Sequence record: MN176217 | Strand: one strand, 5' to 3' | DNA length: 64,000 nt | From: Escherichia phage vB_Eco4M-7 | In this document: positions 1 through 64,000 of the stretch, piece after piece | Layout of the letters: every line of letters begins with the position of its first letter | Position numbering within the stretch: the first letter of the stretch is position 1 | Notes under the pieces: model-generated | Told to the model about the DNA's origin: nothing | What the model saw: only the letters and a program-made list of their open reading frames with translations | Databases searched by the model: none | Translations under genes and position numbers: made by a program

Positions 1-34
1 GACGCTGATCAGACTTTAATTCAATGGGTAAGGT

Positions 35-460
35 TTGATAACACTGGCGGCGGCAAATATCGCTACTATGGCGACGAGCGATTCACCACTAAATTCTATA
101 AGGTACTCGACCATGGCTCATGTTAAAGACGAAGTGTTGTATGGCGCAGAAATTAAGAAGCGCGTGCGTGAGATGGCTTCCGGTGGCACGCTGCTGCCGC
201 CGCGCGTTCGATGCGACCATGTGATTGGCGTATCCGGCACGAAGGAGATGGGCGTGTTGGTAAAAGACATTCGCATTGGCGATGTCATGGTCATCGACCG
301 ACAAGCGCGCGTCGTTATCCAGGTACAGCCGAACGATGATGAAGGTTGTGTCCTATTGAAGCTGAAGAAGCTTTCATCAAGCCCAGCGAAGGCCGTCATC
401 AAGAAGGTTTGGCCCGAAGGATTACGCAAACTCATCCGTCGACCCGTGGAGAATGTTTAA
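35..460 (+). CDS. hypothetical early protein
   Basis: ORF track, 141 aa; first gene of a long plus-strand run of small coupled ORFs; no recognisable motif. Confidence 0.45.
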   Translation: MITLAAANIATMATSDSPLNSIRYSTMAHVKDEVLYGAEIKKRVREMASGGTLLPPRVRCDHVIGVSGTKEMGVLVKDIRIGDVMVIDRQARVVIQVQPNDDEGCVLLKLKKLSSSPAKAVIKKVWPEGLRKLIRRPVENV

Positions 461-696
461 TGGAAGATTATATTAACGCCATGTATATGGCATTCTATGT
501 CGTGCAACTTCCCAATGGCGCGGTATTCTATGGCGAGTATACCTTTGACGTTCAATATGACGTTTCAGAGCGTACAGTGTTAACAAGGGAGTTGATTGCG
601 GACCTTAAGGACGACATAAAACGCGTCGCGCGGCAGCAGTTCAATTTGGATGACACAGTCATCGTTCGAATTACCGGAATAACAGAGGTGCAGTGA
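460..696 (+). CDS. hypothetical early protein
   Basis: Internal ATG at 460 (MEDYINAMY...) overlaps upstream stop (TAATGG); ORF track frame 346..696. Confidence 0.45.
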   Translation: MEDYINAMYMAFYVVQLPNGAVFYGEYTFDVQYDVSERTVLTRELIADLKDDIKRVARQQFNLDDTVIVRITGITEVQ

Positions 697-1025
697 TGAC
701 CCGTGATCAGATACTCGCCGCGCACAGACGCGGATCAGTAAAAGACATCTGGAAAAGACACAACTCATTTGCCGAAGCCTATTACTTCTTAAAGAAGTGC
801 ATAAAAGAGAATGTGAGGATGGGCGATACCGTTTTGACATTCAACCTTTTGTCTTATGGCAATAAGCTTAATGCAATATATGCTTGTCGCCTTGCAAGCA
901 TGAGGTTTGATGCAGGCAGCGACGGAGAGTTAACCATCTATCGATTCTCTCACCGGACGGGTGATACAAAGATAACAAGGACAAGGCACGAGATAGAGAT
1001 TGACCTACTCCACTATGTAAAATGA
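693..1025 (+). CDS. hypothetical early protein
   Basis: ORF track 110 aa; start overlaps upstream stop (ATGA). Confidence 0.5.
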   Translation: MMTRDQILAAHRRGSVKDIWKRHNSFAEAYYFLKKCIKENVRMGDTVLTFNLLSYGNKLNAIYACRLASMRFDAGSDGELTIYRFSHRTGDTKITRTRHEIEIDLLHYVK

Positions 1026-1030
1026 ATATC

Positions 1031-1063
1031 AAAAAGGTGAGCTAAATGCTTGCCTTTTCTTTT
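1031..1063 (+). terminator. rho-independent terminator-like hairpin (copy 1 of repeated cassette)
   Basis: AAGGTGAGC / GCTTGCCTT stem with G-U wobbles (1034-1056) followed by T-rich run; same 25-mer repeated at 2285. Confidence 0.5.
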
Positions 1064-1078
1064 ATCAATACTTATACT
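1050..1078 (+). promoter_or_regulatory. sigma70-like promoter TTGCCT-N17-TATACT
   Basis: -35 TTGCCT 1050-1055 (inside 3' arm of the hairpin), -10 TATACT 1073-1078, upstream of ORF 1111. Confidence 0.45.
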
Positions 1079-1110
1079 CTTTTCATCAAGACGAACAAGT
1101 GAGGTGAATT

Positions 1111-1428
1111 ATGATTTACTTAGGCATCGACAAGGAACAAGACGAGCGGTTAGGAAGCGTGTTAAACGTAGACTTGAACACAGCTGTACACATTAAGCCT
1201 TGGCCAGAGGCGCACCCCGACGTAGTTGTACCCGTTGCGCCTTGGACGCGTTACGTGGCCATTGACGATGACGGTCTTGTTCATTGTTATTCAGAAAAAC
1301 CGACATACTTCGAAAAGTATCGCCAATGGCTCATGACTGGATGGGCAAAGGTGCGCTGTTGCGGCGAAGTCGGTCTGGAAGGCTGGAGCTTCGAGGCTAG
1401 TGAATCGTTTGTCGAGGTGCAATTATGA
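1111..1428 (+). CDS. hypothetical early protein
   Basis: ORF track 105 aa; RBS GTGAGGTG upstream. Confidence 0.55.
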   Translation: MIYLGIDKEQDERLGSVLNVDLNTAVHIKPWPEAHPDVVVPVAPWTRYVAIDDDGLVHCYSEKPTYFEKYRQWLMTGWAKVRCCGEVGLEGWSFEASESFVEVQL

Positions 1429-1643
1429 ATGCCGCGCTGGGTAAGTTGTCATTCAACAAGCGTAACGAGCTGCGCATGGTGTCGCGCTTCCAGTTTGTAT
1501 TGAACTCGATGTCGAATCTTGCCATCACGATGCTTCGCGCTGATTGCCCTGCTGAAAAGCGTGAGACTTTATTTGAACGTCACAACCAATTACGAAAGGC
1601 TGCTTATAAGCTGCAGCAATATGCTATGGAGTATGCAAAATGA
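1425..1643 (+). CDS. hypothetical early protein
   Basis: ORF track 72 aa; ATGA overlap with upstream gene. Confidence 0.5.
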   Translation: MNAALGKLSFNKRNELRMVSRFQFVLNSMSNLAITMLRADCPAEKRETLFERHNQLRKAAYKLQQYAMEYAK

Positions 1644-2023
1644 GAATGAAGCGTTGCCCTTACTGCCACGATGTAATGCACCTTCCACACAAAGAGTTTG
1701 TGCAGCACATGACTAACTGTGATAAGAATCCTAAGAGCGAAAGCCAACTTGAAGAAAGAATGTTCTTGGTGTCATTCAAAGCTTCTGCTTATGAAGTGCA
1801 ACGTTCTTACGGCGCACCAAGTACGATTTACTGCCCAACAACATTGAGAAGTGACATTGACTCAATTCAGCTTGCGGCCTGGATTAACGTTAAGGAAGGA
1901 ATCACGCCGCACTTTATTGCACGCATCCAATCTCAGATTCTACAAATCAAGCGCGAATACAACCGTGACATCACTGAAGTGAAGGTGTTGTCTATCACAC
2001 CGATGAATAAGGAGTTGCCGTGA
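1640..2023 (+). CDS. hypothetical protein with N-terminal CxxC...H...C zinc-ribbon-like motif
   Basis: ORF track 127 aa; MRMKRCPYCHDVMHLPHKEFVQHMTNCD. Confidence 0.5.
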   Translation: MRMKRCPYCHDVMHLPHKEFVQHMTNCDKNPKSESQLEERMFLVSFKASAYEVQRSYGAPSTIYCPTTLRSDIDSIQLAAWINVKEGITPHFIARIQSQILQIKREYNRDITEVKVLSITPMNKELP

Positions 2024-2280
2024 ACAAGGGTCCGATGACTAAGTTAGCCGTTGCCGCGCGGAAGCTTCGACAAGCCGTTAATGGGTCGCGGCCCGTGGTG
2101 TTAACACTCGACGACGCAAAGGCACTGGTAGAGCTACTCGACGAGCACAACCGACGCAAGAATCTGGAGAACACATTACGCTGGCGCGTTACTCCGAAAG
2201 GGCGGGAGAGCGAAAAGAAAGCTTACTTGCGGCGTAAACTAAGGTCGGTCGGCCTTCACGAAGAGGCGAAGAATATTTAA
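2020..2280 (+). CDS. hypothetical basic protein
   Basis: GTG start 6 nt after AGGAG; overlaps upstream stop; 86 aa. Confidence 0.45.
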   Translation: MNKGPMTKLAVAARKLRQAVNGSRPVVLTLDDAKALVELLDEHNRRKNLENTLRWRVTPKGRESEKKAYLRRKLRSVGLHEEAKNI

Positions 2281-2286
2281 TTCAAA

Positions 2287-2316
2287 AAGGTGAGCTAAAT
2301 GCTTGCCTTTTTATTT
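2287..2316 (+). terminator. rho-independent terminator-like hairpin (copy 2)
   Basis: Exact repeat of the 1031-1058 hairpin, followed by T run. Confidence 0.5.
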
Positions 2317-2330
2317 GCCTGTATTATACT
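2303..2330 (+). promoter_or_regulatory. sigma70-like promoter TTGCCT-N16-TATACT
   Basis: -35 TTGCCT 2303-2308, -10 TATACT 2325-2330; RBS AAGGAG at 2344. Confidence 0.45.
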
Positions 2331-2352
2331 TAGTTCATCAAGCAAAGGAGAA

Positions 2353-2661
2353 ATGAGTATGAGTTACGACGAAAGGTTTGGCAGAAGCGGATTATTTCAT
2401 GACGCTGTACACAAAGACAGCAAAGATGTTGTCTGCGCATTCAAGGTTGATTCTTACGGTACACTGAAACCTTTTAAGGTCGGCGAAACATACAAGCTGT
2501 TTCACGGCTGGTTGACGCGTCGCAACAACTTGCCTGACATGGAAGTCTGGTGGATAGAATACAAGGGTCAGGCTCATCGTTGCAAGGTTGTAGAGGTGCG
2601 CGGCGTGGAATACTATCAATCTGTTATCAGCGGCTTTGTTTTTAAAGAGGGTGAGCTATGA
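2353..2661 (+). CDS. hypothetical protein (FKVG-x-TY paralog family)
   Basis: ORF track frame 2299..2661 trimmed to ATG after AAGGAG; shares FKVGETYKLF motif with ORF 3646..3987. Confidence 0.5.
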   Translation: MSMSYDERFGRSGLFHDAVHKDSKDVVCAFKVDSYGTLKPFKVGETYKLFHGWLTRRNNLPDMEVWWIEYKGQAHRCKVVEVRGVEYYQSVISGFVFKEGEL

Positions 2662-2978
2662 GTACCGAAGCGATGAAGAAAAAGATTTTGAACGCTTTGC
2701 AAGAAGCCGTGAACTGTGGTGCAATTAAAGAGTTCAAGGAGACGCAAGAAGGCGGTGAGCCAGTATTCTTCTTTAAGAATAAAAAGGACGGTGTTGCAGC
2801 AATCATGCTATTAAAGAATAGCGATGACACATTTGTTCTTTGCGTCGGCGGGTATGACCTTGTTGCAGACGATATATTCATAACCTGTGCTGGCAGCCTT
2901 GACACTGTTCTGACTTTTTCGCGTCGCGACATCCGTGTTGCAACGTTCGGAGGGAAATATTATGACATCCAACCTTAA
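2658..2978 (+). CDS. hypothetical protein
   Basis: ORF track 106 aa; ATGA overlap. Confidence 0.5.
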   Translation: MSTEAMKKKILNALQEAVNCGAIKEFKETQEGGEPVFFFKNKKDGVAAIMLLKNSDDTFVLCVGGYDLVADDIFITCAGSLDTVLTFSRRDIRVATFGGKYYDIQP

Positions 2979-3126
2979 AGCCCGTTTGTTATTCATCAAG
3001 CTGCATGTGCCATATAAGATTAGTAAGCGCACCTGGCTTAACATTTACAACCGCGGCGGCGACCGTTGTTTGTACAAGGCAAAGCGGCGCAAGAAGGTAT
3101 ATTCTTACACAACATCAATCAAATAA
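2962..3126 (+). CDS. small basic hypothetical protein
   Basis: ATG at 2962 after GGAGGG; in frame with ORF track 2935..3126. Confidence 0.3.
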   Translation: MTSNLKARLLFIKLHVPYKISKRTWLNIYNRGGDRCLYKAKRRKKVYSYTTSIK

Positions 3127-3142
3127 ATAGGATAAGACAACA

Positions 3143-3646
3143 ATGAAAATCGAACAACTCGAAGCAGTATTGGAAATGGCTGTGAAGGCAGGCGCAATCA
3201 GAAGCTATAGCCGCGAGAAGTCGGATGACGCTGCGCACTTTTGTCGCAACTTCTATATTGTCGGCAACCTTAACGACCACTACACCATCGAGTGGTATAC
3301 TAATATGATGACGCTTAAGTCGCGCACCATGGAGCTTTGGTGCGATGACATCTGCTTATCCAACACCCATCCATCCTACGACGTTGCGTTGGCATTCTAT
3401 TACGGAAGCCGTCAACCTGTCGCCCACATCGGTGAGAAGCATGAGCATCTTAAGGCGCGACCAGAGGAATCAATGGAAGGTTGGATTGAATGGGCTGGCG
3501 GCAAGAATCCGGTGCCTGGTAAGAAGGTCATGTTGATGTGGAGGAATGAAGAGAAGTCTTCTTATTCATCCAATTCAGAAGGATGGCTATGGCAGCACAA
3601 CGGAAGCGTTTATGACATCATTGCTTATCGCGTCGTGGAGGAATAA
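3143..3646 (+). CDS. hypothetical protein (shares C-terminal NPVPG...AYRVV domain with 4790..5221)
   Basis: ORF track 167 aa; C-terminus GGKNPVPGKKVMLMWRN...YDIIAYRVVEE. Confidence 0.55.
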   Translation: MKIEQLEAVLEMAVKAGAIRSYSREKSDDAAHFCRNFYIVGNLNDHYTIEWYTNMMTLKSRTMELWCDDICLSNTHPSYDVALAFYYGSRQPVAHIGEKHEHLKARPEESMEGWIEWAGGKNPVPGKKVMLMWRNEEKSSYSSNSEGWLWQHNGSVYDIIAYRVVEE

Positions 3647-3987
3647 TGGAAGAGCAAGAAGGCCGTGAGCTCACGTTCGACGAGCAGATGCAAGAGCTTC
3701 AGCGCACATCGCCGCTGCGCGGTAAGGTTGTTGACATCGAGGCGAGCGAATCCAATCTCACCCAGTGGCGACTCAAGTGCACCAGCACAAGCAAGGATAT
3801 GTTAAGCTTCAAAGTCGGTCAAACCTATTTGCTTTATGAGGCAAAAGGACTTATTATTGATGGAAGGCAAATTGTCTTCACAGTAGTCAGCGGAATGCGT
3901 TGGTTCGTGAAGCGTGATGTCGAGGGCCGTGACATGTTTGTCGCAGGCTTTCCAGAAGCAAGATTCCAATTGGAGAAGGTTAAATGA
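3646..3987 (+). CDS. hypothetical protein (FKVG-x-TY paralog family)
   Basis: ORF track 113 aa; SFKVGQTYLLYEAKG. Confidence 0.5.
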   Translation: MEEQEGRELTFDEQMQELQRTSPLRGKVVDIEASESNLTQWRLKCTSTSKDMLSFKVGQTYLLYEAKGLIIDGRQIVFTVVSGMRWFVKRDVEGRDMFVAGFPEARFQLEKVK

Positions 3988-4316
3988 AATTGAAATGGTA
4001 TGTGGACCCTGAGCCGACAGGCTCATACAGGTCATTCCAACGTCGCGGCTGGCCGATTTGTTACAGCGGCAATCCCGATAAAGAAGACTGCGAGATGATC
4101 GCCGCGATAGTAAGTCTTAACCATGACGGCTATGAAGGCCACTATGCGAGAGCAACCAACCTTCGGCTCAAGGTGCGCATCCATTTCAAGGTCGCAGGCG
4201 AGGACCGCACCGGACTCTCTAAGGAAGAGTTCAGCAGCATTGCCGAAGCAAAGGCATGGCTCAAGGCATTCTATAAGAACAACCCTAAATTCTATCCAAC
4301 TAAGGACGCATCATGA
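3984..4316 (+). CDS. hypothetical protein
   Basis: ORF track 110 aa; ATGA overlap. Confidence 0.5.
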   Translation: MKLKWYVDPEPTGSYRSFQRRGWPICYSGNPDKEDCEMIAAIVSLNHDGYEGHYARATNLRLKVRIHFKVAGEDRTGLSKEEFSSIAEAKAWLKAFYKNNPKFYPTKDAS

Positions 4317-4501
4317 CTAATAAAACACAGCTCATCAATTTTGAAGGCAAAGAATACGAAATAGACGCTCGTGCGCGATTCGTTGCGCGCGATTCTAACG
4401 GAACCATCTGGGCGTATGAGGGTAAACCTGCATGGAACGATTGGCGCGGCCAGTGGGGGATATGCAATTGGCGATTCACTTTGGTGCAAGCAAATTGGTG
4501 A
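4313..4501 (+). CDS. hypothetical protein
   Basis: ORF track 62 aa; Trp-rich. Confidence 0.4.
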   Translation: MTNKTQLINFEGKEYEIDARARFVARDSNGTIWAYEGKPAWNDWRGQWGICNWRFTLVQANW

Positions 4502-4508
4502 TGGAAAG

Positions 4509-4805
4509 ATGTTCGAAGAGAACAGACCAGCATCACGTGATTCATTAAAGGAAGTGGCAGAAATCAAAATCCAAGACCAAGCGCCATCGACCGATAACCA
4601 ATATGCAGTCGGGCAACGTGACATCGAGCAACTCGACGAGGGCGGCTATTATACGCGCCACATCTATGCCATGACGCATGAAGGACTTTACAGCAAGTCA
4701 GACATCGCCGCTGAACTGGCCCATCGTGACTTGCAAATTGACCTTCTCAAGATAGAAGTGCAAAACTTACGCAACACCCTTTTGAATACTTGGAGCTTAA
4801 AATGA
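4509..4805 (+). CDS. hypothetical protein
   Basis: ATG at 4509 just after upstream stop at 4501, in frame with ORF track 4371..4805. Confidence 0.45.
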   Translation: MFEENRPASRDSLKEVAEIKIQDQAPSTDNQYAVGQRDIEQLDEGGYYTRHIYAMTHEGLYSKSDIAAELAHRDLQIDLLKIEVQNLRNTLLNTWSLK

Positions 4806-5221
4806 CGCAACGTTATGATGTTGATTATTGCACGCAGCACGCTTGCACCTGCGAAGTTGTAAAGGATGATGAAGGCGGCTACGTTGAATATGAGGACTAC
4901 GCCGCGCTGGAAGCGAAATACAGTGAAGCGCAACGCGAGTTGGTTGCATTACGCTCACAGGTCCGTGATGCGTCGGTGCTCGTTAAGCAGTTGCATGACG
5001 TTGTTGCTACTATAGGCGTGGATGATGCGCCGAAGGAGGAAGCGTGGACCGTTTGGGAATCCAACGCAACCAATCCCGTCCCAGGACGTATGGTGATGTA
5101 TATGTTGCGCGACGGCTATGAATCTAAATCACCTGTGCTTTCCGATGGGTTGCGTTGGGAGATGATGGGACTGCCACACGGAACGGACATCGTCGCTTAT
5201 CGGGTTGTTAAGGAGGGGTGA
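4790..5221 (+). CDS. hypothetical protein (paralogous C-terminal domain to 3143..3646)
   Basis: ORF track 143 aa; alternative ATG at 4802; C-terminus NPVPGRMVMYMLRD...DIVAYRVVKEG. Confidence 0.55.
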   Translation: MELKMTQRYDVDYCTQHACTCEVVKDDEGGYVEYEDYAALEAKYSEAQRELVALRSQVRDASVLVKQLHDVVATIGVDDAPKEEAWTVWESNATNPVPGRMVMYMLRDGYESKSPVLSDGLRWEMMGLPHGTDIVAYRVVKEG

Positions 5222-5754
5222 TGGGTAACGATGCAGGATGGGGCAAGCCGCGATACTCAAAACTTGCCCACTACTTTGACGACGGCGAGCAAATCAGCTT
5301 GTGCGGTAAATTCAGCAAAGGCAATACAGAGTTGACCGACGCTCAAGAAATGGAATCAAGTTTAACAATTGGTGATTGTTCTAAATGTCGCAAGGCATTA
5401 TATGAGTTATTAACTCTAAGGGGATTGGAAGCGGCAAAATCAAGGGATGAATGGGTCATTAACGTCTGTGAAGGGAATCCAGAATTAATGGATGAATGGC
5501 TAAAGACGGATGCTGTTAATGCCATTTTCAAAAGGCATTATAAAACTTGTATGCGTTACAAGATGAATGATGATATTATTTTTATGGTATTATCTTATTC
5601 AAGGAGCACAATGGACGTCAAAAAGCTTCGACAATATCGCCACAAGGTAATGTGTGAATTACGCCGTTTAGGAGTGATTGTGGATAATAATGTTATTAAA
5701 ACGGAGTTAAAGAAGCGTGATAAAAGGAATGGTGACTGGAAGGTCAGCGGATAA
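5218..5754 (+). CDS. hypothetical Cys-containing protein; last gene of early operon
   Basis: ORF track 178 aa; 3' third is AT-rich with an internal AAGGAG-ATG at 5612. Confidence 0.4.
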   Translation: MMGNDAGWGKPRYSKLAHYFDDGEQISLCGKFSKGNTELTDAQEMESSLTIGDCSKCRKALYELLTLRGLEAAKSRDEWVINVCEGNPELMDEWLKTDAVNAIFKRHYKTCMRYKMNDDIIFMVLSYSRSTMDVKKLRQYRHKVMCELRRLGVIVDNNVIKTELKKRDKRNGDWKVSG

Positions 5755-6180
5755 AGAACATTGATTCGTGTGTTTTGAAGAATGGAATGTGTACAATTGG
5801 TCGCTTTACGCGGCCTTTTTGTCGTTTGGGTCGTGTTTTGTGATAGAATAATTATGACGAGGTGTTTTATTTATTAATTGTGCGGAAATATTTAGAAATA
5901 TATACAAACAGGATTGTTAATATTTTAATAGTGTATGGCTATTGGTCCGTGGTGTTTGTTAGATTCTATCTATGGATTGGATTTTCTTGGGTCGTGGAAC
6001 GTGGTTTTGAACACATTTGATACGCCTAAAATACGGTTAAAAATTAAGCGTATCATGGCTGCAGGCCGCGCCGTTCCTGGATTCCTATTTTCAAAAGTGG
6101 TACACCCTTACGTCATGATACGTCATGGTTTTCTATCCGTAAGAGTGTACAGCCCTTGCCGCGCCTGGCTTGTACATTAA

Positions 6181-6326
6181 TCTTACGGATGATACGGATA
6201 AAACTGAGCATCGTTATATATAGAATTCGAAAAATTAATTAACTCCATTTTAAAAACATTTATATTAATTTTTTTCATATCCTCATACTTATGTTAATTT
6301 ATATATTTAACGTATCATCCGTAAGA
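6181..6326. repeat. inverted-repeat element A: TCTTACGGATGATACG arms flanking ~110 bp AT-rich core
   Basis: 6181-6199 TCTTACGGATGATACGGAT; 6311-6326 is its reverse complement; extra ATACG boxes at 6018, 6112, 6355-6378. Confidence 0.8.
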
Positions 6327-6606
6327 TATAAGTAAAAACAAAGACTTGCGGCAATACGGATGATACGTCATGATACGCTTCAACCAGCCAGCAGCGGCTA
6401 AGTCATTGATTTGCATAACAAGCGGCGAAAGGGATGGATTTCTTTTATACGTATCAAACAGTACACCACGCACCACGGTCCGCAATCCTATTTGCACTAT
6501 GATTTGTGTACGTTTATAGCCATAATGAACATCAATCTGCACTTGAATATAATGTCCATCCATTGTATAATTCACACTATTAATTTGCACTATGGGATTT
6601 TGCACT

Positions 6607-7080
6607 ATGAGTCAAGATTATGTAGCGATGCCTGAAGACTTTGAAGACCCGCGATTCGCAGAGCACAATCAGGCTTTATTCGATGAGTTCATTGACCTTG
6701 TTATTCAGGGCCATGACATGCGCGCAGCTTTTGCACTAGTATTTGGAATGGAAGTTGCAACGGATAACTACACTGGCCAGCGAATCCTTTGCACGCAACG
6801 CAATCCATACTACAAGATGCGCTTCAAAAAGCGTATGGAAGAGATGCCACTCAAGGATTTGTGGAGCGTAAAAGGTGCAATTCACAATTTGGTCAAGCTT
6901 GTGCGTGATCCAGAAGTCGCAGCGTCAGCCAAGCTTAATGCTATTCGTGAACTGAATATCATCTACGACATCACGATGATTGATGAAAACGGCAACAGCA
7001 AGATGGGCCGTTCCATGGACGATTTCTACAAGGATTTTGGAGAGGCGGCCAAAGAAGGCGAGCAATTCTCCCGCCACTAG
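6607..7080 (+). CDS. putative HTH DNA-binding protein, possibly terminase small subunit-like
   Basis: ATG at 6607 overlaps the third TTTGCACTAT motif; N-terminal FDEFIDLVIQGHDMRAAFALVFG resembles small-terminase HTH (recalled pattern, not searched). Confidence 0.35.
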   Translation: MSQDYVAMPEDFEDPRFAEHNQALFDEFIDLVIQGHDMRAAFALVFGMEVATDNYTGQRILCTQRNPYYKMRFKKRMEEMPLKDLWSVKGAIHNLVKLVRDPEVAASAKLNAIRELNIIYDITMIDENGNSKMGRSMDDFYKDFGEAAKEGEQFSRH

Positions 7081-7099
7081 CCAATTTGCACTATAAAAC

Positions 7100-7133
7100 G
7101 GCCCTAGAACACATTGTCTCCAATTCTAGGGCC
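7100..7133. other. 10-bp perfect stem-loop GGCCCTAGAA/TTCTAGGGCC
   Basis: Inverted repeat just after the stop of 6607..7080; no obvious U-tract. Confidence 0.5.
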
Positions 7134-7508
7134 ATCGGTAATACGACGGGGAAGGTTGCAACCGTAAACGCGTTAGAAAGTGTATTATTATAAGTCATCT
7201 TTTAGTCACCTTACGTAACAATTTACGACCTTCAACCGTCCAATCGAACGACTCCACCAGCAGATTCGCACTATAACCTAAGACCACTCGACCCTTCTCG
7301 TTATCGACCCGCCAGCAAGTCTCGAATAGCATTCGATTTGCACTATTAACTATTGCTGCGACTCGCGTAGGATAAGCGCAATTTGCACTATGGTCGTAAA
7401 GGGATAAGGTGCGACCACTTCCGATGGACAACGTAGCGATGAGAATGAGCGTATTCATAAGCCACCAATTTGCACTATGAAAAGCGACCCCGAAGGGCCG
7501 CCATTCGA

Positions 7509-8135
7509 TTAGATAATCTGGAAGGTGTAGGACTTGTTGCCGAACTCGAAGTTCAAGCGTCCAGCTTCTTTAAGCTTCATGCGGAAGCGAATATGCTTGC
7601 TATCCGGCAAGCCCAGCGCGGCGAACGCTACGCGGACCGATTTGAACTCGCCTACACCCTCGACCATAACGCCGTTACGGGTGAGACGCTTTTGCGCCAC
7701 TTCTTTATTATCCCAACTTTTTGCAATACCTTTGCTATTCGAACGGCGATGGGAAGGAATTGCAATTTTATTCGCTCCAACCGGAGCATCATTAAGGCCG
7801 CTTTTAACGAAGGCTTCATATTCTTCGTCGGTCATCGCGTCGAGTTCTTCCTGGGTCGGCTCGGCCTTTTTAACGACCGCGCGCGCCTTATGCGTTTTTA
7901 CATCACTGGACACTTCCTCGCGAGACTTTGCGTCTGGGATGGGCGATTCGTTGGACGGATCATCGAGCGCGTTTAAGGATTCGATTAACGCGATTACGCG
8001 AGTCTCAGCGGTGCGACGGTCCGCGAATTTTTTAATCGGCTTTGAGCCTGAATTTTCGTTATAGAATGCAACGAGGTCGGCGGTCTTGGTTGCGATTACG
8101 TCGCCGCTGGTGGAGAAACGATTCAAACTGGCCAT
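7509..8135 (-). CDS. hypothetical protein
   Basis: ORF track 208 aa; strong RBS AGGAG 8 nt upstream of ATG; protein-like composition unlike the overlapping plus-strand ORF. Confidence 0.6.
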   Translation of the reverse strand: MASLNRFSTSGDVIATKTADLVAFYNENSGSKPIKKFADRRTAETRVIALIESLNALDDPSNESPIPDAKSREEVSSDVKTHKARAVVKKAEPTQEELDAMTDEEYEAFVKSGLNDAPVGANKIAIPSHRRSNSKGIAKSWDNKEVAQKRLTRNGVMVEGVGEFKSVRVAFAALGLPDSKHIRFRMKLKEAGRLNFEFGNKSYTFQII

Positions 8136-8180
8136 AATAAACTCCTAGTTTGGGAGCGGTGTCAACGACCTATTCGTTAA

Positions 8181-8243
8181 CTCATCCGTCCCGATATGAG
8201 TACATTATAATATAGTGTAGAAAAAAAGTAAAGCACTTTTTCG
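8181..8243 (-). promoter_or_regulatory. promoter-like element (minus-strand copy)
   Basis: Reverse complement reads CGAAAAAGTGCTTTAC...TACACT...TATAAT, near-identical to the 8664 element. Confidence 0.5.
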
Positions 8244-8275
8244 ATAAAAATGAGATAAATTATTTTATCTTTTTT

Positions 8276-8318
8276 CTTTACTTCTTCGTACACTCGCGTA
8301 TACTTGTTTATATCGAGA
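8276..8318 (+). promoter_or_regulatory. promoter-like element (copy 2)
   Basis: CTTTACTTCTTCGTACACT (exact 19-mer shared with 8674) + TATACT 8299-8304 + GTTTATATCGAGA. Confidence 0.5.
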
Positions 8319-8360
8319 CGGGCGATGGCCCTTCCTTCTAATAGCATCGGGAGTTTTATT

Positions 8361-8663
8361 ATGACCACTTTAATCTCTTCTATCCTTACTTACGACGAAG
8401 ACCGTTTAACCGTTCGCTCTCTTATCGCCGCCGTTAACGCGGAACTAGAATCCACCATTATTAAGGTCCGCGCGGTCGCTTTCGTCGGCCTTTCCTTCGA
8501 CGATATTAAGTACGCCGAACGTAGCGTCATCCGCTTCGCGAAGACCGATGACGAAGCCGTTACCCTTATCGAGACGGTTACGCCGCGCGGCGAAGCGTTA
8601 ATTATCGTCGAGTATATCGACGTAGAAGGCGATAAGGCTTATAAATATTTTATCGCAAAATAA
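8361..8663 (+). CDS. hypothetical protein
   Basis: ORF track frame 8304..8663, start moved to ATG 8361 after GGGAG; CpG-rich codon choice. Confidence 0.5.
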   Translation: MTTLISSILTYDEDRLTVRSLIAAVNAELESTIIKVRAVAFVGLSFDDIKYAERSVIRFAKTDDEAVTLIETVTPRGEALIIVEYIDVEGDKAYKYFIAK

Positions 8664-8717
8664 CGAAAAAGTGCTTTACTTCTTCGTACACTAAGACTAT
8701 AATGTTTTATATCGAGA
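8664..8717 (+). promoter_or_regulatory. promoter-like element (copy 3)
   Basis: CGAAAAAGTGCTTTACTTCTTCGTACACT, TATAAT 8698-8703, GTTTTATATCGAGA. Confidence 0.5.
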
Positions 8718-8770
8718 GGGGATGAGGTAGCGAATAGGTCGCTACCCTCCCGACTAACTAGGAGAATATT

Positions 8771-9061
8771 ATGATTACTTTAGCCGCTATCCGCGACGCT
8801 CGCGTCGAGACTTCCGAAAATTCCAACGTATTTGGCGAAAAGCTTAAAAACGTCTATCTTTTTAACGTAGACGCAACTATCGAGCCTATTTATGAGCCGA
8901 TCAACTTCCTCGACCTTTACAAGTATCGCGACGAGGACATCGTATCATCCCGCGTAACGATCAACGGCTTCGTCTATACGATTACCGAAATCGGCGGCGA
9001 ATATCTCGCGGTCCCGCAACTCGGCGGCGAAGTAACTTTCTTTAAAATCGTAAGCCTGTAA
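8771..9061 (+). CDS. hypothetical protein
   Basis: ORF track 96 aa; RBS AGGAGAA upstream. Confidence 0.55.
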   Translation: MITLAAIRDARVETSENSNVFGEKLKNVYLFNVDATIEPIYEPINFLDLYKYRDEDIVSSRVTINGFVYTITEIGGEYLAVPQLGGEVTFFKIVSL

Positions 9062-9072
9062 GGAGAAGGAAG

Positions 9073-9282
9073 ATGACTAATATGAATAATTCTCTTAACG
9101 CGCGCGCCCATCGCACCGCCGTAATCGATATGTTCCGCGAGCTTAAGGAATTATGCGATAATATGAACGCGATGTTATCCATCGGCGGCTGGGGATACGA
9201 AGAAGAGGTTAAATACGCGGTTATGCGTCGCCGTCGCGATAACGTCCTTGGACAAATTAAACGCGCCGGATTATTCCTTTAA
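9073..9282 (+). CDS. hypothetical protein
   Basis: ORF track 69 aa; RBS GGAGAAGGAAG upstream. Confidence 0.5.
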   Translation: MTNMNNSLNARAHRTAVIDMFRELKELCDNMNAMLSIGGWGYEEEVKYAVMRRRRDNVLGQIKRAGLFL

Positions 9283-9307
9283 TTATAATTACCCACCGTT
9301 ACTAATA

Positions 9308-9333
9308 GGCCGCGCTTAGTCGCGGCTTTTCTT
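9308..9333 (+). terminator. rho-independent terminator
   Basis: GCCGCG-CTTAGT-CGCGGC hairpin followed by TTTTCTT. Confidence 0.6.
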
Positions 9334-9453
9334 CGTCCCTATCTCGATGCGCTTCTCCGCGAAAACTCCTTTATCCTTCCCTTCGTCGTCGCATAATCTT
9401 CGTCGAGATGCGCCTTAGTTCGCATAACAGGTATTACGTTAAATGGAGAACAT

Positions 9454-9526
9454 CGCGTAAGTCGTTGTTTTATATAGACACATATATCGGACCGTTAGGG
9501 CGGGTCGCGTAAGTCGTTGTTTTATA
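9454..9526 (+). repeat. direct repeat of 21-mer CGCGTAAGTCGTTGTTTTATA (two copies)
   Basis: Copies at 9454-9474 and 9506-9526. Confidence 0.8.
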
Positions 9527-9987
9527 AAGGCGCAAAACTTTCCCTTCGTTCCGAACTAAAACGAGAAATATGCCGACCCTTCGCCCGAAAATAGTACGCA
9601 TGCGAAATTACATGCATCTCGAATAATCCCCACCGATACTATCCTACACGCAATCATTCGCTTTCGAATCATTATGCTTCATATTATCATGCGTCGAATC
9701 ATTCGCTTTCGAATTGTAACGCTGGAAACTGTAACGGCGATTGATTATTGCGTTCGTGTGGTTTTTATGGCATGGGTCTTTTGGTGCGTTTTGCTACTTG
9801 ATGGAATTTGCGGTACACTAATCAAAATACGACACATTTGGTCCACTAACTTTTCAAAGAAAAAGTCCTAGACAGTACCGTACTATTTTGTACCCACAGG
9901 AAATTTGCAGTACACTCCTGCGCAGCAGGCAAAATAAAGGGCCGCACTAAGCGACCCACGATTCACGGTTAAAGCAACATCCACCCA

Positions 9988-10389
9988 CTATTCAATCTTA
10001 TGGGCATCACCAAAACCATCAGCAATCTGGCTGATCAACGACTCAATGGACACAGTTTTACCAATTGATCGAGCGGTAATAGCAAGCATATTATCAATCA
10101 AGCCACGATTGACTTCACATGTTCCAGGCTTTAACTCATCTTCAGAACAACCAAAAAGCTGGTCGCGCAGACTTTCAAGAGAACGCTCAATATTTTCCAA
10201 CTTCTCTTCTAAATCGGATTGGCGACGTAAAACCCATGTCAAGTCACGGTTGCCGACTTCCAATCCATCAGAATAGCAAGGTGGAGCGTCAATTTTGATG
10301 CTGGAACTAAAAGCAGTGCCGCTGCCTTTAGTATAAGTATGGCTCATAGAATCATTTTGGCTCATAGAATCATTTTTATTTGACATATC
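9988..10389 (-). CDS. hypothetical protein with tandem N-terminal SMSQNDSMS repeat
   Basis: ORF track frame 9988..10452, start trimmed to ATG with AAGG RBS; tandem 17-nt repeat at 10340-10380. Confidence 0.5.
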   Translation of the reverse strand, partial: DMSNKNDSMSQNDSMSHTYTKGSGTAFSSSIKIDAPPCYSDGLEVGNRDLTWVLRRQSDLEEKLENIERSLESLRDQLFGCSEDELKPGTCEVNRGLIDNMLAITARSIGKTVSIESLISQIADGFGDAHKIE

Positions 10390-10483
10390 ATTACCTTTAA
10401 TATTTGGGTGATTAACAATAACTATAATAAAGCCGCATAGCGCGCCATTCAAATCGATTTATTAATTGTGACGATTGGATTCA

Positions 10484-10711
10484 TCAATCGATACAAATTG
10501 TGCAGGGTCGCCGGATACAGTTGCGCCGATGATACCCATCTGAGAGAAAAAATTCTGAATAAACTTCCTTCCAGTACTTACGCGCTGCTTTCTGGGCTTG
10601 ACCTTTGCGCTTGAAGCTTTTACCTTGAAATATGAAGCGGTCTTTTGGTGCGTAATACTCCACCACACCTTCCAGCCATTGTAAGAACGCTACTGATTCA
10701 TTTTTATTCAT
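10484..10711 (-). CDS. hypothetical protein; possible +1 frameshift or homopolymer error at T6 run
   Basis: Two overlapping ORFs (10484..10711 and 10462..10668) join at a T6 run near 10545-10552. Confidence 0.35.
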   Translation of the reverse strand: MNKNESVAFLQWLEGVVEYYAPKDRFIFQGKSFKRKGQAQKAARKYWKEVYSEFFLSDGYHRRNCIRRPCTICID

Positions 10712-10718
10712 ATTAACC

Positions 10719-11114
10719 TCAATATTTTAATAAGAAAGCACCCAACCAACTTTCCTCAACCTCACGGCCAGTAGCCACACGGTCGGTCTTGGCTATGGGT
10801 CTGTATTCGCCACAGGGCAATCCGTCTTGTAGTTGTGTACTATTGCCAATTCTCACCAGAACCTTTCCATCAGGGTCGATATAAGCGCGACAACCCATGA
10901 TTTCGAGTCGTTGTAGACACTGGCGAATCGTTTTCAGCTTCTCACCGGACCGGATAGAGCGCGGTCGCGACCGCTGACCGTTTTTATTCACTGTACGCTT
11001 GGCGACCGGAATATCATTGGTGCGTTGCGGCTTGGGTCGGTAATAAGCCTCTTCGCCAGGAGTCGCACCTGGCGTCAGTTCGCGCTTGAGCGCCTTTTCA
11101 ATATCAATGATCAT
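10719..11114 (-). CDS. hypothetical basic protein
   Basis: ORF track 131 aa. Confidence 0.5.
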   Translation of the reverse strand: MIIDIEKALKRELTPGATPGEEAYYRPKPQRTNDIPVAKRTVNKNGQRSRPRSIRSGEKLKTIRQCLQRLEIMGCRAYIDPDGKVLVRIGNSTQLQDGLPCGEYRPIAKTDRVATGREVEESWLGAFLLKY

Positions 11115-11117
11115 GAT

Positions 11118-11216
11118 TTATGCCGCAGCAGCGTGGATGATTGCGTAAACGATTCCAAACAGGGCGACAACACAAACCGTGCCCCAAAATGCAAAGCGTC
11201 GTGCCTCTTTATCCAT
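11118..11216 (-). CDS. small hydrophobic protein (32 aa, single predicted TM helix)
   Basis: Hand-translated MDKEARRFAFWGTVCVVALFGIVYAIIHAAAA; RBS GGAGAAGGG 6 nt upstream; below ORF-track size cutoff. Confidence 0.4.
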   Translation of the reverse strand: MDKEARRFAFWGTVCVVALFGIVYAIIHAAAA

Positions 11217-11496
11217 TAGACCCTTCTCCGCTGTTAATGTTGTCTAGAATCAAGGTTGGAATTTCATCTTGAGTTCTGACTTTGTAATGCGAAGGCATTT
11301 TGCTTTCTAACAATGCCTGTTCGGCTTCTCCCTTTGTCTCAAAGAGCGGGATGCACCAATCAACTGCATCGCCATGTTCATCGCCTGTAACGGCTTTCAA
11401 AAAGACAAGGCGTTTGTCTGCAGGGTCGATTCCGCAAATTAAGTATTTTGGAAGAGCCTTTGCTTTCTGAGCCTTATCAATATCTTCAAATTTCAT
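11209..11496 (-). CDS. hypothetical protein
   Basis: ORF track frame 11209..11508, start at ATG 11496 (MKFEDID) with GAGGTG RBS. Confidence 0.5.
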   Translation of the reverse strand: MKFEDIDKAQKAKALPKYLICGIDPADKRLVFLKAVTGDEHGDAVDWCIPLFETKGEAEQALLESKMPSHYKVRTQDEIPTLILDNINSGEGSNG

Positions 11497-11577
11497 AAAA
11501 CACCTCACTTGTTAACGTATAATGAGTATAACTTAATTGCGCATAAAGTAAAGGCGCTTTTCAGCGCCTTGAGTGAA

Positions 11578-13917
11578 TTATTTTGCTGCTTTCAGCGCGG
11601 CTATCTCTGCCTCGAGAACCTCGATGCGGTCCATCAATGCAAGAATAGCCTCGTGGTGCAGTGCTGCTGCTACGCCTGGTGTGTTGACAGATTTTATGTT
11701 ATCCAACGTCGAACCGTCGCGCAGAGTAACAGGCGATGACTGTGTTTCAGATACTGCTTCAGGAAAGTCTTTCTCTACATCCTGGGCGATGAAGCCAAAA
11801 CCGACGGAGCCATTAGTTTCCAGAGTCCATGCCACGCCTCTAATATTGCGCATCTTGACGAGTGGATCAGTGATCCGCTCAATGTTACTTTTAATACGTT
11901 CATCAGATATACTCCGCCACTCCTGACACCTTGCTATTCCATCGGAGCCAAAAAGATAAGAGGCCGCGCCGCCTGTCCCGCTGTAAACGTTCAATTGAGC
12001 GCGGTCCAGCGCGGTCGTGCTACTCCTTATGCCTCCGAGAATCCAGCTTCCGCTGTACCAGTCACCGCTGATTGAGTTTACAAAATTTCCTTCTGGAACG
12101 TTGGCATAGTTTTGAATCCTTATGGCGTTGTTTTCTGCAGCAGCAACGCCTACTGAATTAACTGGGGATGCAACAAGGTCTTTAGACCGGATATATGCAT
12201 CAACAAATATTGTTCCATCAGGGCGCAGAGTTCCAATCTGGGATGTGGAATTTGGCAACACCAATTTGCCATCTTGGTTAAATGCCCACTCTTGCACCCC
12301 ATTAGATATCACCGCACCTTGTTCAGATGTTAATCCATCAATCTTGCCGTATGCCTGCAAGAATGCTTGATACGCGATGTTCGTGCCAATCTTATATTCA
12401 GATTTTACACTACCGCCTCTGACAAGCGTTCCGGTTGCAGGTTTTACTGCGTCACCATTAATGACGCTCCAAGTCGTATTCGCGGCAACAAATCCACCAG
12501 ATGCACGAATCACCCAAACACCTTCAAAGGCATTAGGTCGAATTTCATTCGCATCATCACGTCCATAAGCGCCATTTGACAGCGATGCATCAAAGTTCAC
12601 GTCTACATAATAACCATCAGAAGTCCCGCGCATACTTCCAGCAGTTTTTACTATTTTTGGCTCAAATGCGCCATATCCTCGCGTCACGCCAGAGGTGCCG
12701 AATGCAGTAAGCATAGACACATTAGGTGAACCAGAAATATTTGGTGCAGCACTCTGCCTGACACGACCGTCGTTTGAAGATACACCTCCATCACCACGCC
12801 CGAATAAACCTGGGATTGAGCCTGCTTGAACGCCGTTGCGGTCTGGAACTCGAAATGTAGTTGTGCCGTTGCCTAATGAATACTTGCCGCGTTTCGCTGG
12901 GTCCGCTAACCAATCTGCATCAGCAATAGGCGAAAGCATTTGCGCATATGCCCAAAGTTCAGGCCAATCTGCACGATTGAGTAATTGGCCGTCAGAAACG
13001 ACTTCGTAAGGCTGGATGTAAGCACGACTGTCTCGCAAGTGGAAGTCGCCGACGCCATAGTTCATAACACCGTTCATGCTTGGGCCAACGGTGCCTGTGT
13101 TCACTAAGTTCTCAACCCAACGCTTGGTTGCAGCATCATAATCGTTTACCGGATCACCAGCAAGCGGAGTCGGCCCTTGTGGACGAATATTCAACCAAGC
13201 TTGAGCATTGTCTGCTGATCCTGTGCCGCCCATTGAAGTTGGAACGATGCTTTGATCAGCGACTTGTCCGAATCCAAAAGCAGACTTCATCCCCTGTATG
13301 GTAGTTTGACCTGTGCCGCCATTTGCGACTGGTATAACGCTTTGCGTGTTATAAACTTGAACCCAATCAGACCAGGATGATATATCGACGCTATACAACC
13401 TTTGGTATACTGTGTTTATCCAGTAAGGCGTGTATCTCTGCACACAGCTGTTCGTTGAAACTCCCGTTTGTAAAACTTCAAGTATTCCAGCTTGTTCTAC
13501 AGGATAGTTGAGTGCTGTTGACGCCCCAGCATTAGTCGGTTGGTAATATTGACCGAACCAGCTTCCGTTCAGCGCGTTAAGGTTTATGCCATTAGGAATT
13601 ACGCCAAAGTTTCGGACAGTACCCGTCAAAGTCGCGGCAGTAGTTCGAATGGAAAGCATATCACCAGCCGCCCAAGCACGCGCTGCAGTACCTTCCTGTG
13701 CACGCTGCACGGTCAGGACGTTTCCAACAACGGCTGTTACTGTGACGATTTCGAATTGGAGGCCTGTTGCGGCGTCAACGATTGTCGCCACTACACGCTC
13801 GTTTGCGCCCAAGGTCGGAAAGCCCGACCCTGAGCGAATTGTGATTGTGGTGTCTGAAGTCGTCGTTGGCTGAGCGAGCGCGACCTCAAAGTTGTTTTTG
13901 AATATTAGCCTTGGCAT
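11578..13917 (-). CDS. tail fibre/spike protein with C-terminal intramolecular chaperone (peptidase S74-like) domain
   Basis: 779 aa; Gly/Thr/Asn-rich fibre-like body; C-terminal SDERIKSNIERI...ALMDRIEVLEAEIAALKAAK resembles the autoproteolytic chaperone domain of phage fibres. Confidence 0.7.
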   Translation of the reverse strand: MPRLIFKNNFEVALAQPTTTSDTTITIRSGSGFPTLGANERVVATIVDAATGLQFEIVTVTAVVGNVLTVQRAQEGTAARAWAAGDMLSIRTTAATLTGTVRNFGVIPNGINLNALNGSWFGQYYQPTNAGASTALNYPVEQAGILEVLQTGVSTNSCVQRYTPYWINTVYQRLYSVDISSWSDWVQVYNTQSVIPVANGGTGQTTIQGMKSAFGFGQVADQSIVPTSMGGTGSADNAQAWLNIRPQGPTPLAGDPVNDYDAATKRWVENLVNTGTVGPSMNGVMNYGVGDFHLRDSRAYIQPYEVVSDGQLLNRADWPELWAYAQMLSPIADADWLADPAKRGKYSLGNGTTTFRVPDRNGVQAGSIPGLFGRGDGGVSSNDGRVRQSAAPNISGSPNVSMLTAFGTSGVTRGYGAFEPKIVKTAGSMRGTSDGYYVDVNFDASLSNGAYGRDDANEIRPNAFEGVWVIRASGGFVAANTTWSVINGDAVKPATGTLVRGGSVKSEYKIGTNIAYQAFLQAYGKIDGLTSEQGAVISNGVQEWAFNQDGKLVLPNSTSQIGTLRPDGTIFVDAYIRSKDLVASPVNSVGVAAAENNAIRIQNYANVPEGNFVNSISGDWYSGSWILGGIRSSTTALDRAQLNVYSGTGGAASYLFGSDGIARCQEWRSISDERIKSNIERITDPLVKMRNIRGVAWTLETNGSVGFGFIAQDVEKDFPEAVSETQSSPVTLRDGSTLDNIKSVNTPGVAAALHHEAILALMDRIEVLEAEIAALKAAK

Positions 13918-13955
13918 TTTACGGTCCTCGTTTTGTCGACAACCGTATTATAACC

Positions 13956-14297
13956 TTAATTTCTTTTGAGAGGAATATGACGGTTGCTGTCATTATTTGG
14001 TTTAATAATGAGCATAAAAACGATTAGAAAGATGATGGCTGATATACTTAATTCAATCAGCGCGGCTTGAGATATGGATTGATCTTCATGATACTGCTTT
14101 TGCATTTCCGCTTTCTTTTGAGCGCAAACTTCAGGTGATATATAATCGCCTTTTGAGTTGCCATAATAAATCTCGCCATTCTCAGAAATAAGCCTGCCGC
14201 AAATATCCGTTTCAGCCTTTGCACTTGACATCATAATAACGGTGCCAATGATAGCAGCGATTGTCCAGATTAGCAGTTGTGATAAAGTGTTGTTCAT
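13956..14297 (-). CDS. membrane protein (N-terminal signal/TM and C-terminal TM)
   Basis: ORF track 113 aa; hydrophobic segments at both ends. Confidence 0.5.
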   Translation of the reverse strand: MNNTLSQLLIWTIAAIIGTVIMMSSAKAETDICGRLISENGEIYYGNSKGDYISPEVCAQKKAEMQKQYHEDQSISQAALIELSISAIIFLIVFMLIIKPNNDSNRHIPLKRN

Positions 14298-14492
14298 GAT
14301 AACCTCTTTAATTCCCTTCCCGATGTGGGAAGGGTGAATATTATTTTACGCGAAAGAATAGGCGCGTGCCACACAGCGAGTCCCAACGGCCCTCACCATC
14401 CCATATCGACCCAACACCAGCAGCGATTGGTCCAGCAGAATTGGCGGCATTGGCCCAGGCGAGTCGTTTAAGCTTCCAACTGCACCAACGAT

Positions 14493-14744
14493 TCACAGTT
14501 CGCCTCCAGACTTCAAAATTAATCCCGCATAGATTATTGCCAGAGCTAAAGGCTCACCGTCGCCAGCCTCTCTATTCTCTTTGATTTGAAGAGTATCCTT
14601 AAGGAATTGCAACTGAACGTTAAATTCATTTTCAATCCCAAGCGTCACAGCCAATTCTTTTACAGAATCTGCATATGCCTTGTCTAGCACTTCTTTTGGT
14701 ACTTTTAAAGTTAATTCACTTGCCATTTTCTTTCCACTCCACAA
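14493..14744 (-). CDS. hypothetical protein
   Basis: ORF track 83 aa; alternative start at 14726. Confidence 0.45.
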   Translation of the reverse strand: MWSGKKMASELTLKVPKEVLDKAYADSVKELAVTLGIENEFNVQLQFLKDTLQIKENREAGDGEPLALAIIYAGLILKSGGEL

Positions 14745-14937
14745 ATGTGCTGCCGCTTGTTTCTCTGTTTAGCAGGTATCTGCCGCGCATCCCATGAAGG
14801 CTGAACTCAACCGTCGATGGATTAGATTTTGAAAGCCATATAGGTTGCCCGTCGAATGGACCGCCTACGCATGTATATTTCGCTTTTGGCTCACTCCTTT
14901 TGGGCCGTTTTGCCCGCTCTTTGATTGATAGTCTCAT
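14716..14937 (-). CDS. hypothetical basic protein
   Basis: ORF track 73 aa. Confidence 0.4.
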   Translation of the reverse strand: MRLSIKERAKRPKRSEPKAKYTCVGGPFDGQPIWLSKSNPSTVEFSLHGMRGRYLLNRETSGSTFVEWKENGK

Positions 14938-15152
14938 CAGTCTTCACCTTGAGATTCCAGACAAGTAAGGACAAGCCACGTCATCGGAAGAATCAAAACC
15001 AGAGAAATGAGGGACCAGATAGACCAGCACAAGATGACAGACTTGAATGTGTGAACGTCGCCAAACACAGCAGTAAAACAGAATCCCATTACAAACGCAA
15101 TAGCTGTGGAATGGTTGTCTATGGCTTTGATGGCACGGTCGATGAGTTTCAT
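14937..15152 (-). CDS. small membrane protein (two hydrophobic helices)
   Basis: ORF track 71 aa; AIAFVMGFCFTAVF and LISLVLILPMTWLVL. Confidence 0.45.
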   Translation of the reverse strand: MKLIDRAIKAIDNHSTAIAFVMGFCFTAVFGDVHTFKSVILCWSIWSLISLVLILPMTWLVLTCLESQGED

Positions 15153-15240
15153 ATTACCTCCGGTTTTGAGTTAATATGATTATAACGCAGACTTTCAGAA
15201 AGGCAAACTTTTTGTGAATTATGCCGTCCATGGCATTGTA

Positions 15241-15471
15241 TCAGTGTGAAGACACAATTAGTGTGCCACTTCCCTTTGCGAAAATTTCAACTCCTGGCGG
15301 GATTTCGATTGTGCCGTTAACAGCAATGCCGATCAGCTTGTCATCGGCCTTTTCCTCAAAACAAATTTCAGCAGCGCCGCCGCGAACTTGAATGAGTGCG
15401 CCGGATACGTTTTCGGCAACGGAAATAACGGAAGTATAAGAGGGAGTGAGTTGAATGTTGACTAGGGCCAT
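15241..15471 (-). CDS. small hypothetical protein, possibly cupin-like beta-barrel
   Basis: ORF track 76 aa; Gly-rich pattern loosely reminiscent of small cupins. Confidence 0.35.
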   Translation of the reverse strand: MALVNIQLTPSYTSVISVAENVSGALIQVRGGAAEICFEEKADDKLIGIAVNGTIEIPPGVEIFAKGSGTLIVSSH

Positions 15472-15485
15472 GGTTTACTCCTGAT

Positions 15486-15512
15486 AAAAAAATGGCCAGA
15501 AAGAATCTGGCC
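15486..15512 (-). terminator. terminator-like hairpin with U-tract on minus strand
   Basis: GGCCAG/CTGGCC stem; A7 run at 15486-15492 on plus strand. Confidence 0.4.
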
Positions 15513-15588
15513 GAAAGATCACCCTTTATCCACTACTAAGCTGGAATCATAATTTTACTTGATATAGCTTGTACAAGCAAACTATAAT

Positions 15589-17049
15589 ATGAATAAAATA
15601 TTAACACATAATTGGAAATTCATGTACCAGTTGAATCCTGCTTTAAAAGAAGTCTGGAAGACAAAAGCGCGATACAAAGTAATATACGGCGGTCGTGCAT
15701 CTTCCAAATCGCACGATGCCGCTGGTTTTGCTATTTATTTGGCGGCAAACTTCAAATTAAAATTCCTTTGCGTTCGACAATTCCAGAACAAGATTTCTGA
15801 ATCTGTATATACTCTATTAAAAGACAAAATAGAGATTTCTGATTTCAAAGATGAGTTCAATTTATTAAAGAACTCTATTGAACATAAAAGAACTAAATCT
15901 GAATTTCTATTTTACGGTATCGCACGTAACGTTGATGAAATTAAATCAACAGAAGGTGTTGACGTCCTTTGGTTGGAAGAAGCGCACGCGCTTACTGAAG
16001 AACAGTGGGACATTATTGAGCCGACAATCCGTAAAGAAGGGTCCGAAATATGGATCATCTTTAACCCTGATGAAGAGGCCGATTTCGTCTACCAAAACTT
16101 TGTTATGCGACCGCCGAAGAATGCCATTGTTAAAAAGATAAACTGGCAAGATAATCCATTCTTGTCGCAAACAATGCTGGACGTTATCGCAGGTATGTAC
16201 GAGCGTGACCCGAAAAAGGCAGAGCACGTTTATGGCGGTGTGCCGAAGACTGGCGGCGACAAATCTGTAATCAACCGCGCATTCGTTAAGGCCGCGCTAA
16301 ATCTCCACAAACACCCTATGCTGGGGTGGAGTTTGTCAGGGTCTAACCGTATAGGCTTTGACGTAGCGGACGATGGCGACGACCTTAACGCCACTGCATT
16401 CGTCACAGGAAACGTATTGCGCGGCATCAAGACGTGGGAAGGTCTGGAAGATGAATTGTTGAAATCGGCAAGCGGAGTTTGGAAAGATGCGCTTACATTT
16501 GGCGCTTCTATAACTTATGACGCCATCGGTGTCGGCGCTTTTGCTGGTTCAAAATTTGATGAACTGAACGAGTATGCAATACATGAAAATCCATCATTTC
16601 CAAGAATCGAATTTAATGCGTTCAATGCGCAAGGGTCTGTTGATGATCCTGATGACGTTTTTCTTGAATTACCACACGTTGAAATACTCAATAAAGACCA
16701 TTTCGCAAACATAAAAGCGCAAAAGTGGACTGAAATTGCAGAGAGATTCAGAAAGACATACGAATATGCAACTGGGCAAGCCGTATATCCGACTGATGAA
16801 TTGATTTCAATCGACACCGATGGTATACCGGAACTTGGGATTCCAGCTTGGACCACTGAAGAGATTGAGACGTTTCTTTTTGAGATGTCAGCGCCGCGCA
16901 AAGATACGTCTGTTCTTGGCAAGTTCAAAGTTGAATCCAAAAAGGATATGGCAAAGCGTGGAGTTAAATCACCTAACAAAGCGGACGCAGCAATCATGGC
17001 ATTGATGAAACCAATCGTTGCAGCATCCGGCTTCTTCTCTAACCTTTAA
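15589..17049 (+). CDS. terL: terminase large subunit
   Basis: 486 aa; Walker A YGGRASSKSH near N-terminus; start may be ATG 15622 because a TATAAT box abuts 15589. Confidence 0.8.
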   Translation: MNKILTHNWKFMYQLNPALKEVWKTKARYKVIYGGRASSKSHDAAGFAIYLAANFKLKFLCVRQFQNKISESVYTLLKDKIEISDFKDEFNLLKNSIEHKRTKSEFLFYGIARNVDEIKSTEGVDVLWLEEAHALTEEQWDIIEPTIRKEGSEIWIIFNPDEEADFVYQNFVMRPPKNAIVKKINWQDNPFLSQTMLDVIAGMYERDPKKAEHVYGGVPKTGGDKSVINRAFVKAALNLHKHPMLGWSLSGSNRIGFDVADDGDDLNATAFVTGNVLRGIKTWEGLEDELLKSASGVWKDALTFGASITYDAIGVGAFAGSKFDELNEYAIHENPSFPRIEFNAFNAQGSVDDPDDVFLELPHVEILNKDHFANIKAQKWTEIAERFRKTYEYATGQAVYPTDELISIDTDGIPELGIPAWTTEEIETFLFEMSAPRKDTSVLGKFKVESKKDMAKRGVKSPNKADAAIMALMKPIVAASGFFSNL

Positions 17050-17052
17050 CAA

Positions 17053-17292
17053 TCAAAGCATTCCGTGCTGAAGGTCGAGTTTTCTTGCAGCAAATGACCT
17101 GGCACGGAATCGCTTACCAGCTCTTACTGCTTGCCGAATCTTCTTTTGCATACACTTACGGTCAAAATCGTTGCGGTCAACGGCTTCGAGTAAATCCCGA
17201 CGCAAAGCACCTAGTGTCGACTTTTCGGATACTTCTATGCCCAGCGCGGCTGCAACATCTTTCAAAACATCGAGTTCGGTTAACGTTCTCAT
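17053..17292 (-). CDS. hypothetical protein
   Basis: ORF track 79 aa; opposite strand between terminase and portal. Confidence 0.45.
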   Translation of the reverse strand: MRTLTELDVLKDVAAALGIEVSEKSTLGALRRDLLEAVDRNDFDRKCMQKKIRQAVRAGKRFRARSFAARKLDLQHGML

Positions 17293-17705
17293 TTGATAAT
17301 CCCCTTGATGTCTGATTCTGCCATAAAGATTGGAGTGCCGCTGCCAGGAACAATAGAGCGCGTTACTTTGTCGAACATATCGTTCTCTTCAACTTGAATA
17401 CGATAAAATTTATTTTTGGATGAAGATGGGCACAATCCAATAAATTTACCAATGCCGCGAACGCATTCATCTTCAAAGTATACTGTTTCACCTTGAATGG
17501 ATTCGATGTTTTCAACCGGATACACCTTGCGACCTAAAAGCCATTCATCCATGGTCGCCTGCAACACGTTTCGCGCATCCAAAATCCAAGGGTCAACTGT
17601 GGCACCTTCATATCGCGCAGCAGTGGCTTTTGCCAGCTCTTCATATTCGCACACATTTACTACTTCGCCTTGATGAAGGACGACAAATACAATTGTTGTG
17701 CTCAT
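17289..17705 (-). CDS. hypothetical protein
   Basis: ORF track 138 aa; 4-nt overlap with downstream gene. Confidence 0.5.
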   Translation of the reverse strand: MSTTIVFVVLHQGEVVNVCEYEELAKATAARYEGATVDPWILDARNVLQATMDEWLLGRKVYPVENIESIQGETVYFEDECVRGIGKFIGLCPSSSKNKFYRIQVEENDMFDKVTRSIVPGSGTPIFMAESDIKGIIK

Positions 17706-17800
17706 TTCAATCTCCTTTCGTTTGGTTAACTAAAATATAACTCAAAATGATACAAAAGCAAAATATTTTATGAACTATTTATGATTACTATACATATCAT

Positions 17801-17829
17801 TTGCTTACAAACACATGAATATTTATAAT
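17801..17829 (+). promoter_or_regulatory. sigma70-like promoter TTGCTT-N17-TATAAT
   Basis: -35 17801-17806, -10 17824-17829, upstream of portal RBS AGGTGG. Confidence 0.5.
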
Positions 17830-17867
17830 ATAGATTGATTCCCTTTCACTGTCAGGTGGCGTTAACA

Positions 17868-20243
17868 ATGAAAATTCTTGGCATAAAACTCTGGGAGAAG
17901 ACGCAACCAGAAGCCGAACCAGCGGAGATGCCGCCAGGCGACCCATTGGCACCGTTTGAACGCCTTGAAAGGCGCGGCAGCGGTCAACGCTGGGAAAAGA
18001 CTGAAAGCAATCGACCGACCTTTAAAACGGTTGATGACTTCCCTTTATATGAGCCTGATATCAACGGGGACGGTGTTGCAATCATCAAAGGTCGCTCAGT
18101 AGATTCAGCAACCGTATCCAAAAAAGTTATGGATAATGCCTTAAAGAACATCAGTTCAGAAGGGCAGGTGAATCCATACACAGTGCCTATTCAGCTGCAA
18201 AACTGGTACTTATCGCAATCATTTATCGGATATCAAGCTTGCGCCATCATCGCGCAGCACTGGCTGGTGAACAAGGCTTGTTCCATGGTAGGTCGCGATG
18301 CGGTCCGTAAAGGCTGGGAAGTAAAATCCAGCTCTGAGTCGGAATTGTCAGTACAGGCCAGCGAACGCCTAAAGCAAATTGATAAAGAATTTAATATCAA
18401 AGAGCACTTAGTTGAAGCCGAACGATTCAAGAATATTTTTGGCATTCGCGTCATCATATTTGACGTGCGCAGCGATGACCCAGAATATTATAGCAAACCT
18501 TTTAACATCGATGGTGTGACAAAAGGGTCTTATAAGGGAATCATTCAGGTTGACCCTTATTGGATGATGCCATTCTTGACGTCTGAAAACACTGCGGACC
18601 CTGCATCACAGCATTTCTATGATCCAGAATATTGGGTGATCAGCGGACAACGTTATCACCGCAGCCACCTCATCATCTTGCGCAACGATGAGCCAGCTGA
18701 TATTCTCAAGCCGACTTATATCTATGGCGGCATTCCTCTGACTCAGCAGATTTATGAACGTATCTATGCCGCTGAACGTACCGCTAACGAAGCGCCATTG
18801 CTGGCGATGTCTAAGCGTACAACCACGCTGCGGACCGACGTTGACAAGGCGATTGCCAATGAGCGGTCGTTTGCCGAACGTTTGATGATGTGGATTAAGT
18901 ACCGCGACAACTATGCGGTAAAAGTGCTTGGTCAGAAAGAAGAGATGGACCAGTTTGACATCAACTTGTCAGACTTCGACAGCATCATCATGAACCAGTA
19001 CCAGCTGGTGGCCGCAATCGCAAAAGTTCCGTCGACAAAACTGTTAGGGACGTCACCTAAAGGCTTTAACGCCACTGGTGAGTTCGAAATGGTCAGCTAT
19101 CACGAAGAATTGGAGACTTGTCAGCAGCACGATTTGACGAAGATTCTTGACCGTCACTATAAAATCCTTTTGAAATCTGAAGGTGTTGAAGTCGACGTTA
19201 AAGTGGCATGGGAGCCAGTTGGTTCACTTACTGCTACTCAGCTTGCAGAGATTAACGACAAACGAGCGAATACTGGTAAGACTCTCATTGATGCTGGCGT
19301 CATCTCCCCTGATGAAGAGCGCGACCGCATCAAGGACGACAAAAACAGCGGCTACAACCGTTTGCCAGAAGATACAGCAGAAGAAACCCCAGGGATGTCT
19401 CCAGAGAATATGGCATTGCTTGGCAAGTCTGCTGGTGAAGTTCTGCAAGGCAAAGCCGATATTGAACAGGCCAAAGCTGATGTCGTCAAGATGAGCGGCC
19501 AGTTCTATAGTAAGACTGGTATCATGCCGGAAGGTGCCGCGCGCGGTGAGTTGGCAGAAAACCCTGACAGGGCACCAGTTGAGATTAACATGGATGATAC
19601 CGATGACGAATCAAGCCATCAGGTTGATGTCCTAACGCAACTGAAAGAAGGTCTGGAGGGTATTGCTGACTATTACCTTAAAGAAGGTCAGGATGTGGAT
19701 TTTGACCCTCAAAAAGACGCAAGGTCTGTGCAGCCGTCTACCCTTCCAAGCGTAAAAGGAAATGTGGTGAATTTACGCCACAACGTAGGGAAGATGGATG
19801 CCGCATCGCTGCCTAAGATGAAGTTGCATGGAATGATTCTTGGAATCGAGAATCCTCGCAACAGCATTCGCAGGGGTAACAGCCTTGATGGTGAATGGGC
19901 AGTTAAGATGCCGCACCATTACGGATTCATCAAAGGAACCAAGGGCGCTGATGGTGATGAAGTCGACTGCTTTGTTGGACCAAATATGAAGTCGCCTAAA
20001 GTATTCATCATTAACCAAAATGATAATTATTCTGGCGAATTTGATGAACACAAGTGTATGCTTGGATTCGATTCAGCAGAAGAAGCGAAAGAAGCATATC
20101 AGGCATCATTTGGTAACGGTTGGAATGGATTCGACTCAATCCACGAATTGGATGTAGACTCATTCAAGGAGTGGTTGAAGGGTGATTGCTCTCAAGCATA
20201 TGGAGCACTCAATAATCCTACTAATTCACCGAAGCAAGGTTGA
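17868..20243 (+). CDS. portal protein with acidic linker and C-terminal inorganic pyrophosphatase-like domain
   Basis: Position after terminase, ~790 aa; C-terminal YGFIKGTKGADGDEVDCFVG ... DSAEEAKEAYQASF parallels family I PPase YGYI..T...DGDPVDVLV ... ENAEAAKAEIVASF. Confidence 0.6.
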   Translation: MKILGIKLWEKTQPEAEPAEMPPGDPLAPFERLERRGSGQRWEKTESNRPTFKTVDDFPLYEPDINGDGVAIIKGRSVDSATVSKKVMDNALKNISSEGQVNPYTVPIQLQNWYLSQSFIGYQACAIIAQHWLVNKACSMVGRDAVRKGWEVKSSSESELSVQASERLKQIDKEFNIKEHLVEAERFKNIFGIRVIIFDVRSDDPEYYSKPFNIDGVTKGSYKGIIQVDPYWMMPFLTSENTADPASQHFYDPEYWVISGQRYHRSHLIILRNDEPADILKPTYIYGGIPLTQQIYERIYAAERTANEAPLLAMSKRTTTLRTDVDKAIANERSFAERLMMWIKYRDNYAVKVLGQKEEMDQFDINLSDFDSIIMNQYQLVAAIAKVPSTKLLGTSPKGFNATGEFEMVSYHEELETCQQHDLTKILDRHYKILLKSEGVEVDVKVAWEPVGSLTATQLAEINDKRANTGKTLIDAGVISPDEERDRIKDDKNSGYNRLPEDTAEETPGMSPENMALLGKSAGEVLQGKADIEQAKADVVKMSGQFYSKTGIMPEGAARGELAENPDRAPVEINMDDTDDESSHQVDVLTQLKEGLEGIADYYLKEGQDVDFDPQKDARSVQPSTLPSVKGNVVNLRHNVGKMDAASLPKMKLHGMILGIENPRNSIRRGNSLDGEWAVKMPHHYGFIKGTKGADGDEVDCFVGPNMKSPKVFIINQNDNYSGEFDEHKCMLGFDSAEEAKEAYQASFGNGWNGFDSIHELDVDSFKEWLKGDCSQAYGALNNPTNSPKQG

Positions 20244-20244
20244 T

Positions 20245-21096
20245 ATGGCTTTTAAAGCTTCGAAAAAACGTGAACGCCGCTCACCCGATAGAATCGGGCG
20301 CGGCAGTCCGATAATCCCATCCAACGCTATTGCGATGGCCTATCGTCGTGAGATGAAAGGTCTTTGCTATACGATGATTGACGACTATCAAGCAGGAATT
20401 GCTGAGTGGCTTGAAAAGAAGCAGGTGAAAAAGTTCTTTGCGCAAGACTCTGCTGATTCAACTTTTCAAACCTTGATGAAGCGACTGCAACTGAAATGGG
20501 CAAAAGCCTTCGCCCGTGTCGGGTCAAAGATTGCCGCAGATTTCATCAAGTCAGTTGAAAAGGGCGCCACTTCTGCTACATTTGCAAGTCTTAAATCTGC
20601 AGGAATAGAAGCGCCAAAAGCCACATATAATAAATTCGTTGAGAACACTCTTAAAACAAGCGAGACGTTCAACACGACTTTAGTGACTAAGGTTGGCGAA
20701 GATATTCACAACAGGGTGTACGAAGCGGTGATGCTTTCGCTGACTTCGCCAGACCCAGCACAACAAGGCACGTCAGGCATTCAGGCGGCATTAAGAAATG
20801 TAAAACACTTCTCTGCAAAACGCGTAGACCTTATCGCTAAAGACCAAACAAGCAAACTTTATTGCGTATTAAGTGATGAAAGGATGCGACAGAATGGCGT
20901 TGAGGAATTTGAGTGGGCGCATTCAGGAGCAGGCAAAGAGCCGCGAATATCACATGAGCACGTCGACGGCATGAGATTCAAGCTTGATGACAAACGCTTA
21001 TGGGAAGTAGGTGGAGAACTTAAGTTCAAAAAGGGTGACATCGGTCCTCCTGGATGGGCGATACACTGCAAGTGCAGAAAAATACCAATTATCTGA
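20245..21096 (+). CDS. head morphogenesis protein (Mu F / SPP1 gp7-like)
   Basis: Position after portal; C-terminal HVDGMRF...HCKCRK motif typical of the family. Confidence 0.6.
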   Translation: MAFKASKKRERRSPDRIGRGSPIIPSNAIAMAYRREMKGLCYTMIDDYQAGIAEWLEKKQVKKFFAQDSADSTFQTLMKRLQLKWAKAFARVGSKIAADFIKSVEKGATSATFASLKSAGIEAPKATYNKFVENTLKTSETFNTTLVTKVGEDIHNRVYEAVMLSLTSPDPAQQGTSGIQAALRNVKHFSAKRVDLIAKDQTSKLYCVLSDERMRQNGVEEFEWAHSGAGKEPRISHEHVDGMRFKLDDKRLWEVGGELKFKKGDIGPPGWAIHCKCRKIPII

Positions 21097-21103
21097 GGTC
21101 ATT

Positions 21104-22024
21104 ATGACGATACCAATCAACACATTCCCTCTATCTGGACAAACTCCAGTCTTGCCTGCGGTGTATGCTAATGGCTTGGCGATTGTCTCAGAATTCACAT
21201 CAGATAAAAACCTGATTGTTCCATTGAGTCCGCCGCTTGCATCAGGGTATAACTCAGTAGGTCAATTCTTTATGATTGGCAATGATGGCGATTCGACCAG
21301 TAAGCCTAATCTGACATTGTCTGTACCTAAGATGGACATCACAGACGTTCAAACTGGCTTGACTGCATCAACAATCACCATTGCTTTTGGAGAAGCGGTG
21401 ATTATAGGAATGGAGTCTGGAGGGTCCAAGAATGCTGTCGCCGTTAAGGTAGTCAAATCCAGCGACAACCAATACACGTTACCAGCTGCGACGGATTCCG
21501 TTCTCGGCGGCGTCAAAATAGGAAGCGGAATAAGCGTCGCAGGTGATGGTACAATTAGCGTCACTCAATACTCATTGCCGATTGCGTCAGCATCTACTTT
21601 AGGCGGCGTAAAGGTCGGTACAACTCTATCAATTGATGGTTCCGGTGTGCTTAACGCAGCGGAAAGCACCGTCCAGAATGCCACGAACAGTGTTAGCAAT
21701 CCTCCAACCACTTTGGTTAATCTGGCAACCTTAAACCTTCCTGCAGGAAAGTGGCTTGTGACGGCAAGTCAGTTGACTGTCGCGACAGCAGGAATTCAAG
21801 CGAACACCGGAATTACAGCCAAATTGTCAACAAGCGATTCAGATATTACGGATGATGCATTTACGATGTCAGCGGGCATTCGGGCTGCAGGTCGTTTTGG
21901 CGGCAACATCCCGACAAAAATAATCACTCTTGCCGCGCCTGGTGATGTATATCTAAACTATCAGTGCACCGATGCATTGACATCTACCGTTCACGGACAG
22001 ATCACCGCAATTAAGCTGAACTAA
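21104..22024 (+). CDS. virion fibre-like protein with repeated ...LGGVK(I/V)G...S(I/V).G(D/S)G... motifs
   Basis: ORF track frame 21011..22024 trimmed to ATG after GAGGT; tandem fibre-repeat-like motifs. Confidence 0.45.
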   Translation: MTIPINTFPLSGQTPVLPAVYANGLAIVSEFTSDKNLIVPLSPPLASGYNSVGQFFMIGNDGDSTSKPNLTLSVPKMDITDVQTGLTASTITIAFGEAVIIGMESGGSKNAVAVKVVKSSDNQYTLPAATDSVLGGVKIGSGISVAGDGTISVTQYSLPIASASTLGGVKVGTTLSIDGSGVLNAAESTVQNATNSVSNPPTTLVNLATLNLPAGKWLVTASQLTVATAGIQANTGITAKLSTSDSDITDDAFTMSAGIRAAGRFGGNIPTKIITLAAPGDVYLNYQCTDALTSTVHGQITAIKLN

Positions 22025-22255
22025 AGAGGAAGTTATGCAAAAGATCATTCAGTCACGTTATGTTAAAGTGCGAAATATTAATTGCAACTCTTTGCTTTCT
22101 TGGAAATGGGCTGTTTATGACTCAATGTTGATTGGCGTTTTAGTTGCAGGAGTGCTATTTAATATTCACTGAATTCATCGGCAAAGGATTGCCGCGAGTT
22201 TTATACGTATAATGACGTATCATACGTATCAAGTAAGTTATTGTTTTCAAAAGAA

Positions 22256-22402
22256 TCTTACGGATGATACGGATGATACGCATCGCCGCCGTACTATATA
22301 GGAATTCAAATAAATTAATTTAAAATTATATATCTAATTTAATTTTATTTTTTTATAAACTCTTATATATGAAAAGTATCCGTATCATCCGTATCATCCG
22401 TA
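22256..22402. repeat. inverted-repeat element B: TACGGATGATACGGATGATACG arms flanking ~95 bp AT-rich core
   Basis: 22256-22280 and reverse complement at 22378-22402; further arm at 22461-22477; shares AATCTTACGGATGATACGGAT with element A. Confidence 0.8.
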
Positions 22403-22535
22403 GCACACCAGTGATAGCGCGGCTTATACACCGATACGGATAAAAATACGCCTCATTTTATCCGTATCATCCGTATCACACTAATAAAGGCGCGGCTATA
22501 TCGGTTGTTATACATATTCAAACCATAATTATTGT

Positions 22536-22564
22536 TTGCCTAAGTTTTTTTCATTAGATATAAT
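22536..22564 (+). promoter_or_regulatory. sigma70-like promoter TTGCCT-N17-TATAAT
   Basis: -35 22536-22541, -10 22559-22564, upstream of scaffold-like gene. Confidence 0.5.
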
Positions 22565-22587
22565 ACACAATACTTATTTGAGGGTGG

Positions 22588-24006
22588 ATGCGAATGCAAA
22601 CGGCACGCGAAATTGACAAAAATGGATTCTTGACGATTATGGGTTGTCCAATTTCGTCATTTGGCATTTTTGATTATTCTGCTGGTCAAGTTGGTCTTGA
22701 TGGTGATCCGAATCGCATCGTAAAAGTCTATCGCCCTGAGTCAGCGGTGAAAGACCCCGAAGCGATAGATTCATTCAAAAATATCCCTTTCATCGACAAT
22801 CACGAAATGCTTTCTGGATTTGAAGGTGATGAGGATAACACAGCACCCGAAGAGTATGGAGTTGATGGCGTTCTGACTGGCAATGTTTATTATGACAAGC
22901 CATGGATGCGCGGCGACCTTAAAGTGTTTAGCCGTCGTCTGAAGAAGGCCATTGATTCTGGAAAGGTTGACTTGTCTTTGGGCTATGACTGTGAATTCAT
23001 CATACAGTCTGGAGAGTTTGACGGGCAGCCGTATGAAGTGGTGCAGACAACTCTTCGCGGCAACCACATTGCTCTCGTGGACGTTGGTCGAGTACCAGGT
23101 GCACGGGTGCTGGATGGTCGTTGCTTTGACCATCTTTGTTTGACGACTGTAACACCATCCAACGAGGATTTAGACATGCCAAAACCGTTAAAAGGTAAAG
23201 CGCGTGATAATGCTGTTGAACAGCTGAAATCACTGATCCCTGCGCTCGAACAATTTCTGAATGAAGAGAGTACTGAAGCTGCTCATCAGGACGAAGTTGA
23301 AGTGAAAGCAGAAGAGAAGGACTCAACCGAAAATCGTGAAGAAGTAATGGTTGATCCAGAAGTCAAGGCAGAAGCAGAAGAAACCCCAGAAGGTGAAGAG
23401 AAGTTTGAAGTTGAAACTGAATCTAACGCTGGCGGCGAACTTCCGCAATTGATCAGCCAAATCGAAGCACTTATTGCAAAACTGAAAGGTGGCGCGGTAG
23501 GTGATGAAGAAGAAGTTGAAGCCGAAGTCAAAGACGAAGAAGTTGAAGTCAAGGCTGAAGATGTATCACCTTGCGACAAAGCTGAAGATGTGGTTAGCGG
23601 CCTGCAAAACAGCAACGTAAAGGGGGCTTCGGTCGAAAAAGATGACAAACCGACAAAAGCGGCGAAAGCGTCGCCAGGTCCAGCAAAAGGGGAACACTCA
23701 ATGGCATCTGATTCAGCAGTTGCTGCTTTCTACGCTGATTCTGCTCGTAAGAATAGCCTCTACCAGCGCCTGTCTAAAGTTGTTGGTGCCTTTGATCATG
23801 CAACTATGGACTCCAAGTCCGTAGCGAAATATGGCGCTAAAAAGTTAGGCTTGAAGTGCGTTGATGGTGCTGAGTTTGACGTGGTGGATAATTATCTACG
23901 CGGCGTTGAGCACGGTCAAAAACAGCGTGTAGTCGCAAAACAAAAGGCCGCTGCGGATTCTGCAGCAACTGACGAAGCATTTGAAGCTTGGTTGAAAGGG
24001 GAATAA
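22588..24006 (+). CDS. putative prohead scaffolding protein (possibly with N-terminal protease-like domain)
   Basis: 472 aa; long acidic E/K/V-rich central region; position between MuF-like and capsid genes. Confidence 0.45.
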   Translation: MRMQTAREIDKNGFLTIMGCPISSFGIFDYSAGQVGLDGDPNRIVKVYRPESAVKDPEAIDSFKNIPFIDNHEMLSGFEGDEDNTAPEEYGVDGVLTGNVYYDKPWMRGDLKVFSRRLKKAIDSGKVDLSLGYDCEFIIQSGEFDGQPYEVVQTTLRGNHIALVDVGRVPGARVLDGRCFDHLCLTTVTPSNEDLDMPKPLKGKARDNAVEQLKSLIPALEQFLNEESTEAAHQDEVEVKAEEKDSTENREEVMVDPEVKAEAEETPEGEEKFEVETESNAGGELPQLISQIEALIAKLKGGAVGDEEEVEAEVKDEEVEVKAEDVSPCDKAEDVVSGLQNSNVKGASVEKDDKPTKAAKASPGPAKGEHSMASDSAVAAFYADSARKNSLYQRLSKVVGAFDHATMDSKSVAKYGAKKLGLKCVDGAEFDVVDNYLRGVEHGQKQRVVAKQKAAADSAATDEAFEAWLKGE

Positions 24007-24008
24007 AC

Positions 24009-24626
24009 ATGACTTTCCAAACTAGTGTAGGCCGTCAATATACAACTGGCTTTCCTGGCGACATCGTTCGCGACGGCCCACAGCGTGGGAAGCCAGGCCG
24101 AATCGTTAGTGCCAACGACGGTGCAAACGTAAACGCCATCAGCCGTGTGTTTGGTTTTAAGGCTGACGTGTCATTAATGGGTACTGGCCAGACCAAAACC
24201 TTGGGCGCGCAGGACTTTGAAGTTGAACTGGGCGGCACCAATTACTATGGCATCCTTGGCAACAGCAAGCGTTACGCTCTGTATGGCAACTCTACTGGTC
24301 CTTTGGGTGCCAGCATGGTTCTGCCTCAATATAGCGAAGGCGAGTTCTACGATATGTGCACGGGCCTCGTAGTTGAAGTATTCAACCCAAGCACCAGTCC
24401 GCAGACGCTGAACTACGGCGACCTGCTCGCTTATGTACCTAAAGGCATTTCCAGCGGTAACAACCCGAACAACTTGCCTATCGGTGCAATTATCGCCTAT
24501 ACTGGCTCACTGCCAACTGGCATGGTTGCCATTCCAGGCGGTATCGTGATTGACCCGACTGCTATTGCCCTTTCCGGCCCAAGCGTCCAGTCTTCCACTT
24601 ATACCATTGTACAATTGACTCGTTAA
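24009..24626 (+). CDS. hypothetical head protein
   Basis: ATG 24009 after AAGGGG; in frame with ORF track 23988..24626; sits between scaffold and capsid. Confidence 0.4.
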   Translation: MTFQTSVGRQYTTGFPGDIVRDGPQRGKPGRIVSANDGANVNAISRVFGFKADVSLMGTGQTKTLGAQDFEVELGGTNYYGILGNSKRYALYGNSTGPLGASMVLPQYSEGEFYDMCTGLVVEVFNPSTSPQTLNYGDLLAYVPKGISSGNNPNNLPIGAIIAYTGSLPTGMVAIPGGIVIDPTAIALSGPSVQSSTYTIVQLTR

Positions 24627-24640
24627 TAGGCAGGTGAATA

Positions 24641-25780
24641 ATGACTCGCATTAGCCAAACACACTCTCGCCTCCCAGCGAGCAAGGTGCGCCCTTTTGAT
24701 ATGCAATCCGTTACTGATGCGGCTGTTTCCCAGCTTGCTCGTATCGGTATTGTGTTTGATTCCGCGATTGTGCGTGATCAGATTGAGCACTTAAACCGTG
24801 CAGGCGCTTTTCGCGTAGGTGACGCCGCGTTTACTGCGCCGCAGACTACTCCGTCAATCCCGACCCCGTTGCAATTCCTGCAGCAGTGGTTGCCTGGCTT
24901 CGTCAAAATCATGACCGCTGCTCGTAAAATCGACGAACTGGTTGGTATTGATACCGTTGGTCAGTGGGAAGATGCAGAAATCGTTCAGGGTATCGTTGAA
25001 CCAGCTGGCACCGCAGTTGAATATGGTGATTTCACCTCTATTCCTCTGGCAAGCTGGAACGTAAACTTTGAACGTCGTTCTATCGTTCGTGGCGAAATGG
25101 GCATGGCAGTTGGTATGCTGGAAGAAGGCCGCGCGTCTGCGATGCGTCTGAACTCCGCAGAAACCAAGCGCCAGCAGGCTGCTGTATCTCTGGAAATCAT
25201 GCGTAACGCAATCGGCTTCTATGGCTGGTACAACGGGAACAACCGTACATTCGGCTTCCTGAATGATCCAAACCTGCCAGCGGCGATGACTTCCAACACC
25301 ACTTCCGGCTGGGCTACTGCGACCTTCCAACAGGTGACTGCAGACATCCGTTTGATGGTTCGTCAAATTCGTGTGAACTCTCAGGACCAGATTGATCCAG
25401 AGAAGGTTGACATGACTCTGGCACTGCCGACCAACTCTATCGATTGGCTGTCCAACACCACTGACTTCGGTATTTCTGTACGTGACTGGATCACCCAGAC
25501 TTATCCGAAGATGAAGATCAAGTCTGCACCGGAACTCAACGGCGCACTTGGCAGCAACCCGACTTTCTTGAACGTGGCATACCTGTACGCTGATCACATT
25601 GATTCCTCAATCGATGGTTCAAGCGATGATGGTTCCGTATTCAGTCAGCTGGTTCAAACCAAGTTCATGACTCTGGGCGTTGAAAAGCGTGCTAAGAGCT
25701 ACGTCGAAGACTACGCAAACGCAACAGCAGGCGTTCTGCTCAAGCGTCCTTTCGCAGTCGTCCGTATGACTGGTATTTAA
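24641..25780 (+). CDS. major capsid protein
   Basis: 379 aa; gene order; strongly optimised codon usage (CTG, CGT, GGT, GAA). Confidence 0.6.
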
Positions 25781-25805
25781 TTGCTGTGATTACACAGTAA
25801 AACAC

Positions 25806-25835
25806 ATGGGGCGTGGTCGAAAGGCTTCGCCCCAT
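25806..25835 (+). terminator. stem-loop after capsid gene (possible terminator/attenuator)
   Basis: ATGGGGCG / CGCCCCAT 8-bp stem with 14-nt loop; weak U tract. Confidence 0.35.
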
Positions 25836-25895
25836 ATCAATAGACCTCAAGGGCTGTAGGGGCTTATTTGAGGCTTATATAAATAGGACTACAAA

Positions 25896-26360
25896 ATGTC
25901 AAAATACATCGTTTCAACTATGTCTATGTCAGTAAACTACACCTTCTATACGGAAGTGAAAGAAAACCCGAATGCAAAAGCTGGTTCAGGCGCTCTTCCA
26001 AATATTCGCAAACAGATTCTAATCAAGGGCGGCGCTGGTCTTACTTCAGAAACTTCCGGCTTTGGTGAAATGGCAAAAGGCGCTGACGGTGCACCTTTGT
26101 GGACTCCTGAAGGAATCGTCACCGTTGTAAGCGATGCAGATTTTGAGCATCTGAAAGATCACCACGTGTTTAAGCAGCATCTTGAAAAAGGTTTGGTGAA
26201 AGTCGTAAATCACGACATTGTTGGCAATCACAAAGCCGTCGCTAAAGAAGTTCGCAGCATGTCAGACGACCCGTTTGCGCCTATGACGCGCGAAACTGCT
26301 GACAAGCGCATCAAGGTGAAATTGAGCGGCGACCAAGAAGATGATTTATTCCGCGTTTAA
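25896..26360 (+). CDS. hypothetical virion protein
   Basis: ORF track 154 aa. Confidence 0.5.
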   Translation: MSKYIVSTMSMSVNYTFYTEVKENPNAKAGSGALPNIRKQILIKGGAGLTSETSGFGEMAKGADGAPLWTPEGIVTVVSDADFEHLKDHHVFKQHLEKGLVKVVNHDIVGNHKAVAKEVRSMSDDPFAPMTRETADKRIKVKLSGDQEDDLFRV

Positions 26361-26374
26361 ATAAGGTGAATGCC

Positions 26375-26830
26375 ATGTCATTAGATTACGAAAAGTTCAG
26401 AATTAAATTTCCACAGTTTGCTGATCAGGTTAAATTCCCTGACACAACACTTCAAGTATTCTATGACATGGCATGTGAATTTATTGAATCACAAGACAGT
26501 CCTTGTCGTGTTTTAAATGGCAGTAAATTGGAGCTGGCATTGGAATATATGACGGCTCATCTTTTATGCATAGCCGCAGACCAACAAGTGTCTGTGTCTT
26601 CTGGTGACGGAGTTGAACAAGGCGGCTTCGTGACTGGCGCAACAATTGGTGACATCACAGTGAACAAAGTCGCGCCGCCTGCGAGTGATGGCTGGGAATA
26701 CTGGCTATCAAGCACTCCATATGGCATGGCGCTGTGGGCGCTTCTTCAAGCACTGGCCGTTGGCGGCTTGTCATTCGGCGGTCTTCCAGAGCGTGAAGGA
26801 TTCCGTAAAATTGGTGGGGTATTCTGGTGA
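26375..26830 (+). CDS. putative head-tail connector/adaptor protein
   Basis: ATG 26375 after AAGGTG; position downstream of capsid. Confidence 0.35.
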   Translation: MSLDYEKFRIKFPQFADQVKFPDTTLQVFYDMACEFIESQDSPCRVLNGSKLELALEYMTAHLLCIAADQQVSVSSGDGVEQGGFVTGATIGDITVNKVAPPASDGWEYWLSSTPYGMALWALLQALAVGGLSFGGLPEREGFRKIGGVFW

Positions 26831-27213
26831 GGATTCCTGGCGTAAACTTATATCGAGTTGCGACAAAGGTTATCGGTCGCCAACCGATTCAATATTACAT
26901 GTACAAGGGGCGCACCCTTGATAAGATGCGCAACTATGTCACTACATATGAAAAACCAATCACCTTGCTTGCTTCGGTGCAGGCTGTACTTCGAAACCAA
27001 TACGTTGAGCTTGGTTTAGAGCTTCAAAAGAACTATGTTAAAATCTGGGTGGACAAAGACATTGTTGACCTTGACCGCGACGCTTCCGGCGACTATTTTG
27101 TGTTTGGTGGCAAAACGTACAAGATGGAAGATGAAACGACATGGTTTGACCAAGATGGTTGGACGACTTGCCTTGCCGTGGAAGTAAAACAAAGCTTTCC
27201 AGTGTCTACTTGA
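26827..27213 (+). CDS. hypothetical virion protein
   Basis: ORF track 128 aa; ATGA overlap. Confidence 0.45.
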   Translation: MRIPGVNLYRVATKVIGRQPIQYYMYKGRTLDKMRNYVTTYEKPITLLASVQAVLRNQYVELGLELQKNYVKIWVDKDIVDLDRDASGDYFVFGGKTYKMEDETTWFDQDGWTTCLAVEVKQSFPVST

Positions 27214-27214
27214 G

Positions 27215-27796
27215 GTGTATATGACAGATGTCGACCTGATTGACATGCTGGCAACGCGAATTGAAGAAGGTCTGGCGGCGTATAGTCGTGCAGACCTTTC
27301 TGCTGTTCCGGTCCAGAAAAAATACCAACCGACTCAACAGGGCATTCCGACTGGTGATCAGATTTGGTTTAACCTTTTATTCTCAGTCCCATTCGGTTGG
27401 TCAATGAGAAAGAATGAATTTGTCAATGATGAATCTCAATTCGTTAATGGCAAATTTAAAGACATTGAAGATCAGATATACGCAACACGTTTTCAAATTA
27501 GCGGCTTATTTCCAGAAGTGCCTGGCAATCCAGAAAAGCCTACGGCTAATGACGTTTTGACTTATTTAGCAAGATTCATAACCCACAAGGCTAATTTGAG
27601 GGATTGGTTTAAAAGGCATCAAGCTTCAGTATATAGAGTCGACATGAACAACAATGAAAAGTTCTATGACGACATGTCTCAGTTTGAATCGTTTCCTTCT
27701 TTTGATTTGGTAATCCTTCACAGAAACGCAATTTCAATTGACACGCCTGCTGTTGCAAGAGCTGTTAATAACGATTTAGGCGATATTCCGGTGTGA
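27215..27796 (+). CDS. hypothetical virion protein
   Basis: ORF track 193 aa; alternative ATG 27221. Confidence 0.45.
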   Translation: MYMTDVDLIDMLATRIEEGLAAYSRADLSAVPVQKKYQPTQQGIPTGDQIWFNLLFSVPFGWSMRKNEFVNDESQFVNGKFKDIEDQIYATRFQISGLFPEVPGNPEKPTANDVLTYLARFITHKANLRDWFKRHQASVYRVDMNNNEKFYDDMSQFESFPSFDLVILHRNAISIDTPAVARAVNNDLGDIPV

Positions 27797-27797
27797 T

Positions 27798-28283
27798 ATG
27801 ACAAAATCAAAAATGATAGAAAAACAGATAAAGGCGCTTCAATCGATGAAGGGTCTTACTGTTGAGGCAGGATGGTTTGATTCTACCAGATACCCTTCAG
27901 AAACTGGTGGAGAAGGAGTGTTGGTGTCAGAAGTCGCGCGGCTTAATGAATTTGGTCACATAGCCGTTTTGAACTTTGGACAAGGGCCAGTCAGGGTAGA
28001 AGTTCCACCCAGACCATTCATGAGATATGCCTATGAATTATTCGTTAGTGAGCGCAGTGAAATAGAGAATAAAATTGCTAAAAAGATTTTTTCCGGTAAA
28101 ATAGACGCTAGACAGGCATTAGGTCAAATTGGGCTTGCGATGGAAGCAAAGATTGTCGAATCAATTAAAAACGGACCTTGGCAAAGAAACGCCAGATATA
28201 CCGTGCGTGTGAAAGGATTCGACAAACCTTTAATTCACAGCAGCCTTATGTGGCAATCTGTCAACAGCCAAGTCATTAAATAA
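27798..28283 (+). CDS. hypothetical virion protein
   Basis: ORF track 161 aa. Confidence 0.45.
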   Translation: MTKSKMIEKQIKALQSMKGLTVEAGWFDSTRYPSETGGEGVLVSEVARLNEFGHIAVLNFGQGPVRVEVPPRPFMRYAYELFVSERSEIENKIAKKIFSGKIDARQALGQIGLAMEAKIVESIKNGPWQRNARYTVRVKGFDKPLIHSSLMWQSVNSQVIK

Positions 28284-28295
28284 GAGGACACCGAC

Positions 28296-29834
28296 GTGAT
28301 CAGTCAATCTCGTTATATTAAAATTGTATCAGGGGTCGGAGCAGGCGCGGCTGTTGCAGTTCGCAAACTGTCGCTTCGCATCATGACTTCCAATACAGTC
28401 CTGCCGCCTGGCATTGTAGCAGAATTTTCAACTGCTGATGCCGTTGGATCATATTTCGGTTTTTCTTCCGAAGAATACAAGCGTGCAGCATTGTATTTTG
28501 GATTCATCAGCAAGCAAATCAACTCGCCTGATTCAATCAGCTTTTCTCGCGTTGTATCCACGGCGATTCCTGCAATGGTTATCGGCGATACTGAGCCTAA
28601 AACGCTTGCTACTTTTCAGGCATTCACTGGCGCTATCTTAAGCATCACTTATGACGGCACAGACTACCTGACTGACGCCATCAACCTTTCAGCGGCAACA
28701 AGCCTTGCCAACGTAGCGGAACTTTTGGAAACGGCAATCAACACCAAGTTTGCAGCCGAAGGTGGCACGTCGGTGCCTGCACTTGCTGATGCAGAAGTGT
28801 ATTGGAATGCCAACACCCAGCAGTTCACTTTGGAAGCCGCTACGTCGACCGCTGGTGCTGGAAACCTTTCGATTAACGTCACAGGTCAACCGACAGACCC
28901 ATCTCAGGCGCTTGGTTGGACGACTACTGGCACCGTTACGGTTGCTGGCCAGGGTGTAGCAAGTCCGGTAGAAGCCATCGCGGCATCTGTGGAGATTTCC
29001 AACAACTTTGGCTCATTCCTTTTCGCTGGAGCAAACCGAACGCTGGAAGAAATCACAGCCGTTGCAGCTTGGACTCACTCGCAGAACAATATGTACATGT
29101 ATCTGTTCTCGACTGCATTCGCCAACATTGGCTCATACTATACCGCACTGAAAGGTTACTCAGGCGTTGGTATGATGATCCGTGCAACCAACCTTGCGAA
29201 TGATTACATCGACCAGGCACCTGCTGAAATTCTCGCGGCGACAAACTATAATACTGTAAATGCAACTCAAAACTACATGTACTATCAGTTTGACACGCGA
29301 AATGTTACTGTATCGACTGATTCACGCGCAGATACTGCTGATCAAAACCGTGCAAACTATATCGGCGCTACTCAGCAAGCTGGTCAAACGCTCGCATTTT
29401 TCCAGCGTGGCGTTCTGATGGGCGGGTCTACCGCAGCAGTTGACATGAACACTTATGCCAACGAGATGTGGCTTAAATCTGCTATCACTTCTCAGCTGTT
29501 CAGCATGTTCTTGGATCTTGGTCGCGTGCCTGCAAACGAAGAAGGCAAAGCGACTGTCCAAGCAATGATTCAAGTTGCTGTTGACAATGCGAAGGTTAAC
29601 GGCACCATCTCTGTCGGTAAGGCGCTGACGGAAATCCAGAAACAGTACATCACGCAAACTTCCGGTGATAACACTGCTTGGCGGCAGGTTGAGACTATCG
29701 GTTATTGGTTGACTGTCGATTTTGACACTGAAACCACTTCCGATAACCGCACCGAATACTATGCAACATACACGCTAATCTACTCTAAAGATGATGCTGT
29801 GCGTCGCGTTGAAGGTCGTGACGTTCTTATTTAA
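28296..29834 (+). CDS. putative tail sheath protein
   Basis: 512 aa, immediately upstream of tube-like gene; positional inference only. Confidence 0.5.
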   Translation: MISQSRYIKIVSGVGAGAAVAVRKLSLRIMTSNTVLPPGIVAEFSTADAVGSYFGFSSEEYKRAALYFGFISKQINSPDSISFSRVVSTAIPAMVIGDTEPKTLATFQAFTGAILSITYDGTDYLTDAINLSAATSLANVAELLETAINTKFAAEGGTSVPALADAEVYWNANTQQFTLEAATSTAGAGNLSINVTGQPTDPSQALGWTTTGTVTVAGQGVASPVEAIAASVEISNNFGSFLFAGANRTLEEITAVAAWTHSQNNMYMYLFSTAFANIGSYYTALKGYSGVGMMIRATNLANDYIDQAPAEILAATNYNTVNATQNYMYYQFDTRNVTVSTDSRADTADQNRANYIGATQQAGQTLAFFQRGVLMGGSTAAVDMNTYANEMWLKSAITSQLFSMFLDLGRVPANEEGKATVQAMIQVAVDNAKVNGTISVGKALTEIQKQYITQTSGDNTAWRQVETIGYWLTVDFDTETTSDNRTEYYATYTLIYSKDDAVRRVEGRDVLI

Positions 29835-29881
29835 ATAATTGCCGCCGTAACTGGCGGCCATCTCTCTGAGAGGAATCTGTA

Positions 29882-30349
29882 ATGATTAACGTTTCCGGTT
29901 TTGGCGCTTCGATTCGTTTGGTAGCATCAAACACTTTTCCGAATGGTGTGACTCTTTCTGATTTTGCAGATGATGCTGATCCGATTGACGCGCCGGACCT
30001 GCAAATCTCTGAGGCCGCAATGGGCCTTAACGGTGACTTAGTAGTATGGAACCGTGCAAACCCGCTTGAAGTTGGCGTGAACATCATCCCTACTTCTGAA
30101 AGTGATGTCAACTTGGACGTTCTTGCAGCTGCAAACCGCGTAGGCAAGCGTAAGAACTCCGCAAAAGACGTGATCACACTTGTGCTGACTTATCCTTCTG
30201 GAATGGTTATCACGCTAAACAAAGGCACCTTGACAACTGGTTCAGTAATTCCTGGCATCCAGTCTCAAGGTCGTGTGAAAACACGCCAATATCGCTTCAA
30301 GTTTGAGAACGTAGTCAAAACTGGCGTGAGCAACCAAGAGATTTTATAA
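29882..30349 (+). CDS. putative tail tube protein
   Basis: 155 aa after sheath; paralogous to 31300..31797. Confidence 0.5.
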   Translation: MINVSGFGASIRLVASNTFPNGVTLSDFADDADPIDAPDLQISEAAMGLNGDLVVWNRANPLEVGVNIIPTSESDVNLDVLAAANRVGKRKNSAKDVITLVLTYPSGMVITLNKGTLTTGSVIPGIQSQGRVKTRQYRFKFENVVKTGVSNQEIL

Positions 30350-30678
30350 TGTATCAAATACCACTTGACAGCGTACCTAACCAGAATATCAGCTTTAACG
30401 TTGACGGTGCATATTGGCAGTTGCACATTTTTGCCGCTATCGAGCATATGTGTGCCGACGTATATCGCAATGGTGAACTTTTGATTCAAGGGGTGCGCTG
30501 TTTTGATGGTATCCCAATGGTGCCTTATAAGTATCTCATGATTGGGTACGGTAATTTCATTTTCGACAGCGTACCTGATTATGAAAGTTTTAACTCTGGC
30601 GGCTGTAATCTATATTACATGTCAGAATCTGAGTTGGCTGAATTCCAGGCCACTGCTGAAGCGGAGTTTGCAATTTGA
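30349..30678 (+). CDS. hypothetical tail protein
   Basis: ORF track 109 aa. Confidence 0.45.
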   Translation: MYQIPLDSVPNQNISFNVDGAYWQLHIFAAIEHMCADVYRNGELLIQGVRCFDGIPMVPYKYLMIGYGNFIFDSVPDYESFNSGGCNLYYMSESELAEFQATAEAEFAI

Positions 30679-31031
30679 CAACTCTAACCATTGAAGTGAA
30701 CGAAAATAATGACCTTTTTCTACCTGATGGAAGAAACTTAAATATTCTTTCAGGAGAAAAAGCGATGGTGCAAGTAATCAAGGCCGCGCATCAGATGCGA
30801 CTTGGTGAAGACTTGTACGATATAGAAAACGGGGTCGATTATTTGGGGACCGTTTTCAAGTCGCCCGTTGACGAAGACGGTGCGCGAAAGTCGATTGCAG
30901 ATGCTATTCTGAAGAAAGCAGACGTTGCCGGAATCGACTCATTGACTGTCACCATCCAAAACGGTATCCTTGGATTCACTGCAGAAGTGGTGACTATTTA
31001 TGGCGAACGTATAAAGGTGAGTAATCAATAA
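30675..31031 (+). CDS. hypothetical tail protein
   Basis: ORF track 118 aa; TTG start. Confidence 0.4.
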   Translation: MTTLTIEVNENNDLFLPDGRNLNILSGEKAMVQVIKAAHQMRLGEDLYDIENGVDYLGTVFKSPVDEDGARKSIADAILKKADVAGIDSLTVTIQNGILGFTAEVVTIYGERIKVSNQ

Positions 31032-31297
31032 TGGCACAAGTAATTCATTTTGCAAATGGCGTCATGAAATTTGGCGAAAAATTTGAAGACGCATCAGAGC
31101 TGTTTAATAAGAAGGTTGAGCCTGTTACAGAAATCAAAGAGCAGGTCGAAGAAAAGTCCGTTGAACAAAAACTCGATTTTGATTCCATGAGTGTTTCAGA
31201 ATTGAAGTCTTATGCCAAAGAAAATGGCATCGACATCAAGGGTCTTTCTTATAAGGATGAAATTCTTGCTGCAGTTAAATCTGCATCTGCGGAGTAA
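31031..31297 (+). CDS. hypothetical acidic protein
   Basis: ORF track 88 aa. Confidence 0.45.
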   Translation: MAQVIHFANGVMKFGEKFEDASELFNKKVEPVTEIKEQVEEKSVEQKLDFDSMSVSELKSYAKENGIDIKGLSYKDEILAAVKSASAE

Positions 31298-31299
31298 AA

Positions 31300-31797
31300 A
31301 TGGTCAATATTAGTGGATTTGGCACAAGCATTAGAATTGTCGCTCTTCAATCTTTTCCTGTTGGGCTGAATATCAGTTCTTTGTCTGATGACCAGGATTC
31401 GCTAATTATTGAGGAAGTTGAATCAGTAGGTTATCAACTTACTTACGACGGCGGCATTTGCATATACGACAAAGCCGCCGTCGTTCGCGTATCCATTGCG
31501 GTCATTCCAAACACTGAAGATGACATAAATCTTAAGCTTTTATTATCTGCCCGTAAAGGTGGATTCAAGTGGTTGCCAATTCAGGATGTGACATCAATGC
31601 TTATTACATATCCTGACGGTGGAAGGGTGGCATTCTCTAACGGAACAATAATCAGCGGTCCGCTTGGTGACTCCATAGAGCAATCAGGCCGTCGCAAGAC
31701 AAACCGATACACATTTGTGTTTGCCAGCTACGGCGGCGCGCAGAGCACGTCTCAAATTGCCAAGGGCGTGGTGCAGAGCATATTGGGGTCCATTTAA
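31300..31797 (+). CDS. tail tube-like paralog
   Basis: MVNISGFGTSIRIVALQSFP... aligns with 29882 product along its length (SGFG.SIR.VA, ITYP.G, QSGR.KT.Y.F). Confidence 0.5.
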   Translation: MVNISGFGTSIRIVALQSFPVGLNISSLSDDQDSLIIEEVESVGYQLTYDGGICIYDKAAVVRVSIAVIPNTEDDINLKLLLSARKGGFKWLPIQDVTSMLITYPDGGRVAFSNGTIISGPLGDSIEQSGRRKTNRYTFVFASYGGAQSTSQIAKGVVQSILGSI

Positions 31798-32330
31798 TGG
31801 CTATCGATTTACTGTCATATAGTCTATCAAACAGAAGCTTCACGATAAAGAGCTTCAACCTTGGAGAAGTATCCACGCTTGGATGGGCCATAGTCAACGT
31901 CAAAATAAGACTCCAAGCGAAGATATTCAAAAACCAAAGGGAAGACGGCAGCTATATTGTCGATGGCAGAGTAAAGATGCCGCGAATACTCACTGTCACC
32001 GTGATAGCGCAAACGAAAAGTGCATCAGATGCAATAGCTAAAATGCTGCAAAACAGGTCGACTATATACACAATTAATTCCCGTGGTCTAATATTCGAAC
32101 GTATGGTGCTGCAAAATAACAACTTCAGCCAGGACGCTGACAATATAACGTCTCAGCCCATACAATTGGTCTTCCATGAGATATTAACACAGCAGGATGT
32201 GTCTATTCAAACAGCGCAGGCAGGCGACTCAACAGTAATAGAGCGCGGCATTGCATACATAAAAGAAACTTCTGCCAGCGTCACTGGCGTCGCTACAAAG
32301 GTGATGAATGGTATCAAGGGGATGTTCTGA
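31797..32330 (+). CDS. hypothetical tail protein
   Basis: ORF track 177 aa. Confidence 0.45.
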   Translation: MAIDLLSYSLSNRSFTIKSFNLGEVSTLGWAIVNVKIRLQAKIFKNQREDGSYIVDGRVKMPRILTVTVIAQTKSASDAIAKMLQNRSTIYTINSRGLIFERMVLQNNNFSQDADNITSQPIQLVFHEILTQQDVSIQTAQAGDSTVIERGIAYIKETSASVTGVATKVMNGIKGMF

Positions 32331-32890
32331 TGGACTTCGTTTCGATTCTGCTTTCTGGTCAATCTTTGACCATAACGAATGAGTCAACAGGTCTTCCTGT
32401 CTGGACAAGGCTTTCACCTGTTTCTGCAGAAATAACATCCCCAGCAGAAACAACTCAATTCCCTCTTGCCGGTACAGCCATGCAGGTTGTCGAAGTATCA
32501 AGCACGTCATCAGTAAGCAATTTACAGGCGGCAAAGGTTGTAATGCCAGCCCATATGGCGTTAAACGTAATTTGCAATGACCAGTCTACAATTGAAAATA
32601 TCATAAATTCATTTGATGATGACGAAGTCACATTTTCAATAACTTCTCGAAGCATCATTGCCAGTAAAATGTCGATGTCCGACGTTGAAATAACCCAGTC
32701 AGAAGAAAACTTGAATGGAGTCTCAATAGTAATAACTTTCGAGCAAACGTCATTTAGCATTCAAGGAAGCTTCGACCCTAAACAATCTGCAGACGAATCA
32801 TCAAATGGTGTTGCTATTAAAGAACCAGTCAGTTTGACTACAACTGTGAGTTCGTTATATAATAAAATAAAATCAACAGTAGGAATATAA
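32330..32890 (+). CDS. hypothetical tail protein
   Basis: ORF track 186 aa; Ser/Thr-rich. Confidence 0.45.
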   Translation: MDFVSILLSGQSLTITNESTGLPVWTRLSPVSAEITSPAETTQFPLAGTAMQVVEVSSTSSVSNLQAAKVVMPAHMALNVICNDQSTIENIINSFDDDEVTFSITSRSIIASKMSMSDVEITQSEENLNGVSIVITFEQTSFSIQGSFDPKQSADESSNGVAIKEPVSLTTTVSSLYNKIKSTVGI

Positions 32891-32891
32891 A

Positions 32892-33308
32892 ATGAAGATC
32901 ACCAACAAACAAACTGGTCGTACAGTAGAAATTAAAATCAGCAAAATGACTGCGATGGAAGGCTGGAATATTCAACGTCGCTTTGTCGAATTTGCAATGT
33001 CGAAGGACCCTGCGTTTCGTTCAGAGTATACGATGGAAGTGTTGAGCTTCGCAAAAGTCGAGCTTGATGTGGGCCAAGAAATCCCATTAAGTACTGGTGC
33101 ACTAATTGACAACCATCTTGGTGACTGGGAAAACCTTAAAGAAGTCTTCGAAGCAGTCCTCATGGAGAACGGTATAAACCCAGATACTCACGCCGAGCGT
33201 GAAGGCTACTGGGAACAAGCTGGCGGCGAAATGGCTGCAGCATTCATCGGCGAATCGATGCGATTAATCGCGCCATTCCTCAGCGGCGAGACTCCAAACA
33301 AGGGGTAA
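32892..33308 (+). CDS. putative tail assembly chaperone
   Basis: 138 aa directly upstream of tape measure gene. Confidence 0.4.
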   Translation: MKITNKQTGRTVEIKISKMTAMEGWNIQRRFVEFAMSKDPAFRSEYTMEVLSFAKVELDVGQEIPLSTGALIDNHLGDWENLKEVFEAVLMENGINPDTHAEREGYWEQAGGEMAAAFIGESMRLIAPFLSGETPNKG

Positions 33309-33311
33309 ACT

Positions 33312-35492
33312 GTGTCTGACTCATTAGAAAAATTTGTGCTTCAATATACGGTGGACTTGAAAGAGTCCATCAATCGTCTTGAGCAATTGCAAGATAAGGT
33401 TGATCAGACAAACAAAAAGGCAAAATCCGCTGGCAAAGATTTCTCTGGAGCATTCAAAGATGTTTTTGGCGAGCTAAAGCCGCTTACTGGTGAGCTAGGG
33501 TCAATTGACGGAATACTTGCGCGGCTGACATATCGTTTTGCCGCGCTCGTCCCTGTTGTCGCAGGATTGGCCGTCGTCGTCAAATCCATCGTTGATGTTC
33601 GAAAAGAATACGAAGCGCAAAGAAAGCTTGGTTTTGAAGCCGGACTCTCTCCAATGGGTGTCGAACAACTACAACGACAGTTGAATGAAAGTTCAGGGGG
33701 CATCCTTGGCGCACAGGGGTCGCGCGATTTAATCAGCAAAGCTTCTAATTTGGCATTCAACGCATACACCAACCCTGATGTGATGAACAAGGACAACTTG
33801 TTGCTGAACAAGATGGGGACAAGTCCTTTCAACAGTAACGGCGGCATCAAAGACACGAATCAGCTGCTTGATGAAATTGGAACAAAGCTGAGAAGTGTTA
33901 ATGAGCAAACCGCGCGTGCCATTGGTGCTCTGGCAGGATTCACGGCTGATGAAGTCCGCGCCCTTCGTGAGCGCAACCAGTCTGTGAAAGAAAGCACGCG
34001 CATAAGTGACGAAGAAACCGCGAAGCTGCAAAGACAGCAAGCTGCTCTTGAGACTATACGAAATAGTATGGGGCAAATTCAAGAAGATTGGCGGCGTATT
34101 GAACTGGTCATCGGTGAAAACGTTATGCCTGCATTCTCGACGCTTGTCAGCAAAACCGCCGATACAGTCGAAGGATTCCAGATGATGTTCCAAAGAATGT
34201 CTGACGGATGGAGCGAATTTGTCGACAATTTCATTGCTGACTTGAAACATCCGTTCGACAAGCAGGCCGCTGTCAACGAGCGTCACGAGCGTGCCGTTGA
34301 TAGATGGATCACGCAGATGGCAGACGGCGATGTGAAACGCCAGAGGAATCAAGAGCAGAACGCTGCTGAACAACGTTCTGCACAGGCGCTTTTCACTCGT
34401 GATATAAATCTTTTTTCAAGCGCCGTGTCAACTTTTGCTGGCGTGATTGATGAGCGTCAAGCTTGGGCGGCATGGGCAGGTGAAATTGGGCGCAGCGCAG
34501 GGCAATCCGCGATGCCTGGAACGCCTGCATTGAATACTGGCGCGACCATAGGGAATAATCTTGGGTCAGGAAACCCGACAGTGTATGACTCAATATATGA
34601 GGAAGCTTCAAAACGCTATGGCATACCTGTGGCGATGATGAAGGCCGTGACTGAAGTTGAATCTGGATTCAATCCAAATGCTGTGAGCGGAGCAGGCGCG
34701 ACTGGTTTGATGCAAATAATGCCTTCTAACTTCAAGGGTCTTGGAATAACCGATGGCAATGATCCTCGACAAAACATTATGGGCGGCGCTCAACTGTTGA
34801 AAGAGTATTTAAACGCTGCCAACGGCGATTGGAATCTTGCGCTGACGATGTATCACGGTGGCTACGACCGCAGCGGCTGGGGCAAGAATACACGCGCTTA
34901 TCCTGGAAAGGTCATGGCCGCTCTCGACCGACAATCCAATGGTGAGTATGCCACGGCAGCGCCGCAAGGTGCACCAGTTACTCCAGTACTTAGCGGTAGC
35001 GGAGCGGAAGCGCCAAAGGGCAGCTATGCACCAGTACAAGGCCAATCGCGCCAAACGGTGCAATACAGGCAATTGCAAGAAGCCATTGCAGGATACCTGA
35101 ACGTACCAGTTGAGCAGTTGATGCAGGGACAAGTCAACAAAGGTGATATTGACTTTGCTCAAACTTACCTTAAGCTTGGCACGCAAAGGGATTATATTAA
35201 AAACATGCAACTGGCTTCAACTCCAGGTGTAAGACCGAACATTCAAGCCGAAGCGATGAAAAACGCTCGTCTTGCTGCATTCCAGCTTGAAGCATTCCAG
35301 AAATATGGCGGCGACCTTTCCGCGAATAGTCGACCTGGTGGGCGTGATATTACTATGGGTCAGAAAAACGTTGTCATCAACGTCAACGGCGCTCAAGACC
35401 CACGCAGCACGGCATTCGAAACGAAACGGGTGCTTGAACAAGATGATATCAACGACATAAACAACCTTACTGCTACACCTTTGAAGTGGTGA
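33312..35492 (+). CDS. tail tape measure protein with lytic transglycosylase (SLT) domain
   Basis: 726 aa, GTG start; coiled-coil-like body; VTEVESGFNPNAVSGAGATGLMQIMPSNF. Confidence 0.7.
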   Translation: MSDSLEKFVLQYTVDLKESINRLEQLQDKVDQTNKKAKSAGKDFSGAFKDVFGELKPLTGELGSIDGILARLTYRFAALVPVVAGLAVVVKSIVDVRKEYEAQRKLGFEAGLSPMGVEQLQRQLNESSGGILGAQGSRDLISKASNLAFNAYTNPDVMNKDNLLLNKMGTSPFNSNGGIKDTNQLLDEIGTKLRSVNEQTARAIGALAGFTADEVRALRERNQSVKESTRISDEETAKLQRQQAALETIRNSMGQIQEDWRRIELVIGENVMPAFSTLVSKTADTVEGFQMMFQRMSDGWSEFVDNFIADLKHPFDKQAAVNERHERAVDRWITQMADGDVKRQRNQEQNAAEQRSAQALFTRDINLFSSAVSTFAGVIDERQAWAAWAGEIGRSAGQSAMPGTPALNTGATIGNNLGSGNPTVYDSIYEEASKRYGIPVAMMKAVTEVESGFNPNAVSGAGATGLMQIMPSNFKGLGITDGNDPRQNIMGGAQLLKEYLNAANGDWNLALTMYHGGYDRSGWGKNTRAYPGKVMAALDRQSNGEYATAAPQGAPVTPVLSGSGAEAPKGSYAPVQGQSRQTVQYRQLQEAIAGYLNVPVEQLMQGQVNKGDIDFAQTYLKLGTQRDYIKNMQLASTPGVRPNIQAEAMKNARLAAFQLEAFQKYGGDLSANSRPGGRDITMGQKNVVINVNGAQDPRSTAFETKRVLEQDDINDINNLTATPLKW

Positions 35493-35496
35493 TAAT

Positions 35497-36369
35497 TTGA
35501 AAAAGAGAATCCTTAAAGTCACCTTATCTATGCCGGATGGCACAAGCCAAGTGCTTGATGAAGGATTGATGCTCAGATGCCGAATCAAAAAGGCAGCACT
35601 TTCCGTGCAGAATAAGGCCACAATCGAAGTTGCAGGATTGACAGGGTACTTGAGAGAGTACCTGCTTTCCAACTTCACCGCATTCAACAAACGTCTGCGT
35701 GATCAAGGCCAATTGGCGGCGAATTATGTCAACGTAACAATTGAAGCTGGATATAGAGAAGGCAACGTTGTTAGTAGCAACTTAGTCTACAAGGGGCAAG
35801 TCACAACGGTCGAGATAACAGCGCCGCCGCCGAACATCGTCATACGCATCACTTGCTACACCAACCAGATAAACAGGACTAAGTTTATCACTCAAGCTGC
35901 ACCGTCAAACCCAACATTCAAAGAGTTTGTGGAGTGGTCGGCAAAGCAAATGGACATTGATACTGTTATATGCGATACTTCGATTAACAATCAGCGCCTT
36001 GTTAACCCAGGCCGCACAACATATGTTGCAGCCGCCTTGTTGCTTGAGATTCAGAACTATCAAAGGAACTCTATTGCGGCATATATCGATGATGATACGC
36101 TCATCGTCAAGGATAAAGACAAAATTCTGAATCCAGAACAGATAACGGTGATTGAGGAATTTGTCGGAATACCGATGTGGAACGAGTGGGGTGCTGACTT
36201 CACTTGCATGTATAACGCGGATTTGAAGCTTGCCCAAGGTGTGAAATTCAAATCAGTCTTAAACCCAAGCTTGAACGACACCACATTTGTCATCATGCAA
36301 CTTGAATATGATTTAGCAAGTCGTGATGATATATTTACGGTGACGGGCGGCGTTGCACCATCGGCCTAA
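35497..36369 (+). CDS. putative baseplate/distal tail protein
   Basis: ORF track 290 aa downstream of tape measure. Confidence 0.4.
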   Translation: MKKRILKVTLSMPDGTSQVLDEGLMLRCRIKKAALSVQNKATIEVAGLTGYLREYLLSNFTAFNKRLRDQGQLAANYVNVTIEAGYREGNVVSSNLVYKGQVTTVEITAPPPNIVIRITCYTNQINRTKFITQAAPSNPTFKEFVEWSAKQMDIDTVICDTSINNQRLVNPGRTTYVAAALLLEIQNYQRNSIAAYIDDDTLIVKDKDKILNPEQITVIEEFVGIPMWNEWGADFTCMYNADLKLAQGVKFKSVLNPSLNDTTFVIMQLEYDLASRDDIFTVTGGVAPSA

Positions 36370-36371
36370 AT

Positions 36372-36893
36372 ATGAGAAAGAATAAAGTAATTGAGCTGTT
36401 TGGAGTTACTTATGAAATACATCAATTCAGCGCAATAGACGCGTTTGAAATGGTTGATGCGATAAGCATATTAACTCCACTTGAATTATTAAGTGAATGT
36501 TATGTTATTAAATATGACGGAACTAAAGTCAGATTAAACTCTGAGAAGGCCATAAGTGAAGAAGTGAAAAGTGTGCCAAATCACTTGCCGCCCAACCTTG
36601 TATTGAAAGTTCTAATGGAAGCGGTGAAGAAGCACAATTTTGGATTCCTCAGTGATTGGAAAGGCACTAAGATCCCAAATAGATTCTTGGCTGACGTCCC
36701 GACCGTAGAGCCTAATTATCTTGAGCCGATGGTTGCAAGCCTAATAAACAATGGTCTTGCTTCGTTAAAAGAATTGGAAGAATATTATTCATTGCGTGAT
36801 GCATTCGCTATGTTTGATGGACTAATAGCAAAATCACTTAATGAAGCCTACTCAAACGAAGCTGCCATTAAAGAATCAAAGTCAAATCGCTAA
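36372..36893 (+). CDS. hypothetical protein (AT-rich insertion in baseplate cluster)
   Basis: ORF track 173 aa; visibly AT-richer codon usage than flanking genes. Confidence 0.5.
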   Translation: MRKNKVIELFGVTYEIHQFSAIDAFEMVDAISILTPLELLSECYVIKYDGTKVRLNSEKAISEEVKSVPNHLPPNLVLKVLMEAVKKHNFGFLSDWKGTKIPNRFLADVPTVEPNYLEPMVASLINNGLASLKELEEYYSLRDAFAMFDGLIAKSLNEAYSNEAAIKESKSNR

Positions 36894-36903
36894 AATATTG
36901 CTT

Positions 36904-36952
36904 ATAGACTCCTTATAGATTATAATTTGTTGATCAGATCTAAGGAGTCTAT
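36904..36952 (+). promoter_or_regulatory. RBS-sequestering hairpin with embedded TATAAT
   Basis: 12-bp perfect inverted repeat 36904-36915 / 36941-36952 pairing the AAGGAG RBS and ATG 36951; TATAAT at 36919-36924 in the loop. Confidence 0.5.
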
Positions 36953-37679
36953 GATGGCAGAAAAGTTAACCCAACTTACAAGCCCCAACCAAACTGACAA
37001 ATCAAGTATGTTTGCCGCGCTGCAGGGAATGCTGGACCGTGGCAAGTATACCACTGACGGCATGATTCCTGCACAAGTAATATCTTATGACCGCAAACAA
37101 AATTTAGCAGTCATAAAGCCTGTTATTCATTTCGTAAGTCTTGATGATAAACCAGTGGAGCGTCAACCTTTGGTGTCAATTCCTGTATTGGCAATTGGCG
37201 GCGGCGGCTTCGTGATCAACTTTCCTTTGAAAGAGGGCGATTTGGGCTGGATATTCGCTGGCGACCGCGAGTTGTCGACATTCCTTGAAGAATTGAAGCC
37301 GACCGCGCCTACCAATGGCCGCGCGAAAACTTTCGCTGATGGACTGTTCATACCGGATGTATTCCGAAAATACACCATAAGCGGAGAGGATGCAGGCTCA
37401 ATGGTAATTCAGTCACTCAGCGGCGCTGTACGAATCGCATTAAGTGATGACTCGATAAACATAACTGCATCGGCTGGAGTAAATGTGAAAACACCAATAA
37501 CCACTATCGACCAACAATTGATAGTTAATGGAAAGGCAACGTTCAATGGTGGTATAGAAGGGAAAGAAGGAACGACGGCAACGCTTCCGACTGGCACAAC
37601 AATCGGCGGCACAAATGTATCCACTCACGGTCACATAGGTAACGGACCTGGAAACAGAACTGGGGATATGATAGAATGA
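36951..37679 (+). CDS. putative baseplate spike/hub protein
   Basis: ATG 36951 after AAGGAG; in frame with ORF track 36927..37679; Gly/Thr-rich C-terminus. Confidence 0.4.
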   Translation: MMAEKLTQLTSPNQTDKSSMFAALQGMLDRGKYTTDGMIPAQVISYDRKQNLAVIKPVIHFVSLDDKPVERQPLVSIPVLAIGGGGFVINFPLKEGDLGWIFAGDRELSTFLEELKPTAPTNGRAKTFADGLFIPDVFRKYTISGEDAGSMVIQSLSGAVRIALSDDSINITASAGVNVKTPITTIDQQLIVNGKATFNGGIEGKEGTTATLPTGTTIGGTNVSTHGHIGNGPGNRTGDMIE

Positions 37680-38947
37680 GTGCACAATATTCTTACATAG
37701 TAAGCACTGGTGTAATAACCATCGACACAGCCGATTTGCTGGCTGACGTTCAAAGTGAATGGATTGAGTCATTAGGGGTCGGGCTTGACGTTGATGCCTC
37801 GACACCGCAAGGCACCCTAATCGCAACGGAGACTTTGGCAAGAACTTCAGTGATGAAGAACAACGCCGAGCTGGGAAGTCTCATCAACCCAAATTATTCG
37901 TATGGCGTATACCTTGATGCCATCGCGGCATTGCTTGGGATTGAGCGAACTAAAAACATCAGCACGATGCTAAAAGGAATTACCGCAGAAGGAATGCCGC
38001 TGTTGGAGATTCCTGCTGGAAGTTTGCTGACGGATTCAAACGGTACATACTGGTATGTTCTGGAAGACGTTCAAATCGCTTCGACTGGCAAGACAAGCAA
38101 TATGACTCTTGCATCAAAAGAGTACGGCTCATTCACTGTTGCGCCTGATGAAGAGTTTACCGTGGTGCAAGGATATGACGTCATCGGATGGTCAAGAACG
38201 TATTCAACATCAGCAACGACGACCGTACCAGGTACGCAATACATGGGCGACGGAGCGTTAAAGGCCGCTCGCGTTAAGCGCCTTTACCAGCAGGGAATTG
38301 CATCGCTTGGTGCTATTCGCGCTCGCGCCATGTCGGTCGACGGCGTGGAATCGGTTATGGTCGTGGAGAACGACACGGGATTGCCTGGAACGGTGCGCGG
38401 CATCACCTTTTCAACGCCTAACGGTGTCTGGGTGTGCGCAAGCGGAACGTTCGATAAGCAAGTTTTTGCTGAGACTATTTTCAAGGCAAAGATGGGCGGC
38501 CAGCCGTGGGACTTTGGTGCTACCAACCAGGGTGATCCAGTCAACTCGCCTGATGGAATAGAAGTTGTCGACGAAGAATCGCAACTGTCTTATTTCGTAA
38601 AGTTCAACACTGCTGTCATATATGACTTGTATGTCGATATTACTGTTGTAAGAGGCACCGCAACCGCCGATGCCGAATCTATTATTGCCGCTGTGTTGAA
38701 TTACGGTAATGGAAATTTTAACGGCGAGCAAGGATATGCAGTGGGCCAATCTCAATCTTCTTTTGAGATTGCTTCAGCAGTGTCTTGCGAGTATCCAGGT
38801 CTGTACATTAAAGATTGCAAAATTGCAGCAGTAAAAAGCGGACAGGCAGCGCCAAATTATCCATCCGATTACGGCAGCGAGTGGATTGCCAACCCTTGGG
38901 ATAAGGCGAATACTATGCGCGGCTTCATCAACGTTAAATTTGTGTGA
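37676..38947 (+). CDS. putative baseplate wedge protein (baseplate J-like)
   Basis: 423 aa; position and size; family call by inspection only. Confidence 0.45.
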   Translation: MSAQYSYIVSTGVITIDTADLLADVQSEWIESLGVGLDVDASTPQGTLIATETLARTSVMKNNAELGSLINPNYSYGVYLDAIAALLGIERTKNISTMLKGITAEGMPLLEIPAGSLLTDSNGTYWYVLEDVQIASTGKTSNMTLASKEYGSFTVAPDEEFTVVQGYDVIGWSRTYSTSATTTVPGTQYMGDGALKAARVKRLYQQGIASLGAIRARAMSVDGVESVMVVENDTGLPGTVRGITFSTPNGVWVCASGTFDKQVFAETIFKAKMGGQPWDFGATNQGDPVNSPDGIEVVDEESQLSYFVKFNTAVIYDLYVDITVVRGTATADAESIIAAVLNYGNGNFNGEQGYAVGQSQSSFEIASAVSCEYPGLYIKDCKIAAVKSGQAAPNYPSDYGSEWIANPWDKANTMRGFINVKFV

Positions 38948-38953
38948 GGAACT

Positions 38954-41692
38954 ATGCAAAAGTTTGACACAAACCTGTTGCAAAACCTTAAGTGGATGCA
39001 GAACAACGCGCCAAACATCACATCTTTGGTTCAGAAGAAGAGTGACTGGTATGAGCGATATCAAGATCAGTTTTGGATTGACTGGTACAAGAACATATTC
39101 AACATTGATACTTGTGATGCAATGGGCATCTATATTTGGTGTGACATACTATGCATACCAAGGGATTTTGTTGACTTAAGCAACTATGAGCACAACTGGG
39201 CATTTGGACCCACACGCGACAACTTCGAAGGGCCGGACAATATCGGCGGCAACTTCTTTGGTGCTGGCGGAAAGGTTGTGAAAAACATCGAAGAAGCCCG
39301 CATCCTTCTGAAGCTTCGTTATCTGACGCTTACAAGTGATGGCCGCATAGAAAGCATCAACCGTATGCTTAAGTGGATTTTCAACCGTGGAGAAGATTGG
39401 GATTACTCTTCATCGCGCTACGCATATGTGACAGATAATACTCAAGGCGCGGTGTCTTCTTCTGAAGCAACAAACGGCTCATTCCTTCTGTACGACTGGC
39501 AGGGGTCAACTGAGATTCAGCACGATTATAAACAAGTTCTTTTGAGCCACGGCAACAACGCAGGACTTACCATAAGTGGGGTGGCAGGGACCGTTTCGCG
39601 AATGGCACACCCAGACTGGTATTCATGGGGTAATGGTTCCGGCGCTGGTATTGTCGGCGGTGATACACGACAATATGGCGGCCCTGACTATTACGGCCAA
39701 CTGTGCGGTGACTACCCAGGAGAGGCCATAGAGAATTTCGCCAACGCAGTACGGGTCATCAAGACCGCTTCCAGCGGCGAGCCTGTGTATTCTTTGGCCA
39801 ATAATCCAAGCGCCAAATCTATTGCTCTTCCTTCTCAGGCTGGTGTAAACGTTTGCTATAGCTTCTACATAAAAGTGCTTTCTGAAAACGTGGCTTCTGT
39901 TTCCGTAACAGAGAACAGTGATGCATCGAGTAATGGAAAACTTTTCGACCCAGTGACTGGGCAGTTCAACCTTGACTCTTCTTTGAGTTATTTCATCACA
40001 GGCAAGTTCGACGGTGTGAGAAGGGAATCAAACCGTGGTGGCATCAAGGCAATCGGCGGCGATTGGTACAGAATCTGGATTGTAGAGCAAACTGCAAACG
40101 CGACGGCTGGGGTGAAAACAAGCTTTTCAATTGAGTTGAAAGCAACTGCCGCTGGATCAACCCAGACTCGCGAATTGCCTGAAGGGTCTGATGCGCTTCT
40201 TTTTGGATACTCCATTTGTGTTTGCGACCCTGTTCAAAATCCTAATGGACCTGAGCCTTATTTCTATGGGACTCAAAATCCTCCTGCAGATGGAACGGCA
40301 ATCCTGTCTGTTACGGCAGGAACGCTCAACAACATATCTTGCGCAAACGGTCCGTTGACAACAAGGGATGGCGTGGTAGGTGAATCATTCATGCAGCCTG
40401 GTTCATCGCTTGCATACTCTGGTTCAATCGACGGCTACCCGTACCCAGGAAACGCAACATTGATTGCAGAGACTGACGGCATCAGACGCTCATGGAACGT
40501 TAGCCGATTGGACGGCGTACCGCCGCCGCCGACCGCTGACTATTACATGGAATATGTCATCGGGCCTTATTTCGCCAACAACTTATCCGACAACTTTAAG
40601 ACGCTAGTTGGCGACAGGAATGAAGGATTCTTGCCAGCAAATGCCGGAATACGTTGGCAGCTTTACCAAGAAGTCGCAGACTTATCTGATATTGATTTGA
40701 CTGTCAGCAACATAACAGACACGCGAGTAGGATTCGAAACGGAAGGTGTCGCATGGATTAACACTGACGGCATCATCAGAGTTGGCGGCATAAACGAGTG
40801 GCCGTTGAACAACTTCAAAGGTGTTATACGACAGCTTGAATCTTTGAAAGGTGTGAACCAAGTTATCGACGGCGCACTTGTCAACGACTATTCAATCTCA
40901 AAAGCATCAAGAGATGACTTTGGTCGTGAAATCCCACGTGCCGCGATCACAAACTACTGGCGATACACACAACCCAATGACGGCACATCTTTTGGCAATA
41001 TCGTCAAGGACGGAGATAACACGGTAACGGCGACGCCAATCAGCGGTGTGCCCAACCAGTTCCCATCATTCAAGCTTTCCGCTACAATAGGGACTGTGCC
41101 AGCATCCGGCTATGCACGTGCTGTACTTGCTACTAAATACACTGGCAACCTGACTGGTCCTTTGTCATTTATCGCAATAGTTAAAAACAACACGGTAAAC
41201 GGTCAAAAACTTTTCGTAACCGTACCGGATGGTATGGGCGGCTATATCCCTAAATTCTACAGCATAGGCGCAGGTGATTTGCAACGTATCGAAATTGACC
41301 TTGCCGCTGAGATTGTTGCAGGAACGACTTGGGATGGTTCGACAGGTGGAATCAGCATTGGTTTGATATCAGGGAAAGACTTGCCGACCGAAGTTGGTAC
41401 GACTCTTGAACTTGATATTTTAAGCTTGATGCTTGTTTCTGGTAATACGATGAATGCGCTTGCGATTTCAACAAGCGAAGACTTTGCAAAGAAAACTGCA
41501 ACTTCTATATACATCAAAAACCCAGGGTCACTGGCGACTGGAGTTCAATTGATAGCTTCGAATGGGGATGTTGTAGCGACAGTAAACTTTCCAAGAAGTG
41601 CTGCTGGCGGTTATGTTTCAAGCATGAATATAACTGACTTAACTGGTGATTGGGCATCAACCCTTTTATCAAAAATTAAATACATCGTGTAG
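38954..41692 (+). CDS. large baseplate/tail fibre-associated structural protein
   Basis: 912 aa; Gly/Ser/Thr/Asn-rich; upstream of tail fibre gene. Confidence 0.45.
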   Translation: MQKFDTNLLQNLKWMQNNAPNITSLVQKKSDWYERYQDQFWIDWYKNIFNIDTCDAMGIYIWCDILCIPRDFVDLSNYEHNWAFGPTRDNFEGPDNIGGNFFGAGGKVVKNIEEARILLKLRYLTLTSDGRIESINRMLKWIFNRGEDWDYSSSRYAYVTDNTQGAVSSSEATNGSFLLYDWQGSTEIQHDYKQVLLSHGNNAGLTISGVAGTVSRMAHPDWYSWGNGSGAGIVGGDTRQYGGPDYYGQLCGDYPGEAIENFANAVRVIKTASSGEPVYSLANNPSAKSIALPSQAGVNVCYSFYIKVLSENVASVSVTENSDASSNGKLFDPVTGQFNLDSSLSYFITGKFDGVRRESNRGGIKAIGGDWYRIWIVEQTANATAGVKTSFSIELKATAAGSTQTRELPEGSDALLFGYSICVCDPVQNPNGPEPYFYGTQNPPADGTAILSVTAGTLNNISCANGPLTTRDGVVGESFMQPGSSLAYSGSIDGYPYPGNATLIAETDGIRRSWNVSRLDGVPPPPTADYYMEYVIGPYFANNLSDNFKTLVGDRNEGFLPANAGIRWQLYQEVADLSDIDLTVSNITDTRVGFETEGVAWINTDGIIRVGGINEWPLNNFKGVIRQLESLKGVNQVIDGALVNDYSISKASRDDFGREIPRAAITNYWRYTQPNDGTSFGNIVKDGDNTVTATPISGVPNQFPSFKLSATIGTVPASGYARAVLATKYTGNLTGPLSFIAIVKNNTVNGQKLFVTVPDGMGGYIPKFYSIGAGDLQRIEIDLAAEIVAGTTWDGSTGGISIGLISGKDLPTEVGTTLELDILSLMLVSGNTMNALAISTSEDFAKKTATSIYIKNPGSLATGVQLIASNGDVVATVNFPRSAAGGYVSSMNITDLTGDWASTLLSKIKYIV

Positions 41693-41702
41693 AGGAACGG
41701 CA

Positions 41703-43490
41703 ATGCCAACACTTATTAACAGACCTTTCGCGCAAAGCGGTGATGTATCCGTGGTGCCGGATGCAAGTCCAAGCGGTTATGTGAACTTCCAGCGCGGCTA
41801 CACCCCTGACTATGCACTTGCGCTGGAAGCCGGAAACGTCGCCGCGAAAGCAGTTGAACGTGAGTCGATGAACTGGTTGCTGAATCTGATCACCGACAAC
41901 CTTATGTTCATCCAGGACCACGGCGCTCAACAGTATTTCTCGTCTGACTTGAAGCCAGATGGATACCCGAAAAATGCCATCGTTGTCAGCAACTCTGGCA
42001 CCCCTTCAGCGCCTGAATGGCGCATTTTCCAGAGTGCGGTAGACGGCAACACCAGCGCAGTCCCAGCTAACGGCGAAACGGAATCTTGGCAGGAATTGAC
42101 GCTGCCTAGCGAAGCGAGAAAATATATTCCTATGCCTGCTGGCGGCGATGCGCAAAACCCGTATTTTGTTCGCGGACTGATTTCAAACTTTGTGGACTTT
42201 GATAATATCACGACTTCCACAACTATTGTCATTCAATCTGATGCCGTTGCCGCTCTCTGCTCTAATATCCCGAACGCGGTTGGTGCGACGAAGGTTGCAG
42301 GTCGTCTCCAGGTTTGCGCTTGGCAGGTTAATGCGCAGACTTTCGCCCTGCAGCAATACACGTCAATGAACGGATATGTTTTCACCCGCTCTTATACTTC
42401 TGGTGCTTGGAGTACCTGGATTCAAAATGCTACTGTTCAAGACGTGCAAATTGGAACGCCGAATCTTGCATCAGGTAAAGGCGCACAAGATATAATCCTT
42501 ACCGTTCCAGCAGGTTATTCATGGCCTCCGTCAGCAGGTAGTCGCCTGACCATCGTTAATGATGTCACGACCACCGGACCTGTCACCGTGACCATTGGTG
42601 CAAACAAAGTTGCAGTCCTTGGATTCGACGGCGGCGAGCTGCCAGCAGGGTCCATCGTCGGTCTTCTTCCTTTTACTATTATTTATGACGGCACCGTTTG
42701 GCGTCTTCTTCAAGCATTCGGCGCGGCGCAAATCGGTGTCGATGCTAGTGAGCCGCAACAGTTTGTCACAAAGCGCCAACTCGATGCTTTGGCCGCGAAG
42801 TTGATAACTATGGGTGATGTATTCGAAGTCGGTGAGACTCGATTCTTGACTAATGGCACAAACCCAAATACTAAACTGGGCGCTTACGGTCAGGTGTGGA
42901 CCAGATTGCCTGACAACATGGTCATCAGGACGTCTGGCACGGCAAGAAACGGTCTTGACACTGGAGGTGCAGACTCTGTTACTCTTACCGCCGCCATGCT
43001 TCCTCTGCACAATCACAGCGTTAACATAACTACGCGACAGAGTGGTCCATGGTCCAATACCACTGGAGACGCAGGCAACCATAACCACACAGGCGATACC
43101 AGTCAAAACGGTGCTCACGTGCACGGAATGGATTCAGCAGGCAACCACCACCATGACAGTAGCTGGGGTGAATCGAATACGAATGATGCGCGGTATGGCG
43201 TGTATGATGGGACGCACAACAACTTCGGAAGTCGAAAGGGCGGCGACTGGGACAACTATAAATACAACACCTCAACTAACGGCAACCACGTTCACAATAT
43301 TCAATCTTCTGGGTCACACACTCATGGGTTGAATATAAATTACGCTGGCAATCACAGCCATGGATATACCCTCCCCGCTCACACTCACGATGTGGTCGGT
43401 AACACTGGCAATGCAGGGCAGTCCGTCCCAACGGCTGTTTCAACTCTGCCGCGATATGTCGTCTTGAACGGCTGGTACAGAAGCGCATAA
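41703..43490 (+). CDS. tail fibre protein with C-terminal His-box repeats
   Basis: ATG 41703 after AGAGGAACGG; GNHNHTGD, AHVHG, GNHHHD, GNHVHN, GSHTHG, GNHSHG, AHTHD repeats. Confidence 0.7.
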   Translation: MPTLINRPFAQSGDVSVVPDASPSGYVNFQRGYTPDYALALEAGNVAAKAVERESMNWLLNLITDNLMFIQDHGAQQYFSSDLKPDGYPKNAIVVSNSGTPSAPEWRIFQSAVDGNTSAVPANGETESWQELTLPSEARKYIPMPAGGDAQNPYFVRGLISNFVDFDNITTSTTIVIQSDAVAALCSNIPNAVGATKVAGRLQVCAWQVNAQTFALQQYTSMNGYVFTRSYTSGAWSTWIQNATVQDVQIGTPNLASGKGAQDIILTVPAGYSWPPSAGSRLTIVNDVTTTGPVTVTIGANKVAVLGFDGGELPAGSIVGLLPFTIIYDGTVWRLLQAFGAAQIGVDASEPQQFVTKRQLDALAAKLITMGDVFEVGETRFLTNGTNPNTKLGAYGQVWTRLPDNMVIRTSGTARNGLDTGGADSVTLTAAMLPLHNHSVNITTRQSGPWSNTTGDAGNHNHTGDTSQNGAHVHGMDSAGNHHHDSSWGESNTNDARYGVYDGTHNNFGSRKGGDWDNYKYNTSTNGNHVHNIQSSGSHTHGLNINYAGNHSHGYTLPAHTHDVVGNTGNAGQSVPTAVSTLPRYVVLNGWYRSA

Positions 43491-43498
43491 GGTGATTT

Positions 43499-44143
43499 AT
43501 GATTAATGCAAACGTAATATCTAAAGGGACCGGATGCAGCATGGATGTCGCAGAGGAGTGGGTGGACCCTTTCAAGCAGGCTTGTGAGCACTACGGAATC
43601 AAAAGCAAGAATGCCATCGCGGCGCTGCTTGCAAACGTAGGAGTGGAAACAGGCAGTCTGAAGACCTTTGTGGAAAACTTGAACTACTCCGCTCAAGGTC
43701 TTGCGAATACATGGCCTAGCCGTTACAGCGCCAGCGGTCGTTTCGGCGGCGCACCAAACTCCTTGGCACTGTCGATTGCCCGTAAACCAATGGAAATCGC
43801 CAATAATACATATGCAAACCGAATGGGCAATGGTTCGGTAGCATCTGGCGACGGTTGGAAGTACCGTGGCCGTGGTGCCATTCAGCTGACTGGAAAGGCC
43901 AACTATGCAGAGTATTCAAAGCAATCAGGGTATGACGCATTGAATAACCCTGACATTTTGACTGAGCCGAAATACATCGCTGACAGCGCGGCATGGTTTT
44001 TCAAGAACAGCGGTTGCATTCCACTTGCTGATGCTGGCGCATTTGATTCGACTGTGAAGCGGATTAACGGGGCCGCGCCAAATACGGCTAACCATGGGGA
44101 TTTGCGACGGAAGCGTTACAAGGATGCACTAGCAGTTGTGTAA
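43499..44143 (+). CDS. endolysin, glycoside hydrolase family 19-like
   Basis: 214 aa; WKYRGRGAIQLTGKANY and SAAWFF motifs. Confidence 0.65.
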   Translation: MINANVISKGTGCSMDVAEEWVDPFKQACEHYGIKSKNAIAALLANVGVETGSLKTFVENLNYSAQGLANTWPSRYSASGRFGGAPNSLALSIARKPMEIANNTYANRMGNGSVASGDGWKYRGRGAIQLTGKANYAEYSKQSGYDALNNPDILTEPKYIADSAAWFFKNSGCIPLADAGAFDSTVKRINGAAPNTANHGDLRRKRYKDALAVV

Positions 44144-44145
44144 GA

Positions 44146-44175
44146 AAAAGGCCCATATGGGCCTTTGTTTATTTT
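44146..44175. terminator. bidirectional rho-independent terminator
   Basis: GGCCCATATGGGCC hairpin flanked by A5 and TTTGTTTATTTT between convergent genes. Confidence 0.65.
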
Positions 44176-44399
44176 ACGGCTTCAACCTGGACGGGCGGCG
44201 CGGAACTTGTATCAATGTCTGGCAAGTCGAAGTAATACCCCGCCATGCCAATTACGCCAACAATCGCAGCCCGTGCCACCTTGTTGCTGATTGACTCCCC
44301 AATAAGCTTTACCAACAGGGACAAGATTTGAGACGTCAAAGCCTTTTTCAGCCTTTTGTTTTCTTCCAAATCTTTCTGCATAACTACCACCCATGTCAA
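44169..44399 (-). CDS. small protein with one hydrophobic helix (possible lysis-associated)
   Basis: ORF track 76 aa; AAIVGVIGMAGYYF; convergent with endolysin. Confidence 0.4.
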   Translation of the reverse strand: MTWVVVMQKDLEENKRLKKALTSQILSLLVKLIGESISNKVARAAIVGVIGMAGYYFDLPDIDTSSAPPVQVEAVK

Positions 44400-44938
44400 C
44401 GCACTTCCTGTGTCTTAACATTACCTGAAGCATCTCTTAAGGGCAGTGGATAGTAGGCCATTTGGTAGTCTGATACGCCTTCAACATGATAAAACACGAT
44501 TACGTCTTTGCTGTTGATGAGCATGTTAACGACATCTGATTTATCTTCTGGAGTGAGTATGAGTGCGCCGCCTGTCCTGCTGTCTACTGCAACAGGGTAT
44601 GTCTTGTCGACAAGGCCGCTGTCCAATGTATTATACCTGACAACGATTTCAGCGGCATCAACTTTTGCAATTGACATTCCGAACACAAACGAAACGACTT
44701 GGCGACCGCGATCATTCATTACGCACATCTTTTCCTTATCAAACCTTTCCTTTATCACATCATATTTGTTCCAGCAAAATTCGAACGATTGGCCGTTGTT
44801 AAAATATCTCGTTAACACTTTGGCATTACTATTTGGCGGTGTAAACATACTTTCAGCCGCTGCACTTTTGGTGAAGAACAAGACTGTCAGCATAGCCATG
44901 ATGGTGATCAAAACAATCTTTAAAGTTTTCGATTTCAT
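44396..44938 (-). CDS. secreted/periplasmic hypothetical protein
   Basis: ORF track 180 aa; N-terminal signal-peptide-like MKSKTLKIVLITIMAMLTVLFFTKSAAA. Confidence 0.5.
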   Translation of the reverse strand: MKSKTLKIVLITIMAMLTVLFFTKSAAAESMFTPPNSNAKVLTRYFNNGQSFEFCWNKYDVIKERFDKEKMCVMNDRGRQVVSFVFGMSIAKVDAAEIVVRYNTLDSGLVDKTYPVAVDSRTGGALILTPEDKSDVVNMLINSKDVIVFYHVEGVSDYQMAYYPLPLRDASGNVKTQEVR

Positions 44939-45010
44939 TATAATTCACCTTTTGATTACGAATATTAATAGTATAGGCCGAAGGTTTTGAAAGTAAATAA
45001 GGCGAAAGGT

Positions 45011-45040
45011 AAATAAAAGAAAAGCCGGAGATTTCCGGCT
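45011..45040 (-). terminator. rho-independent terminator (minus strand)
   Basis: AGCCGGA/TCCGGCT hairpin preceded on plus strand by A-rich run. Confidence 0.55.
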
Positions 45041-45114
45041 TTATGTATACACTGTATATTAAATTCTATAAAACAACGCGATAGATTATCCGCACCAATT
45101 ACTTATCTAGTGTC

Positions 45115-46077
45115 TTAAAAATACTCCATATCGGTAATATCACGGAAGCATTTATACAAAGCAGAGCGCGGCACGTCGACGATGCCAAAGTTAAAGAATT
45201 TATACGTTAGGTATTTATCGCGATAGTTCTCGCGATTCTCCCAAAGCATTTTACGCTCTGCCATAGGCATTGAACCAGCGGAGACGCGGAAAGGAATCAT
45301 TTCACCTTTCTCATCCACATATTTTGGATTGACGACTATGAATGAGCCAAGGTATGCTTTCGCAACTAAACCTTCAGCCTCTTTTGAACGCTTGGTGCGA
45401 CCCAATTCGTCAATGAATGCTTCGTTGTTGTTCTCCATCATCTCAACGAAGTCTATGATCAACCCTTCTTCATCGGTCCACGGCTTGTCCTTCCACACAT
45501 CACGTGACTTCGGCGTCGCGCGCCCATGCTTATATTTGCCCGTCCAAGACTTGCCATACAAGCCTTCATATCCAAGCTGGTCTGCTTCGATTTGCATCGC
45601 CGCGTACTGTTCCATATTTTCGATGTTTCGATATTCGAGAGCGCGAAGGAATGGGCGTCGACCATGGTTGATGAGATGTTGATTAACTTCAGCAACTCTA
45701 GCTCGATAGTTTGCATAACGCTTTTCAAAAGGCAGATCAGGGTCGCTGAAGTCATCAAACACCCACCATGTAAAGTTAGTGATTGCATCAGTATTCATGC
45801 ATGCAGTATAGGCCTGTTGCATGACGTTCTTATCATTTGGATTGCCGTCGATTAGCTCTCCATCAAGTCCGTGAATTAGCTCACCCAAAAAGAGGAACTC
45901 TTTTTTGATTTGAACGTTGCGCAACGGCATGCCGGAAGTGCCCATTGGCAAGTTGTCATACGCCATTGCACGTATGCCATCGACCTTGAATGACAGTCCG
46001 CAAGGCAGCGGCACGTCCTCGCCGCGCTCGATAATCTGCTTACGTTGGCAACCCTTCATTGGTTTTAATGCTGTCAT
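45115..46077 (-). CDS. ATP-dependent DNA ligase
   Basis: 320 aa; motif I KVDGIRAM, DGELIDG, EGLYGK and EGLVAK. Confidence 0.75.
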   Translation of the reverse strand: MTALKPMKGCQRKQIIERGEDVPLPCGLSFKVDGIRAMAYDNLPMGTSGMPLRNVQIKKEFLFLGELIHGLDGELIDGNPNDKNVMQQAYTACMNTDAITNFTWWVFDDFSDPDLPFEKRYANYRARVAEVNQHLINHGRRPFLRALEYRNIENMEQYAAMQIEADQLGYEGLYGKSWTGKYKHGRATPKSRDVWKDKPWTDEEGLIIDFVEMMENNNEAFIDELGRTKRSKEAEGLVAKAYLGSFIVVNPKYVDEKGEMIPFRVSAGSMPMAERKMLWENRENYRDKYLTYKFFNFGIVDVPRSALYKCFRDITDMEYF

Positions 46078-46079
46078 AA

Positions 46080-46703
46080 TTATTGTCCTGTAACTTCTCT
46101 GATCACACGGTCTTCAAGTTCCAGCTTCTTTACCATTTTGCAGGAGTGCTCATAAGCTGGATCAGTAGATTTGATGAACGTTCCGTTGTACATGACACCT
46201 TTGCGGTCCTTGATGTCTTCGTAGGCCGCTTGCGCACAGTCGGATAAGCGAAGGCCATAATCATGAGCTACGCCGGAAAGGTAATCGACTGCGGCCATGA
46301 TGGTGACGTCAATATCCATGGTCTGATTCTTAGCAATAGCATCACCAAGCCGTCCAAGGGTCTTTGCCAGGCGAAGGATGAATGAATGAGGGTGAGCGCC
46401 TTTATCAGCACAACCGCCGCCATTAATGTTTTCGATTTCAGTACCGTTTTGCGCCGCCAGGATGGTCAACACAACAAGACAATCGCCAATGTCGTCCTTG
46501 ATTGCAGCTTGCAAGTCACAGATGGCCTGCTCTGTATATCCAATTTCAGGGTCGAAGAACACAAGGTCATGGAGTTGATCAACGTGGTCGGTTAACTCCC
46601 CAAACTCGCTGATAAGCTTCGGGTATTGGTCCTTAAGGTCGCAACCTTGGATGATGTTACGGTCAGAAGCCCACTGGCGAATGTTTGCATAAATCTGTTT
46701 CAT
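46080..46703 (-). CDS. MazG-like nucleotide pyrophosphohydrolase (all-alpha NTP-PPase)
   Basis: 207 aa; EFGELTDHVD and acidic helices. Confidence 0.45.
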   Translation of the reverse strand: MKQIYANIRQWASDRNIIQGCDLKDQYPKLISEFGELTDHVDQLHDLVFFDPEIGYTEQAICDLQAAIKDDIGDCLVVLTILAAQNGTEIENINGGGCADKGAHPHSFILRLAKTLGRLGDAIAKNQTMDIDVTIMAAVDYLSGVAHDYGLRLSDCAQAAYEDIKDRKGVMYNGTFIKSTDPAYEHSCKMVKKLELEDRVIREVTGQ

Positions 46704-47219
46704 TTATTTTTCCTTTGATGCATTGAATTGATCGATTTTTATTTTAGCCTGATTATAAGTATCAATCAAGCTATTAACTTTCTCTTTTAATCGATTTGTT
46801 TCTGCGGCGAACTGAACAAGAAATCTGACATCCTCTTCTGATAGTCCACAGTTTCCTTCTGGGATAGAGAGGCGTCCAGTGGTCGCAGAGTCGGGCACAC
46901 TCCTGAGTAACTCACGGGAACAGCTGAGTTGCTCGCGCAACTTGACATTCCCAGACTTGTAACGAGCAATAGTGTCATCAGCAACCAGTTGCGCTTCCTG
47001 GCGACCCTTCTCATATGCCGATGCCGATTCAACCTGTAAAGTTGCAATTTGCTCTTCGAGTGCATTTATCTTGTCCTTACGCTCATTAAGCGATGTCAGA
47101 TATTGATTATCCTTGGCCAGTGATGCGTTGGTTTGCTGCAGGTCTTCAACGTATGATCCAGCGGCAAATGCGCCAACAAGGGCCAGAATCTTCAGGAGCG
47201 GTACAATTCTTTCTATCAT
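46704..47219 (-). CDS. i-spanin (Rz-like)
   Basis: 171 aa; N-terminal TM IVPLLKILALVGAFAAGSYV then coiled-coil; o-spanin-like ORF embedded in +1 frame. Confidence 0.55.
   Translation of the reverse strand: MIERIVPLLKILALVGAFAAGSYVEDLQQTNASLAKDNQYLTSLNERKDKINALEEQIATLQVESASAYEKGRQEAQLVADDTIARYKSGNVKLREQLSCSRELLRSVPDSATTGRLSIPEGNCGLSEEDVRFLVQFAAETNRLKEKVNSLIDTYNQAKIKIDQFNASKEK
46787..47014 (-). CDS. o-spanin (Rz1-like) embedded in i-spanin gene
   Basis: MRRVARKRNWLLMTLLLVTSLGMSSC lipoprotein-like signal (non-canonical lipobox), Pro-containing tail. Confidence 0.4.
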   Translation of the reverse strand: MRRVARKRNWLLMTLLLVTSLGMSSCASNSAVPVSYSGVCPTLRPLDASLSQKETVDYQKRMSDFLFSSPQKQID

Positions 47220-47276
47220 GATGCACCAGATAAATAAAAGGCCGCCAAACGGCAGCCTTGTTGATTTGATTGTCGA

Positions 47277-48137
47277 TTAAAACTCTTCTGCGTCGGTCGG
47301 AGTTTCATTGACAGGACCAGCGGCACCGCTTGCTTCTTCCTGCTTGCTGCGGTCGATGTTAACGTTACCGCCAACTACGTCGTTGTGGAATGCCTTGGCG
47401 ACTTCGTACAGGCCTTTGTCCTGCACCAGACCTTCTAGCTCAAACTTCAGAACAGACCAGGTGTTGCCGTCTTTGGACTGGGATGCAGTACCCATGCGAA
47501 CGATGTTCATAAAGGTCGGCGGCGTTTTCAGACCCTGCGGAGTCTGAACTTTCTTCTGCTGCAGAGCGGTCATCAGCATGCGAGACGGCTTGATCATGGA
47601 AGAAGTCAGAGACAGCATTGCGCTACCAAATTCACCAGTTTCTTCGTTCAACAGAATTACGAAGTGGTTGCGTGTATCTGCGTAGTAAGGAGATTTCTTC
47701 TCGTGCACCTTGCCGTTTTCGTCCGGCACGAATACCTTACCGTTGATCTCAACAGCGCGGCCTGCCGCGACTTCTGCATCAACGTGCTCTTTGGTGAATT
47801 CACCTTTAAAGCCTTTATCGTCGGACTCGCGACCGCCCCAAAGAATGAAGGTGCGTTTGAATGCGCAAGGGATGATCTGCACGCCTTTCTTACCGTCATA
47901 CAACTCACCAGTAACGGTGTTGTAAAGCATGCCAGCTTTTGCACCAGGAACGTGTTTTGGATCATCTTCGTCGACCATAGGAGACATCTTCTGCAGGACG
48001 ACGATAAAAGGAATGGCATACGCATCGGCATCGGCACCTTCAAAACCAGCGCCAAAATCGGTCATGTCGACAAAATCAGCCATAGCGGACATCTGGGTGT
48101 TTTTCACTGCAACTTCGGTAGTTTCTTTCTTAGACAT
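47277..48137 (-). CDS. putative ssDNA-binding protein (acidic C-terminal tail ending in Phe)
   Basis: 286 aa; C-terminus ...PVNETPTDAEEF; position in replication module. Confidence 0.4.
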   Translation of the reverse strand: MSKKETTEVAVKNTQMSAMADFVDMTDFGAGFEGADADAYAIPFIVVLQKMSPMVDEDDPKHVPGAKAGMLYNTVTGELYDGKKGVQIIPCAFKRTFILWGGRESDDKGFKGEFTKEHVDAEVAAGRAVEINGKVFVPDENGKVHEKKSPYYADTRNHFVILLNEETGEFGSAMLSLTSSMIKPSRMLMTALQQKKVQTPQGLKTPPTFMNIVRMGTASQSKDGNTWSVLKFELEGLVQDKGLYEVAKAFHNDVVGGNVNIDRSKQEEASGAAGPVNETPTDAEEF

Positions 48138-48196
48138 TTGATATTTTCCTATAGTATCAAGTTTCGTGGCAACCTGATTTCAAGATAAAGGTTAAA

Positions 48197-48754
48197 TTAC
48201 TTTTTGCTTTTAGGCAAGGTTATTTTAGCTTCTTTGTATTCAAAAACGCTAATATCTTCACTAACTGGGTTGCCCGCTTCCAGCTGTTCTTTTACAAATG
48301 ACTTCAGTGTAGCAGAATGAACGCCTTGTTTCAATGTGGCTTCAACACCATCTTCACGCAGCGCGGCAACAATCTCTTGCGCCTGTTCGATTTCTTCGCG
48401 ACCGAACTCAGCCGTGACGCTGGACTTGATCAAGCCGCCGTAACCGTTGTTTACAAGCCAATCGAAAACTTTTAATTCGTTTTCTTTCTTGATTGAAGCG
48501 TTCACCTTGGACTCGACCTTGATTTTGGTCTTGTCCTCAAGCTTGATTTCGGACACACCAAGCTCATCCATAACGCCAGGAAGCAGAACAGTTTTGATTT
48601 CACTGATGCGCTGCTTTTGCATATCAGCTTCATCTTCAAGCTCTGTCAAAGCTTCTTGGCGTTCTGCCAGTTCAGATACTAAGCGCGCAAGGCGCTCTTG
48701 AATGCCCTCAGGAGCAACCTGCGGCAAATCATCTTCCCAATTAATATTGCTCAT
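48197..48754 (-). CDS. hypothetical acidic coiled-coil protein
   Basis: ORF track 185 aa. Confidence 0.5.
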   Translation of the reverse strand: MSNINWEDDLPQVAPEGIQERLARLVSELAERQEALTELEDEADMQKQRISEIKTVLLPGVMDELGVSEIKLEDKTKIKVESKVNASIKKENELKVFDWLVNNGYGGLIKSSVTAEFGREEIEQAQEIVAALREDGVEATLKQGVHSATLKSFVKEQLEAGNPVSEDISVFEYKEAKITLPKSKK

Positions 48755-49014
48755 ATTTTACCTTCTTGCATTAGCCCTTCAACACGGGTCATTTGATAAC
48801 GTTCAGGTTTCCAAGCCGCCAAAGCCTTCTCAGCGCCTTTTAAGGTTTTATATGCCTTGATGCCAGGCACAATAACGGTATTCACCCCAGCACCGTTGCC
48901 ATAATCAAACTCTTTCACAACGCGGAACATCCCGTCAATTTCTTTGACCAAAAGACGTTTGAAAGCGATTGCGCCAGTAGCTTCATTTTTGTAACGTTCA
49001 AGGATGCGTACCAT
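48751..49014 (-). CDS. hypothetical protein
   Basis: ORF track 87 aa. Confidence 0.45.
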   Translation of the reverse strand: MVRILERYKNEATGAIAFKRLLVKEIDGMFRVVKEFDYGNGAGVNTVIVPGIKAYKTLKGAEKALAAWKPERYQMTRVEGLMQEGKI

Positions 49015-49088
49015 TTTGTATTCCTCTGTTTCGTTTCGATGAAGTAATTATGACTCATCTTCCGTGACAAGTCAAATTATTTTTGATA

Positions 49089-50612
49089 TTAATTCATCTT
49101 TTTGCCGTCGAGGATGTGATCAGCAAGCATAGACTTCATACTCAATGAACGCTGAATTTCTTCGTCGATGGTATCAACCCCAATAAAATCAACATACAAC
49201 ACGCTTGATTTGGTGCCGATGCGGTGATTTCGGTCTTCGGATTGCTTGCGCAACTCGTTGTCATAGTTGCAAGAATAATAGATTGCCAAGTCGGCGGCGG
49301 TAAGCGTGATTCCGATGCCTGCCGCTGCAGCGTGACAAACTAAGACTTGCGTTCCACCGTTCTCAACTGTGTTCTTTTGGAAGTCATCAATCAAGAACTC
49401 GCGCTGCTCTTTTGATGTTTCACCGTTGTACACACCAGTGACCACGCCTTCAGACTCAAGCCAATCCTTAATCTGGTTCATCTCTTCCTTAAAGATGGCC
49501 CAAACAATGAATTTGCGCTCTGGGTCATCTTCCAACACCCCTTCCACATAGTCCTTAAAGGCCGTGAATCGTGGGTTGTCTTCCATGTACACCATCTCAT
49601 CATACACCTTAACAAAGCCTGATGTCACCTGCTTCATCTTAGTGCGAGATGCGATCATCTCAAACTTAACGTTTTCTTCTTCGCCTTTATACTCCATCAG
49701 ATAGTTGTACTCATTCTTGAGTTCATCATAGACATCGCGCTGCTTAGGCGACAACTCGAAGTCGATAAACTTGTACACCTTCTCTGGAAGGTCCGGCAGG
49801 TATTCCGCTTTTGTCGCGCGGAAATAGTGCGGCTCCATCAGCCGGATAAGCTTGTCAAGGTTTTTGTACATCGGTCGGCCAAACTGGTCTTTGCGCGGCA
49901 CTTGCGGAATGCCATAACCGTTGCCGCCGATTTTCTTGAGAATGGCCTGCATCTCTGGGTCGTGCGCTTCAAGTAGTACTGTGAATTCAGAGTTAAATGC
50001 GCGGAACGATTTGGTGCCAAGCAAACCTGCTTCAAGGAAGTGATACTGCATGTAAATATCAGCAGGCGAGCGCGGCAGCGGCGTACCGGAAAGGATTCGA
50101 CGGGCCTTTGCCAGCCGTCCCAATTCCACAACCTTGATGGAGCGTTTGGCTGTGTTATTTTTGATACGCGTCGATTCATCAATGATCATCAAACAGCGGT
50201 ATTTCTTCAAGACCGACTCAATGTGTTGATAACCGACTGGTGTGTTGACGGTGTCAATGTTGAATGAGAAGATGCGCGCAGGCACTTCGCCTTCAGGGTA
50301 GTGATCAGCAAACATCTTCTCCCAAAGCGCCTTGCCCTTTTTAGTCTTCATCTTGTCATTGCCGCGCCAGTAATGCCCAATCCACTTGATGGAAAGGTGT
50401 TCTGGTGCTTCACGACGAATCCAGTTTGAGTGTACACCGTTAGGAGCGATGACAACCATGGCATCAAATGCGCCAGCGGCGAAGTGTTTTTCAAACTCTG
50501 CCAAAGCGGTCCAGGTTTTGCCAAGACCCTGCTCCATAAAATAAGCAAAGTATTTTCTGCGGCCTGCTTTATCAAGCGCCAATAATTGGTGGCGCATTCC
50601 TTGTGTTTTCAT
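49089..50612 (-). CDS. SNF2-family helicase
   Basis: 507 aa; EQGLGKTW (Walker A), IIDESTRIKN (DExx box). Confidence 0.75.
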   Translation of the reverse strand: MKTQGMRHQLLALDKAGRRKYFAYFMEQGLGKTWTALAEFEKHFAAGAFDAMVVIAPNGVHSNWIRREAPEHLSIKWIGHYWRGNDKMKTKKGKALWEKMFADHYPEGEVPARIFSFNIDTVNTPVGYQHIESVLKKYRCLMIIDESTRIKNNTAKRSIKVVELGRLAKARRILSGTPLPRSPADIYMQYHFLEAGLLGTKSFRAFNSEFTVLLEAHDPEMQAILKKIGGNGYGIPQVPRKDQFGRPMYKNLDKLIRLMEPHYFRATKAEYLPDLPEKVYKFIDFELSPKQRDVYDELKNEYNYLMEYKGEEENVKFEMIASRTKMKQVTSGFVKVYDEMVYMEDNPRFTAFKDYVEGVLEDDPERKFIVWAIFKEEMNQIKDWLESEGVVTGVYNGETSKEQREFLIDDFQKNTVENGGTQVLVCHAAAAGIGITLTAADLAIYYSCNYDNELRKQSEDRNHRIGTKSSVLYVDFIGVDTIDEEIQRSLSMKSMLADHILDGKKMN

Positions 50613-51031
50613 GACAATTCCTCTAAATACTTGATGATGTGATGAATAGTTCCCTTCACGATTATCTCACGTTGAACGTCTGCAGTATTATAACGCTTTA
50701 ATTCAATCGAAGGGTGGACTAAATAAAACATCTTCTCAGAATCAACCTTAAGCAAAACGAATGATGGGTATCTCCAATCATTCCAAGAAGAAAGAAAGCT
50801 GCATTGACCTTTCTCAAATGCATTTCTGAAAGGTGCAGTGGTGGCCCTTGCAGGCCACGATTCAAAGAACTTCATTTCAAGCCAAAAGCCGCGCCCTTTC
50901 CGGTTGGTGCCGATTACGTCCGGCACGCCGTCACCCGTCATCGACTCGATTCGTTGAAGCTTCAATACTGATTCTGAGTGCTTCTTCAGGGGCACGAAAA
51001 TGTATTTTTGTTCACGGTTATTTGTTGCCAT
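50609..51031 (-). CDS. VRR-NUC domain nuclease
   Basis: ATG 51031 with AGGTG RBS; GDGVPDVIG...WLEMKF PD-ExK motif. Confidence 0.6.
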   Translation of the reverse strand: MATNNREQKYIFVPLKKHSESVLKLQRIESMTGDGVPDVIGTNRKGRGFWLEMKFFESWPARATTAPFRNAFEKGQCSFLSSWNDWRYPSFVLLKVDSEKMFYLVHPSIELKRYNTADVQREIIVKGTIHHIIKYLEELS

Positions 51032-53915
51032 CTGGATACACCTGTTTGATAACGTCGACGATGAACATGTCAATTCCTTCAAGCTTGCGACCTTTCATCA
51101 GGAAGAATGCGCCGTTCCCGACGTTTTCAGCAATGTATTTCCCGTACTTCTGGAACTTCTCTGGACGAATCCTGAAGCGCATTGGCGAGTCTGTCGAGTC
51201 GTCTTTGCACATAAGGTCGATGAACTGAGTCTCAAGCTTGTTCCCGTACTGGTCAAACTCTGCGTAGCGGCCATCAGCTTGAAGACCCTTTTTAAGCTTG
51301 CCGTGCTTTGTATAGATGCCGCGCTCAAGTCGTTTACGGATGCGTGTTGCTTCGTTCTCGTCCGCAAGCACTTTCTTTGTCAACTTGCCGATTACTATTG
51401 CACGCTCGTCATCGCCGACTTCCTTCATCTGGCGTATTGAAGCGCCGGACGTCACGCCAATCAGATAAGGGTCATTATATGCCCATCCGAACTTTGTGTG
51501 CATCTCTGTAAGGTCGCCATATTTTACTTCAGCAGCGGCCAATGCATCCTTCTGTTTTTGCGTTAATGTTCCGGCTTCGCGCGCTTCGATATACTTCATC
51601 GCCTTCACCATGCCGTACCCTTTCGCGTTCATAATGCCGCCGATTAGCTTTCCGTTCGCGATTGTCCAGTTCATTGAAGAGTGATCAGGGTCGATTGGAA
51701 CGTAATCCACGCCTTCCTTCGCAAGTTCACGTAATATCGCAATCGTCTGGTCTTCGTCCTTAGCAGCGCGTAAGCAGGCAGCGGCAAATTCCAACGGGTA
51801 GTGTCGCTTAAGCCACAATGTCCAGTAGGTCACGACCGCGTATGACACGGAGTGCGACTTGTTAAAGCCCCATGACCCGAACGTGGCCATCGCTTGCCAA
51901 AGCTTTCTTGCATCCGCTTCCGGTACGCCGTTATTTATTGCGCCTGCAACGAAGTCTTCGCCAAGCTTGTTAAAGTATTCTTCACCCTTACGGCCTGACA
52001 TTGCCTTACGTACAGCGGATGTTTTCGCCCAGTCAAATGAACCAATCTCTTTGACCACGGCCATGATTTGCTCTTGGTAAAGAAACACTCCGTAAGTCTC
52101 TTTTAAGTACGGCTCAAGCTGCGGCACGTCGTATTCAATCGGCGCACGCCCTGCCGCGCGTTCAATGTATTTCTGGGCCATACCGGACGACAACGGTCCA
52201 GGTCGACCAAGGGCTGTCAGGTTATCGATTTTGTTGAAGTTGTCAACGTGCACAAAGTTTGTCACTGAGCGTACAGCATCGCCTTCGAACTGGAAGATGC
52301 CTGACATCTTGTTTTCGTTAAGGATGTCAAGGACGCTTTGATCATCAAGCTTGATTCCGTAGAGCGTTTCAGCATCAATAACGCCTGTATCAGAAATAAT
52401 GCCGAGAGTACGAAGGCCCAGCGCATCAAGCTTCAAAAGGTTGAGGTATTCGCTGTCAGGCTTATCGATTTGCGCAATCCCTTCTGCAGTTACAGTACAG
52501 TAATCAGAGATTGGGTCATTACAAACAATGATTCCCGCTGCGTGCACCCCTGTGTGGGACGGGTGAATCTCAAGGTCACCCATGCAACGCGCGGCGTCAG
52601 GATATTTCGCCACGAACTCTTGGCCCGTGGTCGTTGTTGCAAAGGTATCCTCCAGGCCGTGACCATAACGGGCGTCACCGGATGAGTATTCAAGCAGTGC
52701 GTTTTTAATGTTGGCCGTTTCGTGGTATCCAATGTTGAACTTCTTACCAACCTGCGCCATTACTGAGTTGGCCTTAAGCGTGTTGATGTTGCCAAGCTTT
52801 GCAACGTTCATTTCGCCGTATTTCTCTTTAAGATAATCAAACACCATATAGCGTTTGGTATCTTCAAAGTCGATGTCGATGTCAGGAAGGTCGGCGCGGC
52901 TTACGTCGATGAATCGGGCAAACAGCAGCTTATACGGGATTGGGTCCACTTCCGTGATGCCGAGGCAATAGCAAACAAGTGAACCAGCCGATGAGCCGCG
53001 TGCAGGACCGACGAGCATTTTTGTTTTTGCGAATCGTACAAGGTCCGCTACCACCAGAAAGTATGAGTCGAAATCTTTCAGCTGAATCTGGTGAATTTCT
53101 TCGTTGAAGCGGTCCTCATATTCCTGAGTCCATTCTTTGATGTGACCTGCTTTTAGACGGTACTCCATCCCCTCGCGAGCAAGCTTTACCATGTCACCAG
53201 CAAGGTGAATAATCGGTGCCTTACGCAATTTCAAGTCAAGTCCGACTATGCCGTTTGCTATGTCAACAGCATTGGCCGTTGCCTGATCAAGTTCATCTTC
53301 AGTCAAGATGCCTTTAAGCTGTTTGCGCAAGTCTTCCACGCCAACGATGCAATGCGGCTTAACCGTATCGCGAACTTCCCAAGCATAAGCGAAGTCAACG
53401 TGCTCAGGAGAAGGCATGTGATTGTATCCGGTTAAAACCAGCGGCCTTCCACCGCTACAATGAGCCAATGCCTGGCGCTTTGCCAAAAGGAACGATGATG
53501 GGTTGACGTCTATATAGTCGTAGTCCTCTGGCCGCAGCAGCTCCACGGCACCGCCACAGAATTTAACGACGCCATCAAGCGCACCGAACTCTGCACGGGT
53601 AAGGCCGCCGCGCTGCGTTGCAAGTGTCGTAGCGTTGTAAAAAGATTTTAAGTCAAGGGCCAATATCCAAGCCTTCGGTTTGAATCCCTTTTTCGGGTCC
53701 GCATCAGGGTCGATGATTGGAATCTCCATTCCAAACATAGGCTTAATATCATTTTTCTGGCATTCCTTTTCCCAGCGAACGTGACCCCATGTGTTGTTAT
53801 CAACTAATGCCGCGACTTCGCAGCCCAACTCTTTGAGCCGTGCTATAATTTCAGGATGCCGTCCATAAACTTCTTTGAACGTGTAACCGCTGCGAACTCT
53901 CAATTGTGGAAACAT
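51018..53915 (-). CDS. DNA polymerase III alpha subunit (DnaE-like)
   Basis: 965 aa; N-terminal PHP-like LRVRSGYTF; continuous ORF. Confidence 0.75.
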   Translation of the reverse strand: MFPQLRVRSGYTFKEVYGRHPEIIARLKELGCEVAALVDNNTWGHVRWEKECQKNDIKPMFGMEIPIIDPDADPKKGFKPKAWILALDLKSFYNATTLATQRGGLTRAEFGALDGVVKFCGGAVELLRPEDYDYIDVNPSSFLLAKRQALAHCSGGRPLVLTGYNHMPSPEHVDFAYAWEVRDTVKPHCIVGVEDLRKQLKGILTEDELDQATANAVDIANGIVGLDLKLRKAPIIHLAGDMVKLAREGMEYRLKAGHIKEWTQEYEDRFNEEIHQIQLKDFDSYFLVVADLVRFAKTKMLVGPARGSSAGSLVCYCLGITEVDPIPYKLLFARFIDVSRADLPDIDIDFEDTKRYMVFDYLKEKYGEMNVAKLGNINTLKANSVMAQVGKKFNIGYHETANIKNALLEYSSGDARYGHGLEDTFATTTTGQEFVAKYPDAARCMGDLEIHPSHTGVHAAGIIVCNDPISDYCTVTAEGIAQIDKPDSEYLNLLKLDALGLRTLGIISDTGVIDAETLYGIKLDDQSVLDILNENKMSGIFQFEGDAVRSVTNFVHVDNFNKIDNLTALGRPGPLSSGMAQKYIERAAGRAPIEYDVPQLEPYLKETYGVFLYQEQIMAVVKEIGSFDWAKTSAVRKAMSGRKGEEYFNKLGEDFVAGAINNGVPEADARKLWQAMATFGSWGFNKSHSVSYAVVTYWTLWLKRHYPLEFAAACLRAAKDEDQTIAILRELAKEGVDYVPIDPDHSSMNWTIANGKLIGGIMNAKGYGMVKAMKYIEAREAGTLTQKQKDALAAAEVKYGDLTEMHTKFGWAYNDPYLIGVTSGASIRQMKEVGDDERAIVIGKLTKKVLADENEATRIRKRLERGIYTKHGKLKKGLQADGRYAEFDQYGNKLETQFIDLMCKDDSTDSPMRFRIRPEKFQKYGKYIAENVGNGAFFLMKGRKLEGIDMFIVDVIKQVYPDGNK

Positions 53916-54457
53916 TATTTACTCCAGATGTCATATACGCCAATTTGTTGGCAGACTTTGTGCAGTAATATTACGTCGTCTAATGCACGGTGTTTCTGTT
54001 CATATTTTCCGAAATATAATTCATACAGCTCTTGAAGCTTAACTCTTCGGCCAAAAATAGGCAAGGTTTGCTCAACTGTACAAATGTTTATTTCTGGAAA
54101 ATTAACATCATCAAGCGTAAGTCCTTCGCGCTGTAGTGCATAATCAAGAATGTTTTTATCGAACGCATGGTTGTGCGCGATAGTGGCATCCGTCTTCTTG
54201 AAGATTTCTTTTAGCTGCGGGACAAAATTGATGAATGGTGGATTGCACTCAAGGTCTTCATTTGTTAATCCGGTAATCTTTGTGATAATTTCTTCAATCA
54301 CGATTTCAGGATTAATTATGAATTCAAACGTTTCAAGAATCTCTTTGCCGTCTGTCAACAGACCTGCAAATTCAATAGGGCGCGGCTGCATCCCAAGCGG
54401 CGCTTTCGGGTGCACGGTCAATCCGGTTGTTTCGAAGTCATAAGGGAGAAATAACAC
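53915..54457 (-). CDS. DnaQ-like 3'-5' exonuclease
   Basis: 180 aa; Exo I motif YDFETTGL. Confidence 0.75.
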   Translation of the reverse strand: MLFLPYDFETTGLTVHPKAPLGMQPRPIEFAGLLTDGKEILETFEFIINPEIVIEEIITKITGLTNEDLECNPPFINFVPQLKEIFKKTDATIAHNHAFDKNILDYALQREGLTLDDVNFPEINICTVEQTLPIFGRRVKLQELYELYFGKYEQKHRALDDVILLHKVCQQIGVYDIWSK

Positions 54458-54511
54458 ATTAGCCTCCTACAAAAAGGCCGCCCATTAGGACGGCCACAGA
54501 TTCACGATTCG

Positions 54512-55063
54512 TTATACAGTGTACGGAGTACCGTCTTGATTCAAGCGCACGATAAACTTCAAATCAACGCCGATGATTTCACGCGTATCAAAGATCACAT
54601 AGTTGTAACGACGTTGACCAGCAATGTTCGGGTTGGTATGAGAGTCAGTTACAACTTCCTGTGCAACCTGAATGCCTTCTTCGCTAAAGAACTTACGCCA
54701 TTCAGCAAGTTCAGCGGCAGTTACGTGCATACCAAGATGGCTAACCTGATTGTCATGCGCATCGATATATTCGATGTTTTCGTTAATCCAGTTGCAACCC
54801 ATTGTGTAGTCAAGGATTTCAAGCTCAAGAGGCTTACCAGCGCCCCCATCAGTACCGTTGCCAGCCTGATAGTTGAAGCGCAAGTCAGCTTCATTGGTGC
54901 AATCGTCGCGACGACCTTTAAAGTCATCAGCTTCAAATACGCGACCAGTAGCAACAACATGATCATGGAACCATTCTGTCAGGCCGATTTTAGCCAAGAA
55001 ATCCTGTGCGCGCTGAGCATCTGGAATTGACAGGGCGATTTGTTCAATTTTAAAATGTGGCAT
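54512..55063 (-). CDS. hypothetical protein, possible VOC (glyoxalase-like) fold
   Basis: 183 aa; His/Glu pattern only; weak. Confidence 0.3.
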   Translation of the reverse strand: MPHFKIEQIALSIPDAQRAQDFLAKIGLTEWFHDHVVATGRVFEADDFKGRRDDCTNEADLRFNYQAGNGTDGGAGKPLELEILDYTMGCNWINENIEYIDAHDNQVSHLGMHVTAAELAEWRKFFSEEGIQVAQEVVTDSHTNPNIAGQRRYNYVIFDTREIIGVDLKFIVRLNQDGTPYTV

Positions 55064-55159
55064 TTTGTTTCCTTAATTAAATATTATTGATTAATTACTG
55101 TGTTGTCTTCGTCCTGTTTCTTTTCAGGAGCGGGTGTGACAACTTCAAATGTTCGTGAT

Positions 55160-55843
55160 TTATTTACCAAATGGAATATCAGTACCAGACATAAAGCGCC
55201 ATGCGCCCGTAATTAAGATATGGCGAATGAAGTCAGCAATTACTTGCGGCTCAGTCTCCAATCCATTCATCAATGCCTTTTTCTGGTATTCAGCGGCGTA
55301 TTCAGGAGTCCAGCCGCGAGTCGCGCAAACGGCATCTTCAATCTGTTTAGACATGCCAGTGCCGCGCAACTTGTTAGGACTAATAGAGAATACCGTGATG
55401 CCGTACTTAGGCGTAAGTTCGTGAGCCATCTGCTTGCTGATCATAAGCGCAGCAGCCTTGGATGCATTATAACATAAGCTGGACGTCATAGGAATATGCG
55501 CAGCGTTGGAAACAATGTTGATCACAAAGCCTTTGTTGTCGATAAGACTTTTCAGCGCAGCCTGAGTCGTGTTAACGAAAGAGAATGCGTTGGTGTGCAT
55601 AACGCGGTTAAACTCTTCATAGTTTACATCTTCAAACCAATTGTTAGAGTTGACACCAGCACAGTTGATCAAGCCTTCAACATCATATGGGCTTAAAATT
55701 TCTTTCATCTGTTTAGCATCGCGGACGTCATATCCGTATGCTGAATCGATGCCAAGCACGTTATGACCGTAAGCGCCAAGGGTGTCAAAAATAGATTTAC
55801 CAAGACCGGAATTGGAACCTGTTACAACAATTACTTTTTTCAT
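55160..55843 (-). CDS. short-chain dehydrogenase/reductase
   Basis: 227 aa; VVTGSNSGLGKS and YNASKAA (YxxxK). Confidence 0.7.
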   Translation of the reverse strand: MKKVIVVTGSNSGLGKSIFDTLGAYGHNVLGIDSAYGYDVRDAKQMKEILSPYDVEGLINCAGVNSNNWFEDVNYEEFNRVMHTNAFSFVNTTQAALKSLIDNKGFVINIVSNAAHIPMTSSLCYNASKAAALMISKQMAHELTPKYGITVFSISPNKLRGTGMSKQIEDAVCATRGWTPEYAAEYQKKALMNGLETEPQVIADFIRHILITGAWRFMSGTDIPFGK

Positions 55844-55910
55844 TTATTTATCCTTTTTTTGGACTTCGTTTCGATGAGGTAAATATAACTCATCGAAACG
55901 CACAAGTAAA

Positions 55911-56786
55911 CTATTTATTGAAATTAATATTATGGGTGTTGACAAGACGTTCACACATGGCGCTATAAACACCATCGTCGTGTATCGAGTCTTCATGCTT
56001 CAGGCCGCTGATTGCGAAGCGTGTAAGCTTGACAATCTTAAGCTCGAACAGGTGCCACATGTGGTAGTCTTCCGGTGTCTTCAACGTTACGCCATTAGGG
56101 AACAACACCTGCATAACCTGACCTACCATCACAGCGTTATCGCCATAAACGGCATTGCGCTCACGGAAGGTCGCTGCCATCGCATCAAGAATATCAGCAG
56201 CGGTTGCTGGGGCTTGTTGTTCAACTTCAACAAGTTTAGTCTCTTCTTTTCCTGTTGCACTTGGATCAACTGCTAATTGTTGCACCACTTCACCTGCCTT
56301 GCAAAGATTAAATGTAAAGGCGATTTTATTTTGCGCCATGGAATTATAATGCAAAGCTTCTTCTTGCATCCGCGCGAGTACGTCTTGTCTATCTTCAAAT
56401 ACGTTGATTATTCGATAATCGCCGTGTCGCAATACATACGATAACCATGCAGATTTCATAACAGTTGATGGACGCTTGTCGCCATGTTCTCTCATCTTGA
56501 TTGTGAATTCATCAAAAGGGAAAACGTTGTCCAGACGTTCAAAAGTGACTTGTCTGTATTTTTCTGGTCTTGCAGTCCAATATTCAACCGCCTCACCGCG
56601 AAGTGATGCCGTCTCTACTGCTGACGCAATGTTAGGATAGAACTGATCATAACCAATGCCGCTGTGGTAATCATCATAGTCGGACAACGGGCCTGCCACC
56701 CTGATACGGTCTAAGCGCCAACGGTCATCAAACAGAGTTCCGTCAAGGTCGAATACGTTTAAGATTTGGTTATTTTTGATACTCAT
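55911..56786 (-). CDS. HAD-superfamily hydrolase with C-terminal extra domain
   Basis: 291 aa; motif I VFDLDGTLF; C-terminal ~130 aa of unknown type. Confidence 0.55.
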   Translation of the reverse strand: MSIKNNQILNVFDLDGTLFDDRWRLDRIRVAGPLSDYDDYHSGIGYDQFYPNIASAVETASLRGEAVEYWTARPEKYRQVTFERLDNVFPFDEFTIKMREHGDKRPSTVMKSAWLSYVLRHGDYRIINVFEDRQDVLARMQEEALHYNSMAQNKIAFTFNLCKAGEVVQQLAVDPSATGKEETKLVEVEQQAPATAADILDAMAATFRERNAVYGDNAVMVGQVMQVLFPNGVTLKTPEDYHMWHLFELKIVKLTRFAISGLKHEDSIHDDGVYSAMCERLVNTHNINFNK

Positions 56787-57586
56787 CCTTTTGATACTCC
56801 ATCTTTGGCAACTGGATTATTGGTGATTGGCATCGCATCCCAAAACTGGATGCGCAACTCTTCTTGCTGTGCAGTGGTATCCATCCAATCACGATACCAT
56901 GGGCAATGGGCCTTACCGTGACGAGGAAATGCGCACTTACCCATACCGATGCACTGCGGCTGTAGTAAAGGATTGGCCCACGGGTGCACCTTAAGGACTT
57001 CCGCAACCATTGCACGGAATACTTCTTGATACTCGCCTTGAGTACGCGTGCACAAGCGGTTAGAGGCCATTTGTTGTAGAGTGCGCAAGTTGAACTTTGC
57101 CATGATATGCGTTTGCATATTAGAAGGCAACACGGCACGTGCATCTTGAATCTCTGCGCCAGCCGCGCGAAGTTCTTGGTATAGGGCGTCAATGGTTGCC
57201 ATTGCATCATCCCATTTCTCTGCCAGTTCAGCAGCCTTCTCGTCATGACGAGTCCATCCCTTTGGATCATCCTCTGGGTAAGTAAATTTGGCAGGACGAA
57301 TCGCATCAAACGCTGATGACTCTTGAGCGCGGCTTGTGCGTTCTTGATATGCACCTGTTCGTGTGCGCACCATCTGATGAGTCATATTCTTTGATACATC
57401 AGTGATGTCAAAGATATAGTCAACAAAGTCGAAAGGTGACTTGATGGTGTCAAGCATGTAGCGCCAGTGCTCTTGCTTCTCTGATTCTGTCATCTCAGAG
57501 ACGGGCTTGCCAGTCATGCGCGTGTTCTTTGTTTCCAGCAAAAGGTCAAGTGCATCTTGGGTGTATCGAATTAATTCAACTTTCAT
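56783..57586 (-). CDS. ThyX-like protein with divergent active-site motif
   Basis: 267 aa; SPFDFVDYIFDITDVSKNMTHQMVRTRTGAYQERTSR parallels ThyX ...[35 protein letters not shown], with RHR replaced by RTR. Confidence 0.5.
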   Translation of the reverse strand: MKVELIRYTQDALDLLLETKNTRMTGKPVSEMTESEKQEHWRYMLDTIKSPFDFVDYIFDITDVSKNMTHQMVRTRTGAYQERTSRAQESSAFDAIRPAKFTYPEDDPKGWTRHDEKAAELAEKWDDAMATIDALYQELRAAGAEIQDARAVLPSNMQTHIMAKFNLRTLQQMASNRLCTRTQGEYQEVFRAMVAEVLKVHPWANPLLQPQCIGMGKCAFPRHGKAHCPWYRDWMDTTAQQEELRIQFWDAMPITNNPVAKDGVSKG

Positions 57587-57599
57587 TTTAATTATCCTA

Positions 57600-58046
57600 T
57601 TAACGGTAGTTAACTAGTTGCTGATCACCAGAGAAGGTGCAATGATAAACGAATTGTGCGTTATAAAGCAACTGAAAACTTTTCTTTGGTTCATTATTAG
57701 AACTCATTGATGTAAAGATTTCTGCACCAGAACGGTTTTCACCAATAAGGTTTATAAAGCCGCCAGTTGAACGAGGTTGGACGAAAGTGAAACGTTGCAT
57801 CCACGGAGTGCGGTTGGCACCTTTCCCTGTGAATCCCTGAATCTGAATATTCAGACCTTCTTGCTCGTTCACACCGATGTAAGTGGTAATTGTTGCGCCA
57901 GTCGTCGCTGCAGTCTTGCCGTCCATCGCTTCGCAATCGTAAACAGCGATTGAATCGGAAGTACGGACAGCGGCTTCAGTCGCTTCCATATACATGGTTC
58001 CGAGAATAGCAGTTGCGGCAAGCGCGATTCCAGTGATGCGTTTCAT
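57600..58046 (-). CDS. secreted hypothetical protein
   Basis: 148 aa; signal-peptide-like MKRITGIALAATAILGTMYMEATEAA; two Cys. Confidence 0.5.
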   Translation of the reverse strand: MKRITGIALAATAILGTMYMEATEAAVRTSDSIAVYDCEAMDGKTAATTGATITTYIGVNEQEGLNIQIQGFTGKGANRTPWMQRFTFVQPRSTGGFINLIGENRSGAEIFTSMSSNNEPKKSFQLLYNAQFVYHCTFSGDQQLVNYR

Positions 58047-58111
58047 TTTCGTTTCCTCTATGAGTTCTGCTTCAATGATTAAAGTATACGCCCATTGAAG
58101 CAGAAAGCAAA

Positions 58112-59107
58112 TTATTTATTAGCAATATAAGCAAATTTTTGATAGTTATTTGCTTTGATGAGTTTTTCAACTTCAGCAAGGTCATGGGCGACGTCATCAA
58201 GCAAAATGTTTCGCCAAGTAGCGAATCGACCGACACTAAATACGTTCAAATCCATGGTCAGTTGCAGGAGTAGGGCGTGTCGTAAGTCTTTCGGAATGTC
58301 GACAATCTTGCCATACTTCTGGTCGACCTTTTCAACTTCTTCAAGAGCGATGTCACTCCATGAGAGGCCAAAAGCCGTCAACACTTCGTCAACTTCTGCA
58401 CGCAACTTAATGTCACGGTAACGAGTAATGCCGCCAGCGGCTTCAACTGCGGCTTCACTTACGCTAACCAAAGGAATTGTTTCAATGATCAGCGTGTCAC
58501 CAGTGATTGATGCGCGGTAAGTTCTGACGGAGTAGTCAGGAAAGTAAATGGTTTGATACAGTTCACACTTGCGTTTAATCTTAAAGCGGTAAACACGAAT
58601 GTTTGCCTTATCGAATGAGAAATCAATCTTTTGATCAATCCCAGCAAGCTTCATCATGACTGGCAGCGGCGATGTGTTGATGATTGGCGTCTCGCTATAG
58701 CCGCAAAGCGTGTCGACCGGAGTATTAAAGAATATACGGTCACCCAGTTTATCGACAAGCTGATCATAAAAGTCATCAGGCGCAATATAACGCGTTGCAG
58801 TTTTAAGCTTCATGATTGAACGGCTGCCAAACTGATTGGTGACCTTCATGGAATACATATTGGCAAGGTTGATTGGGCAATGGTCGTGATAGTAGTTACC
58901 GCGAAAATACACAGCCTTGTCAACTGTCACGGCCTTAAAAGGGATTCCGGTAATACGGCTTACTTCTTCGCCGCGAAAGCGTAGCAGGGCCTTGTGCTGT
59001 GGCGCTCGCTCCCCTGCTTCGTACACAATAGAGTTCGGGAAGTGACACGCGGTAATAAGTCCTGCCAAACCGCCGCCGATAATCATTACAGGTTGTTTCA
59101 TGTTCAT
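58112..59107 (-). CDS. FAD/NAD(P)-binding oxidoreductase-like protein
   Basis: 331 aa; N-terminal Rossmann motif VMIIGGGLAGL. Confidence 0.55.
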   Translation of the reverse strand: MNMKQPVMIIGGGLAGLITACHFPNSIVYEAGERAPQHKALLRFRGEEVSRITGIPFKAVTVDKAVYFRGNYYHDHCPINLANMYSMKVTNQFGSRSIMKLKTATRYIAPDDFYDQLVDKLGDRIFFNTPVDTLCGYSETPIINTSPLPVMMKLAGIDQKIDFSFDKANIRVYRFKIKRKCELYQTIYFPDYSVRTYRASITGDTLIIETIPLVSVSEAAVEAAGGITRYRDIKLRAEVDEVLTAFGLSWSDIALEEVEKVDQKYGKIVDIPKDLRHALLLQLTMDLNVFSVGRFATWRNILLDDVAHDLAEVEKLIKANNYQKFAYIANK

Positions 59108-59186
59108 TTGTCCTTTGTGGGTGATATGAGAAGTATAATAGCTAAATTATTTTACAGCAACAAGTCATTTCTATTTAGTACAGACG

Positions 59187-59213
59187 AAAAAAGACCCACA
59201 ACAAGTGTGGGTC
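59187..59213 (-). terminator. rho-independent terminator (minus strand)
   Basis: GACCCACA/TGTGGGTC stem preceded on plus strand by A6. Confidence 0.6.
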
Positions 59214-59241
59214 AATTACCGCTATATAACCGTCCTACAGG

Positions 59242-60087
59242 TTATTCCGCTTGATCACCGTCTTCAGCATCGTCGTTGGATTCAACATCGACAAACTCGA
59301 TGTGGCCCATCTCTTCCAGCTTGCTCAGGTAGGAGCGAACAGAAGCGCCAAACAGTTGATCTTTAACTTTTTCGCCCAGCTCATCGATAGACTGTGCCAC
59401 ACCAACTTCGCCTTCTTTGATCGCCGCCAGAACGCGTCCACGGGTGGAATGCTCTTGCGGCTGGCTCAGGCCATTGCCAGTGTAGATGAAGTGAGTGGCT
59501 TTTGCACGACGCTGACCGTTTGCCTTTTTAGCAGCCTTACGTTCTGCGATGGCTTTGCGACGTTCTTCAGCTTCTTTCTTACGCTGTTCTTTCTGCTGTT
59601 CTGCAGCTTCTTTCGCCGCAATCTTAGCAGCTTCACGCTCTGCCTTGCGTTTCGCTTTAGCTTCTTCTTTGGCCTTCTCTTTTTCGGCCTTCGCTGCAGC
59701 ACGGGCTTGATCACGCTCTGCTTTCTTGGCCGCAGCCTGCTCAGCTTTCAGGCGCTTGGCTTCTTCTTTAGCCTTTGCCTTTTCGATTTCTTTTGCTGCT
59801 TTAGCGGCTTCACGCTCTGCTTTCTTGGCAGCAGCCTTTTCTGCACGCTCTTTAGCTTTCTTAGCTGCTTCTTCAGCACGCTTCTGAGCCTTCTCATCAG
59901 CAGCCTGCTTGCGTTTCAGCGCAGCTTCTTCACGCTTGGCTTGTTTTTCCTGCTCACGCTTCTGGCGTTTTTCTTCGGCTTCTTTCTTTTTAGCCAGGCG
60001 TTTTTCTTCAGCCACGCGACGACGTTCTGCTGCGGCTGCTTGTTTTTCTTCTTTAGATAATACTTTGATTGCTTCGGCCATATTCAC
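59242..60087 (-). CDS. Lys/Ala/Glu-rich low-complexity protein with globular C-terminal domain
   Basis: 281 aa; ~200 aa of KAEREAAKAAKE-type repeats. Confidence 0.55.
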   Translation of the reverse strand: MNMAEAIKVLSKEEKQAAAAERRRVAEEKRLAKKKEAEEKRQKREQEKQAKREEAALKRKQAADEKAQKRAEEAAKKAKERAEKAAAKKAEREAAKAAKEIEKAKAKEEAKRLKAEQAAAKKAERDQARAAAKAEKEKAKEEAKAKRKAEREAAKIAAKEAAEQQKEQRKKEAEERRKAIAERKAAKKANGQRRAKATHFIYTGNGLSQPQEHSTRGRVLAAIKEGEVGVAQSIDELGEKVKDQLFGASVRSYLSKLEEMGHIEFVDVESNDDAEDGDQAE

Positions 60088-60240
60088 AGTCCTTAAATAA
60101 ATTAGTTTATTTTATATTCCCCGTTTGGGATAACTTAATTATGCCTTCAGTCGTCGCCAGTAGCAACTAAAAACTATGGCGGCAATGCCACTTTAATTAA
60201 ACTGATTTTCAGTTTTATTTTTCGTAAATTTACGTCAACA

Positions 60241-61425
60241 TTAACGCGCTTTCAAATCACGGTACACGGTCAGATTCTTCTTAGCGCGGGTGATTGCGGT
60301 GTACATCATCTTGGAGTACGGGACGCCGCGCAAGATTTCTTCCAGCACGCACACGTTATCCCACTCGCTGCCTTGCGATTTGTGCACCGTGATTACATAG
60401 CCATAGTCCATCCCGCCAACAGCGCGTTGCGCTTCTTTGCGCACTTCCTGATCAGTAGAGAAGGAAAGAGGATTGATCTTCACCTTTATATCTTTACCAT
60501 CAGTTAATGAACGCAAGTTGACATACATTATTTCATTCGACTCGTCTTCATCCCTTTCAAAGTCCGGCACTGGTTCATAGCTAATAACAATCCCCTGCTC
60601 GCCATTACAGAATCCTGGCCCGTGCTGGTTGAAGGTGCAAATAACTTTCTCGCCGATTCCTGGCATTGGCGTTATACGTCCGCTCACTTGCCGTAATAAT
60701 GAATTCCATTTATCTTTGGTGCTATTATAGGAGCAAATAATTTGATCATCTTCGCCCATGAATTTCTTCAATGCAGTAACGCGCGGCGATTCTGCCAATA
60801 CTTTGACGTCATCGTATTCACGCGGAGGAAGGCGGTTGCCTTGGCGCACGAAGAAGGAGGCGCGGATTATATTGGACTCTTTCCCTTGCCGCATGATTTC
60901 GGTTAACAGCACGTCAACGGCATCTTCAGTAAAGTAGGCGGCGGCTTTTACCGGAGGGACTTGTCCAATGTCGCCTAATGCCAGGACAGGGATGCGGTGA
61001 TCAAGAAGGCGCTCTGTGTCCCACTCGCCAACCATCGACGCTTCATCGAGTACAACAAGGTGCGGCCTTTCATCCAGCTTTGACTTTCTCGAAAAGATTG
61101 GCTCATTGTCGTCATTTACGCCGCGCACGTTATAGATGAACTGGTGAAGGGTCTTAGCGCCACGACAGCCTTTTTGCTTTAATCGGCTTGCAGCCTTTCC
61201 GGTCGGCGCAATATAGATAGCGCCGTACTCACCGACACAGCGGCGCACAATCTCACGAGCAATAGAGGTTTTACCAGTCCCTGCATAGCCAGCAATGAAA
61301 AACACACGCTTCGTCGTTTTACCGTCCTGCAATCGCTTGTACCATGCAACGGCCTTCTCGATGGCATCGATTTGTTGCGCGTTAAACTGAATAACTGGCT
61401 CATCATTAAATTCTGGAATGTTCAT
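60241..61425 (-). CDS. Dda/RecD-like SF1B DNA helicase
   Basis: 394 aa; Walker A GYAGTGKTS, Walker B VVLDEASMV, VHKSQGSEWDNV. Confidence 0.75.
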   Translation of the reverse strand: MNIPEFNDEPVIQFNAQQIDAIEKAVAWYKRLQDGKTTKRVFFIAGYAGTGKTSIAREIVRRCVGEYGAIYIAPTGKAASRLKQKGCRGAKTLHQFIYNVRGVNDDNEPIFSRKSKLDERPHLVVLDEASMVGEWDTERLLDHRIPVLALGDIGQVPPVKAAAYFTEDAVDVLLTEIMRQGKESNIIRASFFVRQGNRLPPREYDDVKVLAESPRVTALKKFMGEDDQIICSYNSTKDKWNSLLRQVSGRITPMPGIGEKVICTFNQHGPGFCNGEQGIVISYEPVPDFERDEDESNEIMYVNLRSLTDGKDIKVKINPLSFSTDQEVRKEAQRAVGGMDYGYVITVHKSQGSEWDNVCVLEEILRGVPYSKMMYTAITRAKKNLTVYRDLKAR

Positions 61426-61751
61426 TATAACTCCACTACGCTGTCAAGGTCCAGATATACTGGAATAAAATGGCAATCTTCTTTTCGTTCAAACATCTCA
61501 CCATCAACATGGCTGAAGAAAACAGTTGTGTTTGGTATCTTCCATCCTTTCTCGTCGCGCACTAAGTACGCCATGGATTCAACAGGGATGTACAGCGATA
61601 CCGGATTTGCGGCAAAAATAAATTTGATTCTGTCTGGTTGACCCAGGAATCGCATGATTGTTAGGCTTGAATTCAATCTTGTATTAAGGAAGGACTCAAC
61701 GATTCCGACGTGTGTTGCACGTTCGCGTTGCTTCGTCTCTTTTTCGTTCAT
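61425..61751 (-). CDS. hypothetical protein
   Basis: ORF track frame 61425..61760; ATG 61751 with AAAGG RBS. Confidence 0.45.
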   Translation of the reverse strand: MNEKETKQRERATHVGIVESFLNTRLNSSLTIMRFLGQPDRIKFIFAANPVSLYIPVESMAYLVRDEKGWKIPNTTVFFSHVDGEMFERKEDCHFIPVYLDLDSVVEL

Positions 61752-61854
61752 TTCAGGCAACCTTTGTTAGTGCGGAAATATTTTTTGATAGTATAATTGC
61801 AGATATAGTATAAAGCAAAGTAAATCGAAATTGTGAACTAAATGGTAAATATTG

Positions 61855-61882
61855 TTGACTTTGTATCACTCAATATTATACT
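61855..61882 (+). promoter_or_regulatory. sigma70-like promoter TTGACT-N16-TATACT
   Basis: -35 61855-61860, -10 61877-61882, in divergent intergenic region. Confidence 0.5.
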
Positions 61883-61911
61883 GCAGGTATTGATCACCGA
61901 AGGAAAGAAAG

Positions 61912-62994
61912 ATGGCTAGTTTAAGAGAAGAAGCAAAAATAATTGAAGAGTTTTTAACAGAACTCCAAAGAGGCATTCCAGAAGATGAGCGCGTCATGAC
62001 GGTGTTTGCTCCTGAAGCAACGGTACAGACCGACGAGCGCGGCAAGAAGATTAACAGCAGCTTCTGGCCTAAGCCTTGGAAGTTGGGCAAGCCGCTCATG
62101 CAGCACCAAAACGGCTATGCTTGCATCAGTTCAATGCGTAAGTCTCCCAACCCAAAGACGGGTGAGATGCGATACTGGCGTACAGAGTCTGCCTTTGGTC
62201 ACGGCATGGCGATGATGGTTGATGACATCGGTCACGGTAAAGGGTCCAAAGGCGATTTAGATTTGGAATTCTTTTTCGAGCGACTGAAGCCGACTGTCAT
62301 CGTCGAGACTTCACCGAACAACCACCAGCTTTGGTACTTCTTTAAAGAACCGATTGGCCATCTTATTCAGTTCAAAGCGTTCCTTGGGTCTTTCGTTAAC
62401 ATGGTACTCAAGAAGGGCGGCGACAACACGATTAAAGACGTAACGCGCGTGGGTCGTGTTCCTGGGTGCATCAATAACAAGCGTGTGACTCACGACGGCC
62501 CCTATAAATATGTCGATGAGAACGGCGACCCGTTCCGCTGCCGACTTGTCCATGCAGACTACTCCTTGCGCTACACCATCGAAGACATTTGTCAGGCATT
62601 TGGCTTTCACGTCGTCATGCCGCAAAAGCGTGAGATTCAAATTGACGTCGATGAATACAAGTATGATGCTGTTTGGTATAAAATAGCCCAGCAGATTCTA
62701 GCGCGCAACAAGATGGGTGAAGGGTCTGATGGCGACGTCATCGAGAATATGTCAGGCAAGTGTCGCATAATCTGTCCTTGGGGTGAAGAGCACACCAACG
62801 GCGACCCGTATGGCGCTTACTTTCGCGGCCCTATCCCTGGTGCAGAACATGAATTTGTGTTCGGTTGCGCCCACGACTGCCACCGGAAAGGGGAAGGCAA
62901 GAAAGGTTGGACTGCTTTTGTTGAAGCAATCGTCATGCCTTATATTGAGAATCAACTTGACATGATAAATCGTCGTGCAGGTGGCATAAAATAG
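61912..62994 (+). CDS. AEP-family primase-polymerase-like protein with Cys/His-rich C-terminus
   Basis: 360 aa; MMVDDIG (DxD), ETSPNNHQLWYFF (S..H), TRVGRVPGCINNKR (R..PG.N.K); CPWGEEH...FGCAHDCH. Confidence 0.5.
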   Translation: MASLREEAKIIEEFLTELQRGIPEDERVMTVFAPEATVQTDERGKKINSSFWPKPWKLGKPLMQHQNGYACISSMRKSPNPKTGEMRYWRTESAFGHGMAMMVDDIGHGKGSKGDLDLEFFFERLKPTVIVETSPNNHQLWYFFKEPIGHLIQFKAFLGSFVNMVLKKGGDNTIKDVTRVGRVPGCINNKRVTHDGPYKYVDENGDPFRCRLVHADYSLRYTIEDICQAFGFHVVMPQKREIQIDVDEYKYDAVWYKIAQQILARNKMGEGSDGDVIENMSGKCRIICPWGEEHTNGDPYGAYFRGPIPGAEHEFVFGCAHDCHRKGEGKKGWTAFVEAIVMPYIENQLDMINRRAGGIK

Positions 62995-62995
62995 T

Positions 62996-63023
62996 TTGCT
63001 TTTATTTTCATAGCAACTATAAT
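62996..63023 (+). promoter_or_regulatory. sigma70-like promoter TTGCTT-N16-TATAAT
   Basis: -35 62996-63001, -10 63018-63023, upstream of small ORF 63053. Confidence 0.45.
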
Positions 63024-63052
63024 CATTTTATGAACTGAAGCAGAGGTGATTC

Positions 63053-63199
63053 ATGCAAAGCGAAGAATTGAACATCGAGGTTGAATGTCTGTTAAAGTCG
63101 TTAGAACCTAAACCAGCAGAGCTTCCGACCCTTCAAGGAGTCATGGCTCACCATCAAGCGGCTGCGGCCAAACAATACTCTGAATTTGTTAAGGAATAA
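63053..63199 (+). CDS. small hypothetical protein (48 aa)
   Basis: Hand-translated MQSEELNIEVECLLKSLEPKPAELPTLQGVMAHHQAAAAKQYSEFVKE; RBS GAGGTG. Confidence 0.4.
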   Translation: MQSEELNIEVECLLKSLEPKPAELPTLQGVMAHHQAAAAKQYSEFVKE

Positions 63200-63201
63200 A
63201 A

Positions 63202-63492
63202 ATGAACGAACCAAAAATGATGACCGTTGAAGAAGCACAAAAGCTTCGTGTTGAAAACGAGCTTAAGCTTGTCAACCAGATTCTCCCCTTGTTTGCAGGC
63301 TACGCAGTGGAGGAAGTTGTTGGGGCAATCCTTAACGTATCCACGCATGTCGCTATGAATCTTCAGGCAGAGCGATTCAACACGCTGCTGACTATTAAAG
63401 ACCTTACCGTCAGCGCAACGTTCACTGTTGAGCCAGTCAATTTTGACGAAGCTTCAGCCGCGATTCAACAACAAAGAGATCAAGAGGTGTAG
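63202..63492 (+). CDS. hypothetical protein
   Basis: ORF track 96 aa. Confidence 0.5.
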   Translation: MNEPKMMTVEEAQKLRVENELKLVNQILPLFAGYAVEEVVGAILNVSTHVAMNLQAERFNTLLTIKDLTVSATFTVEPVNFDEASAAIQQQRDQEV

Positions 63493-63493
63493 C

Positions 63494-63757
63494 ATGGGCG
63501 CTTTCCGTAACGAGTTCATCTGGAACGTCACCAGCAATCTCTCGACTTGTCCTAACTGTGCGAGCGATGTTATCAAGGTGCGGCAGCATCGCAACGCGGA
63601 GGAAGGTGCCTGGGAAGATGGCGACCTTGTAGAGTGCCAGTGCTGCTCTCATGAAGGTGTTGTGGAACTTCACGCTGGCAAAGGTTGTCCACCAGCAGAA
63701 CGTACAGCACGCGTTGAATGGGATGCAACAGACTCCATTGGTGATCCTCAACAGTAA
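63494..63757 (+). CDS. zinc-ribbon-like hypothetical protein
   Basis: ATG 63494 after AGAGGTG; CPNC...CQCCSH; ORF track frame 63428..63757. Confidence 0.45.
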   Translation: MGAFRNEFIWNVTSNLSTCPNCASDVIKVRQHRNAEEGAWEDGDLVECQCCSHEGVVELHAGKGCPPAERTARVEWDATDSIGDPQQ

Positions 63758-63775
63758 ATTTAGGTATAGATACTT

Positions 63776-63880
63776 ATGAAAGCCGTAAAGAAATACACAT
63801 TAATCATTTCCCTTGTCATCATCCTGGGGCTATTATATGTATTGGATATGGCATATTATTTGGCAGGGGTGAGTGGATGA
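63776..63880 (+). CDS. small hydrophobic protein (34 aa)
   Basis: Hand-translated MKAVKKYTLIISLVIILGLLYVLDMAYYLAGVSG; weak RBS. Confidence 0.3.
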   Translation: MKAVKKYTLIISLVIILGLLYVLDMAYYLAGVSG

Positions 63881-64000
63881 ATATTGTAATTCTTTATGGT
63901 GAAAATATCAGCGATGACGACATCGAAGTTGCCGTTGATGTTTACGGTATCGATGAGGTGAAACGTGTTGAAGAAATTAGTGGCGCAAATCTCAATGAGA
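63877..64000 (+). CDS. hypothetical protein (3' truncated by window end)
   Basis: ATG overlapping upstream stop (ATGA); MNIVILYGENISDDDIEVAVD... runs off window. Confidence 0.35.
   Translation, partial: MNIVILYGENISDDDIEVAVDVYGIDEVKRVEEISGANLNE

What the first reader, a model, noticed from the sequence alone, without database searches (positions are those of the whole stretch)
19790..20243. Inorganic-pyrophosphatase-like domain fused to the portal C-terminus
After a ~500 aa portal-like region and a ~150 aa acidic linker, the last ~130 aa read HHYGFIKGTKGADGDEVDCFVG ... NDNYSGEFDEHKCMLGF ... DSAEEAKEAYQASF. This mirrors E. coli PPase YGYINHTLSLDGDPVDVLV ... DEAGEDAKLVAV ... ENAEAAKAEIVASF, including the D-[SGDN]-D-[PE]-[LIVMF]-D-[LIVMGAC] signature (recalled from memory). 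One continuous ORF, so a PPase-like module would be carried on the portal, at the DNA-packaging vertex.
Basis: partly seen in the sequence, partly recalled or inferred. Interest (0 to 1): 0.7.

Follow-up and report, generated by a model that had tools for sequence, protein, structure and literature searches.

The report
Pyrophosphatase-like domain on phage portal
The portal protein of this E. coli phage does end in a divergent pyrophosphatase-like enzyme domain that is packed inside the virus head, but this domain family and this same fusion were described in related phages in 2017, and what it does is still untested.

Summary
The window is Escherichia phage vB_Eco4M-7(n), genus Wifcevirus. 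One ORF (true start ATG 17868, stop 20243, 791 aa) encodes four parts:
- a PF06381 portal core;
- a C-terminal barrel helix;
- an acidic linker of about 105 aa;
- a 123-aa domain that matches Pfam PF18823 "InPase" at E 3e-46.

Published virion mass spectrometry of this phage and of ECML-117 contains InPase-domain peptides, so the domain is in the particle preparations. The cryo-EM structures of the orthologous E217 and Pa193 portals show no density after residue 528.

The domain is under strong purifying selection (dN/dS about 0.02).

None of this is new in kind. Iyer et al. 2017 defined the InPase domain and named the orthologous BcepF1 portal fusion. About 470 phage genomes carry the domain.

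My best reading is a capsid-internal cargo hydrolase that acts at the next infection. The substrate and the release step are unproven.

Interest is modest.

The parts
17854..17859 (+). Shine-Dalgarno AGGTGG, 8 nt upstream of the true start codon ATG 17868
   Evidence: Read directly from the sequence. The start agrees with the published annotation of vB_Eco4M-7_36 and with the annotations in SP13, WFC and ECML-117.
17868..20243 (+). Portal-InPase fusion gene (vB_Eco4M-7_36), 791 aa plus stop
   Evidence: The ORF is. It is 100% identical to PP596836. PHROG 4660 matches over the full length with E = 0. It is an ortholog of the solved portals Pa193 gp19 (E 1e-250) and E217 gp19.
18231..19271 (+). 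Portal core domain (residues 133-479 of the 802-aa numbering)
   Evidence: Pfam PF06381 Phage_portal_3, E 4.5e-88. It is 64-65% identical to the Pa193 and BcepF1 cores.
19395..19487 (+). Predicted C-terminal barrel helix (about residues 521-551), which projects into the capsid lumen
   Evidence: Gap-free homology to Pa193 residues 498-528, the last part modelled in PDB 9b41. That part forms a barrel of about 30 residues. In E217 it projects into the head. The segment starts with the conserved motif TPGMSPEN.
19488..19811 (+). Acidic linker with low between-genus conservation (about residues 552-659)
   Evidence: The wider segment 501-659 has pI 4.38. The linker region as delimited (791-aa residues 521-648, overlapping the barrel helix) is 19-27% identical to Pa193 and BcepF1, and the spacer keeps its length (146-156 aa) and acidity there. 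dN/dS is 0.01-0.05 within Wifcevirus. The equivalent Pa193 and E217 residues give no cryo-EM density.
19812..20180 (+). InPase domain (residues 660-782), a divergent family I PPase fold
19950..19970 (+). DGDEVDC metal-binding and catalytic motif (D706, D708, D711, equivalent to E. coli D65, D67, D70)
   Evidence: Regex hit, unique in the window. hhalign gives the register. Conservation across 156 domains is D 153/156, D/E 154/156 and D 156/156. The peptide GADGDEVDcFVGPNMK was seen in virion MS.
20181..20243 (+). Poorly conserved C-terminal tail (residues 783-802) and stop codon
   Evidence: pLDDT is below 50 for the last residues. It is 15-35% identical to orthologs. The peptide GDcSQAYGALNNPTNSPK shows that the extreme C-terminus is present in virions.
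15589..17049 (+). Context: terminase large subunit
   Evidence: PF04466, E 3e-37.
20245..21096 (+). Context: MuF-like minor capsid / head morphogenesis protein, starting immediately after the portal stop codon
   Evidence: PF04233, E 4e-07. The same gene order is seen in Pa193, BcepF1 and the metagenomic fragment L009.
22594..24006 (+). Context: head maturation protease (DUF2213), the candidate enzyme if the portal tail is processed
   Evidence: PF09979, E 5e-35, and PHROG 3778 'head maturation protease', E 2.5e-172. It was detected in virions with 28 peptides.

Best explanation
The gene encodes the phage portal protein with an accessory enzyme module added at its C-terminus.

**What is shown**
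- The module is a member of the InPase family (PF18823), a shortened, divergent branch of the family I inorganic-pyrophosphatase fold.
- It keeps the residues that in E. coli PPase bind the two catalytic Mg2+ ions (D65, D70 and D102, here D706, D711 and E738).
- It also keeps the general base (D67, here D708), E20 (E672), Y55 (Y696), K104 (K740) and a basic residue at the K29 position (R679).
- It is present in purified-virion preparations of this phage and of ECML-117.
- It is as conserved as the portal core and is under strong purifying selection.

**What is inferred from the ortholog structures**
- The portal C-terminal barrel points into the head. The twelve copies of the linker plus InPase therefore lie inside the capsid lumen, flexible and invisible to symmetric cryo-EM averaging.

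**What is inferred, not shown, about function**
- The portal acts as an incorporation anchor that guarantees a fixed dose of 12 enzyme copies per particle.
- The enzyme acts at the very start of the next infection, before any phage gene is expressed.
- It would be a Mg2+-dependent phosphoanhydride hydrolase. Its substrate would be either PPi, which would pull PPi-releasing early reactions such as polymerisation or ligase adenylylation, or a nucleotide-derived pyrophosphate compound made by the host.
- To reach the cytoplasm it would have to be cut from the portal, plausibly by the DUF2213 head protease. A tether of about 160 residues spans at most about 55 nm. The tail is about 130 nm long in Pa193.
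For: **Domain identity.** PF18823 at E 3e-46. PHROG hits to the same domain lie inside giant proteins, including a 'DarB-like antirestriction' family.

**Active site.** hhalign gives the register. E672, R679, Y696, D706, D708, D711, D737, E738 and K740 are near-invariant across 156 diverse domains, and all are present here.

**Virion presence.** Twenty peptides of gp36 span residues 23-800, and 439 of 559 PSMs fall in the InPase domain. This is replicated in ECML-117.

**Lumenal, flexible position.** The Pa193 and E217 portals are modelled only to residue 528. The barrel projects into the head, and residues 529-765 have no density.

**Selection.** The InPase domain is 58-63% identical across Escherichia, Pseudomonas and Burkholderia phages, against 64-65% for the core and 19-27% for the linker. 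Its dN/dS is 0.017-0.029.

**Accessory cargo.**
- Outgroup portals with 44-51% identical cores are 466-491 aa and have no tail.
- The BCSR129 portal (55% core identity) has an acidic tail but no InPase.
- An unrelated portal family (PF04860) has independently acquired the same domain, in P0188.
- Most of the 12,217 family clusters sampled are giant multidomain proteins.

**Protease.** A head maturation protease is encoded 2.3 kb downstream and is found in virions.

**Prior proposal.** Iyer et al. 2017 made the same prediction for the ortholog BcepF1.124.
Against: - No enzymatic activity has been measured for any InPase domain in the literature I could search.
- Several PPi-binding residues of classical PPases have no demonstrable counterpart. 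E31 is replaced by an invariant Gly. The positions aligned with R43 and D97 are variable. Y141 and K142 could not be mapped. The substrate may therefore not be PPi.
- There is no evidence of release. Fully tryptic peptides cover nearly the whole linker in the two MS datasets. Any maturation cleavage would have to fall in residues 541-552, 628-630 or 649-663, or be partial, or not exist.
- A tethered domain cannot reach the host.
- The MS was run on whole-particle digests without gel separation, and the preparations also contained some non-structural proteins such as a helicase. Contamination therefore cannot be ruled out formally.
- E. coli already has an abundant, very active PPase (general knowledge), so extra PPi hydrolysis seems redundant.
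Confidence: 0.55

Rival explanations
1. Permanently tethered lumenal element with a structural or physical role. The twelve linker-InPase tails would stay on the portal and act inside the head. They might organise or anchor the DNA end through Mg2+/phosphate binding, fill the space around the barrel, or take part in headful sensing or genome retention. Turnover of a soluble substrate would not be the function.
For: - The domain and the whole linker are found in virions as fully tryptic peptides, with no sign of cleavage.
- The linker is under purifying selection within the genus and has no indels in the five genomes compared. Its length and acidity are kept across genera.
- The barrel contacts DNA and unfolds after ejection in E217.
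- The tether is too short to deliver the domain through the tail (geometry).
Against: - The residues conserved across 156 domains are the catalytic and metal-binding set of an enzyme. They are kept in very different architectures, including standalone genes and giant polyvalent proteins, where no portal or DNA-end role applies.
- The close relative BCSR129 has the tail but no InPase, and outgroup portals lack both. The domain is therefore not needed for this portal type to work.
Confidence: 0.17
2. Enzyme acting in the producer cell. The domain would work late in infection, on free portal subunits or in procapsids. It would be a true PPase that pulls PPi-releasing reactions such as DNA synthesis, ligase adenylylation or nucleotide-modification pathways. 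Its presence in virions would be incidental.
For: - Standalone InPase genes occur in metabolic contexts. One example is a phage cluster with QueC, an Asn-synthase-like amidotransferase, radical SAM, methyltransferase and glycosyltransferase genes (L003).
- Other InPase proteins are fused to an ATP-dependent DNA ligase and LigD 3'-phosphoesterase (P0043), or to 2H, LigD_N and acylphosphatase domains (P0116).
- This phage encodes its own ATP-dependent ligase and a gene annotated as a MazG-like pyrophosphohydrolase. Both would release PPi.
- Wifceviruses are reported to replicate unusually fast.
Against: - This reading gives no reason to fuse the enzyme to the one protein present at only 12 copies per head, or to place it on the lumenal side.
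- Independent fusions to two portal families, and the family's prevalence in proteins predicted to be virion-packaged, point to packaging as the selected feature.
- Host PPase is abundant (general knowledge).
Confidence: 0.15
3. Packaging helper at the portal vertex. A classical PPase would sit at the DNA-packaging motor and assist genome packaging.
For: The domain is physically part of the portal, which is where the terminase docks.
Against: - Terminase ATPases release ADP and Pi, not PPi (established biochemistry).
- The portal C-terminus faces the capsid interior, opposite the terminase.
- The domain fails the classical PPase profile.
- Related portals package DNA without it.
Confidence: 0.04
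4. Annotation or assembly artefact. Two genes would have been fused by a frameshift error, or the motif match would be a chance hit.
For: None was found.
Against: - All 28 Wifcevirus records cover the full ORF region. Pa193 and BcepF1 carry continuous full-length portal-InPase ORFs, and about 300 Pbunavirus records carry both the domain and the portal core.
- The five Wifcevirus genes compared are all 2373 nt with no stops.
- Peptides come from every region of the protein.
- The profile E-value is 3e-46.
Confidence: 0.01

Closest known systems
Portal-InPase fusion proteins of the Pbunavirus / Bcepfunavirus group: BcepF1.124 (YP_001039808), E217 gp19 (PDB 8fvh) and Pa193 gp19 (PDB 9b41)
   Same: These are orthologs with the same four-part architecture: PF06381 core, barrel, acidic linker of about 150 aa, and InPase. 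The core is 64-65% identical and the InPase 58-63%. Gene order is the same, TerL ... portal-MuF. Iyer et al. 2017 named BcepF1.124 explicitly as a portal-InPase fusion and suggested that it is injected.
   Different: The host is different (E. coli / Shigella) and the linker sequence has diverged to 19-27% identity. For this phage and ECML-117 there is peptide-level evidence that the domain is in virions. The E217 and Pa193 structure papers do not mention the domain, and they report no density after residue 528.
InPase domains (Pfam PF18823) of phage polyvalent proteins (Iyer, Burroughs, Anand, de Souza & Aravind 2017)
   Same: This is the same domain family (157 bits) with the same invariant residues. 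It occurs mostly in phage proteins that are predicted, and in a few cases shown, to be packed in the head.
   Different: Here the domain is the only cargo, and it sits on the portal itself. It is not one of many domains in a 2,000-6,000-aa protein. There is no zincin-like protease domain in the polypeptide to release it.
Family I soluble inorganic pyrophosphatase (E. coli Ppa; Pfam PF00719)
   Same: - The DxDxxD signature is present.
- Counterparts of E20, K29 (as Arg), Y55, D65, D67, D70, D102 (as Glu) and K104 are present.
   Different: - It is about 50 residues shorter.
- It is below the PF00719 and NCBIfam cut-offs.
- E31 is replaced by an invariant Gly.
- No demonstrable counterparts exist for R43, D97, Y141 and K142.
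- It is tethered to a dodecameric ring rather than forming a free hexamer.
- Its activity and substrate are untested.
Capsid-packaged, injected effector proteins: T4 Alt and internal proteins, P1 Dar proteins, and effectors fused to MuF
   Same: The logic is the same. An enzyme is loaded into the head through an assembly anchor so that it is available before phage gene expression begins (for Alt, MuF and DdrB as reviewed there).
   Different: Those cargoes are free proteins, or are released by proteolysis from a targeting sequence. For the portal-InPase neither release nor injection has been shown. From memory, not checked here: the phage Mu portal gpH loses a C-terminal piece during head maturation, which would be a precedent for trimming a portal tail.

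Membership tests
InPase domain family (Pfam PF18823) | Profile HMM match above the curated gathering score | tested here: met
   157-161 bits against a cut-off of 26.8, E 3e-46, covering profile positions 12-135 of 135.
InPase domain family (Pfam PF18823) | [quoted passage not shown] | tested here: met
   E672, D706, D708, D711, D737 and E738, together with R679, Y696, K740, Y755 and K778, are all present. Each is conserved in at least 143 of 156 diverse family members, except D708, which is D in 136 and E in 18. Position 759 is F here, Y in 136 and F in 14.
InPase domain family (Pfam PF18823) | Lacks the beta-hairpin insert between the first two core strands that all solved PPases have (Iyer et al. 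2017) | tested here: inconclusive
   The domain is about 50 residues shorter than E. coli PPase, and hhalign needs several gaps in the 23-54 region of E. coli. The AF2 model still shows a hairpin at domain residues 28-41. I had no model coordinates, so I could not tell which element is missing.
Family I soluble inorganic pyrophosphatase (PF00719 / PROSITE PS00387) | Profile HMM match above the gathering score | tested here: not met
   PF00719 scores 18.2 bits (whole protein) and 21.0 bits (C-terminal piece) against a cut-off of 23.5, and only profile positions 32-57 align. NCBIfam PRK02230 scores 17.8 bits against 246.
Family I soluble inorganic pyrophosphatase (PF00719 / PROSITE PS00387) | Signature D-[SGDN]-D-[PE]-[LIVMF]-D-[LIVMGAC] (pattern taken from memory, as in the finding) | tested here: met
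   DGDEVDC at residues 706-712 is the only hit in the six-frame translation of the window.
Family I soluble inorganic pyrophosphatase (PF00719 / PROSITE PS00387) | OB-like beta-barrel PPase fold | tested here: met
   [not shown]
Family I soluble inorganic pyrophosphatase (PF00719 / PROSITE PS00387) | Complete active site: E20, K29, E31, R43, Y55, D65, D67, D70, D97, D102, K104, Y141, K142 (E. coli numbering, from established literature) | tested here: inconclusive
   Eight positions map to conserved counterparts: E20, K29 (as R), Y55, D65, D67, D70, D102 (as E) and K104. E31 is lost and replaced by an invariant G. The positions aligned with R43 and D97 are variable in the family. Y141 and K142 could not be placed because the C-terminal half of the hhalign alignment has no confidence.
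Family I soluble inorganic pyrophosphatase (PF00719 / PROSITE PS00387) | Mg2+-dependent hydrolysis of PPi | not testable with these tools
   I found no biochemical data for any InPase domain.
Phage portal protein (PF06381, E217/Pa193 gp19 type) | Portal profile match and orthology to structurally solved portals | tested here: met
   PF06381 at E 4.5e-88. Pa193 gp19 matches at E 1e-250 over residues 25-790, and E217 gp19 at E 3.7e-189.
Phage portal protein (PF06381, E217/Pa193 gp19 type) | Dodecamer at the unique capsid vertex | not testable with these tools
   This has been shown for the orthologs by cryo-EM. For this phage, only presence in virions has been shown.
Polyvalent / injected early effector proteins (Iyer et al. 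2017) | Packaged in the virion | tested here: met
   Published virion MS of vB_Eco4M-7 and ECML-117 contains 7 and 6 distinct InPase-domain peptide sequences respectively. The caveat is that these were whole-particle digests, and purity was not independently verified.
Polyvalent / injected early effector proteins (Iyer et al. 2017) | Delivered into the host cell with the DNA | not testable with these tools
   No data exist. Geometry argues that delivery would need cleavage from the portal, and the MS data neither show nor exclude such cleavage.

The most novel reading that the evidence does not exclude
The portal-borne InPase may not be a housekeeping-type PPase. It could be an immediate-early counter-defence enzyme. 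It would be cut from the portal by the head protease, ejected with the DNA, and would destroy a pyrophosphate-containing host immune molecule before any phage gene is expressed. Candidate targets are an alarmone or (p)ppApp-type toxin product, 3'-pyrophosphorylated tRNA, or an ADP-ribose-derived signal. [quoted passage not shown]

Four observations are compatible with this reading:
- the altered leaving-group side of the active site;
- the NUDIX gene coupled to MuF in the one close relative whose portal lacks InPase;
- the family's association with NUDIX noted in 2017;
- the sensitivity of Wifcevirus to resident E. coli K-12 immunity.
Probability: 0.15. Interest if true: 0.75.

Novelty: already known. 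Interest (0 to 1): 0.3.

Why it matters
The bioinformatic fact is already established. The domain is a Pfam family (PF18823). The orthologous BcepF1 portal fusion was described in 2017. UniProt and at least one GenBank record already use the name "inorganic pyrophosphatase". The finding itself therefore changes nothing.

The open question is experimental: what is a conserved, strongly selected hydrolase doing inside the capsid, tethered to the portal, in roughly 300 Pbunavirus genomes and all Wifceviruses? [quoted passage not shown]

The high-resolution virion structures of E217 and Pa193 do not resolve the last 237 residues of the portal, and their papers do not mention the domain. Reanalysis of the published MS data shows the domain is retained in particles. 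The question is now directly testable with BASEL phages Bas98-101 on E. coli K-12 derivatives.

An answer would bear on how phages deliver proteins without a dedicated ejection-protein gene, and possibly on early counter-defence.

Tried and rejected
1. **Classical PPase membership.** PF00719 and NCBIfam PRK02230 are both below cut-off, so I do not file the domain as a canonical family I PPase.

2. **Full-length residue mapping to E. coli PPase.**
   - hhalign with a 156-sequence InPase profile is reliable only for E. coli residues 15-97.
   - The global mode drops to 18% probability.
   - The PPase profile was shallow because the homolog search returned only sequences at least 82% identical.
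   - The tools return no model coordinates, so no structure-based residue alignment was possible.

3. **Natural split versions, with portal and InPase as separate genes.** The closest short homologs, P0001 and P0004, start at contig ends, and P0004 is followed by MuF. They are truncated fusions and not evidence of fission.

4. **Internal translation start giving free InPase.** ATG 19794 (M654) has only a poorly spaced AGGG upstream, and the Met is absent in Pa193. Rejected.

5. **Head-gene context for standalone InPases.** Three long contigs gave baseplate, DNA-modification and unknown contexts, not portal neighbourhoods.

6. **Evidence for or against proteolytic processing.** The Pa193 supplementary LC-MS tables are not held. 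The PB1-like virion proteome paper by Ceyssens et al. 2009 is not held. The Necel et al. data come from whole-particle digests searched with full tryptic specificity, so they only narrow the possible cleavage windows.

7. **Defence-system homology.** There were no PADLOC hits.

8. **Literature on function.** 'InPase' occurs in only one relevant paper. Searches combining pyrophosphatase, portal and phage terms found no functional study.

9. **Second structure prediction (linker plus domain).** I did not run it. The allowed alignment covers only the InPase domain, so low linker confidence would have been uninformative.
Full report
**What the window is.** The 2,409-nt region is 100% identical to Escherichia phage vB_Eco4M-7n. 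It is 91-97% identical to 27 other Wifcevirus genomes that infect E. coli or Shigella. The published gene table for vB_Eco4M-7 uses the same coordinates as the window, with gene 36 ("portal protein", DUF1073) at 17868..20243.

**Checking the observation.**
- The ORF listing gives one ORF, 17835..20243 (+), of 802 aa from a TTG.
- The real start is ATG 17868, 8 nt after an AGGTGG Shine-Dalgarno, giving 791 aa. I number residues from the TTG; subtract 11 for the annotated protein.
Its E. coli strings are real, because my recalled E. coli PPase sequence is 100% identical to PDB 1faj/1ino.
- The PROSITE-style motif hits once, DGDEVDC at 706-712. That is the only hit in all six frames of the window.
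- Segment 501-659 is acidic, with pI 4.38.

**Profile evidence.**
- Pfam gives Phage_portal_3 (PF06381) at residues 133-479, E 4.5e-88.
- Pfam gives "InPase" (PF18823) at residues 660-782, E 3.2e-46, with 157 bits against a cut-off of 26.8.
- The classical PPase family PF00719 reaches only 18-21 bits against a cut-off of 23.5, and only over the motif region.
- NCBIfam's PPase equivalog is likewise far below threshold.
- PHROG 4660 ("minor head protein") matches the whole length, so the architecture is itself a catalogued family.
- The C-terminal domain alone also hits PHROGs of 700-4,600-aa profiles, including a "DarB-like antirestriction" family.

**Fold.**
- AlphaFold2 on residues 651-802, with a 29-sequence alignment, gave pLDDT 89 and pTM 0.83. 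The model is a beta-barrel followed by a helix, a strand and a helix.
- Foldseek against the PDB returns only family I PPases at the top, with best E 1.7e-4 and TM about 0.45.
- Against predicted viral structures the best match is the Serratia phage MTx portal (TM 0.85). Several hits are named "Inorganic pyrophosphatase domain-containing protein".

**Active site.** hhalign of InPase profiles against E. coli PPase gives 91.6% probability. Across 156 diverse InPase domains taken from a 1.84-billion-protein search, conservation is as follows:

| E. coli PPase | This protein | Conservation in 156 domains |
|---|---|---|
| E20 | E672 | E 153 |
| K29 | R679 | R 154 |
| Y55 | Y696 | Y 156 |
| D65 | D706 | D 153 |
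| D67 | D708 | D 136, E 18 |
| D70 | D711 | D 156 |
| E101 | D737 | D 156 |
| D102 | E738 | E 156 |
| K104 | K740 | K 155 |

- The last three rows pair DEHK (737-740) with EDAK (101-104). I placed that register by eye, because hhalign is off by one there.
- Y755 (153), Y/F759 (150) and K778 (154 K/R) are also conserved, but I could not map them to E. coli residues.
- E31 is replaced by an invariant Gly.
- The positions aligned with R43 and D97 are variable in the family.
- Y141 and K142 could not be placed.
- The metal-binding and nucleophile side of a PPase site is therefore intact. The side that holds the leaving phosphate differs or is unresolved. This is what one expects of a hydrolase of phosphoanhydride bonds whose substrate need not be PPi.

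**Is the domain really made and kept?**
- Necel et al. 2020 (PMC7048862) ran LC-MS/MS on virions. For gp36 they list 20 peptides.
- I mapped them. They span residues 23-800. Of the 559 PSMs, 439 fall in the InPase domain, 50 in the linker, 30 in the core and 40 in the N-terminal region.
- The peptides include the catalytic motif itself (GADGDEVDcFVGPNMK) and the extreme C-terminus.
- The independent ECML-117 dataset in the same paper repeats this result.
- Together the two datasets cover almost the whole linker with fully tryptic peptides. The gaps are residues 541-552, 628-630 and 649-663. The domain is therefore in the particle preparations. Whether it is still covalently attached is not settled.

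**Where it sits.**
- The protein is an ortholog of the Pbunavirus portals solved by cryo-EM: Pa193 gp19 (PDB 9b41, E 1e-250) and E217 gp19 (8fvh).
- Both were modelled only to residue 528.
- The last ordered element is a C-terminal helical barrel of about 30 residues. It projects into the head around the DNA and unfolds after ejection.
- Pa193 residues 529-765 "had no discernable density". Neither paper mentions a pyrophosphatase domain (one search reports 0 occurrences).
- By gap-free homology the barrel here is about residues 521-551. About 105 disordered acidic residues and then the InPase domain follow, all on the lumenal side.

**Evolution.**

| Comparison | Core | Linker | InPase |
|---|---|---|---|
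| Identity to Pa193 / BcepF1 | 64 / 65% | 19 / 27% | 58 / 63% |
| dN/dS within Wifcevirus | 0.00-0.007 | 0.011-0.048 | 0.017-0.029 |

- The spacer keeps its length (146-156 aa) and its pI (4.3-4.6) across these genera.
- For the two most divergent pairs (against WFC and ECML-117), dS was 0.52 for the core, 0.74-1.21 for the linker and 0.64-0.71 for the InPase. None of the five genes has an indel.
- The domain occurs in 470 phage records: Pseudomonas 294, Vibrio 70, Escherichia 26, and others.
- It occurs in 12,217 clusters at 50% identity in the large library, many of them proteins of 2,000-6,000 aa.
- Portals with 44-51% identical cores (Bordetella IFTN3, a Plectonema phage) are 466-491 aa and have no tail.
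- The Burkholderia phage BCSR129 portal (55% core identity) has an acidic tail of about 200 aa but no InPase.
- A metagenomic protein joins a different portal family (PF04860) to InPase (P0188).
- The module is therefore an accessory cargo that portals have acquired more than once.

**Prior knowledge.**
- Iyer et al. 2017 (PMC5512222) defined the InPase domain as a monophyletic, hairpin-less branch of type I PPases. [quoted passage not shown] - They proposed either degradation of nucleotide-derived molecules or clearing of PPi to aid early replication or transcription. BcepF1.124 is the direct ortholog of this gene.
- A GenBank record (Luteibacter phage Pluto) already labels its ortholog "inorganic pyrophosphatase".
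- I found no experimental study of the domain.

**Mechanism.**
- I commit to the cargo model, in which the portal is the incorporation anchor and the enzyme acts at the next infection.
- Shown: domain identity, fold, a conserved catalytic core, presence in virion preparations, purifying selection, and accessory, repeatedly acquired status.
- Inferred from orthologs: the lumenal, flexible position and the twelve copies.
- Inferred only: catalytic activity, substrate, release and delivery.
- The tail of Pa193 is about 1,300 A long. About 160 residues of unfolded tether reach at most about 550 A. Delivery therefore requires cleavage.
- A DUF2213 head-maturation protease is encoded at 22594-24006 and is present in virions. 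No cleavage has been demonstrated.
- The main rivals are a permanently tethered structural or DNA-interacting role and a late, producer-cell metabolic role.
- The packaging-helper idea is disfavoured by topology and chemistry. The artefact reading is excluded.

**Verdict.** The observation and the core interpretation are correct, but the feature is already described in kind and in orthologs. Its residual interest lies in the unanswered functional question.

Noticed in passing
L014 2132-4213 and L018 976-1404 (Burkholderia phage BCSR129, MW460247.1): This is the one close relative whose portal (693 aa, 55% core identity) has an acidic tail but no InPase. It carries a bona fide NUDIX hydrolase gene (PF00293, E 3e-20) that overlaps the end of the MuF gene in the head module. 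This could be functional substitution of one pyrophosphate-bond hydrolase by another, but it is a single case.
   Followed up: partly
P0188 (742 aa, metagenomic representative): This is an independent fusion of InPase to a different portal family (PF04860 Phage_portal, residues 175-497; InPase 589-722). It shows that portal-InPase architectures arose more than once.
   Followed up: partly
L003 6001-6669 (Logan SRR29078280 contig, 70 kb): A standalone 222-aa InPase gene sits in a phage cluster with QueC, an Asn-synthase-like amidotransferase, radical SAM, methyltransferase, epimerase and glycosyltransferase genes. The cluster looks like a DNA or nucleotide hypermodification pathway of the 7-deazaguanine type, whose ATP-dependent steps release PPi.
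   Followed up: no
P0043 (767 aa), P0116 (821 aa), P0130 (1095 aa): In these proteins InPase is fused to nucleic-acid end-processing domains. P0043 has LigD 3'-phosphoesterase, an ATP-dependent DNA ligase and two InPase copies. P0116 and P0130 both have a 2H phosphoesterase; P0116 adds LigD_N and an acylphosphatase, and P0130 adds a SET domain. This hints at coupling to adenylylating, PPi-releasing enzymes.
   Followed up: no
window 17835-20243, virion MS of Necel et al. 2020: PSM counts are very uneven. 79% of the portal PSMs come from the 143-residue C-terminal domain, and only 5% from the 398-residue core, which has 21 theoretical tryptic peptides. The compact core may be digested poorly and the flexible tail well, or the stoichiometries may differ. 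I did not resolve this.
   Followed up: partly
window 19362-19811 (linker) and its orthologs: The linker has diverged between genera (19-27% identity). Within Wifcevirus it nonetheless has dN/dS of only 0.01-0.05 and no indels. It begins with a conserved TPG(M/A)SPEN motif and contains a conserved amphipathic helix-like stretch (about residues 595-616). It is more constrained than a passive spacer would be.
   Followed up: partly
window 17053-17705, minus strand: Two small genes (79 and 138 aa, hypothetical) lie on the opposite strand between the terminase large subunit and the portal, interrupting the packaging module. Pa193 has a comparable block of small minus-strand genes upstream of its portal (L005 142-1415).
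   Followed up: no
window 21104-22024 (+): Gene 38 encodes an abundant virion protein (73% MS coverage). It has a weak head-fiber match (PF11133, E 6e-07) and internally repeated '...LGGVK(I/V)G...' segments. It lies between the MuF and protease genes. The mechanical ORF list extends it to a GTG at 21011.
   Followed up: no
L010 2323-10377 (Achromobacter phage CF418P1): A 2,684-aa ORF annotated 'putative portal' contains InPase (835-971), LPD3 and LPD38, but has no Pfam portal match. The preceding 591-aa ORF has no Pfam match either. The portal annotation may be wrong, or the portal part may be very divergent.
   Followed up: partly
window 46080-46703, minus strand: This gene is annotated in the phage paper as a MazG-like nucleotide pyrophosphohydrolase, next to an ATP-dependent ligase. 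My Pfam scan of it found nothing at E <= 0.01. If the annotation is right, the phage encodes two PPi-producing enzymes of its own.
   Followed up: partly

Follow-up and report, generated by a model that had tools for sequence, protein, structure and literature searches.

A conserved paralogue of the packaging-initiation region lies upstream of the head-protease operon in Wifcevirus and two other phage genera

Genomic setting of locus B

The window analyzed here is a stretch of 64,000 nucleotides from Escherichia phage vB_Eco4M-7 (sequence record MN176217). The window belongs to the genus Wifcevirus: the 3 kb used for comparison (positions 21000-24000) match Escherichia phage vB_Eco4M-7n with 100% identity and 27 further Wifcevirus records with 94-98% identity. 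The element described in this study (locus B) is found between a 45-aa ORF, which closes the portal/head-morphogenesis/head-fibre operon, and the gene that carries the annotation head maturation protease (Table 1). Locus B is located 15.5 kb from the gene for the small terminase subunit (TerS) and 5.1 kb downstream of the gene for the large terminase subunit, and abuts the protease gene.

The non-coding stretch of locus B ahead of the head-protease gene covers 415 bp (22173-22587). A sequence-only reading of this DNA had put it at 560 bp; the shorter figure applies because 22035-22172 is a small ORF annotated in relatives. This ORF lies outside the element and marks its left limit, and it appears to be a genuine small gene at the end of the portal operon. 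In our own translation, read by eye, it resembles gp030 of Serratia phage MTx, the two having a C..S..SWK..V.D motif in common, and ORF20 of Pseudomonas phage LMA2 matches it in position and size. The same reading had described the non-coding stretch as an "insert." This term is misleading: every one of the 28 Wifcevirus records has element B at this site, and synteny and conservation of the element extend across Wifcevirus, Myosmarvirus, and Pbunavirus. The sigma70-like promoter that had been noted at 22536 does close the gap (TTGCCT-17-TATAAT), and it is the putative promoter of the prohead protease/scaffold/major-capsid operon, with its ATG at 22588.

Table 1. Coordinates of the features of copy A and element B in the window
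Feature	Position	Strand	Remarks
Copy A left arm	6179..6199	+	Same arm beside each of three left-flank variants that are unrelated to one another
Copy A core, 111 nt, 17% GC	6200..6310		Left end of virion DNA between 6246 and 6247
Copy A right arm (6311-6327, minus) and further plus units (6353-6380)	6311..6380		
Direct terminal repeat of virion DNA, about 3.5-3.6 kb	6247..9862	+	Record comparison
Small terminase (TerS) gene, first of the terminal repeat	6607..7083	+	phmmer to PDB 7UXE, E=2.8e-34
45-aa ORF, hydrophobic C-terminus	22035..22172	+	Closes the preceding portal/head-fibre operon; Bas98 and WFC carry an annotation for it
Terminator-like hairpin CGGCAAAGGATTGCCG, then T-run	22179..22194	+	Holds the outermost leftward GCCGC box (22191)
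Distal left repeat units ACGTATAATGACGTATCATACGTATCA	22203..22231	-	CGTATCA at 22216 and 22225
Left arm, AATCT + TACGGATGA TACGGATGA TACGCAT, 9-bp tandem units	22254..22283	+	Invariant in 7 genomes
AT-rich core, 94 nt, 18% GC	22284..22377		46% GC in the window
Right arm, ATCCGTATC ATCCGTATC ATCCGTA, reverse complement of the left arm	22378..22402	-	96% complementary
GCGCGGCT box 1	22417..22424	+	Belongs to the outward-pointing GCGGC(A/T) box family
Lone plus-orientation unit GATACGGATAAAA	22433..22445	+	Identical to copy A 6191-6203
Third arm TTTTATCCGTATCATCCGTATCA	22456..22478	-	Repeat search
GCGCGGCT box 2	22490..22497	+	Box family member
Sigma70-like promoter TTGCCT-17-TATAAT	22536..22564	+	10/12 consensus matches; invariant in 7 genomes

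Repeat anatomy of element B

Element B is built from two inverted arms around an AT-rich core. The arms had been recognized in the sequence-only reading, and they (22259-22283 and 22378-22402) are indeed 25 nt long, 96% complementary, and 94 nt apart; the exact 22-mer in them (TACGGATGATACGGATGATACG), however, starts at 22259 and not at 22256 (22259-22280, with its reverse complement at 22381-22402). The AT-rich DNA of about 95 bp reported between them corresponds to the 94-nt core, which carries TATATAGG (22295) and the near-mirror CTCTTATATATG (22360) at its edges. As single-stranded DNA, the two arms are predicted to pair (z=-7.1). A scan of B against Rfam gave only sub-threshold matches to plant microRNA precursor hairpins (20-31 bits versus gathering scores of 80-140), which are accounted for by the inverted arms.

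To the right of the inverted arms, the further arm that had been placed at 22461-22477 was found at 22460-22478. Together with the second GCGCGGCT box, it repeats a 38-nt module that starts at 22387, with 84% identity and a distance of 73 nt. The two boxes themselves are present as claimed, at 22417 and 22490 rather than at 22418 and 22492. The exact string said to be common to B and a second locus near the TerS gene (copy A) is the 21-mer AATCTTACGGATGATACGGAT, which forms the first 21 nt of the left arm of B (22254-22274) and recurs at 6179-6199.

The window contains 23 copies of the heptamer TGATACG compared to a mean of 6.8 and a maximum of 14 in shuffles, and 16 of the 23 fall into two clusters, one at A (6018-6450) and one at B (22216-22472). 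Each locus reaches 8 copies per 500 bp, versus at most 3 in shuffles. In the complete genome of phage Bas98, TGATACG clusters occur only at A and B.

Copy A and the left end of the genome

Copy A carries the left end of the virion DNA. The records of phages WFC, SP13, Ro157lw, WFH, and Mansfield all begin at the base equivalent to window position 6247 (ATTTT), inside the core of A, and the ends of Ro157lw (PMC6454146) and Mansfield (PMC6753283) were predicted with PhageTerm. Six genomes agree without exception in the sequence at this end, AACTCC/ATTTT, where the slash marks the end. The WFC record is linear with identical genes at both ends, indicating a direct terminal repeat of 3,784 bp; the right end of the repeat is located at 9862 by the WFC record and at approximately 9781 by the PhageTerm-based records, some 81 bp apart.

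Rightward of the genome end in A, 360 nt separate this end from the start of the first gene in the terminal repeat, which carries a TerS annotation in Mansfield. It has no match in Pfam and its PHROG is of unknown function; it was recognized only through PDB 7UXE, the decameric TerS of Pbunavirus E217 (PMC9611059). Like copy B, copy A lies between a terminator-like hairpin and a sigma70-like promoter reading rightward. Because the genome end falls in its core, repeats flank the cut, and the TerS gene adjoins, copy A is the packaging-initiation site.

Several other features of this region were observed. The left flank of the A arm (5830-6170), just outside the terminal repeat, consists of unrelated sequence in Bas98 and in ECML-117/WFH, and the A arm and everything to its right are conserved despite this replacement of the flank. 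On sequence comparison, this boundary of the repeat has the appearance of a hot spot for recombination. A third large non-coding region (9283-9987) holds the right end of the terminal repeat and contains two copies each of CGCGTAAGTCGTTGTTTTATA and AATCATTCGCTTTCGAAT, none of the TGATACG family. No similarity to A or B was seen at the right end of the repeat, and a string common to the Wifcevirus right end and the MTx left end (CACTAACTTTTC) was judged coincidental. Within the terminal repeat, TTTGCACTATG occurs seven times (with at most 1 mismatch), always on the plus strand, between 6491 and 7479 around the TerS gene, and one of the copies contains the TerS start codon. Seven copies within 1 kb were reached in none of 100 shuffles, and the motif may be an operator or another regulatory motif.

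Loci A and B as paralogues

The sequence-only reading had proposed that B is a second copy of the element at 5755-6606, and the local alignment of A with B supports this (score 72, z=15 versus dinucleotide shuffles). Similarity is not restricted to the short arms, which might be shared by chance; it reaches into the core, so that the proposal stands. In genomes of the WFH type some 45 nt are covered, and in MTx the alignment spans about 270 columns. In WFH and ECML-117, the left arm of A and about 25 more bases are nearly equal to B. The layout is also shared as proposed, although not in inverted orientation: A and B are colinear, in direct orientation. The common order is the left arm, a core with TATATAG.AATTC..AAATTAATT, a T-run, the right arm, and further units. 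As A holds the left end of the genome directly upstream of TerS, locus B is a paralogue of the packaging-initiation region, one that is conserved and colinear with it.

The two copies were compared for three properties expected of a pac site. First, repeated sites that flank the cut region are present, as sequence only, in both A and B. Second, a pac site is expected to be adjacent to or inside a terminase gene, which is the case for A and not for B. Third, a packaged end is made at A and apparently not at B: no genome end at B is found in the deposited Wifcevirus and MTx records or reported in PMC6454146, PMC6753283, or PMC10913387, and the core of B is without the AACTCC/ATTTT end motif of copy A.

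Conservation of B within the genus was considered as a sign of selection and rejected. B is 96.6% identical between Eco4M-7 and ECML-117, and the adjacent protease gene is as conserved, with third codon positions at 94%. The near-invariance of B in Wifcevirus is not independent evidence, since the neighboring protease gene is equally conserved.

Elements in other genera

Serratia phage MTx (Myosmarvirus) has the same gene order as Wifcevirus, with a protease 53% identical. Upstream of this protease, its B element consists of a 26-nt inverted repeat of another sequence (13-nt unit ACGAAAAGTAAAA) around a 210-nt core. The MTx record opens at a PhageTerm-predicted repeat of 3,566 bp, inside the MTx A element, and its first gene encodes a TerS homologue. 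The DNA that flanks the MTx end is homologous to MTx B on both sides, TTTCAAATCTCGGTAGCTATAAGGAA being identical in the two. When viral contigs were scanned for exact patterns of the MTx arm, only chance AT-rich matches were found outside MTx.

In Pseudomonas phage LMA2 (Pbunavirus), a 915-bp gap separates the primase gene from TerS and a 512-bp gap precedes the protease gene. Each gap contains 22-nt inverted arms around a core of 160-190 nt, and the two are colinear paralogues. At the left edge of the core of LMA2 B (12760-12790), the sequence TATATAGCCTGGG was observed. In another Pbunavirus, JG024, 36 of 161 long reads start at 59,376, which was proposed as pac (PMC10913387). This position falls between the arms of the A element of JG024, 600 bp upstream of TerS.

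Xanthomonas phage XcP1 (Carpasinavirus) has an A-like element. A B element was looked for in XcP1 and not found, and B is apparently dispensable in this one lineage. Just to the right of the XcP1 A-like element, at 960-1050, lies an 11-nt tandem array of ACAACCCCAGA in 4-5 copies, and seven small genes lie between the element and TerS.

Compared to their shuffles, the A and B elements of one genome match each other strongly in all three genera that have both, with local alignment scores of 72 (z=15) in Wifcevirus, 127 (z=37) in MTx, and 94 (z=27) in LMA2. Cross-genus scores are 19-30, equivalent to background, even for the orthologous B-B and A-A pairs, and TerS is 35-41% identical across genera. 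The arm sequences are genus-specific and yet matched within each genome. These results indicate that the two copies co-evolve within a lineage, as would be expected if both fit one lineage-specific factor or if gene conversion homogenises them.

One sequence feature of the elements is conserved between genera, namely the outward GCGGC(A/T) boxes, to which the GCGCGGCT boxes of B belong. With the consensus (C/A)GCGGC(A/T), they point away from the core: GCCGC is always on its left and GCGGC always on its right, in 41 of 41 instances in the A and B elements of four genera (in the window, 6018-6460 and 22179-22500), against a window background of 169:140. As the boxes alone are conserved between genera, they are the best candidate target of a conserved protein such as TerS.

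Comparison with known packaging sites

The pac site of phage P1 carries hexamer repeats on both sides of its cleavage region. Copy A is similar in that short repeated motifs gather to the left and to the right of a core, about 100 bp in length, that contains the cut. Unlike in P1, the repeats here are without GATC/Dam sites, and the motif and the protein are unrelated. P1 is not known to have a second copy of pac.

In SPP1, TerS contacts the DNA on both sides of the cut. The pac region of SPP1/SF6 (pacL-pacC-pacR, upstream of and inside the TerS gene) resembles copy A in several respects: repeats are present on both sides of the cut, the TerS gene adjoins, promoters lie in the same region, and packaging proceeds toward TerS. 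There are also two differences. First, SPP1 has one pac region, whereas a second, apparently uncut copy is found here 16 kb away, before the head-protease operon. Second, SPP1 DNA is permuted by headful packaging, while Wifcevirus and MTx have exact ends with a direct terminal repeat of 3.5-3.8 kb. Multiple TerS contacts on either side of the cut are also described in a review (PMC9611059).

In T4, gp16 is associated with pac-like sequences in genes 16 and 19, and a "twin-ring pac synapsis" model has been put forward (cited in PMC9611059). What T4 shares with the phages studied here is a pair of homologous sites in the head/packaging region, separated by a few kb, for which binding by TerS rings is proposed. 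The T4 sites, however, are short and intragenic, and T4 has no defined end, while those described here are non-coding modules of 250-450 bp with arms, a core, and polar boxes, one of them with a precise end. A synapsis of A and B would be pure conjecture.

The replication promoters phiOL and phiOR of T7 sit near the ends of its genome. They share with the present pair that paralogous elements, each a promoter plus AT-rich DNA, are tied to the processing of a terminal repeat in a phage with exact direct terminal repeats. T7 differs in using promoters of its own RNA polymerase without repeat arms, and here the second copy is internal, 16 kb from the end.

A possible second recognition site for the packaging factor

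The reading that we tentatively favor, at somewhat less than an even chance, is that B is recognized by the factor that acts at the packaging site, probably TerS, without being a genome end. The sequence-specific factor by which the packaging site is marked, most probably the TerS ring, would dock at B as well and occupy it without making a genome end there. Either control of the head genes or pairing with A is suggested by the location of B, which follows a terminator and precedes the prohead-operon promoter by 60-330 nt. In the first case, B may couple the level of the packaging factor to head-gene transcription; alternatively, B may pair with A as a second site that is sensed by the terminase complex before the first cut. 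In a phage with exact ends, packaging begun at B would not yield a viable genome, and cutting at B would then be selected against. Furthermore, the arms differ between the enterobacterial and the Pseudomonas phages, which would argue against a conserved host protein as the binder.

Two points weigh against the identification of the factor as TerS. The TerS of E217 showed no appreciable DNA binding in vitro (review PMC9611059). In addition, the arms differ completely between genera in which TerS is 35-41% identical, so that the arms may bind another protein; the GCGGC boxes alone may in that case be the conserved TerS target. Searches of Pfam and PHROGs with ten small neighboring proteins for a DNA binder were informative only for the replication proteins.

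Alternative readings

A further point against the TerS reading is that iterons next to an AT-rich core are the classic look of a replication origin. A and B could be two origins, with the arms as iterons, the core as an unwinding element, and the outward GCGGC boxes marking priming or loading on opposite strands. B would be an internal origin, and A would double as the packaging end, for example if synthesis through the terminal repeat duplicates the repeat before cutting. Such pairs exist: in SPP1 the initiator binds at both oriL and oriR, and one of these origins is situated in the late region, while P4 requires crr, at a distance, in addition to ori. As in these phages, two distant loci here carry the same repeats and AT-rich DNA, and SPP1 oriR likewise lies among late genes; neither locus of SPP1 or P4, however, is a packaging end, whereas A is one. 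The very AT-rich core flanked by repeats and the symmetric, outward-polar layout fit an origin, as does the presence in the phage of a RepB-type primase (PF16793) and a VapE-like SF3 helicase (PF05272). In MTx, LMA2, and XcP1, the A element also comes after the primase gene, in MTx separated from it by one small gene.

Of the features of an iteron origin, repeats and a core of 18% GC are present at B, although the repeats are tandem 9-mers in inverted blocks. The repeats, with tandem units of 9 or 13 bp, are not helically phased, and no convincing match to a DnaA box or an IHF site was noticed when the sequence of B was read by eye. Packaging ends lie inside the A core in three genera with TerS adjoining, which ties the element to the terminase rather than to replication, and an origin role of A would come on top of its packaging role. 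The two readings are not exclusive for A, and the origin reading is possible, though on the whole doubtful. The RepB-type primase and the separate VapE-like helicase form a plasmid-like pair in the replication module (window 62209-63291; Bas98 48980-50650).

A and B could also be copies of an upstream regulatory module for the promoters of TerS and of the prohead protease operon, the arms being bound by a phage transcription factor and the genome end in A being separate and there by chance. Both copies are found between a terminator-like hairpin and a rightward sigma70-like promoter that reads into packaging or head genes, and, by eye, boxes resembling TATA(T/A)AG are seen in several genera at the borders of the core, at A as well as at B. 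The TATATAGCCTGGG sequence of LMA2 B resembles the CTGGG motif of Pbunavirus 14-1, a resemblance only, with coordinates not matched; CTGGG was reported as an alternative promoter motif for 11 start sites of 14-1 (PMC10914365). Several observations make this reading unlikely. First, there are just two copies per genome and none at the portal, terminase-large-subunit, or tail operons. Second, the promoter at 22536 is separated from the arms to its left by 60-330 nt, and a symmetric, two-sided layout is atypical of an activator site. Third, it would be left to coincidence that the end falls within the core in three genera.

That B is a selfish or neutral duplicate of no present function, such as a miniature inverted-repeat mobile element or a recombination relic, is very improbable: its inverted terminal arms around a non-coding core and the recombination hot spot just left of A would fit, but B has the same position in 28 of 28 Wifcevirus records, there are only two copies per genome, three genera, with orthologous proteins that share only about 40-53% identity, contain the pair, and the paralogues have stayed matched while the orthologues diverged to background. 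A miniature inverted-repeat element was rejected on the two copies per genome and the fixed position in 28 records, and a host origin or mobile element was rejected as no match was found in 5,426 E. coli genomes.

Implications for phage DNA packaging

If B is a second recognition site for the packaging factor, a bolder form of this reading can be considered, although we regard it as quite unlikely. The packaging site would be bipartite in trans: TerS rings on A and on the uncut B would pair, or TerS at B would gate the prohead operon, so that the first cut at A would be licensed only when head components and concatemeric DNA are present. If this were true, the specific DNA target that has long been sought for TerS would consist of the genus-specific arms and the outward GCGGC(A/T) boxes.

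Both packaging sites flanked by repeats and iteron loci in pairs are already known. In the literature searched, no description was found of a conserved, matched, apparently uncut twin of a packaging site before a head operon. The A/B pair is common to Wifcevirus, Myosmarvirus, and the therapy-relevant PB1-like Pseudomonas phages (Pbunavirus). Pbunaviruses and vB_Eco4M-7 are subjects of synthetic rebuilding (PMC10913387, PMC12345254, PMC11074155), and loci A and B are cis-elements that synthetic designs would be advised to leave intact.

Recognition of viral DNA by the small terminase is poorly understood, and specific binding has rarely been demonstrated. According to the present analysis, packaging in Wifcevirus, Myosmarvirus, and Pbunavirus starts in a defined, repeat-flanked element by the TerS gene. 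The arms and the polar GCGGC boxes provide concrete DNA probes, and A and B would offer a natural pair of cut and non-cut sites with which recognition may be separated from cleavage.

Follow-up and report, generated by a model that had tools for sequence, protein, structure and literature searches.

Why should the tail module of a phage with a contractile tail hold two genes for tube-like proteins? In the window, a stretch of 64,000 nucleotides of Escherichia phage vB_Eco4M-7 (record MN176217), two such genes lie at 29882..30349 and 31300..31797. They are called A and B hereafter. A first-pass annotation, made from the sequence, had described their products as paralogs that align end to end, separated by three small ORFs. 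It had also proposed that such a pair could be a tube protein together with a tube initiator or a tube terminator. The question is thus which of the two proteins builds the tube, and what the other one does.

Both ORFs were confirmed on the + strand, and all the peptide strings quoted in that annotation are present in their translations. BLASTP aligned the two proteins with 47 identical residues out of 143 (33%), 61% positives, 0 gaps, 100 bits and E=2e-32. The pairwise alignment proposed as a check was run against 2000 shuffles: the Smith-Waterman score of A and B was 251, versus 30.8 ± 5.1 (maximum 59) for the shuffled sequences (z=43), so that the identity is not at chance level, and the paralogy stands. 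The alignment covers residues 1-143 of each protein without a gap, but 12 C-terminal residues of A and 22 of B are left unaligned, and “end to end” has to be amended accordingly. At the DNA level, identity between the two genes is no more than about 50% (257/518), and the duplication is therefore old, rather than a recent repeat. The three ORFs between A and B were rightly counted. They encode 109, 118 and 88 amino acids on the same strand, and they are separated from one another and from the flanking genes by gaps of at most 2 bases, or overlap them. The start of the first one, the helical bundle gene, overlaps the stop codon of the tube gene A (TAATG).

The genes surrounding A and B are listed in Table 1. 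The 5 kb segment from 28296 to 33308 is 100% identical in DNA to PP596836.1, Escherichia phage vB_Eco4M-7n, of the genus Wifcevirus. It is 89–99% identical to 27 further Wifcevirus records, and a more remote similarity links it to about 255 PB1-like phages of Pseudomonas. The region is the tail module of a myophage belonging to this genus. Its distant relatives include E217 and Pa193, two PB1-like phages of Pseudomonas with virions solved by cryo-EM (PMC10329688, PMC11456595). The gene order of these two phages is kept in full: collar, gateway, sheath, tube, helical bundle, sheath initiator, tube-B, ripcord-1, ripcord-2, tape measure protein and hub. The baseplate-cap gene set is complete and syntenic, and the layout is common to PB1, Serratia phage MyoSmar, Xanthomonas phage XcP1 and Burkholderia phage Karil-Mokiny-1. 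Ripcord-2 is itself a distant paralog of ripcord-1 (21% identity, E=2e-4). The 138-aa ORF that precedes the tape measure gene had no Pfam match, and a PDB sequence search with it gave nothing meaningful; from its position only, it may encode a tail assembly chaperone. No tRNA gene was found in the window.

Table 1. Predicted features of the vB_Eco4M-7 tail module, with the matches on which each assignment is based.
Feature	Coordinates	Strand	Evidence
Collar protein, E217 gp28-like, neck part	26827..27213	+	PF22755 E217_gp28, E=4.4e-46
Gateway protein, E217 gp29-like; capsid-proximal cap/terminator of tube and sheath	27215..27796	+	PF22756 E217_gp29, E=3.2e-38
Tail sheath protein, 512 aa, 54.9 kDa	28296..29834	+	PF11863 DUF3383, E=5e-119; phrog_205 tail sheath
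G+C-rich hairpin GCCGCC-GTAACT-GGCGGC, in the 47-base gap between sheath and tube genes	29841..29858	.	sequence
Paralog A, predicted major tail tube protein, 155 aa, 16.5 kDa	29882..30349	+	PF22764, PDB matches, tree
Predicted helical bundle baseplate adaptor, E217 gp33 / Pa193 gp34 homologue, 109 aa	30349..30678	+	9b45_A, 8env_G, PF22479
Predicted sheath initiator, E217 gp34 / Pa193 gp35 homologue, 118 aa, TTG start	30675..31031	+	9b45_G, 8env_H, phrog_120
88-aa acidic protein, SAP/HeH-like C-terminus	31031..31297	+	Pfam SAP, AF2 model
Paralog B, predicted baseplate tube (tail tube-B), 165 aa, 17.6 kDa	31300..31797	+	PF22764, PDB matches, tree
Ripcord-1, E217 gp37 / Pa193 gp38 homologue	31797..32330	+	9b45_S, E=1.1e-20; 8eon_A, E=2.9e-20; PF22760
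Ripcord-2, E217 gp38 / Pa193 gp39 homologue	32330..32890	+	9b45_V, E=1.3e-27; PF22760, E=1.8e-71
138-aa ORF directly 5' of the tape measure gene	32892..33308	+	phrog_4627, unknown function
Tape measure protein with lytic transglycosylase domain	33312..35492	+	PF01464 SLT, E=2.8e-24; phrog_2013 lytic tail protein; tape-measure PHROGs
Baseplate hub, E217 gp41 homologue, trimer at cap bottom	35497..36369	+	PF22759 E217_GP41, E=3.4e-118

A and B belong to the same Pfam family, PF22764 (E217_Gp32; gathering cutoff 27 bits). A scored 203.8 bits over model positions 1-143 of 144, and B 180.4 bits over positions 2-143. Searches against solved structures separated them. For A, full-length matches were obtained with the “Tail tube” gp33 of Pa193 (9b42_M, E=1.4e-48, 167 bits) and with gp32 of E217 (8fuv_T, E=4.4e-42, 146 bits), whereas the scores were weaker against the baseplate-tube chains (92 bits for Pa193 gp37, and 91.5 bits). 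The situation was the reverse for B: it matched the “Baseplate tube” gp37 of Pa193 (9b45_M, E=1.1e-52, 181 bits) and gp36 of E217 (8env_I, E=2.2e-49, 170.5 bits), and scored only 80 bits with the Pa193 tube chain gp33 and 63 bits with the other tube chain. We also modelled B with AlphaFold2, using A as the sole partner in a two-sequence alignment, and the pLDDT of this model was 29, too low for it to be of use.

Gene position agrees with these matches. The start of A at 29882 adjoins the end of the sheath gene at 29834, as it does in PB1, MyoSmar, XcP1 and Karil-Mokiny-1. B is placed 3' of the sheath initiator gene and of a variable small ORF, directly 5' of the two ripcord genes, and the same holds in PB1 and in the three other lineages. 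From its sequence and context, we assign A as the major tail tube protein, orthologue of E217 gp32 and Pa193 gp33. B is likewise assigned as the orthologue of the baseplate tube, E217 gp36 and Pa193 gp37, and as an ancient paralog of A.

In order to place the duplication, a neighbour-joining tree was built from an alignment of the A and B proteins of Wifcevirus, PB1, MyoSmar, XcP1 and Karil-Mokiny-1, together with two single-copy tube proteins. A and B formed separate clades across the five phage lineages, with 43–60% identity within a clade and 26–39% between clades. The single-copy tube proteins, from Bordetella phage IFTN1 and Burkholderia phage Bm1, grouped with A. A tblastn search with B matched 379 phage records, nearly all of them in two places. 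The B proteins are also longer, 163–167 residues versus 149–155 for the A proteins (five of each). At the C-terminus, all five B proteins continue for about 20 further residues, with a conserved ...GAQS...Q/S-ILG-like tail; none of the five A proteins has this extension.

Codon differences were counted against phage Mansfield, at 89% DNA identity. A differed by 45 synonymous and 1 non-synonymous codons, and B by 42 synonymous and 0 non-synonymous ones. Both genes are thus under strong purifying selection. The same count for the 88-aa ORF was 19 synonymous and 13 non-synonymous differences.

Two of the three ORFs located between A and B are, judging from their matches, baseplate adaptors. The first corresponds to the helical bundle protein (9b45_A, E=1.2e-25; 8env_G, E=2.5e-25; PF22479 Pam3_gp18, E=8.8e-17). 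The second corresponds to the sheath initiator: it aligned with 9b45_G from residue 1 (E=6.1e-23) and with 8env_H (E=1.8e-21), belongs to phrog_120, baseplate wedge, and is annotated as gp25-like in phage Mansfield. The third one, the 88-aa ORF, is considered at the end.

The solved orthologues suggest the place that B may occupy. In E217, gp36 goes by the name of “tail tube-B” and is similar to gp32 (RMSD 3.6 Å). It makes up a single hexameric ring, to which three heterodimers of gp37 and gp38 are attached, and through these the symmetry is passed down to the trimeric hub (gp41) and the tip (gp43) (PMC10329688). The Pa193 counterpart, gp37, is a homohexameric platform that shares the axis of the tube; its C-termini point outward, as do those of gp38, and the sheath initiator binds to them (PMC11456595). 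The two papers disagree on which adaptor binds which C-terminus (PMC10329688, PMC11456595).

We consider it highly probable that in the Wifcevirus tail, A polymerises as the tube, and B makes a single hexameric ring at the baseplate end, serving as tube initiator. By homology, A would stack in hexameric rings within the contractile sheath; the E217 tube consists of 34 gp32 hexamer rings (PMC10329688). For a tail of 107–120 nm (PMC7048862), and with an assumed rise of about 4 nm per ring, the tube would count roughly 27–30 rings, or about 160–180 copies of A for every 6 of B. B would add a single hexameric ring on the same axis, on top of a 3+3 heterohexamer of ripcord-1 and ripcord-2 (31797..32890), and this heterohexamer would in turn rest on the trimeric hub and the tail tip. 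The B ring would then be part of the baseplate cap, at the level where the symmetry changes from 3-fold (tip and hub) to 6-fold (tube). The first A ring would dock on B, and the tube would polymerise from there up to the gateway protein, its putative terminator. B would be the tube initiator because it would offer the docking surface for the first A ring; it is from position only that this role can be read, for E217 and Pa193 as well. Following the Pa193 description, the outward C-terminal extension of B may help to dock the sheath initiator and adaptors encoded in 30349..31031, and the sheath initiator would then seed the sheath. The stoichiometry of the rings, the baseplate position of B and its nucleating role are carried over by homology from orthologues that are about 52–55% identical. 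As to the pair suggested in the first-pass annotation, the reading as tube plus tube initiator is supported, B orthologues being rings of the baseplate end, and the terminator half of the suggestion fell, that function being assigned to the separate gateway gene.

Published proteomics are available for vB_Eco4M-7 and for phage ECML-117 (PMC7048862). Consecutive gene products of vB_Eco4M-7 were reported with masses of 16.5, 12.8, 9.8, 17.6 and 19.6 kDa (PMC7048862), and these equal the computed masses of the ORFs in the window, in the same order. With scores that are not quantitative, and from samples that held non-structural proteins too, the 16.5-kDa protein, of the mass of A, was identified in vB_Eco4M-7 by 6 peptides (score 283), and the 17.6-kDa protein, of the mass of B, by 3 peptides (score 4.5); in ECML-117, the 16.5-kDa protein was detected and the 17.6-kDa protein was not (PMC7048862). 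Such data, non-quantitative as the scores are, fit with A being present in many copies and B in few.

Could the signals around the two genes account for such a difference in dosage? Between 25000 and 37000, 23 promoter-like sites were found, versus 18.4 ± 5.0 expected by chance, and 10 terminator-like sites, versus 11.7 ± 3.3, so that neither was in excess. The hairpin between the sheath gene and A was reported by the terminator scan on the minus strand only. As the scan stayed at the chance level, it gives no regulatory account of the differing dosage of A and B.

Three other readings of the pair were weighed. Tail terminators and tube proteins of long-tailed phages have a distant common fold, and B could in principle be such a terminator, an option that the earlier reader had raised; it would then be a ring closing the tube on the capsid side when the length set by the tape measure is reached. 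However, the solved orthologues of B sit in the baseplate cap and not in the neck, and the B gene lies in a group of baseplate genes, after the sheath initiator and before the ripcords. Moreover, the homologue of the E217 gateway protein gp29 is another gene of the window (Table 1), and neither A nor B matches its family, PF22756. In E217, gp29 lies on the final hexamer of the tube and is similar to gpU, the terminator of lambda (PMC10329688). A terminator role for B is thus extremely improbable. The two proteins could also be interchangeable or co-polymerising subunits, making heteromeric or alternative tubes, given that they share one Pfam family and that peptides of both were found in vB_Eco4M-7. 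In E217 and Pa193, however, the repeating tube is made of the A orthologue only, and A and B remain separate across the five lineages, with an extension specific to B. The proteomic signal of B is also far weaker than that of A, and absent in ECML-117. We therefore hold mixed tubes to be very unlikely.

The last alternative is the one found in databases, namely that A and B are tail fibre proteins. The title of PF22764 is “Tail fiber protein gp32”, that of phrog_2420 “tail fiber protein”, and many GenBank records carry the same label. This is a legacy name: the source chain, 8fuv_T, is the tube subunit of E217 (PMC10329688), the Pa193 deposition names the same protein “gp33 Tail tube”, and the true fibres are encoded elsewhere according to the BASEL paper (PMC11990801). 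The fibre reading is refuted by the solved structures, and we give it practically no credence.

With B kept as the baseplate ring and A as the tube, comparison with characterised systems leaves little room for novelty. The resemblance to E217 (8fuv, 8env, 8eon; PMC10329688) extends to the Pfam family, the full-length matches, the order of genes from collar to hub, the three ORFs between the paralogs and the C-terminal extension of B. Pa193 gp33 and gp37 (9b42, 9b45; PMC11456595) are the best-scoring solved homologues, at 1.4e-48 and 1.1e-52, and the neighbouring genes of Pa193 match as well: gp34 helical bundle, gp35 sheath initiator, and gp38/gp39 for ripcord-1 and ripcord-2. The differences from E217 and Pa193 are the E. 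coli host, a genome of about 46% G+C, and a third intervening ORF that is unrelated except for a short N-terminal motif and that carries a SAP-like domain. Identity to the PB1 orthologues, which are close to those of E217, is about 52–55%.

A similar use of the tube fold is found further away. In the Pakpunavirus P7-1, described in a preprint, there are two analogous rings, tube-B and tube-C (PMC12697256). There as well, tube-fold paralogs form single rings that lie between the hub and the repeating part of the tube and carry the tube on into the baseplate; P7-1 has two rings and a homohexameric ripcord, whereas the PB1-like design has one ring and a 3+3 heterohexamer. When A and B were searched against the PDB sequences, no T4 chain came up at E<=1. 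The T4 proteins gp54 and gp48 are tube initiators at the baseplate, and their resemblance to B is functional and positional only. The tube fold is thus reused in contractile tails, one paralog polymerising and the other forming an adaptor ring between a 6-fold tube and a 3-fold hub and tip, a principle already on record by cryo-EM for E217, Pa193, P7-1 and T4. For Wifcevirus too, the structural genes were annotated with the help of a Pbunavirus cryo-EM structure in the BASEL paper (PMC11990801). The tube/tube-B arrangement is therefore already known, solved in relatives and recognised for this genus. The only novel reading of the A/B pair that is left is that the Wifcevirus tube-B ring might differ from that of E217 in its copy number or in its partners.

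The practical value of the assignments lies in the correction of database labels, and they have little importance beyond annotation. In PP596836.1, every gene in 28296..33308 is annotated as “hypothetical protein”, and annotations derived from RefSeq, PHROG and Pfam label A, B and both ripcords as “tail fiber protein”. This label is wrong for all four proteins. A clash of names exists also among the structures: the 8env entry labels E217 gp36 as “Ripcord”, and Pa193 keeps “ripcord” for the next two genes.

The sole loose end of the interval is the genus-specific, SAP-like 88-aa protein. Pfam found a SAP domain in it (E=8e-6). In the AF2 model, a short N-terminal beta-hairpin is followed by a disordered linker and by a C-terminal SAP/HeH-like helix-extended-helix, with pLDDT above 90 for residues 51-87. 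Foldseek gave small-domain matches to the SAP domain of MANF/CDNF and to the N-terminal domain of Rho, and the PDB sequence search gave nothing meaningful. Full-length relatives of this ORF are confined to Wifcevirus, and BLASTP among its positional counterparts in the four other lineages detected no significant similarity apart from an N-terminal motif of some 10 residues. The positional counterpart is without a model in the E217 and Pa193 maps. A 9.8-kDa protein at this position was identified in vB_Eco4M-7 by 10 peptides covering 65% of its length, with a score of 2929, among the highest of a data set in which scores are not quantitative (PMC7048862). It could be an abundant virion protein restricted to the genus, the short conserved hairpin of which would dock in the baseplate or tail, the SAP/HeH domain binding nucleic acid; we consider this proposal rather unlikely, and mention it as a speculation.

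Directly 3' of tube-B, the baseplate tube paralog of the tail tube protein, lies a second paralog pair, ripcord-1 and ripcord-2, which is much more diverged than the tube/tube-B pair: the two products share 21% identity over 112 aligned columns (E=2e-4). In the Pseudomonas phage E217, gp37, gp38 and the hub are likewise tube-fold derivatives (PMC10329688). As ripcord-1, ripcord-2 and the hub are thus also tube-fold proteins, the module codes for five such proteins, not two.

Two more distant myophages, Bordetella phage vB_BaM-IFTN1 and Burkholderia phage Bm1, each have one PF22764-like tube family member detectable by tblastn, and these single proteins group with the tail tube clade. Gene order in IFTN1 is simpler, consisting of sheath, tube, a small ORF and the tape measure protein. 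A baseplate tube ring in these two phages, if any, is beyond the reach of tblastn.

Features of the tail module in window coordinates
Feature	Coordinates	Strand	Location and remarks
161-aa ORF	27798..28283	+	between gateway and sheath genes
Hairpin	29841..29858		47-base gap between sheath and tube genes; perfect 6-bp G+C stem, GCCGCC GTAACT GGCGGC
88-aa acidic ORF	31031..31297	+	between sheath initiator and tube-B
Ripcord-1 (E217 gp37)	31797..32330	+	PF22760
Ripcord-2 (E217 gp38)	32330..32890	+	PF22760
138-aa ORF	32892..33308	+	directly 5' of tape measure gene; phrog_4627 (unknown function)

In published proteomics, the place of the 88-aa ORF in the gene order is taken by a 9.8-kDa protein, identified from 10 peptides (65% coverage) with a very high score (PMC7048862). 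In an AF2 model, residues 51-87 at the C-terminus form a SAP/HeH-like domain with high confidence (pLDDT >90), and the N-terminal hairpin is weak; a PDB sequence search returned no solved homologue. Full-length relatives come from Wifcevirus only. Within the block, this gene evolves fastest, with 19 synonymous and 13 non-synonymous codon differences from the related phage Mansfield. At the same position, PB1, MyoSmar, XcP1 and Karil-Mokiny-1 encode counterparts whose resemblance is limited to a short (I/V)xxFANGVM-like motif at the N-terminus; the tails that follow are unrelated, and acidic or of low complexity.

The 161-aa ORF had no match in a Pfam search. In PB1 and Karil-Mokiny-1, the gene at the corresponding position bears the annotation "tail completion or Neck1 protein", and gp31, the Pa193 product at this position, is not listed in the Pa193 structural atlas (PMC11456595). 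For the 138-aa ORF, neither Pfam nor PDB gave a match; going by its position, it may encode a tail assembly chaperone. A downstream frameshift extension of this ORF is impossible, because the tape measure gene begins 4 bases on.

The hairpin between the sheath and tube genes is followed on its 3' side by a strong Shine-Dalgarno sequence, GAGAGGA, serving the tube gene, and an annotated terminator of XcP1 occupies the matching position. The hairpin might set or stabilise transcript levels.

In PP596836.1, the matching record of phage vB_Eco4M-7n, the sheath-initiator gene (start region at window 30675..30765 (+); PP596836.1 23639) begins at an internal ATG, which leaves 88 aa. The TTG-initiated, 118-aa form shows homology to Pa193 gp35 from residue 1 onward, and both the Mansfield annotation and a 12.8-kDa proteomic entry (PMC7048862) are consistent with this long form. 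The hub gene start in the same record (window 35530) is probably also too late, compared with the TTG at 35497.

Follow-up and report, generated by a model that had tools for sequence, protein, structure and literature searches.

The window analysed here is a stretch of 64,000 nucleotides from Escherichia phage vB_Eco4M-7 (MN176217), and the locus of interest is a short non-coding spacer in its structural region, between a 173-aa ORF and the gene for the tail tip (Table 1). The local gene order was read from Pfam and from annotated relatives. The segment 35400-38000 has 100% identity to Escherichia phage vB_Eco4M-7n (PP596836) and 90-98% identity to 27 other records, nearly all of them Wifcevirus, which one record assigns to the Lindbergviridae (PB1/E217-like myophages). 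The tail-tip gene is the counterpart of 14-1 gp42 and of Pa193 gp44, identified as the tail tip in the Pa193 structure paper, and in Bas98-101 it is annotated as 'baseplate spike'. Its stop codon overlaps the start of the wedge gene (37676). The nearest strong promoter upstream of the spacer is also the strongest sigma70-like promoter of the structural region (32834-32863). It lies just 5' of a 138-aa gene, which precedes the tape measure gene, and its position is equivalent to that of P016/P017 of Pseudomonas phage 14-1, upstream of gp38. The terminator scan found no terminator-like site on the plus strand from this promoter to 36893. This promoter is likely the source of an RNA that would read through the 138-aa gene, the tape measure, the hub and the 173-aa gene.

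Table 1. Features of the tail-tip locus of vB_Eco4M-7, in positions of the window.
Feature	Position	Strand	Basis or remark
Sigma70-like promoter TTGACT-18-TATAAT	32834..32863	+	Best regional match, 11/12
Tape measure / lytic tail protein with SLT domain	33312-35492		
Baseplate hub (E217 gp41 family)	35530-36369		
173-aa AT-rich ORF, ATG start	36372-36893	+	
Spacer, 60 nt	Between the 173-aa ORF and the tail-tip gene		
-35-like hexamer TTGCTT	36898..36903	+	3/6 match, 17 nt 5' of the -10 box; direct reading
5' (left) arm of the hairpin	36899..36915	+	Perfect core 36904-36915
-10 box, perfect TATAAT	36921..36926	+	In the hairpin loop
Predicted transcription start, A36933 +/- 1 nt	36932..36934	+	Position of the -10 box and 14-1 P018
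3' (right) arm of the hairpin	36941..36959	+	Perfect core 36941-36952; holds the Shine-Dalgarno and both ATGs
Shine-Dalgarno AAGGAG	36942-36947	+	
Tail tip / baseplate spike, phi92 gp138-like N-terminal domain	36954-37679	+	Pfam PF18352, 4.1e-15
Wedge proteins and fibre	Downstream of the tail-tip gene		

The 173-aa gene has a GC content of 37.4% (GC3 34.5%), whereas the genome as a whole stands at 46.2% and the hub and spike genes at 45.5% and 46.8%, respectively. This is the second lowest value among 63 annotated genes, about 1.9 sd under the mean of the structural genes; three other genes are also found at 35-39% GC. A sequence-only reading of the window had noticed this AT-richness, which our values bear out, but it had also taken it as a sign of later acquisition, and that explanation fails: the gene is a syntenic core gene in at least six genera and evolves like its neighbours. 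A tblastn search with the 173-aa protein matched 362 phage records, from Pseudomonas Pbunavirus, Pantoea, Serratia, Burkholderia, Xylella/Xanthomonas and others. Homologues with 35-50% identity occupy the hub/tail-tip junction in Pbunavirus, Kylevirus, Myosmarvirus, Carpasinavirus and Burkholderia phages, and a homologue lies between the hub and tail-tip genes in all eight other phages in which synteny was compared (E217, 14-1, Kyle, SMP, Hera, MATE2, Karil-Mokiny-1 and BCSR129). Its GC content is below that of both neighbours in five of these eight (Kyle, Karil-Mokiny-1, E217, 14-1 and MATE2, with E217 and 14-1 both belonging to Pbunavirus). Within Wifcevirus, the third-position variability is 0.42 in the 173-aa gene and 0.40 in the hub gene. 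As judged from these comparisons, low GC belongs to the gene itself and does not point to its having been acquired.

The encoded protein is a homologue of E217 gp42 and 14-1 gp41, and gene order equates it with Pa193 gp43. Its structure was predicted with database homologues, and Foldseek gave many weak matches to annotated tail assembly chaperones. One PHROG chaperone family also matches the protein (7.8e-4), while a sequence comparison with solved structures gave no match. The Pa193 atlas covers gp41 (tape measure), gp42 (hub) and gp44 (tail tip) and skips the product in between, and the E217 paper never mentions gp42. The modelled fold and these absences from the virion descriptions suggest that the 173-aa protein is probably a conserved, chaperone-like, non-virion assembly factor. 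It differs from known tail assembly chaperones (lambda gpG/GT, HK97 gp12, Bacillus subtilis YqbN/XkdN) in the position of its gene, which comes after the tape measure and hub genes instead of directly before the tape measure gene, in an extra C-terminal helical domain and in a sequence similarity below family thresholds. A programmed frameshift stimulated by the downstream hairpin was considered and rejected: inspection of the reading frames by eye revealed no slippery heptamer or frameshift extension in the 173-aa ORF, and each of the two shifted frames runs into a stop codon no more than about 10 codons from the end of the ORF.

The spacer that follows this gene contains a perfect 12-bp inverted repeat, ATAGACTCCTTA / TAAGGAGTCTAT, with 25 nt between the arms. 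The sequence-only reading had described it as pairing the AAGGAG and ATG region of the next gene, and it is present exactly as described. In RNA the helix grows to 17 pairs and encloses the start codon, the additional pairs being T36903-G36953 and, across a 2-nt bulge, T36899-A36959, G36900-C36958, C36901-G36957 and T36902-G36956. The RNA folding calculation proposed as a check gave an MFE of -23.4 kcal/mol for 81 nt (z = -4.7), and none of 200 shuffles was as stable. Five distinct perfect inverted repeats of at least 12 bp with loops of 3-40 nt were found in the window, against an expectation of 0.17 seeds derived from 100 first-order Markov simulations. There are ATG codons at 36951 and 36954; the latter is the annotated start, and it fits a conserved N-terminal Met-Ala (ATGGCN) found in 22 of 26 lineages compared. 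Rfam 15 covariance models produced no match with E <= 1 in the segment 36700-37100. The TATAAT that had been noticed in the loop is there, but at 36921-36926, since the coordinates first given for it, 36919-36924, read ATTATA. The observation is confirmed as real and non-random.

Some other repeats were observed in the window. The promoter spacer and left arm hold an 8-nt direct repeat, CTTATAGA (36901-36908 and 36912-36919; spacing 11 nt), which does not vary within Wifcevirus and is missing from other genera. Two more perfect inverted repeats of 12-13 bp, with loops of 10 and 15-17 nt, lie at 55867-55900 and 58065-58105 and may be terminators or regulatory hairpins of a minus-strand gene block. 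In addition, a non-coding gap of 421 nt (22172-22594) is crowded with ATCCGTATCATCCGTATC-type repeats and inverted repeats and folds with -118.7 kcal/mol. The same type of motif also makes a perfect 14-bp inverted repeat at 6310-6368. These ATCCGTATCATCCGTATC-type repeats may mark an origin of replication or packaging, or else serve as a series of sites for a regulator to bind.

The -10 box in the loop belongs to a candidate promoter with sigma70 layout (two hexamers with a spacer of 16-18 nt). Its -35-like hexamer matches the consensus at 3/6 positions, its -10 box at 6/6, and the two are 17 nt apart. The -35 is weak, and the consensus promoter scan, whose rule the element falls short of, did not list it. 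Transcription from the predicted start would give a 5' leader of about 21 nt without the left arm. The left arm lies within the promoter spacer and is thus present only in RNA that comes from upstream promoters. No transcription literature on Wifcevirus was found. An occluding hairpin is not a general trait of internal promoters in this region, as the strong promoter at 32834-32863 has no start-occluding hairpin.

The accessibility of start regions was calculated as an opening energy, i.e., the cost to unpair positions -14 to +5 in a context of -90 to +40, for every annotated gene (63 in total) within the first 50 kb of PP596836. At 20.2 kcal/mol, the tail-tip gene has the most occluded start region and ranks first of the 63 (median 6.2, sd 3.4). 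On an RNA that starts 7 nt after TATAAT, the same region requires 6.6 kcal/mol, an ordinary value. When the upstream segment was shuffled, the tail-tip region required 8.4 +/- 1.5 kcal/mol, and none of 30 shuffles matched the observed value. The calculated gap between the long and the short RNA is 13.6 kcal/mol, which under the usual thermodynamic models would correspond to an estimated several hundred-fold less initiation. The sequence-only reading had proposed that read-through transcripts fold and block translation and that transcripts started inside the loop do not. The occlusion of the RBS on the long RNA and its opening on the short one stand by calculation, and a start at the equivalent place is mapped in phage 14-1 (see below); the read-through RNA itself and a difference in translation between the two forms are predictions.

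A second occluded RBS was found in the same scan, where a hairpin at 30728-30767 precedes the ATG at 30765 (ORF 30765-31031; 19.0 kcal/mol, rank 2 of 63). In this hairpin CCTTTTTCT-CCTGA pairs with TCAGGAGAAAAAGG and buries AGGAG, and there is no TATAAT or internal promoter in it. The gene start differs between annotations, being either this ATG (88 aa) or a TTG at 30675 (118 aa), and the ORF corresponds by position to the sheath-initiator region of Pa193. The lack of a promoter in this hairpin shows that RBS occlusion can occur in the genome without a switch.

Conservation was examined in a 3.2-kb neighbourhood of 12 Wifcevirus genomes. Only 2 of the 60 sites of the spacer are variable, compared with 14% of columns in the neighbourhood; at third codon positions the proportion is about 40%. 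No stretch of the 3.2 kb without variation is longer than 36849-36931, which spans the left arm and the -10 box, and the TATAAT is invariant in all 12 genomes. The spacer is under strong purifying selection. One of the differences concerns position 36940, which is C in vB_Eco4M-7 and A in the 11 other genomes. With A the perfect core extends to 14 bp and the opening energy is 22.7 kcal/mol, while with C the values are 12 bp and 20.2 kcal/mol. In Bas100, which has the 14-bp core, the opening energy is 22.7 kcal/mol against 5.8 kcal/mol on the short RNA.

Homologous spacers were also collected from GenBank phages, IMG/VR contigs and Logan assemblies, giving 26 distinct lineages that include relatives at 72% and 55% protein identity. 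These lineages are mutually related, so that the statistical tests given here overstate their independence. The arms shift register between lineages, and opening energies with shuffled upstream sequence and a strand-asymmetry test were used instead of column covariation. The spacer is retained in the 26 lineages with a length of 34-69 nt, while adjacent genes mostly abut or overlap, and it holds a promoter of sigma70-type layout in each of them. A perfect TATAAT stands at the equivalent place in 21 of the 26, and in most relatives a -35 hexamer (TTTACT, TTGATC or TTTACA) lies exactly 17 nt upstream of the -10 box. These hexamers match the CTTTACT that is common among the sigma70-type promoters of 14-1. 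From the end of the -10 box to the ATG there are 21-33 nt across lineages. In 22 of the 26, bases 5' of the predicted start site pair with the start region; this pairing accounts for 282 of 365 paired nucleotides. The arm sequences themselves are unrelated: ATAGACTCCTTA, ATCCCGC, TTGCACCCA, ACCTCTTACAG, GGGAAGGC and others were found. With respect to the -10 box, the left arm can be placed upstream, on top or just after, whereas the right arm sits on the Shine-Dalgarno and start codon in every case. A shifting left arm with a fixed right arm is the pattern that selection on RNA pairing would predict.

Opening energies of at least 15 kcal/mol were obtained in 12 lineages, and these were matched by 0-1 of 30 shuffles. 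Furthermore, folding favours the sense over the antisense strand in 21 of the 26 lineages; the mean difference is -3.3 kcal/mol (p = 3e-4), while flanking control windows of equal length have a strand asymmetry of 0.0 kcal/mol. The spacers are also more structured than their flanks (-20.6 vs -15.1 kcal/mol). The strand asymmetry comes from G-U pairs and therefore indicates an RNA structure, not a DNA palindrome. About 5-23 nt separate the stems from the stop codon of the upstream gene, and a ribosome that terminates there is therefore not expected to melt them. In about a quarter of the lineages (L027, L029, L031, L034, L051 and L056) the promoter is found without a clear occluding hairpin. 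The hairpin is thus dispensable in some relatives, and the promoter, which is kept there, is the more ancient or more constrained part. In lineage L047 (IMGVR_UViG_3300048898_000066, 3010-3050) a TATAAT ends just 6 nt before the tail-tip ATG and a hairpin, GCCATCCG...CGGATGGC, lies over the tail-tip start codon. To judge by this spacing, the internal promoter of L047 would give a leaderless or near-leaderless mRNA.

A transcript map has been published for one relative, Pseudomonas phage 14-1. ONT-cappable-seq located the sigma70-type promoter P018, with a start at 28318 on the plus strand (Putzeys et al., microLife 2024, PMC10914365), and the list of start sites marks P018 as validated (Table S3, bioRxiv 10.1101/2023.10.13.562163). 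P018 gave a significant msfGFP signal in vivo and drives the reporter in E. coli as well as in P. aeruginosa (PMC10914365). The transcription unit assigned to it, TU018, comprises gp42 (spike) and gp43 (wedge) (PMC10914365; bioRxiv Table S3). Only seven promoters are mapped in the structural region of 14-1, P018 among them, and all are sigma70-type, in data that pool the time points (PMC10914365). Sub-operon promoters with overlapping transcription units are common in such phages (PMC10914365), and none of the termination sites listed for 14-1 lies at the P018 spacer (PMC10914365 and bioRxiv supplement). The account of P018 in the paper presents it as a promoter and describes no hairpin or translational control (PMC10914365).

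The 14-1 homologue of the 173-aa protein is gp41, and the gp42 gene begins at 28337. The mapped start is a C (L020:3565) that follows the final T of TATACT by 8 nt and precedes the ATG by 19 nt, and it lies 3' of the left arm CTGGGAAGGC. The opening energy of the start region is 12.1 kcal/mol against 6.1 kcal/mol on the short RNA, a moderate effect. The two phages thus share a homologous spacer, a sigma70-type promoter, a short leader (19 nt in 14-1) and a start region paired with sequence 5' of the start site. They differ in nucleotide sequence, in the -10 box (TATACT in 14-1) and in the weaker calculated occlusion of 14-1. In addition, the left arm of 14-1 lies between the -35 and -10 boxes, whereas in vB_Eco4M-7 it is the -10 box that lies in the loop.

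We consider it fairly probable that the overlapping sigma70 promoter and hairpin form a transcript-dependent translation switch of the T4 gene e kind, a reading in which we infer the firing of the promoter, the read-through RNA and the translational block. RNA from upstream promoters, which covers the tape measure, hub and 173-aa genes, would carry both arms. These would form a helix of about 17 bp that hides the Shine-Dalgarno and start codon of the tail-tip gene, where ribosomes would then rarely initiate. RNA from the internal promoter (TTGCTT, TATAAT, start near 36933) would begin inside the loop without the 5' arm, and this short RNA with an open RBS would be the form that makes tail-tip protein. 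Through the overlapping stop and start codons, it would probably also yield the first wedge protein. Such an arrangement may set when, or in what amount, the tail tip is made in comparison with tape measure, hub and chaperone, although timing, like the order of assembly, is a guess. The Pa193 structure paper describes tape measure, hub and tail tip as trimers, and simple stoichiometry therefore fails to explain a silencing of the tail tip. The comparative evidence and the published transcript mapping in a relative give the regulatory interpretation good support, the difference in translation itself being a prediction.

Other explanations of the hairpin were considered. It could act as a 3' stabiliser of the RNA for tape measure, hub and 173-aa protein, or as an RNase III or RNase E processing site in it; occlusion would then be a side effect, and the promoter would restart transcription for the downstream baseplate genes. 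The hairpin does stand directly 3' of the upstream stop codon in all lineages, sub-operon promoters are frequent in these phages, as mentioned above, and the transcription units from P016/P017 of 14-1 were not followed as far as the P018 spacer. However, the 3' arm consistently falls on the Shine-Dalgarno and start codon, whereas the place of the 5' arm shifts with respect to both the -10 box and the stop codon; a pure 3' stabiliser has no need of this. The helices, of 11-18 bp, are also short for RNase III, and 14-1 has no called termination site at the spacer; we regard this explanation as unlikely. A stable stem-loop right behind a stop codon might also be an intrinsic (Rho-independent) terminator, which would end the upstream operon just before the new promoter. 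This candidate was rejected as extremely improbable: the stem is followed by the coding sequence GAAAAGTT and not by a U-tract, the next 8 nt hold 0-2 T in 24 of the 26 lineages, and a 25-nt loop and an AT-rich stem are atypical. The terminator scan did not call it, nor is a termination site mapped at the spacer in 14-1.

An occluded Shine-Dalgarno directly 3' of another ORF, with an outer stem that starts 6 nt past the stop codon, is what would be seen if the hairpin enforced translational coupling, in such a way that ribosomes ending the 173-aa gene melt it and the tail tip is made only then. The perfect core, however, starts 11 nt past the stop codon, and in other genera the stems lie 9-23 nt past it, out of reach of a terminating ribosome. 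Since such a ribosome should not open the stems, simple coupling is disfavoured; it also does not require a conserved promoter inside the structure, and we hold it to be improbable. A similar judgement applies to a DNA operator, in which the two arms, one on either side of the -10 box, would be bound by a dimeric regulator of the phage or host that controls the internal promoter. The arms do flank the promoter, the spacer is almost invariant in Wifcevirus, and the direct repeat CTTATAGA lies in the promoter spacer. Nevertheless, the separation of the arms and their position relative to the -10 box vary among lineages, which is ill-suited to a conserved dimer. The G-T positions pair only as G-U in the sense RNA, which is 3.3 kcal/mol more stable while the controls are symmetric, and the 14-1 promoter is active in E. 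coli without phage proteins. A DNA operator thus seems very improbable. None of these explanations accounts for a conserved promoter between or over the arms as well as the switch does.

A broader and more tentative reading, which we consider possible but rather doubtful, is that the promoter-in-hairpin serves the PB1/E217-like myophages as a checkpoint that is ancient and shared by the whole family. The tail tip, which caps the tape measure and nucleates the baseplate, would then be made from its own promoter only, and baseplate nucleation would be uncoupled, in timing or in amount, from the genes for tape measure, hub and chaperone that lie on the same long message. If this were true, the order of virion assembly would be controlled by transcript isoforms with host RNA polymerase alone. 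The switch itself, if true, would mean that a logic documented mainly in T4-type phages also works in an unrelated and therapeutically important group, which includes Pbunavirus phages such as E217, Pa193 and 14-1 as well as the E. coli O157 phage vB_Eco4M-7, and that it runs there on plain host-type promoters and governs a structural gene. It would also supply a reason for P018 of 14-1, a sub-operon promoter that has been mapped but left without an explanation. A reporter phage has been made by synthetic reconstruction of vB_Eco4M-7 (PMC11074155). For genome engineering of this kind, the 60-nt spacer should be treated as functional and unsuitable as a neutral insertion site. The element may also be of use in synthetic biology as a compact and portable part that would allow expression from a local promoter only, insulated from read-through.

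Control of this type is best known from T4, where RBS sequestration in gene e was reportedly the subject of work by McPheeters et al. in 1986. In the T4 genes e (lysozyme), soc, 49 and I-TevI, long transcripts of the early or middle class hide the RBS in a hairpin that has a late promoter within it (PMC3014915); for gene e, a 100-fold effect is cited in the same review (PMC3014915). The arrangement in vB_Eco4M-7 resembles that of T4 in several respects. The Shine-Dalgarno and start codon lie in a helix, which on the long transcript is calculated to be stable (about 17 bp, 20.2 kcal/mol), and its 5' strand is upstream of an internal promoter with a -10-type box in or beside the hairpin. Transcripts from the internal promoter, which in T4 are translatable, are predicted to lack the 5' strand, and in 14-1 the corresponding start is mapped. 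In both cases, the design is conserved among relatives while the sequence varies. There are also clear differences. The promoter of vB_Eco4M-7 is sigma70-type (TATAAT and a -35), whereas the T4 late promoter is TATAAATA and depends on gp55/gp33. Gene e has early and late classes of transcript, whereas in the relative 14-1 all mapped structural promoters are sigma70-type. The regulated gene here is that of the baseplate tail tip in a structural operon, not a gene for lysis, a nuclease or a homing endonuclease, and the Lindbergviridae-like family, for which translational control is a prediction from sequence, is unrelated to T4. The tail-tip locus is probably a case of gene e-type control on a structural gene, in a different phage family where such control appears to be undescribed.
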